Below are positions 1 through 64,000 of a DNA stretch of 64,000 nt, piece by piece. The notes under the pieces are model-generated. The model had not been told where the DNA came from and did not search any database. It saw only the letters and a program-made list of their open reading frames with translations. Source of the DNA: Thalia democratica (taxonomy: Eukaryota); contig OZ241829.1 of assembly GCA_965202585.1 (NCBI GenBank), positions 8,618,001 to 8,682,000 on the forward strand, in the 5' to 3' direction. How positions within the stretch are numbered: the first letter of the stretch is position 1; every line of letters begins with the position of its first letter. A program made the position numbers and the translations under genes.

Positions 1-408
1 GTCATCGTTCAGCCAATCAGGCGGCTTCATTTGCTGCTTTGTCTTCTCCATCTCCTTTTGCACGTCGTCAAACACCAAATTGGATTTTGCTGATTTTTTG
101 TTGGTATTAATGACATAATCAACTTTTGGGTCTTTTTCCACTGATTTAATAGTTTTCTTAACACCCTTATTAGTATTTTTCTTGCCTGGAGGTGCACTTC
201 CAAACAGAAAGCCTTTTTTGAAACCTCCAAAGTCTTTCTTCTGCTTGGGCTTTGCAGGTTTAACATCTTCTTTTATTTCAGTTATTGTTGCACTTTCTTC
301 ATGTGAAGCTTGGTGGAGTTTTTCATGATTGTAGAACTTTATGTTTCTTACTTTTTCCACCATCTCTGACATATCTTCTAAAGGTGGAATGTCATCGAAA
401 TCATCCAT
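1..408 (-). CDS. 5' part (136 codons, runs off window) of an uncharacterised Lys-rich protein, possibly a co-chaperone-like/STI1-type protein
   Basis: Stop-free frame from ATG at 408 to base 1: MDDFDDIPPLEDMSEMVEKVRNIKF...KDFGGFKKGFLFGSAPPGKK...NLVFDDVQKEMEKTKQQMKPPDWLNDD. Absent from the ORF track, presumably because it is truncated by the edge. The CDS call is solid; the family call is recollection and inference only. Confidence 0.75.
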   Translation of the reverse strand, partial: MDDFDDIPPLEDMSEMVEKVRNIKFYNHEKLHQASHEESATITEIKEDVKPAKPKQKKDFGGFKKGFLFGSAPPGKKNTNKGVKKTIKSVEKDPKVDYVINTNKKSAKSNLVFDDVQKEMEKTKQQMKPPDWLNDD

Positions 409-1081
409 TGCTATTGTTTACTGTTGCTATAATATACCACTGTCTATAGATATTTTGGTTTATTATTTAGAAAAGTTGTAAGTAAAATTAAATTCAATAG
501 CAACTTTTTGTTTTAAAAATATTTGAAGTTTGTTATTATTCGCTCAAAATAATCTAAAAAAAAAATTTAAATTTGTTGTAGAGAAGATTTTGAAATTTTA
601 TTTAATATAATGTAGCTTAAAAACGAACTGATTTAGTATTAATTGTTTCACATTATTTAAAAATTTGTAAACAAAAAATACAAAACTGTAAATTGTAAAT
701 TTGCAATCTACATATAGTTTTAAAAGATTCTTGTAACTTTTACATTGAAATTTTTCAAAAGTACTCTAATACTTACACTTACAAAAACTATTTATTACAG
801 GTATTTAGTAAACAGCCTAATTTAAAGGATATGGCTAAAATTGAGAATAACAGTTGTAAAAAATTACAAAGGGTATTTCTTATTTCAAGTTTAATATAAA
901 TTATCAAACTTTATAAACAAAAGAATTTATTTAGAATTTTTTTGTGAAAAGAGTAAATCAGTGAATAAAGTAATCTTTTAAAATACCAGGTATTGTGCAT
1001 ATTAAATTGTCTTTTAAACTACTTAATTTTTTTTTTTAATTGACAAAATTTAAAACATCAAGTGTCTGACAGAAAGAGAAT

Positions 1082-1739
1082 TTAAGGGCATTTTTTTACA
1101 ATATTCAACACTGGCTCTAATGTGAAACCATAAAGTGTAAACTACAAGTAGGTTTTCATAGAATACAAACATTTTAGTTATTTTAAAAGATTTATAAATC
1201 TTTCAATAGTGTCCAATACAAACGTATGGACCACAAACTTTTCAGAGTATATGTTCTTAAAGTTTAAAAATTCACTAAAACTCTATCTTCTCCTTAATTT
1301 TTTGAGCTAGAGACCTTAAATTTTTAGGAAACACTCATTTTATAATTTAAAAAACTTCTAATGTTAGGTCTTAAAAAAAGTTGAAAAATAAAAGTTTTAG
1401 ATAAAAAAAAGAAAATATTAATGTATTTCTCTATAATAACAATTTTATTTATCAAAATTAAAAGAACTCCTTCATAAAACCCATTTAAATATTAATAATG
1501 GACCTAATGTGAAAATTTGAAGAAGATTGGTTAAAAATAAGGATATATCTTAATTATATATCTTTTTATTCCTGATTTTAGTGTGTGCCTTCTATTAGGA
1601 ATCTGTTGGGGTCACAGCCTATCAACGCCTATCTTGAAAGTTACTTTAAATTTTGTTAAGCAATGTCTGATAGCTCAGATTAAACTCTATAAAAAAATAT
1701 CATTTTGTAAAAATCAAGTTTTACCCCCTATGCCCTTAA
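1082..1739. mobile_element. Possible degenerate non-autonomous DNA transposon (MITE) flanked by TTAA
   Basis: TTAA-GGGCAT at 1082-1091 and ATGCCC-TTAA at 1730-1739 form short inverted termini with TTAA on both sides. No ORF inside. The TIR is short and no second copy is present in the window. Confidence 0.35.
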
Positions 1740-4700
1740 AATATAATTATGCATAATATAAACTTTAATATTAAAGTGGTACTACTTGTTTGAACTCTTG
1801 GTTAATAAATTAATTTTATTAAAAAGTTAAATGCTTGTGTGTTTATAAGTTATGATATATTTTCAGAATCTTAAACAAAAGGATTGCAATTTGTAAAAAG
1901 TGACTTTATAGTGACTAACAACTTGAATTTTTAAAAGGGTTTCCAAAAAGTTTTAATTTTATATAGTTGTAGGTTTTTCCAAACTAAATTTTAATATTTA
2001 TTTAACTTTATAATAACAAAACATGTACAATAATTAAGTTATACTTTACAAAGTTCACTTTAGCATTAGTTATAATAGATTTTTAAATTTCAATTATCAA
2101 AGAATTTAAATTTTTCATAAAATTTTTTTATAAAAACTGTACCATTAAGTTTCAACAGTATATATTTTAAATACTGATGCAAACATTTACAAAATAGAAA
2201 AAAAACATCTAAATGGCTTGTCACATTTTAGAATAAGTTTTGATTTACTAAACGCATCATTTTTTGAAAACTAAAAACAAAACTGAGACAGCCTATAGGA
2301 GTTACCACCATACCATATTACATTTAGCTAAATAAATATTTCTTTTAATTTAATATCACAACACTTTTAGCCTACAGCATATTTTTAAGCTATGAAAATG
2401 TTGACCATTCAGGAGTTAGTCTTGTATTTTACGAGATGAATGATTTTATTTTATTAAAAATCTGAGTATACCACCTCAAAAACTTTTTAGTGAAATTTTC
2501 ATTTTCATACAAATAAACTCTGAGAAATTGCAGTGGTCAAGATGTTTAATTTGGAAGCTTTTACATTTTTTTAATTTTCAATTTCCTTATTTTCAAATAT
2601 AACTTATATTTCAAACTACTATAAAAACTAATTAACCTTTTATAAAAAATCAGTTTATGTAACAATATGTTTATTTTATTGGTTTAAGTCTAAAATAACA
2701 AAATTTTTAAAATAAACAAATGAATTCAAAAAAAATCTAGTTCAGTTTTTTCTTTTGTAAATGAGAGCAAAAACTATTTTGGTAAGTAAAAGATGGTAAG
2801 TTAACTAAACATTACAAACTTTACAATTAAAGGTTTAAGGTGTGGCTTCAACGCATTAAAATTCTCATAGATTAAAACTGCAAGGTCAAGATCCATAGGT
2901 TTACACACAAACAAGAAAAAAAAATTGAAAGACATATATAATACTTGAATCAACTTTTTGTAACAGTTTTCACTGAAGCAAAATGCTATTATTATTATAT
3001 TATTCAACTTGTTGTTTATTAGAACTGCTTTAATTTTTTTATCAATAACATTTATTTTTCTTATTATTAGATTTAAAACTATGAAGATATTTTTGTGCAA
3101 AGTAATTGTATTTGCTTTAATTTGTCACTTTTAAAGCATTTTTTATTTCACTTTATCATTTTTCACTCAAAAACTCCTTTTATTGAAATAAATTATTGAT
3201 AGCAGTACCTTAAATATTTCATAATTAATATGTAAAATTTCTTGAATGTTTAGTGAAAGTATTATATAACAGAGATTTTTGAGAAATTTGTTCCAGTTCT
3301 CTGAATTTCTTGTAGGTTTTTGAAAGTACATGTTAATGTATCTAATTTTAGTTGAATGTTAAGTTTAAAATTTAAAACTGTGTTAAGTAGTTTAACAAAA
3401 TTGAAAAGATACTGTAAAACTACTTCAATGGGCTTTTTAATAAAAAAATTGATGATGACGAAATATAATATATATAATATTTTATTTGTGTCAAATCAAA
3501 ATTTTACTACTTAATTTGTAAATATTTTTGCAGAAAATCATATTGAGAATTAATTATATTTAAAATTAAAATTCTTACTGAATCAATTGTTAATACTTTA
3601 TAAGTTAATAGTTACTGATAAGCTTTTAGAATTTAAACTATCTTTTTCATCTAAGTTCTTAACATTTTATCTTGTATGCAATATTTGAATTGTGCAGTTT
3701 TTTAATGGTTTTACTCTGTAACTTCTTTTTTTACCATGTAAGATGTTAATTTAGTTCAGTTGAATGAAAACAAACTGCAAAATTTAATAAAAAAATATTA
3801 GTATGAAAAACTCAGTCATGCATAAAAGTATTTTCAATTCTTAGCTGAAGCATCTTAACAACATTTCCAATAAAAAGTAAATTTGGCTAGCACTTTAAAA
3901 ATCAAGAGCAGGGCAAAGCTTTAAAATTTGTTCTATTTTGAAGTTTATAAGTAATCAAAGTAACAACAAAACTTTTAATTTTCAACGAGTAATTTTTAGT
4001 TTACAAACATTTAACTGACAGATAAATTCTTCTTAACAGTGTTCAAATTTTCTAAAACTTTATTACTTTTTTATTAAAAAAAAATAACTGCAAGTGTTTT
4101 ATTCATCAAAAATCTTTAGATTTATTAACTTTTAACAAAACATCTATTTTTATTTAAATATTTTTGTAGTTTAAAGAATTTTATAAGTTTTTACACGTTT
4201 TTTCTAAGAATATTTTTATTTTCTTTACCTGAAATTAAGTAAAATCAAAAAAATTTCATAATCTTTGTTTAACTTAATATATTACATAGCATAGTTTTTT
4301 TATTGAAAAACGCATGTAGCATCTTTCAAACTGTATGTTTTAGATATTTACTTATTTTCTTTCTTCCTTTGGTTCTTTCTAATTTTTAGTCCATTCGGTA
4401 CTGCTAAATAATAGATGGATAAGTTTAAATTCATGAAATAATAATAAGAAAGTTTTTATTAAAATGTAATATGTCTTTATAATTGTTTTAGCATTAAAAT
4501 TTAGTAAAGCTGTAATAATAATTTTAGTTTAAACCTTATTAGTAAATATACCTTTTTAGGACTTTGCTGTTACATAAATGACATCTTGTTAATTAAACTT
4601 TTAAGCAATGTATTATTTTGTAGCTTAAAAAACAATTGTGCTTTTTTTAGGTATTACTAATAAAAACAAACCAGCTTTCAAAACAAGCTAAGCATCAAAA

Positions 4701-4994
4701 TGCCTTATTTTATCCAAGAACTTTTCGACATTTTTTTTTCAATTAGCCTGTAAAAAAATTCTTTTCAAATGCTTAAATAAATAAATAAAATTAATGTACA
4801 AAAATCAAACCTTTTTTTCTTTGTAGTTTTCTACATTGTGTTAAACGTGTTTCTTTTCTATTATTCTTTTCTTTGTTGATTAATTGAAGATCCGTAATCA
4901 AACACACTCACAGTCACACAAACAAGTTAGTAGTTTTATTTTAATAAAGCTTAGTTTTAATTATGTATATAAATTATATAATATAACAAAATAC

Positions 4995-5071
4995 CTGTAC
5001 ATTCGCACTTGCAGAAAAACCTTGCTGACCAGACTCTAGTAAAAATTTTGTTTCATTTTGATTGCTGCTAC
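4995..5071 (-). CDS. Integrin alpha-like exon 10 (start of blade 2)
   Basis: GSSNQNETKFLLESGQQGFSASANVQ; resembles the F..E.SQ.GFS motif that follows integrin I-domains. Confidence 0.85.
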
Positions 5072-8000
5072 CTTAAATGTTTAAGTATTTGCACAAAAGA
5101 ACTAACAGAAACTATGAAAATTACTCATATGACTGGTTTTTTTTAAACTGTCTAACCTTCAAGACTTATTTCAAATAAGGAGCTGGATAGAGAGTTTGCA
5201 ATTGCATCCAAGCCGTCAAAACTGTCAACTGAGTAAACTCGTTCTTCAACATTTGCTGCTAATAACTGAAAAATTTTATAATTTAACTAAAACAGTTGCT
5301 TTATATATTGAAGTCAAAAATAAGTTGTTGTCAAAATAATTATCTAGCTTAATAATGTTTAAGTAGTGGTGTGTAGCCCGATGAATTAATAGTATTTTCA
5401 AAAGGTCCATTATCTATTTTTATGAACGTCATTTTAATTTTTTGAAGTCAGAATGCTTATTTTGTTTAATCTATGTATAAAAAGGGTTGTTTCAAGTTAT
5501 TAACCTTCAGTTCATTCTGCTTGATCTTCTTGCCCACTCCGACAGAGTACATGACGACTCCTGACTCCTCCAAAGACATCTGAGCTCTCTTCAGCCTCCC
5601 GTGTATGTTGTCTGATGAACTAAATAGAATTTATTAACTATTTATATTAAGTTTTTTTTAATATTTTAAAGTAAAATAAATAATTAACTCACGGCAAAAC
5701 GGATTTTCAAGTTGTAAACCTTATTTAAGTAAAATGTTTAATAGTAGTACTTCCTTATATTATATATTTAAAACTAACTCTCCATGAGTCAATATGATAT
5801 GAGTTTGATCCATTTTATGCTTTATAAGTTATGTCGCATATTCTATATACCAAACTTTTGTTATTTTAAGAAACACAATTACACTGTTTAACTGTATAGC
5901 AGATTTTCAAAATGTAAACCTTACTAAAATAGAATGTTTTATAGTAAAACGTTTTTATATTATATATTTAAAACTAACTCTCCATCAGTCAGTGTGATGA
6001 GTATTTGATTGGTCTTGCCGTCGTTATGCTTGGGTGAATTCTTGAAAACTTTCAAACTTCTCTCAAGTCCCTCGCACGTCGGAGTCAGACCGCTCGGGTA
6101 AGCGATCCTATTGGCTGATTTCTGGATAAAAAAGGATAAGAAAATTAAATTAATGAAGGATGCAGTTTTAGCGTTATATAGAATCGTTGCACACACTGTT
6201 ATCATTAGTTTGTTAGCGATGTTCGAACTAAGCATCAAAGTTTAAGCATTTATTAATAGAAGCATAAAAAAAAAACTCATTAAAAATTTATAGAACAAAA
6301 CTTCTACAAGGTCTTAGGTTATTTTTGCAAAGTTATCTCGGATAAGTATAAAATATTTAATAATAATGATAAAGTTTTTAGATTGTATTAAAAATTAGTA
6401 ACAAAAAAAACTTGACTGATAAGCAAGTATATAAGTTTACAGTTAGAAAGATGTTTTGTGTGAAAGCTAAAGATGAACGACTAAAAATAACTAAAAAAAA
6501 AGTTTATAAGTTTACAGATAAAAATATGTTTTAAATGAAAGATAATTTTTATTAAAACATCTCACCACAAAGTCGTCATAGCTCCGCAGTTCTTTTAGTT
6601 TAATCTCAACCCGAACGTATTTGCTGTAAAAAACACTTTAGTAGTTAGTACTTAGTAAGCTTGTGCGTCATTTTATGAGTATTTAAAAAAAACTACTAGA
6701 TTGTGAATAAAAATCAAGTTTTTGAAAACTTCATCGTTTTATACATTTGTAAAAAGTGGTAAGTCGTTGTATTTAAACCATTATTTAATTTATGTACTAA
6801 ATTAGCACACGCGTGGTTTTATGAATATTAAAAAAGGATTTTAAGTACAAAATCATGTTTTAGAAAGTTTTATCGTCTTTTATACTTTTGTGAGAAATAG
6901 TAATGGTCAGTGTTTAAACTATAAAGAATCATTAAGTATAAAACACTGGTTTTAATTGTTACCAACCTGAAAATGATAACTCCGACTTGTAGAACAAAGT
7001 CTTGAGAGTGGAATATCTTCACAAGAACGTTGACCCAGTTTAATATTTTCACAAAATTTTTCTTCGTTACCGATCCTGAGCCGTCCAATAGAAAGACCAG
7101 GTCGATGTGAGGCGCAGTGGTTGGACAAGCTATAAAAATTAAATGTTTAAAAAAATGAAAATAATAATAATGTAATGTAAACTGTTGACTTCTAATAAAC
7201 ACAATATAATTATACTAATTGTTTTAATTTCTGAAGTTTTTTACACGTAAAATACAATATACATTCAGCTAACACTAAGTAAAACGACGATAAACTTTGA
7301 AATGATAGAATGAGGTTTTCATACAGAATTCTCAAAATAAAACTTATTAGTTATTAACTGACTGTATATTTCATATTGTTCAAAAAAAGTGTAAAATGCT
7401 TTTCAGATGTATTGTTTATTAGTGCACTGAAATATAAACCGTTTACAAAATAGTTTATGTCTCGCTCTTTCTAAGTTTAGCATAAAGCAGTGAAGTTTTA
7501 ACCATTTTTTTGCTGTTTTAATTTAACTGTCAACCCTGTTCTGAAACGAAATAATTTTATTAGTTAAACATGAAAGGTATTTGGCATCCTCATAATATTT
7601 TGTGTTACTTAATTAAATTAATCATACCAGAACTCATGAGTAGTATTTTGTATCGTGATACTATTTTGTATCATTTAATTAAACAGTATAAATCTTACTA
7701 GGATTGATCAAGGGTATTTGGTATCCTTGTATTATTTTGTATTATATAGTTAAATTTCGCCAGGATTCATCAAAGGTATTTGGTATTCTTGTATTATTTT
7801 GTATTATATAGTTAAATTTTGCCAGGATTCATCAAAGGTATTTGGTATTCTTGTATTATTTTGTACCATTTAATTAAATCTTACCAGGATTCATCAAAGG
7901 TATTTGGTATCCTTGTATTATTTTGTATTATTTAATTAAGTCTTACCAGGATTCATCAAAGGTATTTGGTATTCTTGTATTATTTTGTATTATTTAATTA

Positions 8001-9929
8001 AATCTTACCAGGATTCATCAAAGGTATTTGGTATCCTTGTATTATTTAATTAAATCTTACCAGGATTCATCAAAGGTATTTGGTATCCTTGTATTATTTT
8101 GTAGCACTTTCCTGGAGTGAACACTTCCCCACTTTCGTTGTAGCAATTCTGAACAGTTGATGGTGAACATGCCTACAAAATATGTTGTATTTATCTTAGT
8201 TAATAAACAGTTTTTTTTTTATCAAGCAACATTGTAAATTTTAGAAAATAAAACTATCGTAAAATTTACGGAAATTTGTTTCAACATAATACACTTATAC
8301 TATTATGCGTCATAATCAAAAGTGTTTTCTTATTTTTCAACTTCTAATTTAATACTTCATTTTTGTATCCAGCTTCTAAGCAAAAAAGCAATAAGTATAT
8401 GGTAGTTCTTCATTGATTATTTTTAATTAAGCGACAAAATAATGTTTAGTCCTTAGACCTGGTGTACGAAAAAACCTTTCGGTTATCGAGTCGCACACCA
8501 CGGATACCTTTAAATGTTTTAAAATATTTCTTAAGCTGTAATGCGTATAATAGATAATGTAAATGATAAATCAATTAACATTATTTTTACTTGAAGTATA
8601 ATTTTAAATTAAACTGAAGTAAAAGTGATTATAGTGGTTAAACAAATTTGACTGCCCTAAATCATTCTTATTTAAATAAACAAAGTATAGTTTTACGAAC
8701 AACAAAAATTAGTTTGGATCCATTTGTACAAATCGCGCATTAAAACTTACAACTTAAATTTTAAAACTTTTTTCTAAGCAAATGAAGGTATCACGTATAT
8801 AATTTGAAATCGTGCACACTTGAGTTCAACTGTTGTTTTATCCAGAATTAAAACGTTATTTTTTTAGTGTTTGTGTTTTTTAAAAACAAAATAGATAATA
8901 AAAGTATATAAACTAACATAAGGTGCTGATTGTATTTTAAAAATACTTTCGTTTAGTTTGACACACTTGAGTTAAAATATAAACGTTTAAAATTAATATA
9001 CAAAACTTAAAACAAATAAATCCATATTTAGACACACTACAAAGTTATAAAAAAAAGTTGTATATGATTTGAAATAAAAATTAAAAAAGTAATCAAGTAC
9101 TTATAGATAGAAAATAGTGTACAAACATACATCAAAAATTTAAAAATTGCAAAAAAATATTTTGTTGCAACTAAACTTGTCAGACATAAAAGAAAAACTC
9201 TATAACTTTTAGCATTAAATAACGATAGTTTGTAATTTTTATATAAATAGCGTACTTACCAAAAGCACGTTGTTTGCTAAAGTGTGAACGTTCTCAGCTT
9301 CCGGTAACCCGTCAGACCTGAGGCTGGATTCCATTCCTGTACATCTGACATTTTCCTCGCTTGCGTGTTGTGGTACTGGACATTGCAGAAGTGGTCTGGT
9401 TGAGTCATTACCTGAACAAGTAAAATGTTAAATAAAACTAGAAATGAACGAAGCAAGTTAAAATATAAGAGTGGTATTTGCCAAAATATCGCATTAAGAA
9501 ACTTAAACACAAAAGAAAAACAATTTTTTGTACTTTCTAAACTTATCATTATTCAAATTTAAGTTATTTAAAAGACGATGCGTTTTATTTAATGCCACAA
9601 AGTATCAGGTAAGCTACTTTTTTTTTAATAACTTACTTTTTGTTTCATTGAGTGATGTATATACTGACATTGTTGAAGCAATAGTGTAACTGAAAAATAA
9701 ATAGCATTATTTCAAAAGAACAAAAAAACACAAAAATACATTCATTTTGAAAAAAAAGTAAAACTCACGAATACAAATCATCCTTTTTAAAGGTGAATGA
9801 CTGACCAAAGTTGCCACGTGTTTCTCCATTGTACTGAAAAGGTTGTAGAAGAGATTTTGAATCCAACGCTATATTGTAACTTTTTGTTGATTTAAAGGTG
9901 CATAAAATCATTATGATTGTTAAAAACAT
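4995..9929 (-). CDS. Integrin alpha-like protein with I (VWA) domain, apparently C-terminally truncated (10 exons, 381 codons identified)
   Basis: Exons: 9929-9769, 9689-9637, 9411-9260, 8172-8061, 7129-6967, 6623-6566, 6121-5979, 5619-5505, 5265-5157, 5071-4995; all GT-AG with matching phases. Translation shows signal peptide MFLTIIMILCTFKSTKS, then YNIALD..GNFGQS, LLQCP..C, ACSP..C..GKCY, then CP..IDLVFLLDGSGS..GLTPT..LITLTDGD..YSVGVG..SLEG, then F.LESGQQGFSA. These are hallmark integrin-alpha blade-1, I-domain and blade-2 motifs. Confidence 0.9.
5157..5265 (-). CDS. Integrin alpha-like exon 9 (I-domain end)
   Basis: LLAANVEERVYSVDSFDGLDAIANSLSSSLFEISLEG; ends in SLEG as integrin alpha I-domains typically do. 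Confidence 0.9.
5505..5619 (-). CDS. Integrin alpha-like exon 8
   Basis: DSSDNIHGRLKRAQMSLEESGVVMYSVGVGKKIKQNELK. Confidence 0.9.
5702..6011. repeat. Degenerate direct repeat (200-bp offset) copying the 3' end and donor of integrin exon 7
   Basis: TATATATTTAAAACTAACTCTCCAT is identical at 5761-5785 and 5961-5985; flanks align from GATTTTCAA at 5702 and 5902. Confidence 0.85.
5979..6121 (-). CDS. Integrin alpha-like exon 7 (MIDAS T and D)
   Basis: KSANRIAYPSGLTPTCEGLERSLKVFKNSPKHNDGKTNQILITLTDG; overlaps ORF-track 5960..6238. Confidence 0.9.
6566..6623 (-). CDS. Integrin alpha-like exon 6
   Basis: SKYVRVEIKLKELRSYDDFV; tttacag acceptor, gtgag donor. Confidence 0.85.
6967..7129 (-). CDS. Integrin alpha-like exon 5 (I-domain start, MIDAS DxSxS)
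   Basis: CPTTAPHIDLVFLLDGSGSVTKKNFVKILNWVNVLVKIFHSQDFVLQVGVIIF; overlaps ORF-track 6870..7202. Confidence 0.92.
7570..8103. repeat. Minisatellite, ~62-bp unit, ~9 units, built from the exon 4/intron 4 junction of the integrin gene
   Basis: Unit approx. TTAATTAAATCTTACCAGGATTCATCAAAGGTATTTGGTATCCTTGTATTATTTTGTATTAT. Near-perfect copies put CATCAAAGG at 7768, 7830, 7892, 7954, 8016 and 8068; copies toward 7570 are decayed. Confidence 0.95.
8061..8172 (-). CDS. Integrin alpha-like exon 4
   Basis: ACSPSTVQNCYNESGEVFTPGKCYKIIQGYQIPLMNP; ttttgtag acceptor, gtaaga donor. Confidence 0.85.
8460..8500. repeat. 41-bp palindromic dispersed element, copy 1
   Basis: TGGTGTACGAAAAAACCTTTCGGTTATCGAGTCGCACACCA; 35/41 identical to 21930-21970. 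Confidence 0.8.
9260..9411 (-). CDS. Integrin alpha-like exon 3
   Basis: SNDSTRPLLQCPVPQHASEENVRCTGMESSLRSDGLPEAENVHTLANNVLL; donor gtaagt. Confidence 0.8.
9637..9689 (-). CDS. Integrin alpha-like exon 2
   Basis: tttttcag acceptor, gtaagt donor; 53 nt bridges phase 2 to phase 1 (SYTIASTMSVYTSLNETK). Confidence 0.75.
9769..9929 (-). CDS. Integrin alpha-like exon 1 (signal peptide and start of blade 1)
   Basis: MFLTIIMILCTFKSTKS-YNIALDSKSLLQPFQYNGETRGNFGQSFTFKKDDLY; donor gtgagt. Confidence 0.85.
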
Positions 9930-12506
9930 TATTGTTTGCTGAAAAAAGAATTAGTTACAAGCTTACTTAATCTAATACTCTAAACACGTTAGAATTATTT
10001 AAGAAACGTATTTTTTTTTTAATTTGTGATAGATCTTAACATTAGCTGTAAAAAAATATATATGAGTTTAAAGCATTGTACGCAGTATATATACAATATG
10101 CTTCAATTTACTTCTAAGAACTAAATAAACAAAAAAATGTTCTTATAAAATTCGTGCCTTAGTAAAAGTTATAAACGTTTTTTATTAACAATTGATATTT
10201 TGTTCACGTTTTTTAAATATAACACCTTTAAACAGTAACAATATTGTTTGTTAAAGCTTTTATTCTTAAAAAATCAATAAACACTTTTACAAGAAATAAA
10301 AGCTTTAATTAGCAAAAAATTTTATTGCATTTACTAAGTAAAGCTAATTAATACGGTTTGATTTATCGACGTGCTTTTAATGTACATAAATATTTATTTC
10401 TCAAAATCACTGCCTAATATTTAATGTAATGTAGAATATTATCTATTGAGCTTTATAAATTTCTTATGGTTTTAAAAAAATTAACAAATAAATTTTTATT
10501 AAAGTATTTGTTGAATAAATTAAACTGATCAACCTTAAACATTAACCCTAATAAAGTATTTAAAAAATTTTTGTTTTTAAATTAGACTGGCATATTTATC
10601 TATTTAGTTTTACAAAATCTTTTAACCTCATGAGTTTGTAATAAACAAACTAATCCTTACCGAAACACATAAATAAATTAGTGGTAGTAGAAAATACTTT
10701 GAAGATCAAGTTTAAAAGTTCAACAAAAAAAAAAACTATGATTTGTAGGTATGGATAATTTATTTATGAACGTGCTTTTGTAAAACATATTATATGTTTT
10801 AATGTTATTTGTACACTTTTGCTACGGATAAATTTATTTACAATGCTTTAAACAGGCAATAACTAATTTAGACCATAAGTAATTGCTTTAAAACCATATG
10901 ATTTCTTAAATCAATATTATAAAACGACTGTTATGACTTGACTAGTAGCTTGGTGCTTGACAAAAAAGTAGATTTTTTGTCGGTCTTTTTAAAAATAACT
11001 AAGTATTACAATATTACAAAGTATATTACAATATACTTATTATACATATTAATGTTAGTTTAGTGCATTTTATAAACATTTTTATTACAAATAATCATGG
11101 CTTTAATAAGCTAGTAAATAAAAAAGCGTGTTAAACTAAATTGAAACCTTTCAAAGCGCACGTATAAAAAGTATTGTTTAGGTGATTACCTTTACTTTAA
11201 TGTTTAAGTTCCAAGTAAGCTTTTGTACTACGGTATTAACAAACATCCACAAAATTGTTTTAAATACTTTTTTAACAAAACATTTTGTTTTATATTAAGG
11301 TCTGCATGTGTTCTTTGAAAAATTAGTTTATATTTTTATTAAATAGTTTTTATGAGTACTTATTTGAACATATTTTTTTTTCAAACTAAACTTGTTATGG
11401 ATTAGTTGTTGTTGCATACATACTTATGAGTTTGCAAGTAATAAATTATTAAAACTTATGTAGTTTTTATATCTAGTTATTAATTTTAGTTTTATAAAAA
11501 AATATTTTTAACACTTTGAACATTCAAAGTAACAGAATGTTAATATTTAAAAAACTTTTATGATATAGTTCCTTATTACCAATTTTTATGCTTGCATTTA
11601 AACAAGATTGCATTTAAACCAATTTCTATTGCATTAAATACCTTTAACCAAATTAATACAGAAGTTTTCCTAGAAGTATCTTAATTTCTAGTATTGTTTG
11701 TGTAATTTCGCATTTTGATTGACTTAACTACCCTATTGACTTTTATAATTTCCTTCACAACAAATACTTTAAAGTTTAAGTTTTACGTAAAACTTGGTGT
11801 AGATGTTTTACTTTTATAACTTTAAATTAGTTCAAGTAAACTTTTGTTAAACTAGTAGACATGGAAAGACGCTTAGTTTATGTTTTTATTTAATTAATTA
11901 TCTATTTAATTATTACTAAGTAATGTTTATATTTATTTAATCGTTGAATATTCTAATGTGCTAGCTCATAGCTTTAGGTAAAATTAAATATTTTTAAACT
12001 CATTCATGTCTTATTAACTATTAAGTTGATGTAAACTTTTCTATTTATATATTCAGACTTAAGCTTTGCGTTATTGAGTTAGGAATAGTTTACGAAACTT
12101 GACAACTTTTTAAAAGATTTTCACACATTATTAGTATTTTTCTACAATATTACAAGTCATTTTAATGCTTCAGTCTTTATTGATAAGCTTTATTAGGATC
12201 AACTTTATTTGTTATATTTCTGTTAGTTTGAGAAACTAGCGATTTAGATTTAGCTAAACTGTAGACTAACTACAGCTATATGTATAATATTAAAACACAG
12301 GCTGTTACGATCATAAAAAAAAATAGCAAATTTTAAAAAGTGATCGTGTATGTGTTTTTAGCATGCCTGTTTTTTGATTAAAAAAAACATTATTAAACAA
12401 ACGTCGTTTATGTACCTTAAGATGTTTGAAATCCTTATTAATAATAAATTTGTTTAGCCCTTTGTCAGTAAGTATTTAGCTACAACTAAACTTTTTAAAA
12501 CTTATA

Positions 12507-12980
12507 AAAAAGTTTTTACGTCATAAATATACAAATATGAAAAAATTCAAAAAATTTATAATGAATTTAAATTCAAATTTTTATAGCGTTTTAAAGGTAA
12601 GTTTAGAAAAACAAAAAAAAATCAAATTTTAAGAATACGGAAAAACACTTTAAACTTAATTATACATTAAACATTTTACAAAAACACAAAATGAAAAAAA
12701 AAAGCATTAATTTAAAATCTTAATGAAATTTTAAATCTCTAAAAGTTTTTACGTCATAAATAAACAAATATGAAAATATTCAAATAATTTATAATGAATT
12801 TAAACTCAAATTTTTATAGCGTTTTAAAGGTAAATTTAGAAAAACAAAAAAAAATCAAATTTTAAGAATACGGAAGAACACTTTAGACTTAATTATACAT
12901 GAAACATTTTACAAAAACACAAAACGACAAAAAAAACATTAATTTAAAATTTTAGTTAAATTTTGATTTTAAAAATCTCG
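12507..12980. repeat. Tandem duplication, two ~233-bp units, upstream of the collagen-fibrinogen gene
   Basis: ACGTCATAAAT starts at 12518 and 12751, and the following ~220 bp align with few differences. Confidence 0.92.
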
Positions 12981-13419
12981 TTGTGTTAGCGTATTTACGA
13001 CTTTTGAGTTCGAATGAATAGCTATTCTAGAAATGCAGAGTTGAAAATGTTTTTATATTTAGACAGTTTTTAATCTTCCATCCATTTAAGTATCTGCACA
13101 ATTCTGTGTATCCAGAAGGTCTACTTGAAAATGTTATGTTTACCTTTTTTTTTGTTTTAAAATTTATTCATGTCTGAATATTTGTTATAATTTTATGTTT
13201 AACAATTTTTCGCTCAACACATTATTGTTTTAAAAGGTATGTTTTATGCTTGAAACAATTTTTTTTTAATTATAAAAATAAAAACAAAAAAAACTAAATT
13301 AAACTTATTTACCTTTTTACTTAAAATCTAAAGTAGAAACACAAAATTACACTCATATCAAACAAAAACTTTTAGATTTAATATAAACCTTAGTATATAG
13401 AACACTGTCACAAAAACAG

Positions 13420-14605
13420 ATGGTTTTGAAACTTTGTACAAAAGCTCTTTTGCTGGTGTGCTTTTCAGCCACAGTTTTTTCAGAACACCGCCCCCAAGTG
13501 ACAGAACGTCTTTCACCAGATGCAAATGACGATGCTGTAAAACCTGAAGGCAATGTTTCTGAAACTTTAGCACAGCAAAGTAATGGAAATATTAAAGATA
13601 ATAATGAACCGCAAGAAAAGCCTGTACTTGAGCATGATAGAGACGAAGCAGAAAAAGAGTTTGTAGATCGTTTAGGTGAAGTTGCGAGCGTAGAACACTA
13701 CGGGACCTACAATGAGGGCATGATGGGTCACATAACTGACGAAGAAGCGTGCAGGTTGGAGTTGGAGTTACTCTCATTAACAATGAGCGGGGATAGTTGT
13801 CTTGAGTTTATGAGCACAGTGTATGAGCCTTTAAGTAAACACGAGATGAATCTGATGTTTTTAGAAAATGATCTTTTACGTGAACGCAAGATTCGTATTG
13901 AGGAATATATTAGTGACTACGAGAGTCGTCAAGAGACTGCAGGCACAAATGACTCGGAGGCAGCTGAAACTGTCGTGAATGACCCAAAAGTAGACCCATG
14001 GAGTTCTAACAATGAAACTGGAGACGAAGATGAGAAGTACTTTGAAAACACTTACTACGCAGATCCTGCGAGTAAAAACGATGAAAAAGTTGAAACTGCA
14101 GATGCGAATGATTCGGGCGCGGCAGAAAAACATCAAACAACTGAGAAAGTGGCACAAAGTAATGCAAAACTCTATGTGCCCTGGGACCACGAAACTGTCA
14201 GCTGCAAGAGGTGGAAGACCCAGGTCCTCGACTGCGGCGACCACGACCAGGGTCGAAACGGCCAAAAAGGTCAGAAGGGAGAAAAGGGCGATTCTGGGCG
14301 CGAGTTGAAAGGAGAAAGTGGCGTCACTGGAGATGATGGGGCGCGGGGTGAGAGGGGGCAACGGGGTCGTGACGGTAGGAGGGGTGGAGACGGTCTTCAA
14401 GGCGACGAGGGGCCGAGGGGCGAGGAGGGCGAGGCGGGACCCGGATGCGATGAGGAGGAATTGGAGGAGATGGTGAGGAGAAACGAGATGATGGAGGAGA
14501 ATTTCGAGGAGGCGGTGAAGGATCAGGAGTGGATGGAGGGAGAGTACGAGGAGTTGAAGGCGAGCCACGACGAAATTCATGACCTTATGTACAAACTCAT
14601 GGGAG
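13420..14605 (+). CDS. Ficolin-like exon 1 (signal peptide, acidic region, collagen, coiled coil)
   Basis: ORF-track 13420..14619. The true end is likely the phase-1 donor G|gtttga at 14605/14606. Confidence 0.9.
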
Positions 14606-17600
14606 GTTTGAAAAATTGAATATTTACTTTTACTTAACTTATTTTTTCCGTAACAAAAAAATATTTTTTAATTTTACGTGAACTAGGAAATTATCTAATT
14701 AGCAACAATATTTATTTAATTTTTGTTCTGTTTCCTTCAGTTCATGAGAGGTTTGAACAATTTATTTTTTATTTACACCTTGTTTTTTTTTAGTACTTGT
14801 TATGTATTTTCTGTCCCTCTTCAACGTAGAAGCCATTCATTTTTTTTCAAACAAACTTGCAGTACTGCATTTTGTTATGTGTAATAAATTTATTTGTTAA
14901 ACACACAACGTGCTTGTAAATGATTTCAACTAACAAGTCTTCAACTCACAGTTTGAATCACAGGTGGTCCCTGCAAAGTTGACGTCGGACCGGTTGAAAA
15001 CGGCCGGGCCAGTGCCACGGACGGAACTTACCTCCACAACGGAGAACAGCTCAGGCTGGTGTGCGATGAAGGGTTCGAACCTGTTCGAGCAGAAGCGAAG
15101 ACTTGCGAGAACGGACGGATCTTGCCGTCTGCCGATGAAGAGCCGTTCAAATGCGTGTCAAGGAGTTAGTTTGAATTATAGCGACGTGTGTTGACGTCTC
15201 ATATGGGCTGCAGACTACCTTAAAATCTATGGTTGTTTTTTTTATTTAGGCAAAATGTCTCGAAGTTACAATAAATGTTTGGAATTTAAAATCTAAAATC
15301 TAGAAAAAAACTGAATTCTAGGTATTTTATGTTACTCTGCACCTTTGTTACGTCATCACGTTTTACTAATAGTTAGTTATTGAGTTTGTACTTTAGAAAA
15401 CCACATAAAACGCGTCAAAACAAGTTTTACTTTGTGTAGTTTTATTTTAAACACCAGCTATTGAAGCAACAGATTGTGGTAGCAGTTATAAAAAATACTT
15501 GATACTTTTTCACAAGTTTAATTTTAACACAACTGCGCTGAAACAAATTTGTTTCCAGATCCTAGTTCGTTTTGTAACTAAAAACAAAATAATGAATTTT
15601 TATAGTTATTATTAACAACTTAAATAAAAGCACCATCACAGTAATTGATTGCGACTACATAAAGAAGAGAAACTCATCATCGGAGAGCGGAATTTACACG
15701 ATAAGGCCGCTGAAGAATGACACGACTGAGATGGAGGTTTATTGTGACATGGAAGGCAGAAACGGATGGATTGTTTGTTCTTATAATTATATTCTGATAA
15801 TTAGACTTTTAATCAAACTAATTAACTTATATGAATAAATCTTTAATAGTTGTATTTAACACTTTAAAAGTTGTTTACATTACTTTAGCATTTAAAATCA
15901 AATTCAGATAAAATTTTAAGTCTGTTGAATAAATAAAAAAACTAGAACAAATTGCATTCCTTAGCAATCTATCACTAAAAGTAAAAGGCTTTAAAAAAAC
16001 ATATTAAGACTATTTTTTGGCAGCTCTTTAAAGATGATAATTCTTTATGTGTTAACTACGTAAGTTCTAGGTAAGTTGTGTATGATCAAATTCAATGCTA
16101 CTGATTATTTGAATACAGCAACTATGCTAGCTAAATTCATTCTGTTCGAGTTTTAAGAATAAATAGTTAAAAACAATTTAAGAAGAGAAAGCAGCACAAG
16201 AACTTCGATTAAATTTTCTTCTTTCAGAAATATAAAACTTTGACAATTAAGACATTTTGATTTAAAAATGAGTCACTTGAATAACTTGGCAACCGGAGGA
16301 AAACAAAAAAAAAATGTTTGGTTGTTTCAGTCTAAAACTATTGAATATTCTTTTTACATACCCACAAAATGTATTTTTACTAAATTTGGTAAACATTTTA
16401 AGAAATTAAAGTCAGATATGGGTTAAAGTTTAGCGAATTTAAAAAACAAAATTTTATTAAAACATCAAGCTTTTCTCTGGAGTTTTTTTCTTTCAACAGC
16501 TCTAATTAAAGTTTAGAAACTAAACATCAAACACTACAATCGTCTTTTCCTTAAAAACCAGCTTTTAGTAAACTGAAATCTAATTGACACGCAATTGCTT
16601 GTTGAAGGTCATGCAAAGGAGATTTGACGGTGGTATTGCCAGTTTTGCTCGAAATTGGGAAGAATATTCGGACGGTTTCGGCGACAAAAGTGGAGAACAC
16701 TGGCTGGGTAACAATAAATAAAGATAATCAAAATATCAATAAAATTACTAATAATAATAACAATACTAATATCTATATAACATTAACAATAATCATAAAT
16801 AAGTTAAACAAACAATAAAAGATACATTTTTTTGAATGTTCAAGCTTGGTACTTTTTTTAAAATAAATATAAAGTACTGACAACTTCATTAACTTATTTT
16901 TGTTTAGCTTAAAACTTGTTTAATATTTTGTTGTACAGTTTTTTGTAAAGTTAAAAACACTAGATATAACCAATTAGAATTTAATTTAAGATTTGTTATA
17001 CGTGTTTAGATAATTGTTATAGTTTTATATAAATTAAAAAGAAGTAAAAGGCTAAAATGTAATTAAGTACAGAAAGATCAATGATGTTTGTTTGACTAAA
17101 AAAAGGAAAAATTCAAAAACATTTTATTTTATTTTATATATATATTTTTTTTTCACCTAAATAATATAAAAGTACAAGAGAAGCAAGTCATTAAATAAAA
17201 TTAACTTATACTTTATTTACCATAAATGTATACAAATATCTGTAAGTACATATGGCGGTATTTTATCAAAAATATATTAACTTGAAGTATATTGAGTGTT
17301 GTAAATTATAACGTATAAAAAACAGATGTATAAGTACTAGTGTGATATAAAGTAACTAGGAAAAGAGTATAACAATAGTAAAGAAAACAGAATTTGCAAA
17401 ATTTTTTTATAGCTATTCAATAAAAAATAGCTTTTAAACCTACTTTTCTAGTTTAAGTTTTATTGTTTCAACCTTAACAAGTCAAAGTTGAAGGACAAAA
17501 AACCGACCACTACAATAACACAGGGCTGAGAAAAATGTACGAAATTTTGAAAAACAAAGAGTACGTTCTGAGGGTAGAGCTTGAAAAGTTCAAAGTTTAC

Positions 17601-19877
17601 CGCTACACTCACAGATTCTACCCAGAATACGGTGTATATGAGATGTACATCGACCCCCCGCATAAGGGGCACGCTCAGTACGAGTGAGTTTATCTCTCAA
17701 AGAAAACTATTTGCATGTACGTATTTGTTTCAAAAGAAAAAAAAACACAAGTAAAATGGTAATTTGTAGGTGTTTTTTTTTAATATGATAGGAATTGTTC
17801 TTTTTTTTGTGATTAAATACTTTCACTAAAGGCAAACATTAGTATACGTATTTAAAAGACAAATTATGTGTTAGTGATCAAAATAGTTCATTTTATTGTT
17901 GTTTTCAAAACTCTCTAATCCACTTCAGCTTTATAAACATTACGTGAGTAGTTTATTTAAAGTCAATGTTTTTATAGTACATTTTACCTTGGACCAGAGT
18001 CGGAAAATTTCACTTTGGCAGTTGGTGGTTATTCAGGAGACGCAGGTAGTAAAAGTTAAATTTTGTACTACTTTAAATATAAGATGAGTTTAATATAAAA
18101 TTATTAATTTAAAGATTTTTGAAAGATGAGTTTATAGAGACTGATAAAAAGATTCGAAATTAAGTTTCAAGTAACTATTAAATTTTTTAAGTATTTCAAA
18201 TATAAGTAAACGTTTTAAACAAAGTGATGATGATTAGAGTTTCGTTTTATAATTGTTTTTTATATATTAAGCTTAAAATTTACGCTCTACTACCTTTTAA
18301 CAAATTTTTAATTTTAATTTTTAAGTAATTAAAATTAGCTTAATTTCCACCATGGGTAAAAAATATTATATTTCCGAGTTCTGGCAACGCTTGTGTAGAA
18401 TGTGTTATACTGTATGGCTGTTTTGTTATGGTATTTCGAAAGTGCACTTTTTACCATGTTTGTGGTTTCAGACACAAAATAAAAAACTAATTAATACTTT
18501 TCATACTTAAATTAAAATAATTTCATTTTTCAAAACTTTAATTTAGCTAACTTGAGAAAACTTTAGTGTTATATTTGAAGATAATATATTGCCTATTTTT
18601 CTGTAAAAAAGGCTGTAAAGGTTATGCGGCCATATCTTGAAAAAGTAGAAACGAATTTTTTTAGCACATTAAAATCGGTCCATTTTTGATCTTCCAACGC
18701 TTCAGACTAACAAAACACTCAAATAAGTTAACTTATTGTTCAGGAGTGGCATGAAAAGTATAATCATTTTTTGCAGGAGACGCTTTCAAATCCAGAAACA
18801 ACTCCGATCCGTTCCACTCCATGTCCACTTCAAACGGGCAGCAGTTTTCCACTTTTGACAAAACGAAGGAGAAATACAACCCATTCGAATCACACGAAAG
18901 CTGCTCCAGTTAGTTTGTTTTCTTTAATTTTAAAATTAGTTTTCCGAGTAAGTTGTCACGTTCGCGCATCAGGGCGGCTAGGAACAAAAAAAACTGAAAC
19001 GTTTTGTTTCAAGTTTAGAAGTTTCGCTCGAGTCATTGCTGTTTGCTTATCCTGTGCAACTGTGCCAAGACTTGTCATTTTAACTTACAATTGTTTAAAA
19101 AATTACATAACTCTGTAGTTCAAAGCGAACAAATGTTTAATAATTGTTCACTTGGCATAACAGCATTAGCAACCTGTTAACGATGTAAAAGTTCAATGTT
19201 TCCATAAAAGTTTAGTTAAAACTTTATTTCAACTTATGTCACGCTCAAGTAATTTTGCATCTGTGACACTGCGTAAAAATAAAGTTCACCATTTAAACTT
19301 TTCAAAGAAAAGTTTTCAATTTTTTTACAGATAATTTCAGCATTTGAAAATTTCCCAGAAAAGTTAAACGCTCCGAAATTTTCATTTGAAACTTCAACAT
19401 TCATGTTTTTGCAGAACACTAAAAGTTCAACATTCATGTTTTTGCACAGAACGGTACGGCATGGGGGGATGGTGGTTCAACGACTGCGCGGAGGGTTCGC
19501 ACCTGAACGGAAACAGGACTTACACGGGGAACCATGTGGGGTGGGGGCAGGGAATACAGTGGGACACGTTCGACGAGCTTCGGGTAAAATATTCAGTCAA
19601 ATTTTAATCAAAAAAAATTTTTGTTTTCACTTGAAATAAAATAACGAAGCTGAATGAAACTCACTTTTAAAAACTATGGTTGAAAAGTTAAAACTTTTGT
19701 CGTAAAATTTAAAACCCGCTTTTCTTCTGCAAGCAAAACGTTTTTGGGAACATGCCAGTTTAGTAACATATTAAAATTAAAAATCAATGCCAATTTTATT
19801 ACCAGGTGCCGTTTAAATCTTCCAAGATGATGGTCAGGAGAAGATTTCAGGGAGAAGAAGAGGAAAAATCAATGTGA
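13420..19877 (+). CDS. Secreted ficolin-like protein: signal peptide, acidic region, collagen, coiled coil, sushi/CCP and fibrinogen-related domain (9 exons, ~727 aa)
   Basis: Exons: 13420-14605, 14964-15164, 15642-15772, 16608-16707, 17524-17683, 17978-18045, 18777-18908, 19450-19583, 19806-19877; all GT-AG, phases consistent, 2184 nt in total. Motifs: 21 Gly-X-Y triplets; sushi C..G...C..GF....C.NG.....C; FReD DC..GIYTI..VYCDM..GW, VMQRRFDG..W.EY..GFG...EHWLG, YSGDAGDAF, FSTFD, GGWWFNDC..LNG, IQW, SKMMVR. Confidence 0.9.
14964..15164 (+). CDS. Ficolin-like exon 2 (sushi/CCP domain)
   Basis: GPCKVDVGPVENGRASATDGTYLHNGEQLRLVCDEGFEPVRAEAKTCENGRILPSADEEPFKCVSR; 4 Cys, phase 1-1 module. Confidence 0.85.
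15642..15772 (+). CDS. Ficolin-like exon 3 (fibrinogen domain start)
   Basis: IIDCDYIKKRNSSSESGIYTIRPLKNDTTEMEVYCDMEGRNGWI. Confidence 0.92.
16608..16707 (+). CDS. Ficolin-like exon 4
   Basis: VMQRRFDGGIASFARNWEEYSDGFGDKSGEHWLG. Confidence 0.95.
17524..17683 (+). CDS. Ficolin-like exon 5
   Basis: LRKMYEILKNKEYVLRVELEKFKVYRYTHRFYPEYGVYEMYIDPPHKGHAQY. Confidence 0.88.
17978..18045 (+). CDS. Ficolin-like exon 6
   Basis: DTFYLGPESENFTLAVGGYSGDAG. Confidence 0.93.
18777..18908 (+). CDS. Ficolin-like exon 7
   Basis: DAFKSRNNSDPFHSMSTSNGQQFSTFDKTKEKYNPFESHESCS. Confidence 0.92.
19450..19583 (+). CDS. Ficolin-like exon 8
   Basis: KRYGMGGWWFNDCAEGSHLNGNRTYTGNHVGWGQGIQWDTFDELR. Confidence 0.93.
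19806..19877 (+). CDS. Ficolin-like exon 9 (last coding exon)
   Basis: VPFKSSKMMVRRRFQGEEEEKSM*; AATAAA follows at ~20000. Confidence 0.85.
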   Translation: MPFKSSKMMVRRRFQGEEEEKSM

Positions 19878-20332
19878 GTGCGTAGTTGATGACGTAATAA
19901 TAGAGACGCTTTATTGGTACGGGTGGAGCTGAATGGTCTTTCTCGATCAACTGCGTCGTTTTTGTTTTTTCGACTTAACATATTTTTGTTTAGTTTTCAA
20001 TAAAATATACTTATTAATGAATAGTAACAGTAAATTGTAAGGTAGCTTCTTTATTATCAGCTAAAAAAATATATTGATTGGTTAACAAGTGTTTTGCACC
20101 AAGTATCATACTCATTTGAGAGTCGCTGAAGTTTTTTAGTACATTTTTTTTCAATTTAAACAAACTATATCTACAGGCCTAAAATTTTTCCATTGTTTGA
20201 TGGTTATAATTTCAATGAGTTTAATATGCTGATTAAATTGCGCCATTATGTGGCGTGTTTTTTAACAACAGGGTAAACACTCTACCACCTAGCTTAGATA
20301 GTACATAAAAAAGTTATAATATAATATTATAA

Positions 20333-21467
20333 TTTTTTGTATTAAACAAGCTTACAACAACACAGATGTATACTAAAATTGTTTACTAGACGCATTGCTG
20401 TAAAAAGCCATGGTTTTTAAGTTTGGTACCAGTCAATTAGTTTAAAACTAATTATTTTAACTAAAATATTTTTTTCCTTGTTAAGTTAGTTTATTTGCAG
20501 TATCTTAATATTTTTACCTAAAGTAAATGGTTTATCATAAATTTCTCCATATACTTTACAATGTAGTTGTAAAACTTGAATATTGAACAGTATTATAAAT
20601 ATAACCTTTTAACATTATCAAATAAAATTTATTTGAAGTATTTAAAATGTTTTGTAAATTTGTTCAAGGCTGGTACACTTTTTTTTTATAAAATAAAAAG
20701 TAGGTTTAATTTAGCTTTAATACTATTAAGTTGCTTTTATTTTTAATGTTATCATATAAAAATAGGTTAAAGTCTAAAAAATATGGTTTAAGTTATATAA
20801 TAGAGTGTAATAATAAAAGTCAATAAAATAAATTCGCAAACACTAATAGTATAAGTTGATTTTCCGACCAAGATTTAAGATTTATTTAAATTAATAGTTT
20901 TCTTGATAACTAATGCTGAAATAGTGAAATAGTTTTTTTTTGTATTTTTGTATTAAACAAGCCTACAATAACGCAGCTGTATACTAAAATTGTTTATTAG
21001 TCGAATTGCTGTAAAAAGCCATGGTTTTTAATTTGGGATCAGTCAATTTTTCTTGTTATATGTACTAGTTTAGTTGCAGTATGTCAAAACTTTTATCTAA
21101 AACAAATGGTTTCATATACAATATAATTCTACAACTTGAATTTTAAACAATTTTAAAAATATGAGCGCACTTTTTTTTAATTATCAAATAAAGTTTAAAT
21201 TGTTTTCTTACAGTTGTCCATGACTTGAACACATTTTGTTTATAAAATAAAGTTAAATTGCATTAGCTTTATAACTCTAAAGTTTTTTATTTTAATGTTA
21301 TCACACAAAATTAGTTTTATTTCTAGAAAATACAGTCTAAGCTATATAACAGAGTGTAATAAAAAAAAATATAATAAAATCAACTACCGAAACATGGATA
21401 GCACAAGTTGATTTTCCGATCAAAATTTTAATTAATAGTTTTCTGAATAACCAATGCCTGTGAAATT
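20333..21467. repeat. Older tandem duplication, two ~520-610-bp AT-rich units
   Basis: ATTAAACAAG..TATACTAAAATTGTTTA..TTGCTGTAAAAAGCCATGGTTTTTAA at 20341 and 20952 (offset 611). Similarity continues to GTTGATTTTCCGA..TTAATAGTTTTC at ~20855 and ~21407. Confidence 0.88.
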
Positions 21468-21929
21468 ACCAGTTTTAACAACTTTTTTCAAGATGTTTTC
21501 TAAGATAACAACATACTTATGACTTTTAGCCTTTTTTGTTTATTTTGAAATTTTTTAAACAGTTTATATTGTTTTCAAAACTAGATTTATTATTAAGTTT
21601 TCTGGTATATATACTATTAAAAATAAAAGAGTAACTACATACTGTACACAAAATTGTTATAAAAGAGTTTGAAAGTAGTAAAATTTGATTGCAATACAAA
21701 CTTTAAGGTGTAACTGTTTTAAATTTTTAGTTTTTGAAACAAACTTACCATTAAATCATTGATGAGTTTATTCCTTTTAAAGCATTAACTATCCATTTTT
21801 TTATTCCGTAAAAAAATATTTATTGTATGCTAAATTAAATTGAAAATAAAACAATAAAGTTAAATGTTGTTTTTAATTATTATTGTTTATTGAATCAAAA
21901 AAGCGCTCAAAAAGTTTGGTCTAAGAACC

Positions 21930-21970
21930 TGGTGTACAAAGGAACATTTCGATTATCGAGTCGTACACCA
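21930..21970. repeat. 41-bp palindromic dispersed element, copy 2
   Basis: TGGTGTACAAAGGAACATTTCGATTATCGAGTCGTACACCA; 35/41 identical to 8460-8500. Confidence 0.8.
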
Positions 21971-24900
21971 CATGCCTATATAACTTCTTACAAAGTATTA
22001 CACATAACTTTTTTTATCATCTAAATATTTAAATATTTAGTAATAAAATTATTATTTAAAATAAATTTATTCTACGATTAAAAAGTTTTAATTTTTGTCA
22101 TAAAATTGTAAATTTGATTATATTCTACAACAAATTTGTTTTTTAAAACATGACAGCTTAATCATTCGCTGCCTTATATTAAAATTAAACATTCCGTGTT
22201 AATTAAACACCGAACTTAATTTTTCTCGGCTCCGCGTCTCAGGCTGTTGTATGTGCTCAACGTGACAATTGGAAGATTTTCGTCACTTTAACAGCGATTT
22301 CGAGTGGTGATTTATCGTGTGTACGAGGTATATTGAACATTTCGACTTGTGCTTATTAAAAAAACAAGTCGCTTGTGTAAACTGGCTGGGTGATTAATTG
22401 TCTGTAAGCTGTAAAGGGACTTTCTATACGGCTACTTGAAACTTCATGTGTTTAGTTTGGTAAGCCGAATTAGATAGATGTGCAAACAAAATTTGTGTGT
22501 AACTTAAACAAACATTATACGTTTCTCAAAGACAATTGTTATTATCAGACTATGTTTAAAATAGATTTTTTTAAAGTTTTTTCTCAAACTGTCTTGAAAC
22601 AATTTTTCTTAGTTTGTTTAATATTTTTTGCGTTCCAGTCTAGCAAAATATTAAAAGACATGAAAGTATTGGTTTAAATATTTTTAACTTAAAAAGGCTT
22701 ATTGTAAAGCTTGCGGTAGTAGTCTGTTATTTTTTTTCTAAAAACTGAGTAATTAAGGAAGTCTTTTATACGTTTTGGTGGAAATAAAAGCTTTCTTTTT
22801 TTCATCCTTTAATCCCTGTTATAAATCAACAAACTCATCGAGTATAAGTAAACTACAATTCAGCTATAATAGCTGTAAGACCCATACCAAAGTACATAAA
22901 CTCACCAATTTTTACTACTAAAGCAAAAAAATAAACCCCTTTTATACGACTCTTGACCTTTTGCCATTTTTCTTATCAGCAGACAGTTTTAATTAGAAAG
23001 GGGCCACTTTTTTCGAGCGCAGAGGCTTGAAAATTCCTTTAAAGCGGCCCATTGTGCAAATACTCGGCTGCTTGCTTTTTGTTTTCGCTGCTCACTTGGT
23101 TTCTCACCTTGCAGTGGCGCCAACGATCATTGGTCGATCGGACGAGGGTGATTAGCAATTAGCAGGTCAATCAGCTCACTATTTTTCCCACTGAATTTCG
23201 TAACTTGAGAAGCGTGTCGGATTGGAAAAAAATAAAATGTTTTTTAAATGTATGCTACAGACTAAAGCTTGTTGTAAGAGCTAAAATTAGTGTTTTAAGT
23301 TATCTAAAGCAAGTTGTTACATTATCATTATTCAGTTAAAAAAAGTTGCCTTTTCAAACTTGAAGTTTCTGATTATGTTATCGAAAACTTTTTAGAAAAG
23401 CTAAAAATAAACCGGTAATATGCAAACTTAGAAAATTCAAATTGTAAATACTTTAAAACCGAATTAGCAATATCTATAAGGCTTTTTAGTTAGCATCCAT
23501 TTTTTTTCGACTACTTTAAAAATCATACTATTATATTATAGTTTTAGTTGTATTGTTTGGCCGTACTTTTATTACTTATAGTTTTTAATAACGACATTAG
23601 TATTTGAATAAAACAATATTTATCTATGTGAAAACAATTTAAATTTTGTAAAATGAGGACTAGAACTTTAGTTTACACCTTTATTTGAGCTAAAATCTAT
23701 GGTTTGTTGTTTATTTTTATTTTTCAATTTCCCATCAAAAAAACCTAGTTGAATACGGTGATGAGTACTTTCTTATTATTCTCTTTCTTGAGCTTAATAT
23801 GCGAAACAGATTTTCATTTAGTAAAGTAAAATAATATCATTTCTATTACTACAACAGAAATATGATTTTAATTGGCAAGTTACACTAGGTATAAAATTCA
23901 AATACTAAATATTAAAAGTTTTAGTTAAGTTTATCCTATTCGACAAAGAATAAAATTATATACTATATAGCTTATTGCACCACTAAAACTTTTTGGTCAA
24001 ATCCCTTTTAACTGTGAAATCACGGTTCGAAAATCGGTTGACCGAAAATAAACAGTTGTGTACGAATGTCGCGTTGTGGTCTTGTATCAGAAGTTATTTT
24101 GACAGTGAGGCTGCTCGTTCATCTGGCACACCTGTGCTTAACTTCAAAGCAGGCGATATAATCTAATCGATTTATGCTCTTTGACACTTCTTTTAATATT
24201 AGCGGATTGTAAACAAACAAAAAGCTGCTTTATTTGCGGCGGCATTAAACTTCAAAGGCGTCTTATTCGTTAACAGTTTAAAATAGAACTTTTGGTGAAA
24301 AACCTGGATTTTAACCGTCTAAGCTGTTTTAAACTTTGGTTAAAACAATTTATTTTAATATTCTTTTATAACTGATATCCTTTAAGATAAAACAATGGTA
24401 AGTTTTCCATTAACACTTTTTTCTTGATTTATTGTATGGGACTTAAGTTGTTTTTAAATAGAGCCATAAAGTTATTCTTACAGATTTGATGTTACACGGT
24501 TTGAGATTTTACTTTTTAAAAATACTTATTTTTAATTTCAATTAGCTAAAGTTTTAAGGCAAATTTTAAGTTTATGTTTAAATATATGGCGTGTAACAAA
24601 CTCCAATTGTGGTTTATTTGCAGTAGAAGTTATTTGAATTTTTTTCACATAGTTTGATACAATTTTTCATTTATATATATCTAAAGAAAATAATTAGTAG
24701 AAATATAGTAGTTTTACTAAGTGTGATATAGTTGCTTAAAAGTTAATTCGTAATTGATTTTTCAGTTAAACGAACAAAAAAACTAGTTTAAAGGTTTTCT
24801 TTTGTTACCCGAGTTTAATAAAACCGTTTTATTTAATAAAGTTTTAATATGTATACTTTGATGGAATTTTTATACACTGATTAAGGTAATAACTATACCA

Positions 24901-27900
24901 AATATAGAATTAAAAAATCAACACTTTGTTTGAAAAAACTTTGTTGCTTTTTAATGTACGCCTATAAGAATAACTTCTGTACTACATATAACAATTTTAA
25001 TTGAAACTACTTAAAGTTCACAAATTGATTCATTGTGAACATGTTTCGATTCTGTTCGTTTTCTAATGGGAATTTTCACTTAGTTTCACACATTCTCTAA
25101 ATACTTATTAATTTAATAATAATTAATTAACACTGTTTAAAAATTCATCTAAACTAGTAAAGAAAATATTGTTATAAAAAGTATTATTTAGCTAAATAAA
25201 AAAAACTTTAAATAAAGTACTTAAATACTTCTAAAAACATTGTAATTAAGTTCACACATAAAACTGTCAAATAAAATTTTGTTTTGAAATTACTAAAAAA
25301 CTATCTTATATTTGTTAAGTACAAATTCAAAGTTTTGTTTTTTTGTTGTAATTAAACACTTTTTGACAAGTTTTAAATTAAAGTAAAATCAAGACACTTA
25401 ACAAATTAAAACAAAAGATTTATTTAAAATATATTTATGGTATCTAATAAGCTTTCATTTATTCAAACTTGCCATGTTACTGTTGAAAGATAACAGTTTA
25501 AATATTAGTAAATAGCATAATAACCAAATTCTAACCTGTAAACTTAATCATTAAATACTGAAAATTGATCAAAAAATTCACTTACAATCTACATCCAACC
25601 AAATTAGAACGGTTAGCATCTACCGACGCGACACACTAAATATATATTAAAAATTTCTATTTAAAACCGATGTAACTTGTGTAGCGCAGATAGCCGAGTA
25701 ACGCGCTTACAACTTTAAAACAAGCGGCAACCTTTTTGTACTTTCCAATAAACAAGTCACGTTCGGGCTATTAACTCTCATGCGTTCACGAACTTGGTAT
25801 AAATCAACTCTTTGATATCTAGAAGGTTGTTGTGGGACACGTTTTATTGGTTGTAAGTGAGTGGTGACCGTGTGATTGTTAATTTGTATGAGGTGATTAC
25901 CGCTCATGTACACAAGAGGGCAGTTTGTATTATAAATTAAAATTAATTGGAGATGCTGTGAGACAATAAGTACATCAGCAAGTACAATAATGTTGAAATA
26001 ATTAAAAGTCTACAACGGCATTTTATTGTGTGTATTTCATAGCTTTATACACAGTGTAGGTTTTGTACTTTTTATAAACAATTATACTTGTGTTTATTTA
26101 AAACTAATAAATGTATAAACACGTAATTAAAAGCTTATCATTGAAAAAAAATATTTATAACCCTAAAACAATTTTTAAGTGATACCACAAATATATTTTA
26201 TTTAATATTTAAAGAAATGTTTCAATACTACGTTGTTTCTACATGTTTGAGGCTAACATTTCAAAGAAAACTTTTTGTAACCGTCTGAAAATTAAATAAA
26301 CTTTAATCTAAGTTCTGCTGACTTATTAAAAAAGTATAAAAACAGTTTTAAGTTTTTTTTTGCTTCATAAAAAACACATTATTCAAAAAATACACTTATC
26401 ACTTGTTTATGACCACAACATATTACTGGTTTAAACTTTAAGTTTCAAAATTTCGATAATAAAATCTTTAACAAAACTACTAACTGATAGACTTTATAAA
26501 ATAAATGATTTTTTAAAATTATTCAAAATTTTACTTTTATTCAAAATTACACTGAAGCCTGATGTTAGCGAATCAGCAGGGAACAAATTTCTGCTAAGGC
26601 TTCCAAATATAAAAATTATACACATACACCCAAATAAATATTTATATATATATATATATTAGTAACTACCACATAACATGATGCCTGATGAGACATCCGT
26701 GTTTACCGTCAACAAGATCAGACGCTGAATCGAGTTAAAGCTTCCACAGCGCGTTGTGACGTCACAATGAAATTTCTAACGTGATGTCACACAGAGCGGC
26801 ATATGCTCCCGATTCGAATCTGCAATGACAACAGAGACGCGTAGCAGTTGGGCGTTAATTTTTGTTTGGCGTGGCGAGTGCTAGCATAACGCGGACTTCT
26901 GACATATTTTCAACAAACTTTTGAACCGCGAGCTAAAAATAATTAAATCTTGAGGAAACACAAAAGTTATATTTACATATTCAAAATATGTTTTTTCTAT
27001 CTTTTTAGTATTTAAACTACAATTTTTTAACTAACTGATGCTTTTCATTTGCTACTTTAAACTTTTAGTTGAAAAAACCCTAACTTTCAAGCATAAATGA
27101 AGGTTTACAAAAAGATTACTCATTTATTAGGCTTACTTTTTTAAATCACAAAGCAATAAGTTGTTAACATTCCTAACTTACTTTTGCAACTTATACTTGT
27201 AGAAGCGAAACGTCAAAACCGGTAGAGTTTTATTACAACACGTTTTCAGCCACAAAAATTGTAGCTTAAACATATATCTGCGCAAACAAACAGTAAACGT
27301 TTCATATGGCAAGTATCTACACTGCCTTTGAACTTTGTCAAATCACCTTAAACTATCGCGTAATAGCTTAAAGTATTTGCAAGTCGCGCTAACAACGGCT
27401 TGCGGTGCAATTCAATTGAAAATTACCCGCCTTATCTGCGTTCAAACACGAAAAAGCGATTAGGTAATTCTTTGGAGCGAGTTTTCCTGCGTGCAAGTGA
27501 TGAAATTGCTCTAAGCCCTTGTCGCTTACAGTTAGCAGAGTGTCAGGTGACATTTTTAACCCGCGCAATCTTCTAATTTCGGGTTTGTTTCGCGGCATTC
27601 TGTCAAAGGGTCGTTGAAAACTGATGCTTTTGACCCTGCTTGTGACGTCATTAAAAATGAATTTTGTCCGCTCGCTCGTAACGTTGCTGTTCTTAACGTT
27701 TGCTGCGTTTTAAAACTTTCGGTTTGATAGAATGATTGTTACTTTAAAACGGTTTATTTTTAGTTTAAATTAAACTTTAGAAATGGTGTTATTTAAATTT
27801 TAAAACTTTTACTTTAAGTAATTTATTTTGATATGAGATATCATAGCTACTTTTTGTTAACTTATTTAAGTTGGGTATTAAATAATTGAAAAAAATGTTG

Positions 27901-28255
27901 AGCTACAAGTATTGTCTTTTTACATAATAACAGCAATAAAGCGTGAAATCACAATAAATTATAGTAAAAAGTGTATTTTCCTCATACTTTTCATCATATT
28001 TATTTCGTTTGAATGCTTGCATAAACAATTTGTACAATATTTTTAACATGATTTGTTACTTCTATCACCAATTACTCAAAAATATCAATAAAACTGAATA
28101 TCTTAAGTATTAAGTTGCGTACGGCAGTTTTTCAATTTTTTTTTTGGTTTGTACACCCCTTAATCTTGCTCACCTAAACACAAGTATAAAACTGTATGAA
28201 TTAATATGAAAATCATTAGAAAATTACTACGTTTTGTAATTTCTTTAAGCGTATG

Positions 28256-28442
28256 TACACATGCAACCTCGATAAACATGAAACTGGAGTTTTCTGCGAA
28301 GTCCTGCGTGGGGTTCGGTCTTCAGTTACAGAAGTAAAAATTATAATATTCAGAAAGGTTTATGTAAATACAAATTTCAAACTATACACATGAAACCTCG
28401 ATAAACACGAAATTGCGAAGTCCTGTGTGTGGTTTCGTCTTT
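28256..28442. repeat. Direct repeat of ~60 bp (offset ~129)
   Basis: TACACATG.AACCTCGATAAACA.GAAA..TGCGAAGTCCTG.GTG.GGTT..GTCTT at 28256 and 28385. Confidence 0.8.
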
Positions 28443-31400
28443 GAACGGCTTCAAAGGAACCACCGAAAGGTTCGATGCCGGACGCAGATAGAAACAATTT
28501 GCCAGTCGAAGAAGTCTTCCGATAAGAAGGATATCTCCACCAGTGTGAAATGCAATGTCTTACTGTTGCGGTTCGCACTGTGATCTCTAATGCCTTCTAT
28601 GAAAATTTGCAGATATATCTGTTGGCTTTCTTCGTGAAATTTTCTTGGTTTCCTTTCAGAGGTTCTTAAAGTCTTAGGAGTATGAACAGTGCGAAATTTA
28701 TCTATTACATGATTTGCCGAGATATTTATGGACATTAAAAGGCGCTTACGCTTAAAACTAAAAGCGCTTTATGTCATCTTTTTTACTAAACCCTGATTTT
28801 TTGTGAACAAAGTTTAATAGAAATGGTATTTGTGGTTGTTTTTTATACTGAACTTTTAGTTAAAAAAATTACACGTAACGAGATTAGAGTTTATTGTAGT
28901 AGTATTATTACATTATAACAATACAGCTTATGTAGTTTAAATATATTCTTTGCCCTAAATGTATTTTCACGAGTTATTGAACTTAAGCAATATAAAGTAT
29001 ATCCCTGGTTTGTAAAAGTTTAAGCTTGTTTTCAGATATGAAATCATAGTTTTATATAAAACGTTTTGCTTATACTAATTATTTAAAATCTACTACCAAC
29101 TTAAAAAGCCTTCTAAGATGGGTTTAAAAAAATAACGCTTAGTTTACACTTCATTAAGGTATAATTTATTGGGTGTTTTTAGTATGAATAATTAAACATG
29201 TAATTGTAAAATAAATGTTCAAATAATGTGCTAACAACGGGTAAGATAAGTAACAAAGCTGATACGGATCTGAAACTAACCAAAACATGATTGCAAAAGC
29301 AAATAAGAAGACAAAGACGCCAATGATAAACGCATCTACTTTGCACTTGTTCTATTTAGAGATGACTTTTTAATGTGAAACAAGATGCGTATCGCGAATT
29401 ACAAATGTTCAGCTTTGATGAGCGCTTATCTTTTCTGCTGTTTTGTGCGACTTATCTGCTTTTCAATGTGTAAAACACAACCTAACACATTCGCTGTGAT
29501 AAAAATTTCTGTTTGATCAGCCGACTGACTTAGGCTGAAAGGTAAATCTGATCTTGTGTTAGAGTTGTGTAAAGTATTAGAAAAGTTTCATTTTACAAAA
29601 ACTTTCTTGAAGAAAAATTAAAAAAACTTGTTTTATTATGGTTAGTTTCACCTAATCATTATTAGCAGAAAATAATTAAGAAGTTATAACGTTATAACAT
29701 TTGTCTAAAATGCATTGTAACAGTACTTCATGTGCATAAAACAAACACTGGTACTGCATATGGTTCATTTCTGTGTTTATGCATGAAAACTTCCTCTGAA
29801 TAAGCGTTTATAGGCGCAAAGATAGAATATATACCAAAGTTATTTGGGTAAAACTACGTAATATGTATAAGTTGGGTTTGAATAAATACTTTACATATTG
29901 AAATTTATGTTGGTTTGCTGTACAAAACTACACCAAATGAAACATTTAATTTGAAAGTTATCTACATTATGAAGGTTAGGAAATATATATGGTAAATTAA
30001 TAAAAAATTAAACTAAAGTTTATCAAACATTATTTAACTTTAAAACTTTTAAGATATTAAAATACTTTAAAGCTTATAAAACACCTTGTAGTGAGCCATA
30101 ACCTCTGACAGTTCAAACACTTTGATAGCTGCCGTGCACGCACATAAGCCGTAAAAACATTTTAAAGTCGATAAAACAAAAACGCTCATGAATATTTCCT
30201 TTTGAAAAAACACTTTGGTGATTTCATCGTCTGCCATTCGAACTGCCTTTGTCCCCTCTTATCTGCGCTTGTTTCAAACGAAACAAATCTGCTTATTTTC
30301 GACACTTTCCTGCCACCGATTAGGCGATGATTTCGGTGGTGGCGGCGGGGCCAACTCGCCTTATCACGCCGCATCATCTCGCAACAGGCGCATGGACTGC
30401 GCGGCGGCGAAATCAAAGCGAGAGGCTGATCTTGAAGTGAGGGCATGCGGGAGAACGAGAGGAGTTTTTATCACATTAGGGCGCGATTTACGGCGACTTA
30501 ATTTGTCCGTGGCCGCCGGGCGAACGCGCTGCCGTTGGTTCGAGGCGTTGAGGCAGATAAGCGGGGAAAAAGATGGCGCGATGCGATCAGAGGGGAGTTT
30601 CTTTTGAAAGCGAGGCACGCGAGGTTATTGTTTCTCAATTTGCGTCTCAAGCCGATATCCATTGACAGGGAAGGGAGGAGAACAAAAAAATTATGTTTCG
30701 GTGAAAATTCACCAAAGTGAACTGCATGCGTGCGGGTAGCACGAAAAAGTAAAAAATTACAAAAGTAAGCGCCTGTTAGACAAAAAGCAGATGTTAAAAT
30801 CTCGGTTCAGGGCGAGGTTACCAGAGTGGTCAAATTGCAATTTGGAGCCGAATGGGTATCGGGTTGAGCGATTTACGAGGATATCTGCTCGCTAAGCGCG
30901 TTTAATGCCGCTTATTTCGTGCTTTGTGCGCCAAATTACCTTTATATTAAGGGTTTTGGCGAAACGGGGATTTGTGTCAGAAGTGCACATCAAAATACAT
31001 CAAAACAAGTCAATTGTCTTCAAATTCTTTTTACAATTCGATAAAAAGAAACCTACTGAAAATGTTTTTGTTTTATATGCGCATATGCTAACATAAAATT
31101 AAACCTAAAATACGTAAAACTAAACATTACACAAGTATTAAAATATTATTTTTACTTTTTATTTACTAAAAGTTCTTATGGTATGTATTTAAGTATATAT
31201 TTCTAATCAGAAAGTACGAAAACTTATATTTTCGAATAGCTTTTATTTTGCTATCACTTTGTTTAGTTGACTTCCTACTTCAATTTATTTAAGTTCAGTT
31301 GATGATTTTAAAAGGTTAATAATGTTCTATGCTTGGTAAAAAATGTAAATATCAGACGCTTAAACAATTTAAATGCTAGAAGTCACTAACCAGACTAGAC

Positions 31401-34400
31401 GAACAAATTTTACATTAAATGTTAAGGTTTTTTACTCAAAATGTTAATATAATCGTTTAAAATACCAAATATCAATATTGGTCATGTATTTATTTGTAAA
31501 AAGGCAAAACTAAAGTTTTGTGATAATTGTTCTCTTACACTTTACTTATTTTATACATAAAACAGTATCATATATGTTGTATGTATCACGTTTATTACTC
31601 TACCGTTAATTAAGACTGATAACACTTGTGAAGAAACAGCAAGCTTCTTACGTTTACTGAGTTCAAAGCCAATTTTAACGAAATTACCTGAACAAGCAGT
31701 CATTTTTTTTGCCCTTATTGTTATTTGTCTTTTATGTTTTTTACTAAAAACCGATGCTTTTATACTGTTTCTGCTTTTATAACTGAAACATGAATGACTT
31801 GTTGAGCAGAAACAGCAATAATAAGGACAAGTTCTAAAATTGAAAAAGGTTAAGGTGACCGAGCTCAGATCCAATTTGCACGAAATTACTTTAGCGGTCA
31901 TTTCTGCTGTCCTTGTAACTAACACCTTTCGACACCCAACACCTGACAACCGGTGAAAATTGGCGGGAAATACTGGTAGTTAGGGTGTCGGGTGTCCAGG
32001 GATAAACGAGATGATCTTCTCGGACGTCCCTGTGAAAAGTTTAAGTTGTAGTGAGGGCAAGCTTTCGTGTAAATTGCAAATTGGCTTTACGTGTTCGCTT
32101 ACAAATTGTCACAACGTTTTGTTGCAGTTCGCACACAATGAGTTTAATGAGGCTTCCTGTTTACAAGTCTTTCACAGCAAAAAATGTAATATGATAACGT
32201 TGTCACAAAAACTTTAAGTTTTTTTCATGTGAAGTTTAAACAAAGATTATTTCGATCGGTCTATTTTCGAAAATAAGCACATTTACATGGGAAAACTTTT
32301 GTTATTTAAATTTATATCTTTCAAGTCTTTTTAGCAATACAAAATGTTTTAATTCAAGCTTAAAGTATATATAAATTATTTTTATTTGAACTTTATCATA
32401 CATTTCTTTCTCACCATCTCACACAGCTGCTCTGCATTTTATAAAACAATTTATAAGTTTAAAATCTGTAAGTCAAAAGTTTATAAGGTTAAAAACTAAC
32501 TTAATACATCTATTCGATCTGAATAAATCATAAAAAGCATTAAACCCAATGTCAGCAAGCAAAGCATAACTTGATAAGCTAGTACAAAAACATATTTTGC
32601 CTTGTGAGTATATAGTATTTAGGTGCTTTGCTTTTTTAAAATATTAAAATATTGAGTTTATAAGTAAAACTGTCTTTCAATTACCAAGTTGTTTAAAATA
32701 ACATTTTAGATTACTAAATTAGAACTAAACAAATGAAACATTTTACGTTGTAACAATGAAAATATTTTTAACTACTACGTTTATAAACACATATAGTAGA
32801 ACTTAGCTATATTTACACTTTAAGTCCTATTATGCAGTTTTCATTTCATATGATTGTATTTTAATATTGATAATGGTATTCAATAAAATAAGACCCTTAA
32901 TCATAGTTAAATCCTATTAAAATTTTAAAAGCGTTTTTAAGCTTAGAAAAAATATTTGTTGTCTCTTTATGTTTAAAAAAATACATAAATAACCACTGTC
33001 AATAAGTAAGGTTTACATTATCAACCAAACAATACTCAACTTAAAAAAAAAATTATTTAAGTCTTTAAGAAAATGTTTAGCACTACCAAGTAAATATTAA
33101 TGAGCTTTGTTTTGTTCAAACTTAAAGCATGAATTTATCGTTCTGTGCAGTACAGCATGTAGTGTAGCATGAATGTTGATTACTTTTAAAAATTTCATAT
33201 CTACCTTGAACTTACATAACAAAAACACCGTTGATTATCGTTGTTTTGATTTCAAAAGCACACAAACTTGCAAACATGCTTTTTAAGACTTTTTTTCACT
33301 CTCAACTTCGTAATTCGCTTAATTATTCCATTACAAAGAACAACGTTTTTTTGAATAAACCAAAACACCGTGTTTACACATGCGCCTTGTCAAAACAACT
33401 TTTCACCCAAAACTCAAGCCTCCGAGGCGATCCATCATAGCCTATTCGCTCTCAACAAAAAGTGGGGGTGGAGGACGGCCAGCCGCGAAGGCGCGATCGT
33501 AATTAGCAACAAAAACAAGCTGCCGAGAATTTCCCACCGAAAATGCGCGCAAACAGTAGCCGATTTCCGTCGCGGCGCGCAAAGTGTCAATTTTCCCCGC
33601 CAAGCGCGTCACGGGTCGGCGGGCACGTCGGTCGACGGTAGTCATGGCGACGCCTCCGCCTGACAACCCGGGTTTAAGCGGCGCGTTGCCTGGCTTCTGT
33701 TTCTTTTTTTTTAATTACTTTTGTGTGTCTAGGAAAATGAACTTAAGAGGTCGATTGTGCTGCGGAGCTCATCTTTTAAGCTGCTTTTCACAATCTTCGG
33801 AAAGTAAAGCAACTGAAAACCTCTGTGAGAAAATGTACTCAAAATAGTGTTAGTAGTATTGTTGTTTTTTACGATAACATTCATTGTTTCGTATTATCTG
33901 GCAAATAAGTGGTAACAAATTTAAACAACTCTGTTCCAGTAGCTAAAATATAACAAACATTTCTACTTAGTTACTTTAATGATTATTTTAATACTGTTTC
34001 AATGTTTTTAAGAATTAAGAACCATGATTTTTGTTATAAAAAATATATAGTACTTTTGTAAAATTTATTTTTTCTAAAGTTTTACTGTTTCATGTACTTT
34101 TTACAACAAATAAAGCACAAATTTAAAGCTAAAAGATTGATAAACGTTAAAATTCCCTTTGCAATGATCACTTTACCCGGAGCCGTTGATTGACCCCGTT
34201 TCATAGCCACCGTATTGAGCCAACTCGTCCAAAAGCGCCGAAAACTGCTAATCCCATCCACTTGAGCCTCAACTTGCAGCTCAGTTCCAACTGAACGCGC
34301 AGAAAATATTTGTGGAAATAATTTCTGCGGTCGGTTCCAGTGGAAATTTCAAGTGGCCGCTCGCGTGGCTTTTCAATTACACTTCAGTTGTTATTTGTTG

Positions 34401-37400
34401 AAAGGCGATGATGTGTCCACAGGCGCCTCTAAACACAGTCATCCCCTTCGGAAGGTGCTAAGGCTGGAAAAGGGAGGCGGTTTAGCGTCTTGAAAAGTGA
34501 CAGCTTTTCAAAACCCCTTTCAGCAAATGAAAGTGCAGCAGCTATAAATTCATCTTTCCTTTCAATTTTAAAGGCAAGTTTTCACGGTCAATTTACACTA
34601 AATTTCGAATACTGACTGATGGCTGTGAACAGTTTGGTCAAACAACAAAAAGTAGGCTTTAGAAAGCTGCGCAAATAGCATTTAACACTTTACATGAGTC
34701 CCTCTGTCGCGCTTAAAAAGTTATTATGACGTCACACAATAATATGTCCCATCCATCACGATTGGCGCGCTTCGAAAAGTTTTCAGGGAATTGAGAGGCC
34801 ATTCATTACAAGTCAACTACGTAATTAACAGCTTTTTTTGATGATCTTCTTCAATGACTGTCTCTTCAGCGGCTGTCAATAACTCGCAATAACTTTGCAG
34901 ATTATACTGAGGTTAAGATCTGCTTTGTCTCTTCTTGCCTTTGTGCTTGAGCTTTTTATGCTTAAAATTCTTGGAAGTGTTAGAGCGCGGTTAGTCATAA
35001 GCAATTGAGAAGTTTTGAAAAGGCTGACTTTTAAGCTCAAATGCATTTTCGAAAATTTGAAAATTAGTTTTGAGGTTGTCAGTAGTGATACATAAAGATG
35101 CCTTTGTCAACAGAGTGCAAACTTAAATTAAATTCATTTAATTTAATATGACAGGTAATTTATAGTTTTTCCAAGAAAAATTAACAATTCTTAATACTTT
35201 TATACGTACTTTTTAGAACATTTAGTTAAGTCAACAGATATTTCATCTGGCATTTATTTGCTCATAAACTGTATTTTTGAAACTTTGTATACATACTTCT
35301 TAAATAAAAAAACATATAGCATATGTACTTATTCATTAAAAATTGATTGTTTCTGTCAATTGTTTTTATATACTTTAGAAATTTTTTTTAATAGAATTTC
35401 AATCACCTTACTTACAGTAGTTTTGTTTTTCAGTGCACTTAAACAAACAAGCTGTTACGAGCAATAGACTTAATATAAACTTGTAATTATTAAGATTCGA
35501 TTTTTTTAATAAATGTTTTCAAATCCTATGCAAAATTGCATCATCGGATTGTAAGAACTCAATATCGAGAGAACTAGAAAACGAGAGAACTCGAAAACGA
35601 GAGAAGGAGACAATCACCGCGCTGCTTCCGTACGAGATTTGCGTTCGAGGATTTGAGTGACGTGTAATGGCGCCAACAGTCTACAAACACGAGCACAAAG
35701 AAAACGATTTGCAACAAGAAGCTAACACTTTAATTGATCCACGTCCCATCACTCGGGCGCATGTAAAATGTGCACGGTAGCAATGGATCTTTTGTCGACG
35801 TCTCGTTTACAGCAAGCGCCGTGAAGCCACGAAAAGCCCGTAATAAGAAGCATTAGAATTACCGCGCGCGCTTTGTAGCAATTTGTACGTTACGGTAAAA
35901 TGTTTTTAAGTTGCTATTTATTATCGGAAAAGAAGCCTTTTAGTGCTGAAGTTTTTTAGTGTTTAAAAAAATTACTAAAAAAAACATAGTAAAATGTGGC
36001 GTGATACCTGATTCTTACTCCAATGAAAGATAAAACGTTGTATAAATATAAATTGGATTAGTTAATAATCATGATGTCTTTAAGCTCGTAGTCTGCATTA
36101 CGTTATGATGTCTTGTGTAAATATAATGATTGTTTCCAGATAAAAGAAGTAAGGTTAATATCTAATTAAATCGCTATTGTTACGGTTTTTTTTTGATCGA
36201 TATAGACACGATTTTATATAAACAAACTTACGGTCTTTAATAATTTTAGATTCTAAAACTTGTAAAATGATTAAATCAGTTAACAACAAAATAAATTATT
36301 TAAGTTTAAAATATTACATATTAATAGATAGCTAAGTTCTTTTAGTTATAAATTGAAATAAATAAACTTGTAGTTTTTTAAATTTGGACTGTTTTCAAAA
36401 TACTAATTTTATAACCACTCAAATTCATAAGTACTAAATTAAGGGTTTAAGTTAACTTTTCTGATTTTGAACATTTAAGATTGATTTAAATTTAAACACA
36501 AATATTCGTTTTAGTTTCAATTTAAGTTGGTTCAGAACTTAAAAATAAACGAATTTATGATTCTTTAAACTAAACAGATGGTAAAATGTCAAGTTTAAAA
36601 ATTATTAGAAGCAGTTAACAATAAATTAAAGCCTTGTGTTTCAGCTTACCTAGTTAGTTATAAACGGACCTTTTACACGAGTATTTAAGTATTGACACGA
36701 GAACTCTTTGTAGTCGCTCCACAAAAGCCTTTAATCTAATTTTTCAACTTAATAGCGTGTGTAAAAACAACATAAACACTTTTCTAAAAAAACCCAATAA
36801 GAACAATAAAAGGCGCTTTGCAGTTGCCTGTTGAACCAACGTAGTTCCGTCGACTTTATCGCAGCCACAGTGGCGCTGCATCGAAATCCCGCTTCATCCA
36901 CTTACCGCGTAGAAGGTTGTTGAAATCCTATTAGAAGACTCCTTGACAAGCAGCGCTTCTCAAGTTAAAAGACGTCAAGAATTTTGACACCGAAATAATA
37001 TTGGCTGCGTTTCTCCTGGAAAGACTAAAAGTTTTTTTTTTTTCAAAATTTTTGGTTTGAATTTTTTTATAAAGGACAAACTTTATTTTATATATATACT
37101 AAGTTAATACTTGAAATGTTTTCTTTTAAATGATGTTTTAATTTTTGTTAGTTTTCTTTTAATTAGAAAAACAAAAGCATTTAAAAACTATTGTTTTATA
37201 TTCTAATTATTCTACTGAGTTTGTTATTTTAGCTTTTAAGATTACCAAACTTAAACAATTTAACAAAAAGTTTTTGAAGGGTTCAGTAACTCCTATAAAA
37301 ATAATGAAAAATGAAAAATATATGCCATTAATCACTTAAAAAATAATTAATCTTTTTAATCTAAAAACATATATTTTTTATTAATTGACTATTAACTTAT

Positions 37401-40400
37401 TTGGTTTATAAAGTATAAGTTTTTTTTATAAATTTCAATTTGATTTAATCTTTACTAAATTTGACGCACAAAACAATCAAAATAAAGTTAGTTATTTAAT
37501 AAAACTTTTAACTTTATTTCTTTTATAAAGCAAAAAAGCAAAAATTAAAACTTCAATAATTATTTTTATTTAGCATTTTATACAAAATAAGCAGGAAAAA
37601 AAAAGTTGTACTATTACTTAAACAAAATTACTTAAACAATAAGTTTTGTTTTAAATTGTTTAACGGCGAACTATTGCTTTAAGTAAAGCTCATATGCTTT
37701 TTTTTTGTTTTAGCTCTATTAAAAATTATTCTTTAGCTTTTTATTGTATAAAACTGTTTCACAAAAGTATTAGTAAACATTTTTTGTAAACAAAAAAATT
37801 AAAGTTGTAGATGGTAAACTTATTTAAACAAATTTTTAATAACTTATTCTATCTTTCAGAATTTCTTGAAAATAAGTTTGAAACGCATATAAATGTATCT
37901 ATAGTTTTTGTTCTTCGTAAACACTATTGATTTTTAACGTTCACATAAAGTTTATCTATAAACGCTTAAATTTAAAACAAACTTAAGTTTAAAAATTTCA
38001 AAACAACAAGCACGTATTGTGTTAGATCTGTTGGAGTTTATTAGCTTCATTTTAGCTACAAACTTTTATGACTAATAAACATGTTCTTCAAAGTATAAGT
38101 TAAAGAATTTTATTTATAACTTTACTCATACTAAAAAAGTTCGGCACTACCACTTATTGTTCAAGCCACCCAAAAAACAAAAAGTGAAAACAAGGTATTC
38201 ACTTTACGAACAATATCAAAGCTGAAATTAAGCAGCACTTTGAACATCTACAAGCAACAATTTTTCATTTCATAAAGCAGATTGTCATCTGCACCGCTCT
38301 CTTCGTATATCAGTGGGCATCGCTTTTTAATGTCACTTCAAGTAATTTTTTCACGTATAATGGCATTAGAGTAATTTGTCTCAACTTAGCCCCGAATTAC
38401 AACAATAATTCACTTTATTGTCAGCCGAGCACATTAAACACGAACCTTATGACAAATAAGTACAAATCTCGAGTGATAAGATCGCGCGTATTGGCCTGCG
38501 CTCTCTGCGGTTTTTGCAACTTCAAAAAGCGAATAAGGTACTCTTTGTGTCGATGGCTCACACAAGTGTTTTATGTGATGTTGCGATTTACAACTTCTGA
38601 AGAATTTAGCAAAACAACACTTCAAAAACAAAACACTTTTTTACAAAACTAATTACAAAACTACATGTAGGTTTGGTAATTGCCGAAAAATAGAAGGTAT
38701 CCAAAAAAAAAAAGAAGCAAATATTAAAACACTTAAGCAAAACTAAAAACAAAACAACACCTCCTTTAAGTTTTAAAACATGTGTTAAGCGGCTAATATA
38801 AATTCTTTCGCCTTGTCAAAAAATTAAAAATAAAACGTCTTGTGCAGAAATAAAAAAAACATTTGATCTTGCCGCCTCAGCTTTAAATTCTCTTTTTAGG
38901 GGGATTTATTTTTATCGCGTGCTGCCAAAGTGTCGCGGTTGCCCCTCGGTTCAACTCGTTCTAATCTGTTATCTGCAAAGGAGGGGGCCGCCTACCGCGC
39001 GCTGAGCACCTGAATTCAGATATCTGATCTCTGAGATGGTTCATTGTTGCATCGGTCTGCATCAACGCTCGCAATCTCGAGAAGATGGCTTTTTGATCTT
39101 TCTAAACTTGCAGCGGGTTTTTGTATTAAACTGTTATGGGGTAAACCTTTGTCTGTTTTCCCTTTGTCGCCCGAACATTAATCAAGCGAGATTAGGCGAT
39201 GTTATTTTCACACGCGCGAGAAAGTCTTTGAAGATTGAGGTGTTTGGGTGTAAATACGAAGTTCAGCTTGCTTTTGTTTTGCGTTTCACACAAAAATTCT
39301 ATTTAATGTCTAAAATTAGACCTCAGGTTTAATGAAGTTTTATAAAAAAACTATTTTAAAACTGTAAATATCTTAGAACTTTACACGTTTCATACTTGTC
39401 GTCTATATTTTAAAAAAAGTTTATTAAAAGTCCTACAAAGTTTTTTTTTTCTTAAAGCATTTTAGAAAAAAAAAGTACTTCTTACTTCTTAAATAAAGTC
39501 CACATATTTGTAATATGACAACAAAATTAATATTCAATTAATATTTTAACCAAACAGTAAATAACAAGATAGTTTATAGTTAATATAAAAGTTGCCACAT
39601 AAATAATTAGGCTGGTTACTTATTTAAACTTTCATTAAAAAACCTCTCAGTCTAAACTAGCATTTTATAAAAAATATTTAAGTCTTGATTTGTTTTCAAA
39701 AATGTTTTTTTTTTTAAGATTTGTGTTATTTACAAATTACAACGACTGCATAGTTATAACTTTATTTTTTAGTTTTATACACTAAACTGTTTAGTGTGCA
39801 TTTAATAACTTTTTCAGTATTTACTAAGCACTGCTTTTAAAATTTTGATAGCCATATGTTTGTAATAATGTTGCTATAGTTTTTTAAAAAAGTTTTTATA
39901 TTTTAAAAGCCTTAGTAAATCAAATACTCTTTTGCTTTGGTTTTCAAGAAATTGTTGTGTAAAAAAAATACAACATAAATACTTTAAATGTGGAAAAAAG
40001 CTATTGTTTTAAATTTGTTAAAATAAGTTTGTTTTTAGTTAATATTTTTAGAACACAAATGATGAAACATGCAATAAACACTTACCATAAAAGCACTTAA
40101 AAAAACACTTAAACACTTACAAATACCAATATGTACTTTTAAACACAAGGTTTTTGACCATATTTAAAAGTGTAGATTTGTTCTTAGAGTTTAAAAAACT
40201 ATAAAAGAATTAAAAAATCATATACCTATTATCTCTTTTTTAATTGGATTTTACGAAATTCTGCATAAGTTAACTGTAAAAATAAATATACTTTAAATTT
40301 AAAAAGTAAAAATAAATCACACGTATCAGATATAAAAAAACATTCAAATTGAACAAAACTTTATGGATCTTAACTAGAAATGAAGCTTTATTTGAGACCT

Positions 40401-40945
40401 ATTAAGCAATATTATTACTTTAATTTCAATAATATATACAATACTGTAAGAATATAAAAATAATATGTTCATTGTTCATGTGCTTTTGCTCTTTAATGTA
40501 AATTTCATTAAGCTGTATTTATTAACAGAATTCATTTGGCCAGCGTAAGCAATGGTGATCTAAAAGTTACTTAAAGTATAAAGAGGTTGGACGTCTTTCA
40601 TTTAAACCCAACTAATTAGTACTTTCGAGAAGATATCTTAATGCACAACATACTACCATACAACAACATCATACAATCGAAGCACTTACGTAAAAACAAA
40701 AAAAAATGAGGAAAGCCAACAACATCTAGAAGTCTTGAACGTCCGCTGACCAAAATTGACGGCGACTCTTTCAGTCCGTCAAAATTAATAAATAAATCGT
40801 CCGTAATTGCAGCACAAATAACAGAATTAGCAGAGTGAGTAACGAATAATTTCCTGCTTAAAAGCTGAAACTGGCCGACACTGAAATGTAATTACGTCTG
40901 ATGCCATCAATTCGAATCAATCATCCGCGTTTCGAGCTGTCACTT

Positions 40946-41047
40946 CGAGTGTCATTTCAACGGCCGGGCTGTCAACACGAGTGCCATTTCAACTCGGAGT
41001 CTCGCGTCGAGTGTCATTTCAACTGAGCGTAGTGGTTGAATTGACAC
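40946..41047. promoter_or_regulatory. Homotypic motif array CGAGTGYCATTTCAAC x3 plus one inverted partial copy (candidate enhancer)
   Basis: 16-mers at 40946, 40978 (1 mismatch) and 41008 with unique 16- and 14-nt spacers; GTTGAATTGACAC at 41035-41047 is an inverted variant. The repeat is observed; regulatory function is inferred. Confidence 0.5.
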
Positions 41048-44000
41048 ATTAAAATTTTGAGTGACGCTCTCGAAAAACACTTGAAATTGGTGTATGCAGC
41101 AAAATGCCACTTTGTAAATTAAATTTTGGAACATTTTTTTTCACGGCACTCGAGTTTTTCGATGACTTGTACGGCGCGCGAGATGTGACGAAATTAATTA
41201 AATTGTTGCCGAATTTTTGTTGGAATTTTTTGTGTCACACGTTTGAAGATTCGCTAAAAATAATTTCAAGTGCTATTTTCGGAAACGGCTTCCTAAAATG
41301 TCATCGAAATCTGACTTTTATTTTTTGAAACTTTTCGTTCACATCCTTAAAAGGTTGTTTCACAGTTTGATATTTTTATTTTTATCTGTGGACTGTGTTT
41401 AATTTTTTTTAATTAAAAAGTTTTACCATGTCTGTTAGTTAACAACACTTCAAATAATTTTGTACTTTGTGTTATTAATACTATTTTACCTTAATCGAAA
41501 AGTTTTGTTTTATTGATAAAAGTATTTATGAAACCTACTCTTTTTATTTGTTCACACCCAAGAAAATAAATTAGTTTAAAAGCAAACTCAGTCAAAAAGT
41601 TTTATAATGTTTTTATAATTGAAAAATAGTTTTTTACTTTTAGTCTTTCCTAAAAGTATTCAAAAAAAGATTCTACATTTCAAAGCTTATATATGGCTGT
41701 TGAATTATATCTTTTTACTTTACCAGTTCAACAGGTTTTAATATAAAAACTTTTATATTTTTAAAATAGAAATAATTAAATTGAAAGCCAATAGTTAAAA
41801 CGTTATACTTAATTTTTAAATTTAAAACATTTCAAAGCAAGTCAAGACTTGTGTAAATTAAGTGTTTATATTTTTAAAAATCACAACTATTGACGTTTAG
41901 TTTTGTTTTATAAACAAATAATTAGTACCTTAAAAACATGTTTTTTAAAAACTGCATACATAACGATTTAAGACTCTATTACTGTCACATTTTTACAACT
42001 AAAGCTGAAATCAAGGACACTTGATTGCTGTTTGCTGAAAACTCGATGCAGAAAAAGCCTTTTGGTGCTTGTTTTGGCAACCAAATCAAAGACAACGCAA
42101 AAAAAAGCTCGAGCCTTGCTCTAAATTTAGCCCTGAAATCGAGAACACGAAATTTTCACAGAAAAAAACAAACACCATCAGAACGAAGAAGAAGGGAAGC
42201 CAAAACAGCGAAAGAGGAAGCGATCCCAACAAACATCCCCCATGTAAGAAATTACCACGGCAACACACATAGCAACTATATTTGGCACGGTTACCAGGGG
42301 GAGGCGTGGCGCGTTGTTATGGCGACAAACAATCGCGGGGCGAGATTTTTGACGGACGTCGCCGCATCCACGACGGCGGCAGGAAATAAGAGGTTTTGAT
42401 TCGACCAGAGGCGTGACACGTGTTTTGAGGTTTTCAGACGTAAAACCGAGAAATGTAAATAATTTGTGATTTGTTAAAAGTTTTAGTTAAACGACTTTTG
42501 AGCTTGATTTATCTTTTGAAAGAGCGACACTAGTAGAAGTAAATTAAAAGTTAGTTAAATTTAAACTAATTTTTAAACTCTTGAAACTGAACTGTTAAAA
42601 TGTGTGTGAAAGTTATGAACGTAGACTTATAAAGATTTTGTAAGTTCTTGTTTATAAAAACATTAATTAAAATAGCTGTAAAGCTTGTTGTGTTTTTTGA
42701 AAAAGCAACATTAAAAGGAGGCAGTATATAATTAAAAAATCTACATGACGTAGTTTTGTAAGTAAATTTAGTCCAAAAATGTAAGTTTTTATAAAATTGT
42801 TTATAAAAAAAAATGTAAAAAACTTTAAACTTTTGGATTGTTTACAAGTGCTGCACTTAATTGATTAAGTATGTATTTTATTTACTAACACTAGCCTTAA
42901 AAGTCTTCTGTATCAAAAGTAGTTTAAGATTATGATTTACGAGCAGTTTAGACAATTAAAAGTCGTTGAAAAATAGTTTTACTTTTACAAAAATTTTATA
43001 CAAAATAAGATAAAGCCGGTTGAAGTCATTAAGTATATTGGGAAGAAAATCATATTAATACCTTATATAAATATACATCTCTATAATGCCTAGTATATAA
43101 CTATTAAATATATTAAGTATTTCTAAAATATCATTCAAAGTACGTACTTAAAGTTTGTCTTATTAGTTTATAACAAAATAAGAAATTATAATTAAATAGC
43201 AAAAGTTATTTGCCAGTAACAGAATACTATCCGGTTTTTATTTTGCAAAACTTAATTTATAAATAAATTTAAAATTTTATTATTTTATTAAATAAAGCTC
43301 ATGCTAGCTTGGTCCTATCACAGTTGGCTTAAAAATAAAATAGTTTATATGATAAAGTTAATTTCAATAGCTTGTAAAAATACTTGAATTCAAGCTAAAA
43401 TTCTAATTCCTTTTCATGTGTAAAACTTGTTGTACAAGATAATAAGAGGCTAAGAGAAAACTTTTCTACCACTAAATCTTAATGATTAAGTAATAAAACC
43501 TTACGTTATAGAAATAAAACTAAAACTGTCAATTAAAATATTTTTAATCATAACAAACACAAAAATTTTTATAAAAACAAACAATTAAAGCTTAGTGGCA
43601 ACTTAACTTTCGATGACATCAAAAAACATGTAAATAACTAAAATATTTAATTGTTTACCAAACAGGCTTTGATAATTTGTGTTCCCCCAAAGCCGTCATT
43701 TAAAACGTTTTTGACCATAATCCGACGAAAGCAGTTGTGTGAAAACATCGCAAGAAGTCTTAATTGCTAACGATTATTTGGCAAAAATTTTGTTAATTAA
43801 AAATATTTAAGATTTCAAGGCCAATCAAAGTTCCGCTAGTCTTTGAAATCATTTTAGGTTTATGTTGAAACTTTTAGCTAAATTGTTGTTCATATCACTT
43901 TTTCCTATTTCTAAAGATGTGAAGTAATGAGTCTATGAATAATACAAATAAAAGTTGTAACGTTTGTAATATTCTTTAAAAGAGCTACACTAACGTTAAT

Positions 44001-44909
44001 TTGTAAGATAATTAATTTGTATGACGAAATATTTTTTTTTAATTATTCGAATAAAGTTTAAACGTATCACAAAAATAATTAAAAGCCTTTTTGTATGTAT
44101 TTTTAACATTTTTGTTTTATTTTTGAACGCGAATAAAATAAAATGCAGAAGTTTGTAGCAAGTAGAACAAAAAGTATGTGAAAGCAAGATTTTTTTTGAT
44201 GACGGAAAATAAAATAAACTTTTTTAAGCTCAGTTGAGTAACTTAAAAAAAAATGTTTAAGAAATATACTTTTTGAATATATGCTAGAAAATAAGTTGAA
44301 TTTTAGAAATAGAATGCAAACAAAAAAAAACAAAGTCCAGGTATACTTTGAAAAACTATGTAAAAAAACATTTATAATATGTCGGTTTGAAAAACTGGTA
44401 CTTTTTACAAATACAAGAATAAAATCGCTTACAGCTCGTTAACAAGCGTTTAAAAATACAAATACTCTCAGAAATGTCAACTTCGTCATTTGTTAAAACG
44501 TTACACAAAGCTCTGTATGTGTGTGTGTGGAAAATTTTCAAAGCTCTCTGCGCGTGCGTCGTTCAAAGCCATCGACATTTTGTTAAAAAGCTTATGCATG
44601 TTTTCAATTCGGTGAAAGCTATTAACACGTTTGAAATCAGCTATTAACACTTTTAAAGTTAGGAAGTAAATTGAGAAAGTATGCATAACTGTGTTTAGTT
44701 TGGAAAATAACTTTTAAGCTGAACAAAAAAATTTTTAGAAAATCATAAAAAAATATATAAAAATTATGTTGGTCTGTAAATGTTTTTTCAACACAAATAT
44801 TTTTCAAAAAACAAAAAAAAAAGTTTAACTCTTACACACTATGGATGGCTGATAAATCCTCTTTAAAAGTTAATTTTAAGCTTTTTATTAATTTAAAAAA
44901 TCAATAAAA

Positions 44910-45586
44910 TTAAAATCCAGACGCAATATTTTGGTGGTTGAACTGCCTAAGCAATGTGGGAACTTTCGACTCCTGGAATTCCCCCTGCTTGCTACCCGGC
45001 AACGAATCCGGGGTGGCGGGCTCCACCTTCTGGGGTCGGTACGGCGGGGTGGCGGTGCTGTCTGTGGGCGAGTTCGAAGGCTCGGTGTTGGTGTTTCCCC
45101 CCGAGTAGACCGAGTTGGGCGAGAGAGCGCTCTTATTGGCTAGATTTTTCAGGTAGGCGGCACTGTCGAGCATTCCGTTGGGGAAGAACTCGCTGTATTG
45201 GGGAAACCCCATCATGGGTAAAGGGCTGGGGAGGGGCGCCGCCATCATCCGCTGGTACTGGGCCAGGAGGGCCTGGGCGGCCGGGTTTCCAAGCAACGGG
45301 TTGGCGGCGAACATGTTGGTCTGGGCCGCCTGGAACTGGGTGAACGGTGACTGGCTGTTGCCTAGCAACAACTTGCTCGCCATCGCCTGCAAGTAGGGGT
45401 TCTGCCACACGTTGGCGTTGTGCTGCCCCGGAAACGGCAGGTTTGCTGAGGGGGGAGGTAACTGAGGGGCGATGGGCGAACCTTTGTGCTGGGAGATTCT
45501 CCTCTGCGCGCCAATGTCGGTTTTCTGCATCTTCATGGCTGGTTCTTCATGGACTTCTTGCTTTATTCTTGCAGCAGTGGGGTTCA
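44910..45586 (-). CDS. TBX2/3: Tbx2/3-like exon 7 (P/Q/A-rich C-terminal region)
   Basis: ORF-track 44910..45587; acceptor tttaacag at 45588-45587; ends in TAA. Confidence 0.88.
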
Positions 45587-48500
45587 CTGTTAAATGATAA
45601 TAAGTTTAAAAGTGTATAATAAAATGTAGCTATACAATACTAAGTATACAAAATAAGATTGCAGTATAAAAGTTTTAGAACAATATCTTTCTACAATAAA
45701 TACCTATTTGCTGCTGCTGCGATTCGTCTGCCGAGCTACCTTCAATTGACGTCAAACGACCAGAACTTTGAACTGTGACGTCAGCACGCTTTCTGTCGTC
45801 ATAACTAGCCATTGTTTCGTAATGTTGCCTGAAATAATTGTTGTTTAAGATAAAATAGAACTACGTTTAAGTATTACACCTGAAATTGTTGTTTTTCATA
45901 GAGTATTTTAATATACATCTCTTACTATATAATATTAGGTATAAAAATCACTTTTGTCAAAACATCTTTAGTCAAGTTGAAAATTCATAACAGCCTGGTT
46001 TATATGCAAATCTTGTTCTAAAAATACCTCAAAATTGTTACAATTTGAAATAAATTCATACTAAACATATGTGCTAAATACTAACCTTTTTTCTCTTCTG
46101 CTCGTAGGGGTTTGCCTAAAACCTTTAGCGAACGGATTCTTTTGAATCTTCAAGTTAGTCACCTGTTTGTAAAAAATAAATTGTTACTAGATGTTATTTT
46201 ACAAAAAGTTAAAAAACAGACTAATAAAAATACAATAAAAAAAAAGTTCAAACAATTTATTTTGGTCTATAAGTTGTTTGAAAATAGTTTGTACAGCAAG
46301 CAAAAAGAAATTAAATTAATGAAAATAAGTATAAGTAAAGTGTTTAATCAGTTATATATTGTGAAAATTGTGCATTTTTATATAATTTTGAAAAAAAAAA
46401 TCTATTACTATTGTCACAAAAAATCCTGTTTCCTGAACAACAGTAACCAGTGACAACGCAGAGATGTGTGACGAAGCTTCCAACGGTATTATGACATCAC
46501 ACTAAGTCACACGCGCCTTTCTCCCCCTAATCCGTCACAAGACATTTTCACGGTAGCAAGTTAATCCCGTGCAAAAAGTAACTCTTAGAAATGTGACAGG
46601 TTTCAGCCTATTAGTTGAAAAAAAGTGCCAAAAGTAAATTTTTAAAAGGTGATTTCAGTAAGACGCTAATCCGTATGATGCAAAAAAATGTATTGACAGA
46701 ATTTTGTTAAGGTGTGCTGATTTGTTTTAGTTAATTTTCGCCGAATACTCATCTTCATATTTATTTCTCGGGAATTTCATGGCGTGTTTGTTTGTTGTTT
46801 TGTTTGAAAAGCGTGACAATTTTTGCACAAATATACGGATTATAAACGTATATACAAATATTTTTACCAATAAATTCCACCACCACACTAAGGGTATCAA
46901 CTTCCGGGTAAAAATCCATTTAGCTTGATTTAAAACCTACTTGTGTGTTTTTTAACAAAAATTTGGTTTTTTAAACAAATTGTAATAGAAATTTCGATAG
47001 TGTTTAAATTTATTTGGTATTAAAACATTACGAATTTGTAGTTGATAACATATGTAACTTAGAGATTTGAAACTAAAGCAAACTGCTCATTGCTTTATTT
47101 TCAAATTAGCAAACAATTTAATAAAATTATTAAAGTCAAATAAAAAACAAAACAAACCTTTTCATTCTGGTAAGCTGTCACTGCAATGAACTGCATTTCC
47201 TTGAACACGAAAGTTTTCGGAGCCTGGTGGTTCGCTATAGTGTCGCTGCATCTGACAATGTGGAACCTCGGCTGGTACTTGTGCATTGAGTTCAGTATGG
47301 ACTGTAAAAATATAATTTGTTTTATTATGGGGATTAGTTTTGTTTGTGTTTTACGTATATTTTGTACTAAAGAACAGCATTGTAGTGCAAATATATAACT
47401 ACAACTAGTTTTGTTAGGCATTTTTGTTTCACAAAAATTATTAAGCTTTTAAAAAAAAGCAAGGTATTGCTTGCATTGTAGTTTTTAATGATTTTGGTAG
47501 AATTTAAAACATGTTAGAGAAAATTTGTCGAAAAGAAACAAACAGTAAAATATATAACTAAATGGATTAAAATCACCTTAACATTTAAAAATCTGTGATA
47601 CAAAACAAATGAAACCATAAGTTTTCAACTATTTTTTTGGCACACAACATTTCCATCACTGCATTCAACAAAAGGCAGAAGCAGCAGCAAAATGAAAAGA
47701 GGAAGCAAAGTAATGCGAGGACAAAGGAGCTCGTTAAGGGCACAACGAGGGAGACGCGAGTCTGGCTTTCCATAAGCACATTACGTCTTTCACACATAAG
47801 TCCGCCCGCATGTCAGCCCGGCATCACTCGCTGATTATTACCAGCACAGGGGGGCTTAGCAGTGGCGACCGGAAAACTTTTGCCTCGTTATCTCCGTCTC
47901 TCGCTTGTCACCACTTTTGTGCCGACTTTCCTCCTTGTTAGTTGTCACACACACACGCAAACCCCCCTTAACGAGCCTAATCGCGTCCGAAAATCCGCAA
48001 AGAGTCGTGTCGTTACGCACTTCCATGTCGCATAAGCTTCATGAAGGGTTCGAATTTTGTCAGCAGTTACTACCACACACACCAATTAGTTATTTTTAGC
48101 CGGTTAAGCCCTTGTTTTTTTTCTTCTGCTTTTTTTAGCTCTTGTGTTGCATTTTAGCCAGCTTTGTTTGATTTTAAAGTTTTAGAATTGTTTGGGCAAC
48201 TTGTATTCGCTTTGTAGGCAAGTTGTATCAACACTGATTACGCTTTAGATCGCGCACAATTATCATATTAAGAGCTTTTTGTACACACACATTTGGTTGT
48301 AGCGTCTCAGGCAATCAGAAAATAAACAAAAACCCTCGAAAATAGTTTTAAGCCGGCCGAATTAGGGCTTTTTTCGTGCTATTACCGTCTTAATTTGTGT
48401 CAGCAAAGCAGATACTAAACCGTTGCAATTTGCTAAGCCCCTTTATGCGAAACCCTCGCTCACATGAAAAACAAATTAATAGAAAAAAAAACACAAACAT

Positions 48501-51500
48501 ATTTGTTGCTGAAACCCGGCGCTAATCTTTTCGCGCAGGAAATCGTGATGCAGGAGGTTTACAAAACTTCTTTAACAGACACCAGGCCGGCTTAGCGAGG
48601 ATATAACACGAGGTCAATTTGCTCGGCTGTTTACCAGTTTTTATTTTTATTTTTTTCGACCGGTAAGCGCTAATACGAGAAGAGCTTGGTTTGTGAGCAA
48701 AGACAAAAAATAAATAGTTTGAAAATTCTGAAAAGTTAGAATGAAAATGTGCACGAAAAAAATATTTTTTTGCAAATTTTAATTTTCAGTTTTTGAAATG
48801 AACTAATCAAGTTTAATTTCATGTCGTTGCTGGCTCACAAATAGTAAACTTATCACCCGCAAAATGGCGCAATCGTGCGCTAGCAACGAGTTATCATTGC
48901 AAATCTCCGAAAGTGCAACTTGTTTAAACAGGGATTAGCTTTATTTGTGCCAGTATAACAAATTAGTGAAACGCCAGTGCTCGGCTGAGCTGAAGTTTCC
49001 TGTGGCGAGTTGCTAATGATCAGCAGGCATTATAAATTTTTGTTTGTGTTAACACAAGGAATAACAAGGGCTTGTGTAATGAACATGAGGGCACGCCCCT
49101 GCAATTTGTATGGCGTCTAATTAGATGCTTTTTATCGGCTTTTATCTGATTGACTTAAAGTGTTATAGATGTTGTAAACGTCTGGTGCTTTTAATGGCTA
49201 ATTAGATAATGTTGTTGTGAGTGGAAACATATGAAAAGGAAACAAAAATGTAAGGGTTTACGTGATTAAAAGTTTCATATAATTTTTTTTTATTGTATAT
49301 CATCTACAATTTTGTTTTAAACTACGGAAAAAAAGTTTTATATTTTTTATACAAAACTGTTTATGAATAAAGCCGAAAATACTTATGACAATAAGTAACA
49401 TAAAGTTGAGTTAACTTACATGTATTAAAAAAAAACAAAAATTTAATACAAGTAGAGCTTCAAATAACTTTACAGCAAAATATTTAAACCTGATGTAATT
49501 AAACTAAAAATAACTACATACTTAGAATTATTCTAGGTTATATACTATATAACTAAAAATAAAAGCACTTGTAATTAAACCTCAAGGTATTACACGTTTT
49601 TCGTACGTTAAAACGCAAGGGTAATTTATTTTTACAAACTAAAGATATTTATCTAAACACTTTAGCAAAAATAAAAGAAAATATTTAATTTATGTTTGAT
49701 AGTTGCGAAAAATAGTAAAAGTAAAACCACACTGCCTTCAATGTATCAATATAAAAACCATAAGAGCATAAAATGCTATATATATGACAACTTTGTTATA
49801 TCGACTAAATAAGTAGTATACAACACTCACATGTCCATTGGTGTCAGATATGTTGTTGGTCAGTTTGTGCTTGGTGAACGAGACGCAGGGACGGTTCATC
49901 CACTGTTCCCCGGTGGCAGGACTGTCCGGGTGCATGTAGGGGCGGCACGGCAGGTCGGGGTCCGCCTTGCCCGCAACCATCCACGTGCTGTTGTGGAACT
50001 TGTACCTGTGAAAATAAATAAATTTCAAAAAATTAGAAAAAAATGTTGAACACAGTTGAAGTGTTTTAGTTTGCTTTGATTAATATTTTTGTCTCAACGA
50101 CATTATATGTGCTTTAAATCTTAGTTTTGAATTTACATTTGCTTTACAACATTCATCTGTTTATTTACTCTTAAACAGGTTAACTTTTAGTATATATTTA
50201 TAACTGACCTGTAAGCATCAGCAGGTACTATATCAAGCATCATTACGTATTTGGCTTTCTTGTTCAACCCGGTCACTTTGAATTCCATTTTCGGGAACAC
50301 TCTCCTGTTACAATAAGTATAAAAATTAAATTAAGTAAAAATTCACTTTAGTAAAACTAGCTTGTTCAACAAGCCCTACAGTCTAAGTTACATTTGGATC
50401 AAAAATTTAAGTTTAATTTATTTTTCTAAATGAGTTTGTAAAGCTTAAAATATTCTAATCTTAAAGTCGGCTTAAAATACAAATTAAAGTTTGTACTAAA
50501 ACCTCCTTATAAGGAAGTATAACTTACTTAGATAAGTAATAACTACATTTCCTTTACTTTAGATTTTAATTTTACTGTATTGTTTTAAATTAGTTTAAAA
50601 CTGTAAGAAAAAGAAGTTTCTTTGTTTTAGCGTATAAGCAAATCACACAAATGAAACAAAAATTTTGAATCGACAACGTATAATACGTCATAATAAACTT
50701 TTACATTTAAGTGTAGTTGAAAAACTAGTTTAAAAATTACTCTTGTTTGTTTACACGAGTAGATAAAAAGAACACACATATTTTATCACAAAAACCACAT
50801 CTGTAGCAACGGCAGTGCAATCTACAAACCATCAAAACAGTTAAAATGCACTTAAAACGTCGTAATCTTTCATTAAACAGATTTGATTACCGCCGTAATT
50901 TCATTTCACACAAGAACAAAATTCATCTAATACCAGTTATCACTTATCATAAAATATTTGCGCATTTGATTCAGCGGTGAGCTCATGTTGCTTAATTGGC
51001 GTCCCCCAGGTCGTTACGAGGTTGAAACCAGGTTCACGAATGTTGCCACCCACCTATATTAGTAGTATGTGTGTGTGCGCGAGTTAATTTGCTGATTAAG
51101 ATGTTTCAGTTATTTAATCGATTAAATCTTAGTAAGCGAAACGCGTGTGTGACGCTGCTGCTTGTATGAAAGAGAGAAAAGATATCGTATTACTCCCCAC
51201 ACACTGTTATGTTGTTTAATATTTATTATTATGAAGAATACTCAAAATATTCCAATGTTGAAATTATTAGTATACCTTTCCTGTGTAAGTATAAAGGTGT
51301 TTTGAATTTATTTCAATAAAACTTATTATTGATTCAAAAGAAGTTTTTTTTTCCACTGCAAAATATTTAAAATGTACCACAAGAAAAAAAAGTTTTCACA
51401 AAATACTTTACATTTCCACAGTTTAGAACTCTAGCCGCAAATTAATACTAAACCCTTTAAAGTGCAAATTTAAATCGCTCAAATTGTGTTGAGTTTTTGA

Positions 51501-52688
51501 CTAATTTAAAAAAATCATTTCTCACAGCACACCCCCACTTAAACGGACACTCGTCAAGTTAACAACGTGTTGAGCACCAAAATATTATGCAAAAAAAAGC
51601 CGGTTAAAATGAATTTTAAATTATTTCAGTTCCCACATCAGTGGTGTATGTTTTTTACAAAAGTGTTGACAAAAATGTGTGAAAACTTGGTACGTTGTTC
51701 ACATCGGCTTAAAACGCTTTGTTTGTGTGAAAAAGTTGAAACAAAAATATTTTTTTTTACACTTGTTGTTTGAAAAAGTCAAAGCATTATACTTTTTTTT
51801 CACATACTTTATAATGCCATTTGTTAACTGTTCCTCGCAGAAATGTGAAAAGTGTAAATCAACCCATCCTTTTAAGGCAATAAAAACTTTAAGAAAACAT
51901 TTTTGCGTCGAGAAAAGAGTAATTCCAAAGCAAACATTGTAAAAATGTAATCGACGCGACACTTAGATATAATTTGAAATTCAGAAAAAAATCTATTTTT
52001 AGCGACCCGCGCAAAATGGCGTTGGCCAGAAAACTGCGCGTTGAAAAATTTACGTGAAGAAAATTGCCTTTGCTCAATCACAAAAAATAGTTTTGCTTCA
52101 AGCCTCAAAATTAAAGTGTTTGCAAAACAAATCTGGCTGTCTCACTTCTAGTTGAAAACTGATTGATTTGAAAATAATACAAATATTATTGCAGTTGATG
52201 AGTAATTGATTTAAATATTAATTCTAAAAAAGTATATTCTAAAAATTTATATTTGTACACAATACTTAAAAGATTGAAAAAAATATATTAATAATAAACA
52301 AATTGTAATAAACTAAAACTTAATTATTTTCAACCAACCTGCCAGTTTTAGTGATGACCATCTCAGTGTTCATGTCTGAAAACTTCTGCCAAAGCTCCTG
52401 GTTCTCAACTTCCGCTTTCGCGTCGTCAGGCTCGCCGTCGTCATGGTGATCCGATGACGTCATCTTCCTCGGGTTGCCGTAGAGGCCCCTGAACTGCGGA
52501 GGGAAGTCCCCGTATCCGGGAAGCATGCTGGTCTGCTGGAAGAAGGGAGGGAACTTGAGGTTGGGGTTCAGTAATGGGTTCTGTTGGCATGGAAACTGTG
52601 AAAACGGGGCCATGGGGTTCTGAAGTTGGGGCATGAAACCCGCTACTGAAGGGTTCATGAAAAAGTTTTGGGCATTGCTGTTTGACAT
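44910..52688 (-). CDS. TBX2/3: T-box transcription factor, Tbx2/3-like (7 exons, ~547 aa)
   Basis: Exons: 52688-52339, 50304-50209, 50005-49831, 47301-47158, 46162-46086, 45828-45704, 45586-44910; 1644 nt in frame. T-box: ELWQKF...[14 protein letters not shown]...[16 protein letters not shown]...[12 protein letters not shown]...[26 protein letters not shown]...[11 protein letters not shown]...[10 protein letters not shown]. The [15 protein letters not shown] and LTNNISD segments match the Tbx2/3 subfamily. Confidence 0.93.
45704..45828 (-). CDS. TBX2/3: Tbx2/3-like exon 6
   Basis: [41 protein letters not shown]; bridges phase 2 to phase 1. Confidence 0.82.
46086..46162 (-). CDS. TBX2/3: Tbx2/3-like exon 5
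   Basis: [26 protein letters not shown]. Confidence 0.93.
47158..47301 (-). CDS. TBX2/3: Tbx2/3-like exon 4
   Basis: [48 protein letters not shown]. Confidence 0.95.
49831..50005 (-). CDS. TBX2/3: Tbx2/3-like exon 3
   Basis: [58 protein letters not shown]. Confidence 0.95.
50209..50304 (-). CDS. TBX2/3: Tbx2/3-like exon 2
   Basis: [32 protein letters not shown]. Confidence 0.93.
52339..52688 (-). CDS. TBX2/3: Tbx2/3-like exon 1
   Basis: ORF-track 52320..52688; donor AG|gttggt after ITKTGR. Confidence 0.92.
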
Positions 52689-53805
52689 TGCTGCTTTTAA
52701 ACTTATATCAGCTGTTTGTTGAATATAACGTTAATCATTACGCTCATAAAGTTTGTACGCTTTTTTGAGATTTAATTTCTATGTATGACAAAAAATTTTT
52801 TGACAGCTATTGTAAAAATTAATAACATAATATCATATTGTTATTCATATTATTATTTCAGTATAACTTAAATTTATGTATGATTACAAACTAATTTTCT
52901 TGACAAACACAACACTTTAACTCTTTATCTAAGCTTTTCTTTTTAACACTTCAAAAACTCGTTTTAGAAAGACGTTTTTTAAATTAAAACGAAACTGTAC
53001 CACTAGTCTACTAAACTACTTGAAACCTTTCAACACTAAAAACAACTCGTTTGTTATTGACGAGCTGATAGCACTTTGTACTCAATCAAGCTCAAATGAA
53101 TTTTAATAAGTCAACAGCAAAAACAGATACAGGAGCCAATCAATTTAAATAGTTTCCTGTGGTGAAGCGACCAATTAAAAACACACTGTTCGCGCACGTA
53201 ATAACTCAAAAACAACGCAACAAAAGAAAAACAAGTTGTGACAATTCGTCAAGCAGGAAAAAAACAAAACTATCAACAACTCAAATCTCGATATTTTGTT
53301 GATCCGCTACAAGCTACTGCGTCGGCGGTCGCCGCTCGCTAATAAATTCACTTGGAACGAAACCCGCAGTTAGCACGGTCGGCTGTCTCCTTTTTTCTCT
53401 CGTCTCTCAAAATACGAACTACGAGAGATCCGCACGAGGCGCTCTCTGTCGAGTTTCTAGAAAAATTTTGCTGGCGACTTTCGCTCTATGTTAATTTTCA
53501 CAGACAAAGTGCTTACTGCTCACAACTGCAAAAATGCTTGTGTCAGCATTTTCTGTGTCTTTTAAAATTGCTGCTGTCAGCAATTTTGTCAATTTTGAAA
53601 GTAGTCTTTTAAAACAGAACAAAGAGCTAACATTTGTTAGTAAGTGTATCAATGAAGTTTTATGCTGAAAAACTTTTTGAATTTTAAACATTATTCTGTT
53701 ATAAATTCAAAATTGAAATTAAAATAGCATACTTTCTTGAAACTTAAAATTAAAACATAAATAAAAATCTTTTTTCTTATAAATACCACTTTTACTTTTA
53801 AACTG

Positions 53806-53813
53806 TCACACCT
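53806..53813. promoter_or_regulatory. Canonical T-box half-site TCACACCT about 1.1 kb upstream of the T-box ATG (possible autoregulation)
   Basis: Exact match to the T-box consensus AGGTGTGA on the minus strand. A single 8-mer can occur by chance. Confidence 0.3.
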
Positions 53814-56800
53814 AACAAGCAAATTAACAGTTGCGCTAATTTTAAATCTATAAAAATCCACTGCTATTGTATAAAAATATTTAAGTTAACTGTAAAAGGG
53901 CATCTACAACTAAACAACTGATTAGCAACTTGTTTACTCTCAGCGCAGCCAGACAACAAAACAAAAGCAAATCAGCTCGAACAATAAAAAGATTTTACGA
54001 CTTTAAGCTCTTAAAACTGCTACACCGCGAACAACAAACTCTGAGCAAAAGTGTAAAACAGCAGCGCATTTTTAAAGCATTTAGCGCTTATTTCAAAACA
54101 GCACTTAAAATCATACCGCACTGCGCACAAATGAATAAGGTTTTGTAGCATATCACTCGCGTCTTACACATGTACATATATATGTATAAAAACACAATTG
54201 TAATTTTAATTTGGGTTTAGAAAAGCCAGTCTGAGTTTTCTTAAGCGGCTTAGGCCTTTTGTGCTGATTGTCTAAAACGCAACAATTTATTCTTTTTTAC
54301 ATTTTTAAGCAGCAGCAAATTAATTTCAATTGTCTGTAGAAAAGGCCGGCTTTGTTTTAATCGCAGCGAAAGTCGATTGTGTTGGAATAAAACGAGCTAA
54401 TTAAGCATATTTGCTTCCATTGTTGTCTTGCCGGATATCGTGCGCCTTCTAATAAGCTTAATTAATCTCTTTTAAACAATTAAAGTTAAAAGTTTTCTAA
54501 AAATTTAATGATGAAACTCCGGCCGCAAATTATTAAAAAATGACAATGCTACTGCTCTGATATTTAGCTGAATGAGTTTAGTTAATAACGAAATTGCTAA
54601 TCCGTTGTAATTAAAAAAGCAAACATATGATCTGGATCATAGCTATTGTGCACTAAGTTAAGTAAACATAAATTAAAATGCAGACGAATAAACGTTAAGT
54701 TTTGTGAAACAATTTGGCAAATAAATCTGTTCTATAAGAATAAATTTCAGCATCCAAATGAATTATCTATCAAACAAAAATTGTAACCACTTTACTTTTA
54801 TTAACCACAGTTTGCATTAAGTTTTTGTATTTTAAAAGCTGTGTTTTACAGTGAATATGTTTAATGTTTGTTTAGCAAACAAAAAAACTTCACAGCTTTC
54901 TCTGCAAAACACATATCTATCATGCACGCTAATACAAATTTAATTTCGCCACACACAACATATGATAGATAGGGACTTTCAAAAGGAGACAGTATGCCCT
55001 CACCTTAAAGCATGCCCTCATTTTAAATAGTAGCAGGGATGTTTAACAAACGTGTTAGATGTATTTAATTGGTAATGGGCACGTTTATGACACCTGTGCA
55101 AAATGTAATGATTACTTTTTTAAAGCTGTTCAAAATTTGCGTCTTCGTGATATATTTTTTATACTAGTTCATATCAAATTTCGCAGTTTTGATCATTTTC
55201 TAGACTTTAAAATGCACTTATTTTACGTTTTAAATGAATGTTTCTTTTTGCTGTGCTCTTTAACAGTTGCAACTGTCTCAGACTGAAGTGTTTTAAATTT
55301 TAAACAGTTGCATAAAAGCGTAATTAGCACGAACATTTTGTAGTTTGATGTTTTTGCAGAGTAATAAACCGAATAAAAAGTAAAGAAAACAAGTTGATTA
55401 AACAACTGCAGCCCATTGTTCTGCACAATTCCAATTATCAAGCTTTCGAACGCTCTATCTCCGCAAGAAAGCAACAAACGTCAGAACGAGCACTGAGAAG
55501 GCCATTCAGCAACGCAACACACTTTTTCCAGATAAGCGGCAATCAAACGAGTTTGTAATCTTTTCAGGCGTCTGTTTGACTGCGAGTTTGCCTGTTGAGA
55601 TGTTACTCACACTTCCACTGAAACGTATGAAATGAAAAACACAAAAGTTTGATTGACTTTTTGTTTTCGAGCCACTTAATTGTCGCCTTGATTGCGCTGG
55701 CAATTGAGGTTTGAATAAAAAAATTGCTTTTTGTCGCGTTGTTAGAAGGTCGGAAATAATTAAGTTTGATTTTTGAAAAGTTTTTCAAGTGCTTTTGTAA
55801 ACAATTAATTGAAAACTGTTTTCAACATCACAAGTTAATTAAAAACTTAGGTTTGAAAAAAATTATAGCTTGAAAAGTAGTTTGACTTTAAGTCAGTGTG
55901 TTCTTTTAAAATGCTAAGATAAACAACTATACAACCAACATTTTACAACAATTTTATGTGTGTTTTCAATCTAATACACCAAATAATAATGTGTTAAAGT
56001 GTATACAAACTTTGTATCATAAAGTTTTTTAAAAACGAACGCTTACTACACTAATACATTAGCATAATCAGTTTAAACACAATCTTTTCGTAACCTTACG
56101 GCCTAAAATATTTTAAGCTCTACGAAAAACCATCTCGTTGTGTTTTGAACTCTTAGGTTTCGATGTAATTGCAATTATATTGAAGTATATTAGTTTTTAC
56201 AAGATTACCACGTTAATTATCAGTTTTAAGTAGTCTGAAAGCGAAACTACAAAACATTTAAGTGTTTTTTAATTAATTAATTAAGGTTATCTTATTTTAA
56301 ATGTTTGTTGTAGAAAATAAAAGCTTTTTACGTATTTAAGTGTAAAAAAACTTTTAATACTGATTTTAAAAAACAAAGATTTCAACAAAAAGATTTCAAA
56401 AGGAATTTTTAAATCAGACAAAAACCAGCTGATGCAACATTATTTTTGTACATACATTACTGTTTAAAAATATAACAAATTTAAAACTCAGCCTGTAAAC
56501 TTTTACTAATTTTAATTAGTTACTTTAATACAAAAAACAATAGAAAGAAAGCTTATGTGTTAAAAATGGTAAAGCTGTTTAAACTTCAAATGCAGAATTA
56601 TACAAGGTCAAATAAAAGTTTGAAAATTCTTCTGCACATTTATAAAACTTAAAACTCCTAAAGCAAAACCTAAAAACAAAACAAATTTCAATTTAAAACA
56701 AGCTCAGCTTTAAAAGCAAAAAAAAAAAAACACAAAACTATTATTAGCTACACTTTATAACACCAGCCTTACTAAGTAGCTTCGCCTAATAAAATCCACT

Positions 56801-59800
56801 TAATAAAAATTGAGGCGAGATAAAATGCCGCCTAATAAAATCATCCGAATTCCAGCAAATTTATTTTCGTACACAGCAGACGGTAGCACGCTGCGATCTT
56901 TGCAAATATTTGAACCCGAAATGAAGAGAAACTCACATTTTGTGACTCTCTCTCGGCGTGAGAAAGCTTTTGTTTGGAGTCAAGTGTTCTGCCACTTGAG
57001 TCTGATGGCGCCTACTGTAAATCTTTCATACTCAAAAAATATCAAATTTAATACACACATCATTTCAATCCCTCAAAAACTTTTCACCTCTCTATCAAAA
57101 ACGAGCATTCAAATCTCACTAAGTTTTCACCTCTAGACCTCACAACGCACCAACTTCGTTGTGATCTCCTCACTGAGCTGCTGTGCAATTCCCGCGGGTC
57201 CCATTGATACCGCGGCTTGTAGGTCGCGGCGCTTACAACGTAATTACTTCGTTTCGATGTGAACTTCTCAACTTTCGCCGCTGATAAAAGTTGGCGCCTC
57301 GCATGTCGAAAAGGGGCGCGACTCCCCTTCTCGCGGTAATTCGGCGTGCGGGGTCGCCGTGGCAACCTTTGATATCCAGGGGTGGTTGCTAGGGCGTCCA
57401 ATTAAAACTGGCCGTCCACCAAGCTGGAAGTTTTCACGGTTCAAGAGGTGAAAATGCGGTTTCTTGTTTCCGGTTCTGCCGCTTGATCACTCATCAAAGC
57501 TGATGTGTTGGAAGTGCAGTTTGGCTGCTAATTGAAAAGTTTATAAATGTTGTGTTTAGGAAGTGGCAATTACAAGATGACAGATAAATGGAAGACTAAT
57601 TATTCAAATGAGCAGTGATGAACATGTTGAACAAAATCAGTGCTTATTATCTTGCAAAGTTATTGTTTAAGCTTTTTAGAACTATGAGTGACCAATAAGC
57701 TAGTTTAATAATAAGAACTTAGCTAAAAACTCATTGGTTTTTGACTGACGCATAAAACTAGGTACACATAATTCTTGCTTGAATTTTTTTTTATATTAAC
57801 TACAGGTACAAGTGTTGAAAAAACAAAACTTTAAACCACAGAAACTACAACAAAACTTTATCAATAAAATAATCGTACATTAGTTTTATGTTCTTTTATA
57901 CATTTTGTTAAATACTATAACTTTAGCCCAGATTTTATTTTTCTAAAGTATATATTCTTCAGTTAAAAGCAAAATTAAAGTTTAACAATTTTACACTATT
58001 AGAAATTTTTGTTAGTGATATTTAAAATTTAATTATTCTAAGCTTACATACTTCTATCAAGGTTGTACAAAAAATAACTGAAATACAAACATAGTTAGTA
58101 TACTAATAATTAAAACAACACTAATTTTACATTTACTTTAATTTATAGTTTTAGATTGAAACAAACTTAATTTTAACAAATGTAATTAATGAAAAAACAA
58201 TACATACAGAGACAAATAAATCTAAAAGAAAAACTTTTCATAAATATCAAGAACAGAAAAACAAAAATTTTTTTTTTGAAAACTTAACTAAGCTTGTGCT
58301 TCTTTCAGCAACAACAAAACCACTAAAAACATAAAAACATGAGAAATTCAAGTTTCAAATTTTCCAAAACAAAAAAATGTTGAATATCTTCTCGGAAAAA
58401 TTGACCTCAACGCTAAACGCTGCTATGACCGATTGAACCCTGAAAGTGGTGTGAAAATTAAATATGCAGCAGGAAACTGGTAAGAAGATTGTAGCTATTC
58501 AATTATTCACATTGTGGAATGCTCAGCAGAAGACCACCCAAAACAAAAGCAAAGTGTTTGCGGCGCTAAAGTGAAGGCTTACCTCGCGTCTCGGGTTTCC
58601 AGCGATTTCGTTCCTATGATGGTTTGGTGAGTTTTGTTTTAGCTTGGTTTGCTGAGTTTGTTGCAGTGTGATTAAGCAATGTTAGTTTTGGTTATGCTTT
58701 AATTGCTCTAATGTTTAAACTTCCATACTTTATATAAATATTTTTTTAGATTTAATTAGAATTTTACTTATTAAACTTAATAAAAGTTTTACTATTTGGT
58801 ACAAAAAATTTCATTTTACAAGTATTAAAGTAGTAAAAAGTAGTGTTTAAAAAAACAATAAGCATAACACAACATAAGCATAACAAAAACTAAAAAAACA
58901 AGTTTATACTTTCATTCTGCCAAAATTCTAAGTAATTTTTTTAATCGACTTAAACGAGTTTAATATTTATTTTTAGTCATCTTACAAATTGAGCAGCGGC
59001 GGCGGCGCAAGTCAAACACGCACTAATTTTAATGAAGGGCTGCATGAAAATACGTGCTAATCACGATAGAAACAATGTTCATTGGCGAGATTAGCATCAT
59101 CTAGATTGCTGCTTTCTCACGGAGTAATTTTCTCACCATGTTTGACTTTCTTGTTTAATTAAGAGTCTGCCCGGTTATCAGTTTCACACAAAACAAGAGG
59201 CAGCTACCTGCGTTAGCTATCTGGCTGGCGCTTTGATGGGCCGAATGAAGAATCATGCATTTCTGCTTGTATGCAAAACAGTGTTATCTCATATGAAAAG
59301 TTTTGTTTGACACGAAAGCTGGTATGAAATGAAACACTTGTGCAAAGAAGCTGGGAAATTTTCAAAGTAAAAAACCTGGAAACGTTTTGTGATACTTAAA
59401 AATTTTAATAAATGTTTGTGATGAAACATATATAAAATGCTGAAAACTTTGAAAAAGCTGAGAACTACATAGAACAAAAATATCTTTTATAGCTAAAACA
59501 TTTAATAAAAACTTTTGTCTTCTGAAACTAAAGAAGTAATGAATTTTTTTTTGCTTATTATTGTTTTTTAACTCTAAAACTCAACAAAGTAGTTTACAAA
59601 CAGATATTATTTTTTAATTGAATAAAAAGTAAGCTACATAGGTATATAACATTTAAGTTTCAATTTTGTTTACTTGGGTCTAAAGTTTATTAATTAATAA
59701 ATTTTCTAATTGCTAATTGTTGTAAACAGTCTAAACATGTTTTTAAAATACTATTGTGCAATTTTGACAAGTTAGCTAGTTTTATATTTTCTAATTATAA

Positions 59801-62800
59801 AAGCATAAGTGAAAAAGCAATTGCCTTTTACACTTGGTAAAACATTTTTAACAAATAAGTTTTAAAATAACTTACTTCATTAGCCAGACTTAATTCTTGA
59901 GGGAGTTGTAAAGTTTTGTAACTTGAACGTTGGTAAAATTACATTTTGACTTGTTTTATTTGTTTTAAAGTTCAAGCTAAAATTGAAATAAAGCATAACA
60001 AAGTATACAGGTTTACACTATTTTTTATTGCTAAATAATTATAACTAGAACAATTGCAAAAACGCTGAAAGTTATTTAAATAATTATTTTATAAGTGTAA
60101 ATGTAATTGCTATTTTGCTTGTTAAGCTTGTGTCATGTGCAGTTATTGAGTGTTATATTATTTCATTTTATTAGTTTTTTAAAAGTATGTAAAGTCCAAA
60201 GGCTGCAGTAGCTTATTTTAATACTGAAGTTTTTTTTTTTTTAATCGTAGTACTTTTAGCTTGCCTTAAATTAGTTTGTGTTTAAAATATTCTTCAACAT
60301 AACTTTTTTATTTAACAAAATAAAAAGTTTACTTTAAGCTCAAATTATATAGTTTTAAAACTATATTCTTGAAGTTTAAACTTTACTGTCTAATCAAAAG
60401 TAAGGCTTTAATTGAAACAACAGTTTTGTACAAATTAAAGAGCTAAAGTCGGTCCATTTACTGAACGATAAGCAAACGTTTTATTAATTAAAACATGTAT
60501 TAGTTTAATTAATTACTCTTCTTAAAATTTTTATAAACATGTGAAAGTGTTCAATTATTTGAACAAAATCATAATTTTCTTAAATTGAGCAAAGTTCTAA
60601 CAAATTTTTTAATTATATTATTACTTTATAAAAATATTAAGCGTATCAAATAAAGATAACATTTAACTTTTTACGAAAATTTTTGTTCTTAAAAATCTAA
60701 TAGAACAATTAAAATTGTATCTGGATAGCAACTAATTACAGTTTGGACGTTAACACACAACAACTACAAAATTAACAAAACAATTATACATGCGAAACCT
60801 GACACCACTCCAACACTACAGCAACTCGACTTACACAAAACTCAAATCTCAAAAATCAGCAAAAACAACAAAACTAACCAAGCATATCACAAAAGTATCC
60901 AGTTTCTCACCTCTGGTTAATTTTCGTGGCGCCACTGTGCGCGGTTAATCGGAATGGATTATCAGCCAGTCAATAGGCTGCTTTATATGCAGCCAGGGTT
61001 TAAAAGGCTTTAAAGTGCGCTTTCTCAACAACCGTAAGCAGTTAATTAAATTGTCAGCAACTTAACGAGCAGAATAAACTAAGTTAATGTAAAAAAAAGC
61101 ATAAACACATTAACCGATGCTTATTTGTTTACTTGCTTGTGCAGATAAAATCAAGATCGGCTGTTTTTCCTGTGTGCGCGGTGTTTAGCAAACACATCGC
61201 CTTCGTAAGAGCGCATGTTCCTTGTTTGCCAATTGACAAATTAAAAACTTTCCAACAAAGGGCTTTGCGCGGTGTGTAAACAAGCGGCCGTATGCGCGGA
61301 AAAAGCACAGATTTCGCTGTCGCAGCAGTGTTTTCCGACAAAAGACTGACGAGAAAAGCCACGAAAGAACAATCAATTAAGGGGGAAACCCCTTTTTCGT
61401 TAGCGACGATCCCGCTTACGAACATCAGGCTAATTTGTTGGGTAAACCGAACATACATTGTTCCCCGTCACTTTGCTTACAAGATATCATCAATATCGTG
61501 GCGCGGGAAATTACAGCAGTTTGCTTTCCCAACAAAAGCACTGCATAGGAGAGAATGGTGAAATCACTGCAAAAAACCCCGTACATCAGGCGGCTCTGAT
61601 CCGGGATTTTTCCGTGCTTATTTTGATATAAAAACATCATTGACTAATGTAAAAGCAAATTTTTGTGTTTATCTAATAATTCATGTGTGTTTGTTTACAT
61701 GTTTGCCTTTAACGAAAGTTATCGTTTTTATACGCTGTATATCACATATATGCTACATCGCAGCGTCATCATACGCTACATCGGAGCCACCGGGGGAATA
61801 ATTTTCCCGATTATTCTGGCTCATTAGCTGGCATGTTTACATTCGTATTTACATGTTTTTCGCATTGGACATCCCGGATTTCCAAACACAAACATATGAG
61901 CCAAGAGGGGTTTTATACGAATAAATGTACAAGAAGCTATTAAATATACAAAAGTCATCAGGGCTGTTTCGTATGCAAACAACCACGTATGATGTTTGTG
62001 CTTCCAAATGCAAATAAATGCGCGTTTCTGGTAACTTTGTTTGTAATTTCGTTAATATAAAAACAAACTATCAGGTAAAATTACCCTGTATACTAAACTT
62101 TGTGTGCAAATGAAAGCTTTATAACAGTAGTGGTCGTTACCAGTTGCTAATTTAATAATTTTTTGTATAAAATTTTCCTACTAACGTTTTTAACATGAAA
62201 AATGCTTCTGGTTATACCAAAGTTTGTATTGAAAATAAGGACTGGAAGAATAAGAACTTCAATAAGATTGGAATGCTTTTTTACCTATTTTTTTGTAAAT
62301 TTAGACAAACTAAGTATAGTTTAAAAAAACGTGTCTTAAACAACTAATTAGCCTTGATTTTTTTACTCCATCGTGAAATTTTATTTAAAGTAGAAAAAAA
62401 AAACAGAACAAATCTTAAATTGTACTTATCACACTATTGAAATTTGTGTTTTTATAAATGTATCAGTAAACAAAACTTTTCGACTGGAATGTTTGCGGAT
62501 AGATTACTGAAACACAAAGTTTGAAAATTAACATTAAAATGTAAAAATGTAGATGAACATTAGACAACGTTTTAACACTTTATAATAATAATATTTATAA
62601 GTAAATCAACAGTGTTGGTTTTAACATCAAAACTGTCACATTAGAACTATATAATAAAAATGTCTTTAAAGTTTAAAAGTACACAACTTTAATAGAAAGT
62701 TATAAACTTATATTTTACTTAAATTCAAGCAGAATTAATCAAAAACTTAAAACAATTTTGTTACCTCAGTCTACTAATTAAATTCCTAGGTTTTATTTTA

Positions 62801-64000
62801 AAACAATTATTAAAAAACACTCATTACTTTGTTTTAGTTATTAGTTAACTATTTTTTAAATTTTTTGTAGTTGATACAAGTTCTTAATAAACAATTATTT
62901 AAAACAAAAAATAATTTAATGGTTTTTAAATAACTATATTTCATGTGACTTCACAGAACCACCCTAAAACTCATCCAGAAATTTTCTGAAACTGTAATCT
63001 GAAGCTTTATCGCCGAATAAAAGCAATATTAAATTTCTCAAAGTTATAATACTCTGACTTCAAAGGCCGAAACACTTTGAAGATGTGAAGAGATGTGTGT
63101 GTACTTTAAAGGCGGCGATGTATGTTCGCAAAATTGCAAAAAGATGTACTTGTGGTGTAATCTTTCCGCTGCTTTTTATCGTTGACACGAGACCAGAATG
63201 TAGGGACAAGATAACCACCACAAATGATCAAAGAAATAATATTAGATAAAATAAAAGCTGCCACAAATATATCGGCACGTGCACATTTTTGATAAAAATA
63301 GATAAGTATTTATTTATTTAAAGATCTTTTTTTGAAGCACATATCTAAGTCAAATATTATGTTTGTTAAACTAAAGGTCCGAGTTATTTGTTTTTCTCAC
63401 TTGCTTTTGTAAAGTAATTAGCTTTTAATGTTTAAAGTTAACAGTTTTTTTTAAATTGTATTCATAAATAAAATTCAAATTGAAATAGCTGAACTCTGTT
63501 TTACTACAAATTGTTTTAAGCAGATAGTTGTTTTAAAAGTCATACTTACCTATTTTACAATTCTAGCACCTATTGTCATTGTACAAAAGTAAGCCCACTT
63601 AAGTACATATGTAGTGTCATCTTTTTTGTAACTTAAACAAAAAAACTATCACTCAAACAAATTGACTTAACATCAAAGTTTTTTTTTCGCGAAAAGTATC
63701 ATCATGTTACATAAATTCAAAATCTTCTATTAGAAATAATAAAAGACTTTTCAACTAAAATAAAAGTTTAATGCAAAACAACTTAAGAATTAACTCTTTT
63801 TTCAGAGAGAACAGACTTAATGTTATCTTTTTGTAAATATAAAAAAACATTTTACTTAAAAATTTTTATTTACAGTGTTTTCTACAAACCTTTCATCGTA
63901 TTGATTAAATTTAAAATAAGTTAAACAGAACACACTGATTGACTGTCAATTAAACGAAGAACTTAGCGCGAAACCACTTATGTAATAAATCTTCATTCGA

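Follow-up and report, generated by a model that had tools for sequence, protein, structure and literature searches.

A salp gene family combining a collagen stalk, a coiled-coil neck, a CCP module and a fibrinogen-related head

Collagen-stalked lectins (ficolins, collectins and C1q) initiate complement in vertebrates, and their chordate origin has been pieced together from few ascidian and amphioxus genes. Ficolins and invertebrate proteins with a fibrinogen-related domain (FReD) are mainly multivalent recognition lectins. A 64,000-nucleotide stretch of the Thalia democratica genome (the window, to which all positions below refer) carries exons for an acidic N-terminal region, collagen, a coiled coil, a CCP/sushi module and a FReD, which raises the question of whether these parts form one gene and, if so, what kind of protein it would encode. 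We find that in this pelagic tunicate they make up one intact gene, known here from genomic DNA alone, and that its product is, in our judgement, rather probably a secreted, homotrimeric, disulfide-linked protein of the ficolin/collectin kind that serves as a recognition or agglutinating lectin.

One gene and its family

The gene occupies positions 13420-19877 of the forward strand in nine exons, and the joined open reading frame of 2184 nt encodes 727 residues with a single terminal stop. All eight introns are GT-AG, and GC content is 0.49 in the exons against 0.25 in the introns. Exon 1 (13420-14605) ends in phase 1, which fits the phase-1 start of exon 2 (14964-15164), a 201-nt phase 1-1 exon encoding the CCP; the FReD is spread over exons 3 (15642-15772), 4 (16608-16707), 5 (17524-17683), 6 (17978-18045), 7 (18777-18908), 8 (19450-19583) and 9 (19806-19877), the last of which contains the stop. 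The product reads, in order, signal peptide, acidic N-region, two-Cys motif, collagen, coiled coil, CCP and FReD. Every element named by the first-pass annotation is present, with the junctions at 14605, 14964 and 15642 exact to the nucleotide, and its claim of one spliced gene is supported: the CCP-FReD part begins in phase 1 and lacks both an ATG and a signal peptide, and four loci and two Tara Oceans contigs keep the order. An integrin-alpha-like VWA exon lies on the opposite strand, about 8 kb upstream.

The closest paralogue, at C2:19.35 Mb, has all nine exons in the same order at 88% identity. The order of exon 1, CCP and FReD also recurs at C5:23.47 Mb and C8:33.235 Mb, giving four loci including the window, and on the Tara Oceans contigs L012 and L013; more distant loci of the genome have the same collagen-neck-CCP base. 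Paralogues and independent metagenome contigs repeat both the order and the phases of the exons, which puts the nine-exon layout far beyond chance. By comparison of the copies this is a conserved, lineage-specific paralogous family, small in size and with FReD heads that diverge between paralogues.

The three sequencing runs found for the locus are genomic DNA, because their contigs cover introns, and reads placed on the gene gave no exon-exon junctions; the locus is present in independent DNA runs from two organism labels and two studies. The parts could accordingly be expressed separately or the gene be silent, with exon 1 alone, for example, yielding a 399-residue head-less collagen/coiled-coil protein; the exon-1 reading frame does end in GGLKN and a stop four codons beyond the donor, and intron 1 contains an AATAAA, but at about the frequency expected by chance in such AT-rich DNA. 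We regard this as exceedingly improbable given that exon 2, which has no ATG or signal peptide, begins in the phase in which exon 1 ends, and that order and phases are kept in every paralogue and both Tara contigs. Because the C8 paralogue has an intron between collagen and coil, the point at which exon 1 stops is not a gene boundary conserved in the family. Purifying selection, as estimated from substitution rates, also acts across the parts (collagen, CCP and FReD; dN/dS 0.12-0.32 against the C2 paralogue and 0.13-0.56 against C5b).

Among 1.84 billion proteins, relatives of exon 1 were plankton fragments only. An exhaustive HMMER search with exon 1 returned six family matches, all short reading frames of 122-258 aa, the remainder being generic collagen; four of the six could be traced to ENA assemblies, three of those from Tara Oceans, and a FReD motif was found in 0 of the 156 proteins fetched. 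A word-indexed search (217-691 aa) added two further fragments and zero annotated proteins, a long single-exon reading frame with a FReD was sought in the genome and found in neither L021 nor L022, and the literature yielded no collagen-CCP-FReD protein. The collagen-neck-CCP-FReD layout is thus apparently undescribed, as judged by exon-1 sequence searches and literature; an already described family, which would have overturned the first-pass claim of an unusual architecture, did not emerge from either.

N-terminal region, stalk and neck

The start codon and signal peptide (aa 1-21; 13420..13482, forward strand, like all features below) were read from the sequence as a hydrophobic core followed by VFS/E. 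An in-frame stop lies upstream of the start codon, and the signal-peptide N-terminus is also kept in the relatives P0001, P0004 and P0151. The acidic N-region that follows (aa 22-262; 13483..14205) is mostly disordered, with 58 Asp and Glu against 22 Lys and Arg and a pI of 4.3. It has no Pfam match, and ESM Atlas searches with this region and with the collagen-neck segment returned only collagens, leaving the N-region itself unmatched. The AF2 model has a mean pLDDT of 39.5, too low for a fold search, with helices only at construct residues 48-154; a helical core around C111 and C127 is therefore a low-confidence prediction. At a dN/dS of 0.76 against the C2 paralogue and with large indels among aligned relatives, the N-region appears nearly neutral and is length-variable. 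This fast-evolving acidic segment may be a flexible tail with a role in solubility or anchoring and none in recognition.

The collagen is preceded by four cysteines (C111, C127, C262 and C272); a further one, C343, lies where collagen meets coil. C262 and C272 belong to a pre-collagen motif, LYVPWDHETVSCKRWKTQVLDCGD (14176..14247), that is conserved in the alignment of relatives: residues 252-262 (LYVPWDHETVSC) are invariant in five of five aligned sequences, the pattern C..W..QVLDC.D is retained in P0002, P0003 and P0005, and distant loci bear similar Cys..VDC motifs. Conservation in the family extends to the Cys that follows the collagen as well as to the motif that precedes it.

The collagen-like stalk (14251..14448) consists of 5 GXY triplets, one GRELK break and 15 further triplets, and ends at C343. 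Pfam Collagen matches aa 281-339 with 29.9 bits (cut-off 27.2), and dN/dS against the C2 paralogue is 0.16. The 20 triplets contain 27 charged residues and 2 prolines among 67 residues, and because proline is so scarce the stability of the predicted triple helix is uncertain. It is followed by an acidic alpha-helical coiled-coil neck of seven heptads (aa 344-395; 14449..14605), at whose end exon 1 stops in phase 1. The a/d pattern is continuous from 348 to 393, with a core of L348, M351, N355, M358, F362, A365, Q369, M372, Y376, L379, H383, I386, M390 and L393.

A trimer model of collagen plus neck (aa 262-395, three copies), as the first-pass annotation had proposed, passes its controls with an ipSAE of 0.65 against 0.02 for the best control. 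Contact agreement between runs is at least 91% and partner pLDDT at least 76. Three-chain contacts are continuous along 277-343 and fall at heptad a/d positions beyond, so that the interface residues are those of the a/d core. Among chains solved as pairs, 21 of 30 attain the scoring threshold; among those solved as single chains, 0 of 23 do. This scoring was calibrated on two copies whereas the model has three chains, and the pass may also stem from collagen and coiled-coil folds that the predictor had learned. Taken together, heptads and trimer model give the collectin arrangement, in which a trimeric alpha-helical coiled-coil neck comes after the collagen. The model suggests that three chains zip through the neck and the collagen triple helix, and C262, C272 and C343 would lock the trimer and may link trimers into larger bouquets, by analogy with the N-terminal cysteines of ficolins and collectins.

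Collagen, coiled coil and a long acidic, Tyr-containing disordered region also suit matrix proteins. The product could then have a structural or adhesive role in the extracellular matrix, be it in the tunic, the matrix of blood vessels or the mucous feeding net, with collagen and coiled coil building a fibre or network while the acidic tail binds cations or polysaccharide and the FReD binds matrix partners as in MFAP4 or tenascin. The family's seeming limitation to pelagic tunicate or plankton data is consistent with a lineage-specific material of this sort. A collagen of 20 triplets is, however, short and typical of defence collagens rather than fibres, and the geometry of a trimer with heads and an N-terminal Cys motif is that of ficolins and collectins. 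We consider a matrix role unlikely, a view on which the head also bears.

The CCP spacer and the FReD head

The CCP/sushi module (aa 396-462; 14964..15164) is a symmetric phase 1-1 exon with a Pfam Sushi match of 21.9 bits (cut-off 20.7). A PDB search with a profile of six family copies returned CCP proteins only (factor H, 3.6e-11), and the AF2 model (pLDDT 84) has CCPs as all of its top Foldseek matches, with TMq of 0.6-0.76. The module has the CCP hallmarks of about 60 residues, four cysteines with I-III/II-IV spacing and a beta-sandwich fold; the four cysteines are invariant across the six copies and dN/dS against the C2 paralogue is 0.12. The consensus Trp between Cys III and Cys IV is absent from all six family copies, which have Ile-Leu at the site aligned with the factor H Trp, or Tyr-Ser or Ile-Ser in divergent copies. 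The proposal of an exon-shuffled hybrid stands in part: a phase 1-1 CCP exon fits a shuffled insertion, but the product is not a one-off and belongs to a lineage-specific family on a common collagen-neck-CCP base.

The FReD (aa 463-727; seven exons, 15642..19877) was searched against Pfam and PDB exon by exon, and the matches are collinear. Pfam Fibrinogen_C matches exon 3 at profile positions 4-44, exon 4 at 45-77 and exon 8 at 170-204, and exons 5 and 7 align collinearly with the FReDs of ANGPTL3 and fibrinogen beta. Cys pairs 466/497 and 658/672 lie at canonical positions, so that, exon-wise, both the collinear match and the two disulfide pairs of a fibrinogen-related domain (PF00147) are found. 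The exon-wise PDB matches are mixed (fibrinogen gamma, angiopoietin-2, ANGPTL3, fibrinogen beta, angiopoietin-1, ficolin-1 and tachylectin-5A), and the exons show no special nearness to ficolins over fibrinogen, angiopoietin or tenascin. In exon-wise alignment, the Ca-site loop reads FSTFDKTKEKY against FSTFDRDNDNW in fibrinogen beta, with Thr as the second acidic ligand, and Ala-Glu follows Cys672, the second P-domain Cys, where His is expected. Because the Ca loop appears degenerate and the pocket His replaced, lectin activity cannot be assumed. Against the C2 paralogue dN/dS is 0.32 for the FReD; diversifying selection on the binding loops was considered and rejected, per-exon values being 0.10-0.54.

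The lack of special nearness to ficolins and the degenerate Ca and pocket residues are what a matrix protein would allow and weaken the lectin reading, although a small family with heads divergent between paralogues is expected of recognition proteins. The head also invites comparison with angiopoietins and ANGPTL proteins, in which a coiled coil is likewise followed by a FReD and which act as receptor ligands, not pattern binders. The salp protein could on that model be a signalling ligand whose FReD, clustered by the coiled coil, engages a receptor on cells (integrin or Tie-like) and not foreign patterns; exon 5 has its best PDB match in ANGPTL3 and exon 8 in angiopoietin-1, and the VWA exon upstream would offer an integrin-like neighbour. 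The E-values are weak (0.02-0.05), however, and other exons match fibrinogen or ficolin just as well. Angiopoietins lack both collagen and CCP, and gene neighbourhood says nothing on interaction. In our view signalling is very improbable.

As a recognition lectin, each chain would extend a rigid CCP spacer tipped by a FReD head. At least three heads could give high-avidity binding of repetitive ligands on microbes or particles, and multivalent binding of this kind may lead to agglutination, opsonisation or capture. With the Ca loop and pocket residues apparently altered, the protein probably has a ligand specificity other than that of ficolins, which bind acetyl groups in a Ca-dependent manner.

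Known lectins and the proposed link to complement

Like vertebrate ficolin-1/2/3 and ascidian ficolins, the salp protein is predicted to be secreted and has a Cys-bearing N-terminus, a short collagen with one break and a C-terminal FReD in one chain; ficolins form trimers that may bundle, as would be expected here. It differs in that a 240-aa acidic N-region precedes the stalk and that the FReD does not follow the collagen through a short linker, a seven-heptad coiled coil of 52 aa and a CCP of 67 aa lying between them; its Ca loop and acetyl-pocket His also appear altered. With collectins (MBL, SP-A/D, CL-K1) it has the same base of N-terminal Cys segment, collagen, trimeric alpha-helical neck and globular head, and presumably the same assembly logic. 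The head, however, is a FReD and not a C-type lectin domain (Pfam gives Fibrinogen_C and no Lectin_C), and a CCP separates it from the neck. These domain calls bear out the earlier contrast with ficolins, which lack neck and CCP, and with collectins, which carry a C-type lectin head.

Collagen-bearing ficolins have been reported from vertebrates and urochordates only (PMC11312191). The closest published analogue is CniFL, cnidarian ficolin-like proteins with collagen, 1-3 Ig domains and a FReD, most of them with a transmembrane segment (PMC5094078). They too are a lineage-specific ficolin variant with small beta-sandwich modules between collagen and FReD, but the spacer is Ig where the salp protein has a CCP and no Ig match by Pfam, and neither coiled-coil neck nor acidic N-region is reported for them; since the lineage is unrelated, the likeness is convergent. 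In the oyster Crassostrea gigas, CgCLec-CCP is a soluble recognition lectin with one CCP, as here, for which MASP-like protease binding and C3 cleavage are reported (PMC8605247), which makes it a precedent for a complement link of a lectin-plus-CCP protein. It belongs to another phylum, however, and its chain, with a C-type lectin domain as head, contains neither collagen nor a coiled coil.

The suggestion that the salp protein joins recognition to complement-type binding found no support. In MBL and ficolins, MASP binding through a G-K-x-G-P type collagen lysine motif is established. The salp collagen contains no such MASP/C1r-C1s-binding motif with its X-position Lys and no G-K dipeptide at all, its lysines lying at Y positions (GQK, GEK) or inside the GRELK break. 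The Ca site appears degenerate, the CCP is generic, single and devoid of the consensus Trp, and there is no clear C3. A genome scan located thioester-domain exons at no fewer than six places, no ANATO match, and NTR matches only at C10:25.49 Mb, distant from the thioester-domain loci, but is too coarse to decide whether the genome has C3. Pelagic tunicates might still have rebuilt the front end of the lectin pathway on a collagen-neck-CCP base with interchangeable heads (FReD here, others elsewhere), the CCP docking a protease or thioester protein and a hypervariable acidic tail holding the complex on the mucous filter or the tunic, where trapped microbes would be tagged; we rate this as quite improbable.

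Even if the protein were only a matrix component, it would still be a material peculiar to the lineage of a grazer of ecological importance. On the lectin reading that we favour, the thaliacean lineage would have joined a collectin base of collagen and neck to the type of head found in ficolins, with a complement-type CCP as spacer, through phase-compatible exon insertion, and then multiplied the design. The family would thereby be a clear natural case of modular shuffling among defence collagens, and its proteins would let one ask whether a CCP can stand in for the collagen lysine motif in docking partners.

Gene model and modules

Translation of positions 13420-19877 (+) in three frames gave a nine-exon model of the lectin gene, with exon 1 at 13420-14605 (ending in phase 1), exon 2 at 14964-15164 (201 nt, phase 1-1), exon 3 at 15642-15772 (starting in phase 1) and exons 4 to 9 at 16608-16707, 17524-17683, 17978-18045, 18777-18908, 19450-19583 and 19806-19877, all on the + strand. 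The joined open reading frame is 2184 nt long (727 codons and a single terminal stop), all introns start with GT and end with AG, and the splice junctions proposed in the first-pass annotation agree exactly with the model. G+C content is 49% in the exons versus 25% in the introns, and 22-39% over the whole window, in a host genome that is very AT-rich. Since independent genomic runs (two organism labels, two studies) hold the locus with its introns, the gene is not an assembly artefact. Elsewhere in the window, an open frame at 5469-5630 (-) encodes VWA/I-domain-like sequence (…VVMYSVGVGKKIKQNELK…) that would fit an integrin-alpha I-domain gene on the opposite strand, approximately 8 kb upstream of the lectin gene. 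Two G+C-rich open frames at 44913-45605 (-) and 52323-52730 (-), of 231 and 136 aa, are rich in Gln, Pro and Asn and appear to resemble transcription-factor activation regions.

Domains were assigned by scanning each exon separately, in frame, against Pfam. Exon 1 contains Collagen at aa 281-339 (29.9 bits, cut-off 27.2) and exon 2 is Sushi (CCP; 21.9 bits, cut-off 20.7). Given this marginal score and the lack of the consensus Trp, the CCP call was probed further. All four Cys, P2, K4-V5-D6 and N12-G13 are kept across six family copies of the exon, and a PDB search with a profile of these copies brought up CCP proteins alone (factor H at 3.6e-11, CR1 at 1e-10, then CD46, factor B and others). 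The AF2 model of the exon has a pLDDT of 84.4, and its Foldseek matches are CCP modules without exception (TMq 0.6-0.76, probability 1.00). Because the module is so small, the E-values get no better than approximately 2e-3.

Fibrinogen_C matches fall in exon 3 (profile positions 4-44), exon 4 (45-77) and exon 8 (170-204). In PDB searches exon 3 aligned with fibrinogen gamma and angiopoietin-2, exon 5 with the ANGPTL3 fibrinogen-related domain (FReD; 84-116), exon 7 with lamprey fibrinogen beta (230-259) and exon 8 with angiopoietin-1, ficolin-1 and tachylectin-5A. Because the exon-wise Pfam and PDB alignments fall in order, the FReD is complete and collinear, and it has the canonical Cys pairs 466/497 and 658/672. 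Judged by its sequence, the head is not specifically ficolin-like. In this subfamily the second acidic ligand is missing from the Ca loop; more distant paralogues retain it.

Collagen stalk, neck and acidic N-region

A GRELK break separates the first 5 GXY triplets of the stalk from a further 15, and the stalk, which contains only 2 Pro and has 27 of 67 residues charged, ends at C343. The 52 residues that follow form an acidic neck (pI 4.1) with an unbroken heptad (L348, M351, N355, M358, F362, A365, Q369, M372, Y376, L379, H383, I386, M390, L393). A trimer model, proposed in the first-pass annotation, was run on three copies of aa 262-395 and gave an ipSAE of 0.65 versus 0.02 in the best control. 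It was folded without an alignment, the tool was calibrated on two copies, and a pass may reflect memory of known folds. Of 30 proteins whose solved structure is a pair of one chain, 21 reach the tool's mark, as against 0 of 23 solved as single chains. At least 91% of contacts agreed between runs, partner pLDDT was at least 76, and the contacts run along the whole of 277-343 and then precisely through the a/d heptad positions of the neck. The model supports, but does not prove, a parallel trimer. Ahead of the collagen lies the motif LYVPWDHETVSCKRWKTQVLDCGD, of which the first 11 residues are invariant in five aligned sequences and C..W..QVLDC.D is kept in more distant relatives. By analogy with ficolins and collectins, its cysteines may cross-link chains and trimers.

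The acidic N-region (aa 22-262, pI 4.3) has further cysteines at C111 and C127 and no match in Pfam or the Atlas. Its AF2 model has a mean pLDDT of 39.5 and only a low-confidence helical stretch, comparison with the nearest paralogue gives a dN/dS of 0.76, and large indels separate relatives. The Tara ORF P0001 (contig L012) lacks approximately 125 N-region residues inside the same exon and is 83-91% identical to the gene elsewhere. The region thus behaves like a fast-evolving disordered tail of highly variable length. Two N-region inserts are common to the gene and its C2 paralogue and are missing from the relatives P0151 and P0004.

Past the exon 1 donor (14606-14619) the frame reads GGLKN-stop, four codons downstream of the splice site, and the relatives P0001-P0003 have an equally early stop. 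A transcript that kept intron 1 would encode a 399-aa product with N-region, collagen and neck, and without CCP or FReD.

Paralogues and selection

Comparison of exon 1 with its own 802-Mb assembly revealed three further places, at C2:19.36 Mb (89% identity), C5:23.47 Mb (50% over aa 203-395) and C8:33.235 Mb (approximately 30%). The sequence at C603:9477-10967, on a small contig, is near-identical to C8:33234976-33236468, with equal scores and offsets, and is probably an unplaced haplotig, not a separate gene. By tblastn with the gene model, all three paralogues have the order collagen, coil, CCP and FReD, and the C2 paralogue holds all nine exons. On two Tara Oceans metagenome contigs (PRJEB4352), exon 1 is likewise followed by the CCP exon and then by the first FReD exon, with introns between, and acceptor and donor phases are identical at all paralogues and Tara contigs compared. 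Against the C2 paralogue, dN/dS is 0.16 for collagen, 0.12 for the CCP, 0.32 for the FReD and 0.63 for the coil; against the older C5 paralogue it is 0.13-0.56. The FReD exons taken singly have values of 0.10-0.54.

A genome search with the CCP exon was used to reach more loci. Those at C1:76.307 and 76.316 Mb and C9:35.49 Mb have a short collagen (6-10 GXY triplets), a coil or linker (a Cys-flanked coiled coil at C1), a CCP exon and then FReD exons. As these are divergent members, the collagen-neck-CCP-FReD design is older and wider in the genome than this subfamily. A head-to-head collagen-coil-CCP pair at C8:59.84 Mb (C8:59837574-59838230 (-) and C8:59842049-59842745 (+)) has a signal peptide, a QDCRVVCDQ motif, 12-15 GXY triplets including a MASP-binding-like GKQGP, a short coiled coil and a CCP exon. 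No FReD was detected downstream by tblastn, and the pair is possibly the common collagen-neck-CCP base under a different head.

Complement and relation to known lectins

The complement-type link suggested in the first-pass annotation was not supported for this gene. It remains speculation, with one precedent in an oyster lectin, because the collagen has no G-K-x-G-P motif, the degenerate Ca loop is without the second acidic ligand and, in a crude exon-level scan unable to decide on C3, ANATO had no match anywhere in the genome and NTR matched only at C10:25.49 Mb, apart from the thioester-domain loci. The same scan found several thioester-domain genes: TED_complement exons form tandem arrays at C5:64.66-64.88 Mb (at least 4 copies) and C5:31.10-31.17 Mb (at least 3), and single loci lie at C8:65.02, C1:71.83, C5:60.12 and C10:22.19 Mb.

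An exhaustive HMMER search of 1.84 billion representatives with exon 1 returned six family fragments and otherwise generic collagens only. The relatives are ORF fragments from environmental assemblies only, most traced to Tara Oceans plankton, which, with the AT-rich genome, points to a pelagic tunicate; an indexed search returned no full-length relative with an annotation. Literature searches turned up no collagen-CCP-FReD protein; the published designs that come closest are those of the sea-anemone CniFL (collagen-Ig-FReD; PMC5094078) and of CgCLec-CCP, an oyster lectin for which binding to a MASP-like protease is reported (PMC8605247). Ficolins with collagen have been reported from vertebrates and urochordates only (PMC11312191). 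The gene is not a ficolin in the strict sense, because it has extra modules between collagen and FReD, no MASP-binding lysine motif and, in exon-wise alignments, an altered Ca loop and pocket, nor is it a collectin, because its head is not a C-type lectin. It is nevertheless built on the plan common to ficolins and collectins, and we therefore class it as a variant of the defence-collagen type.
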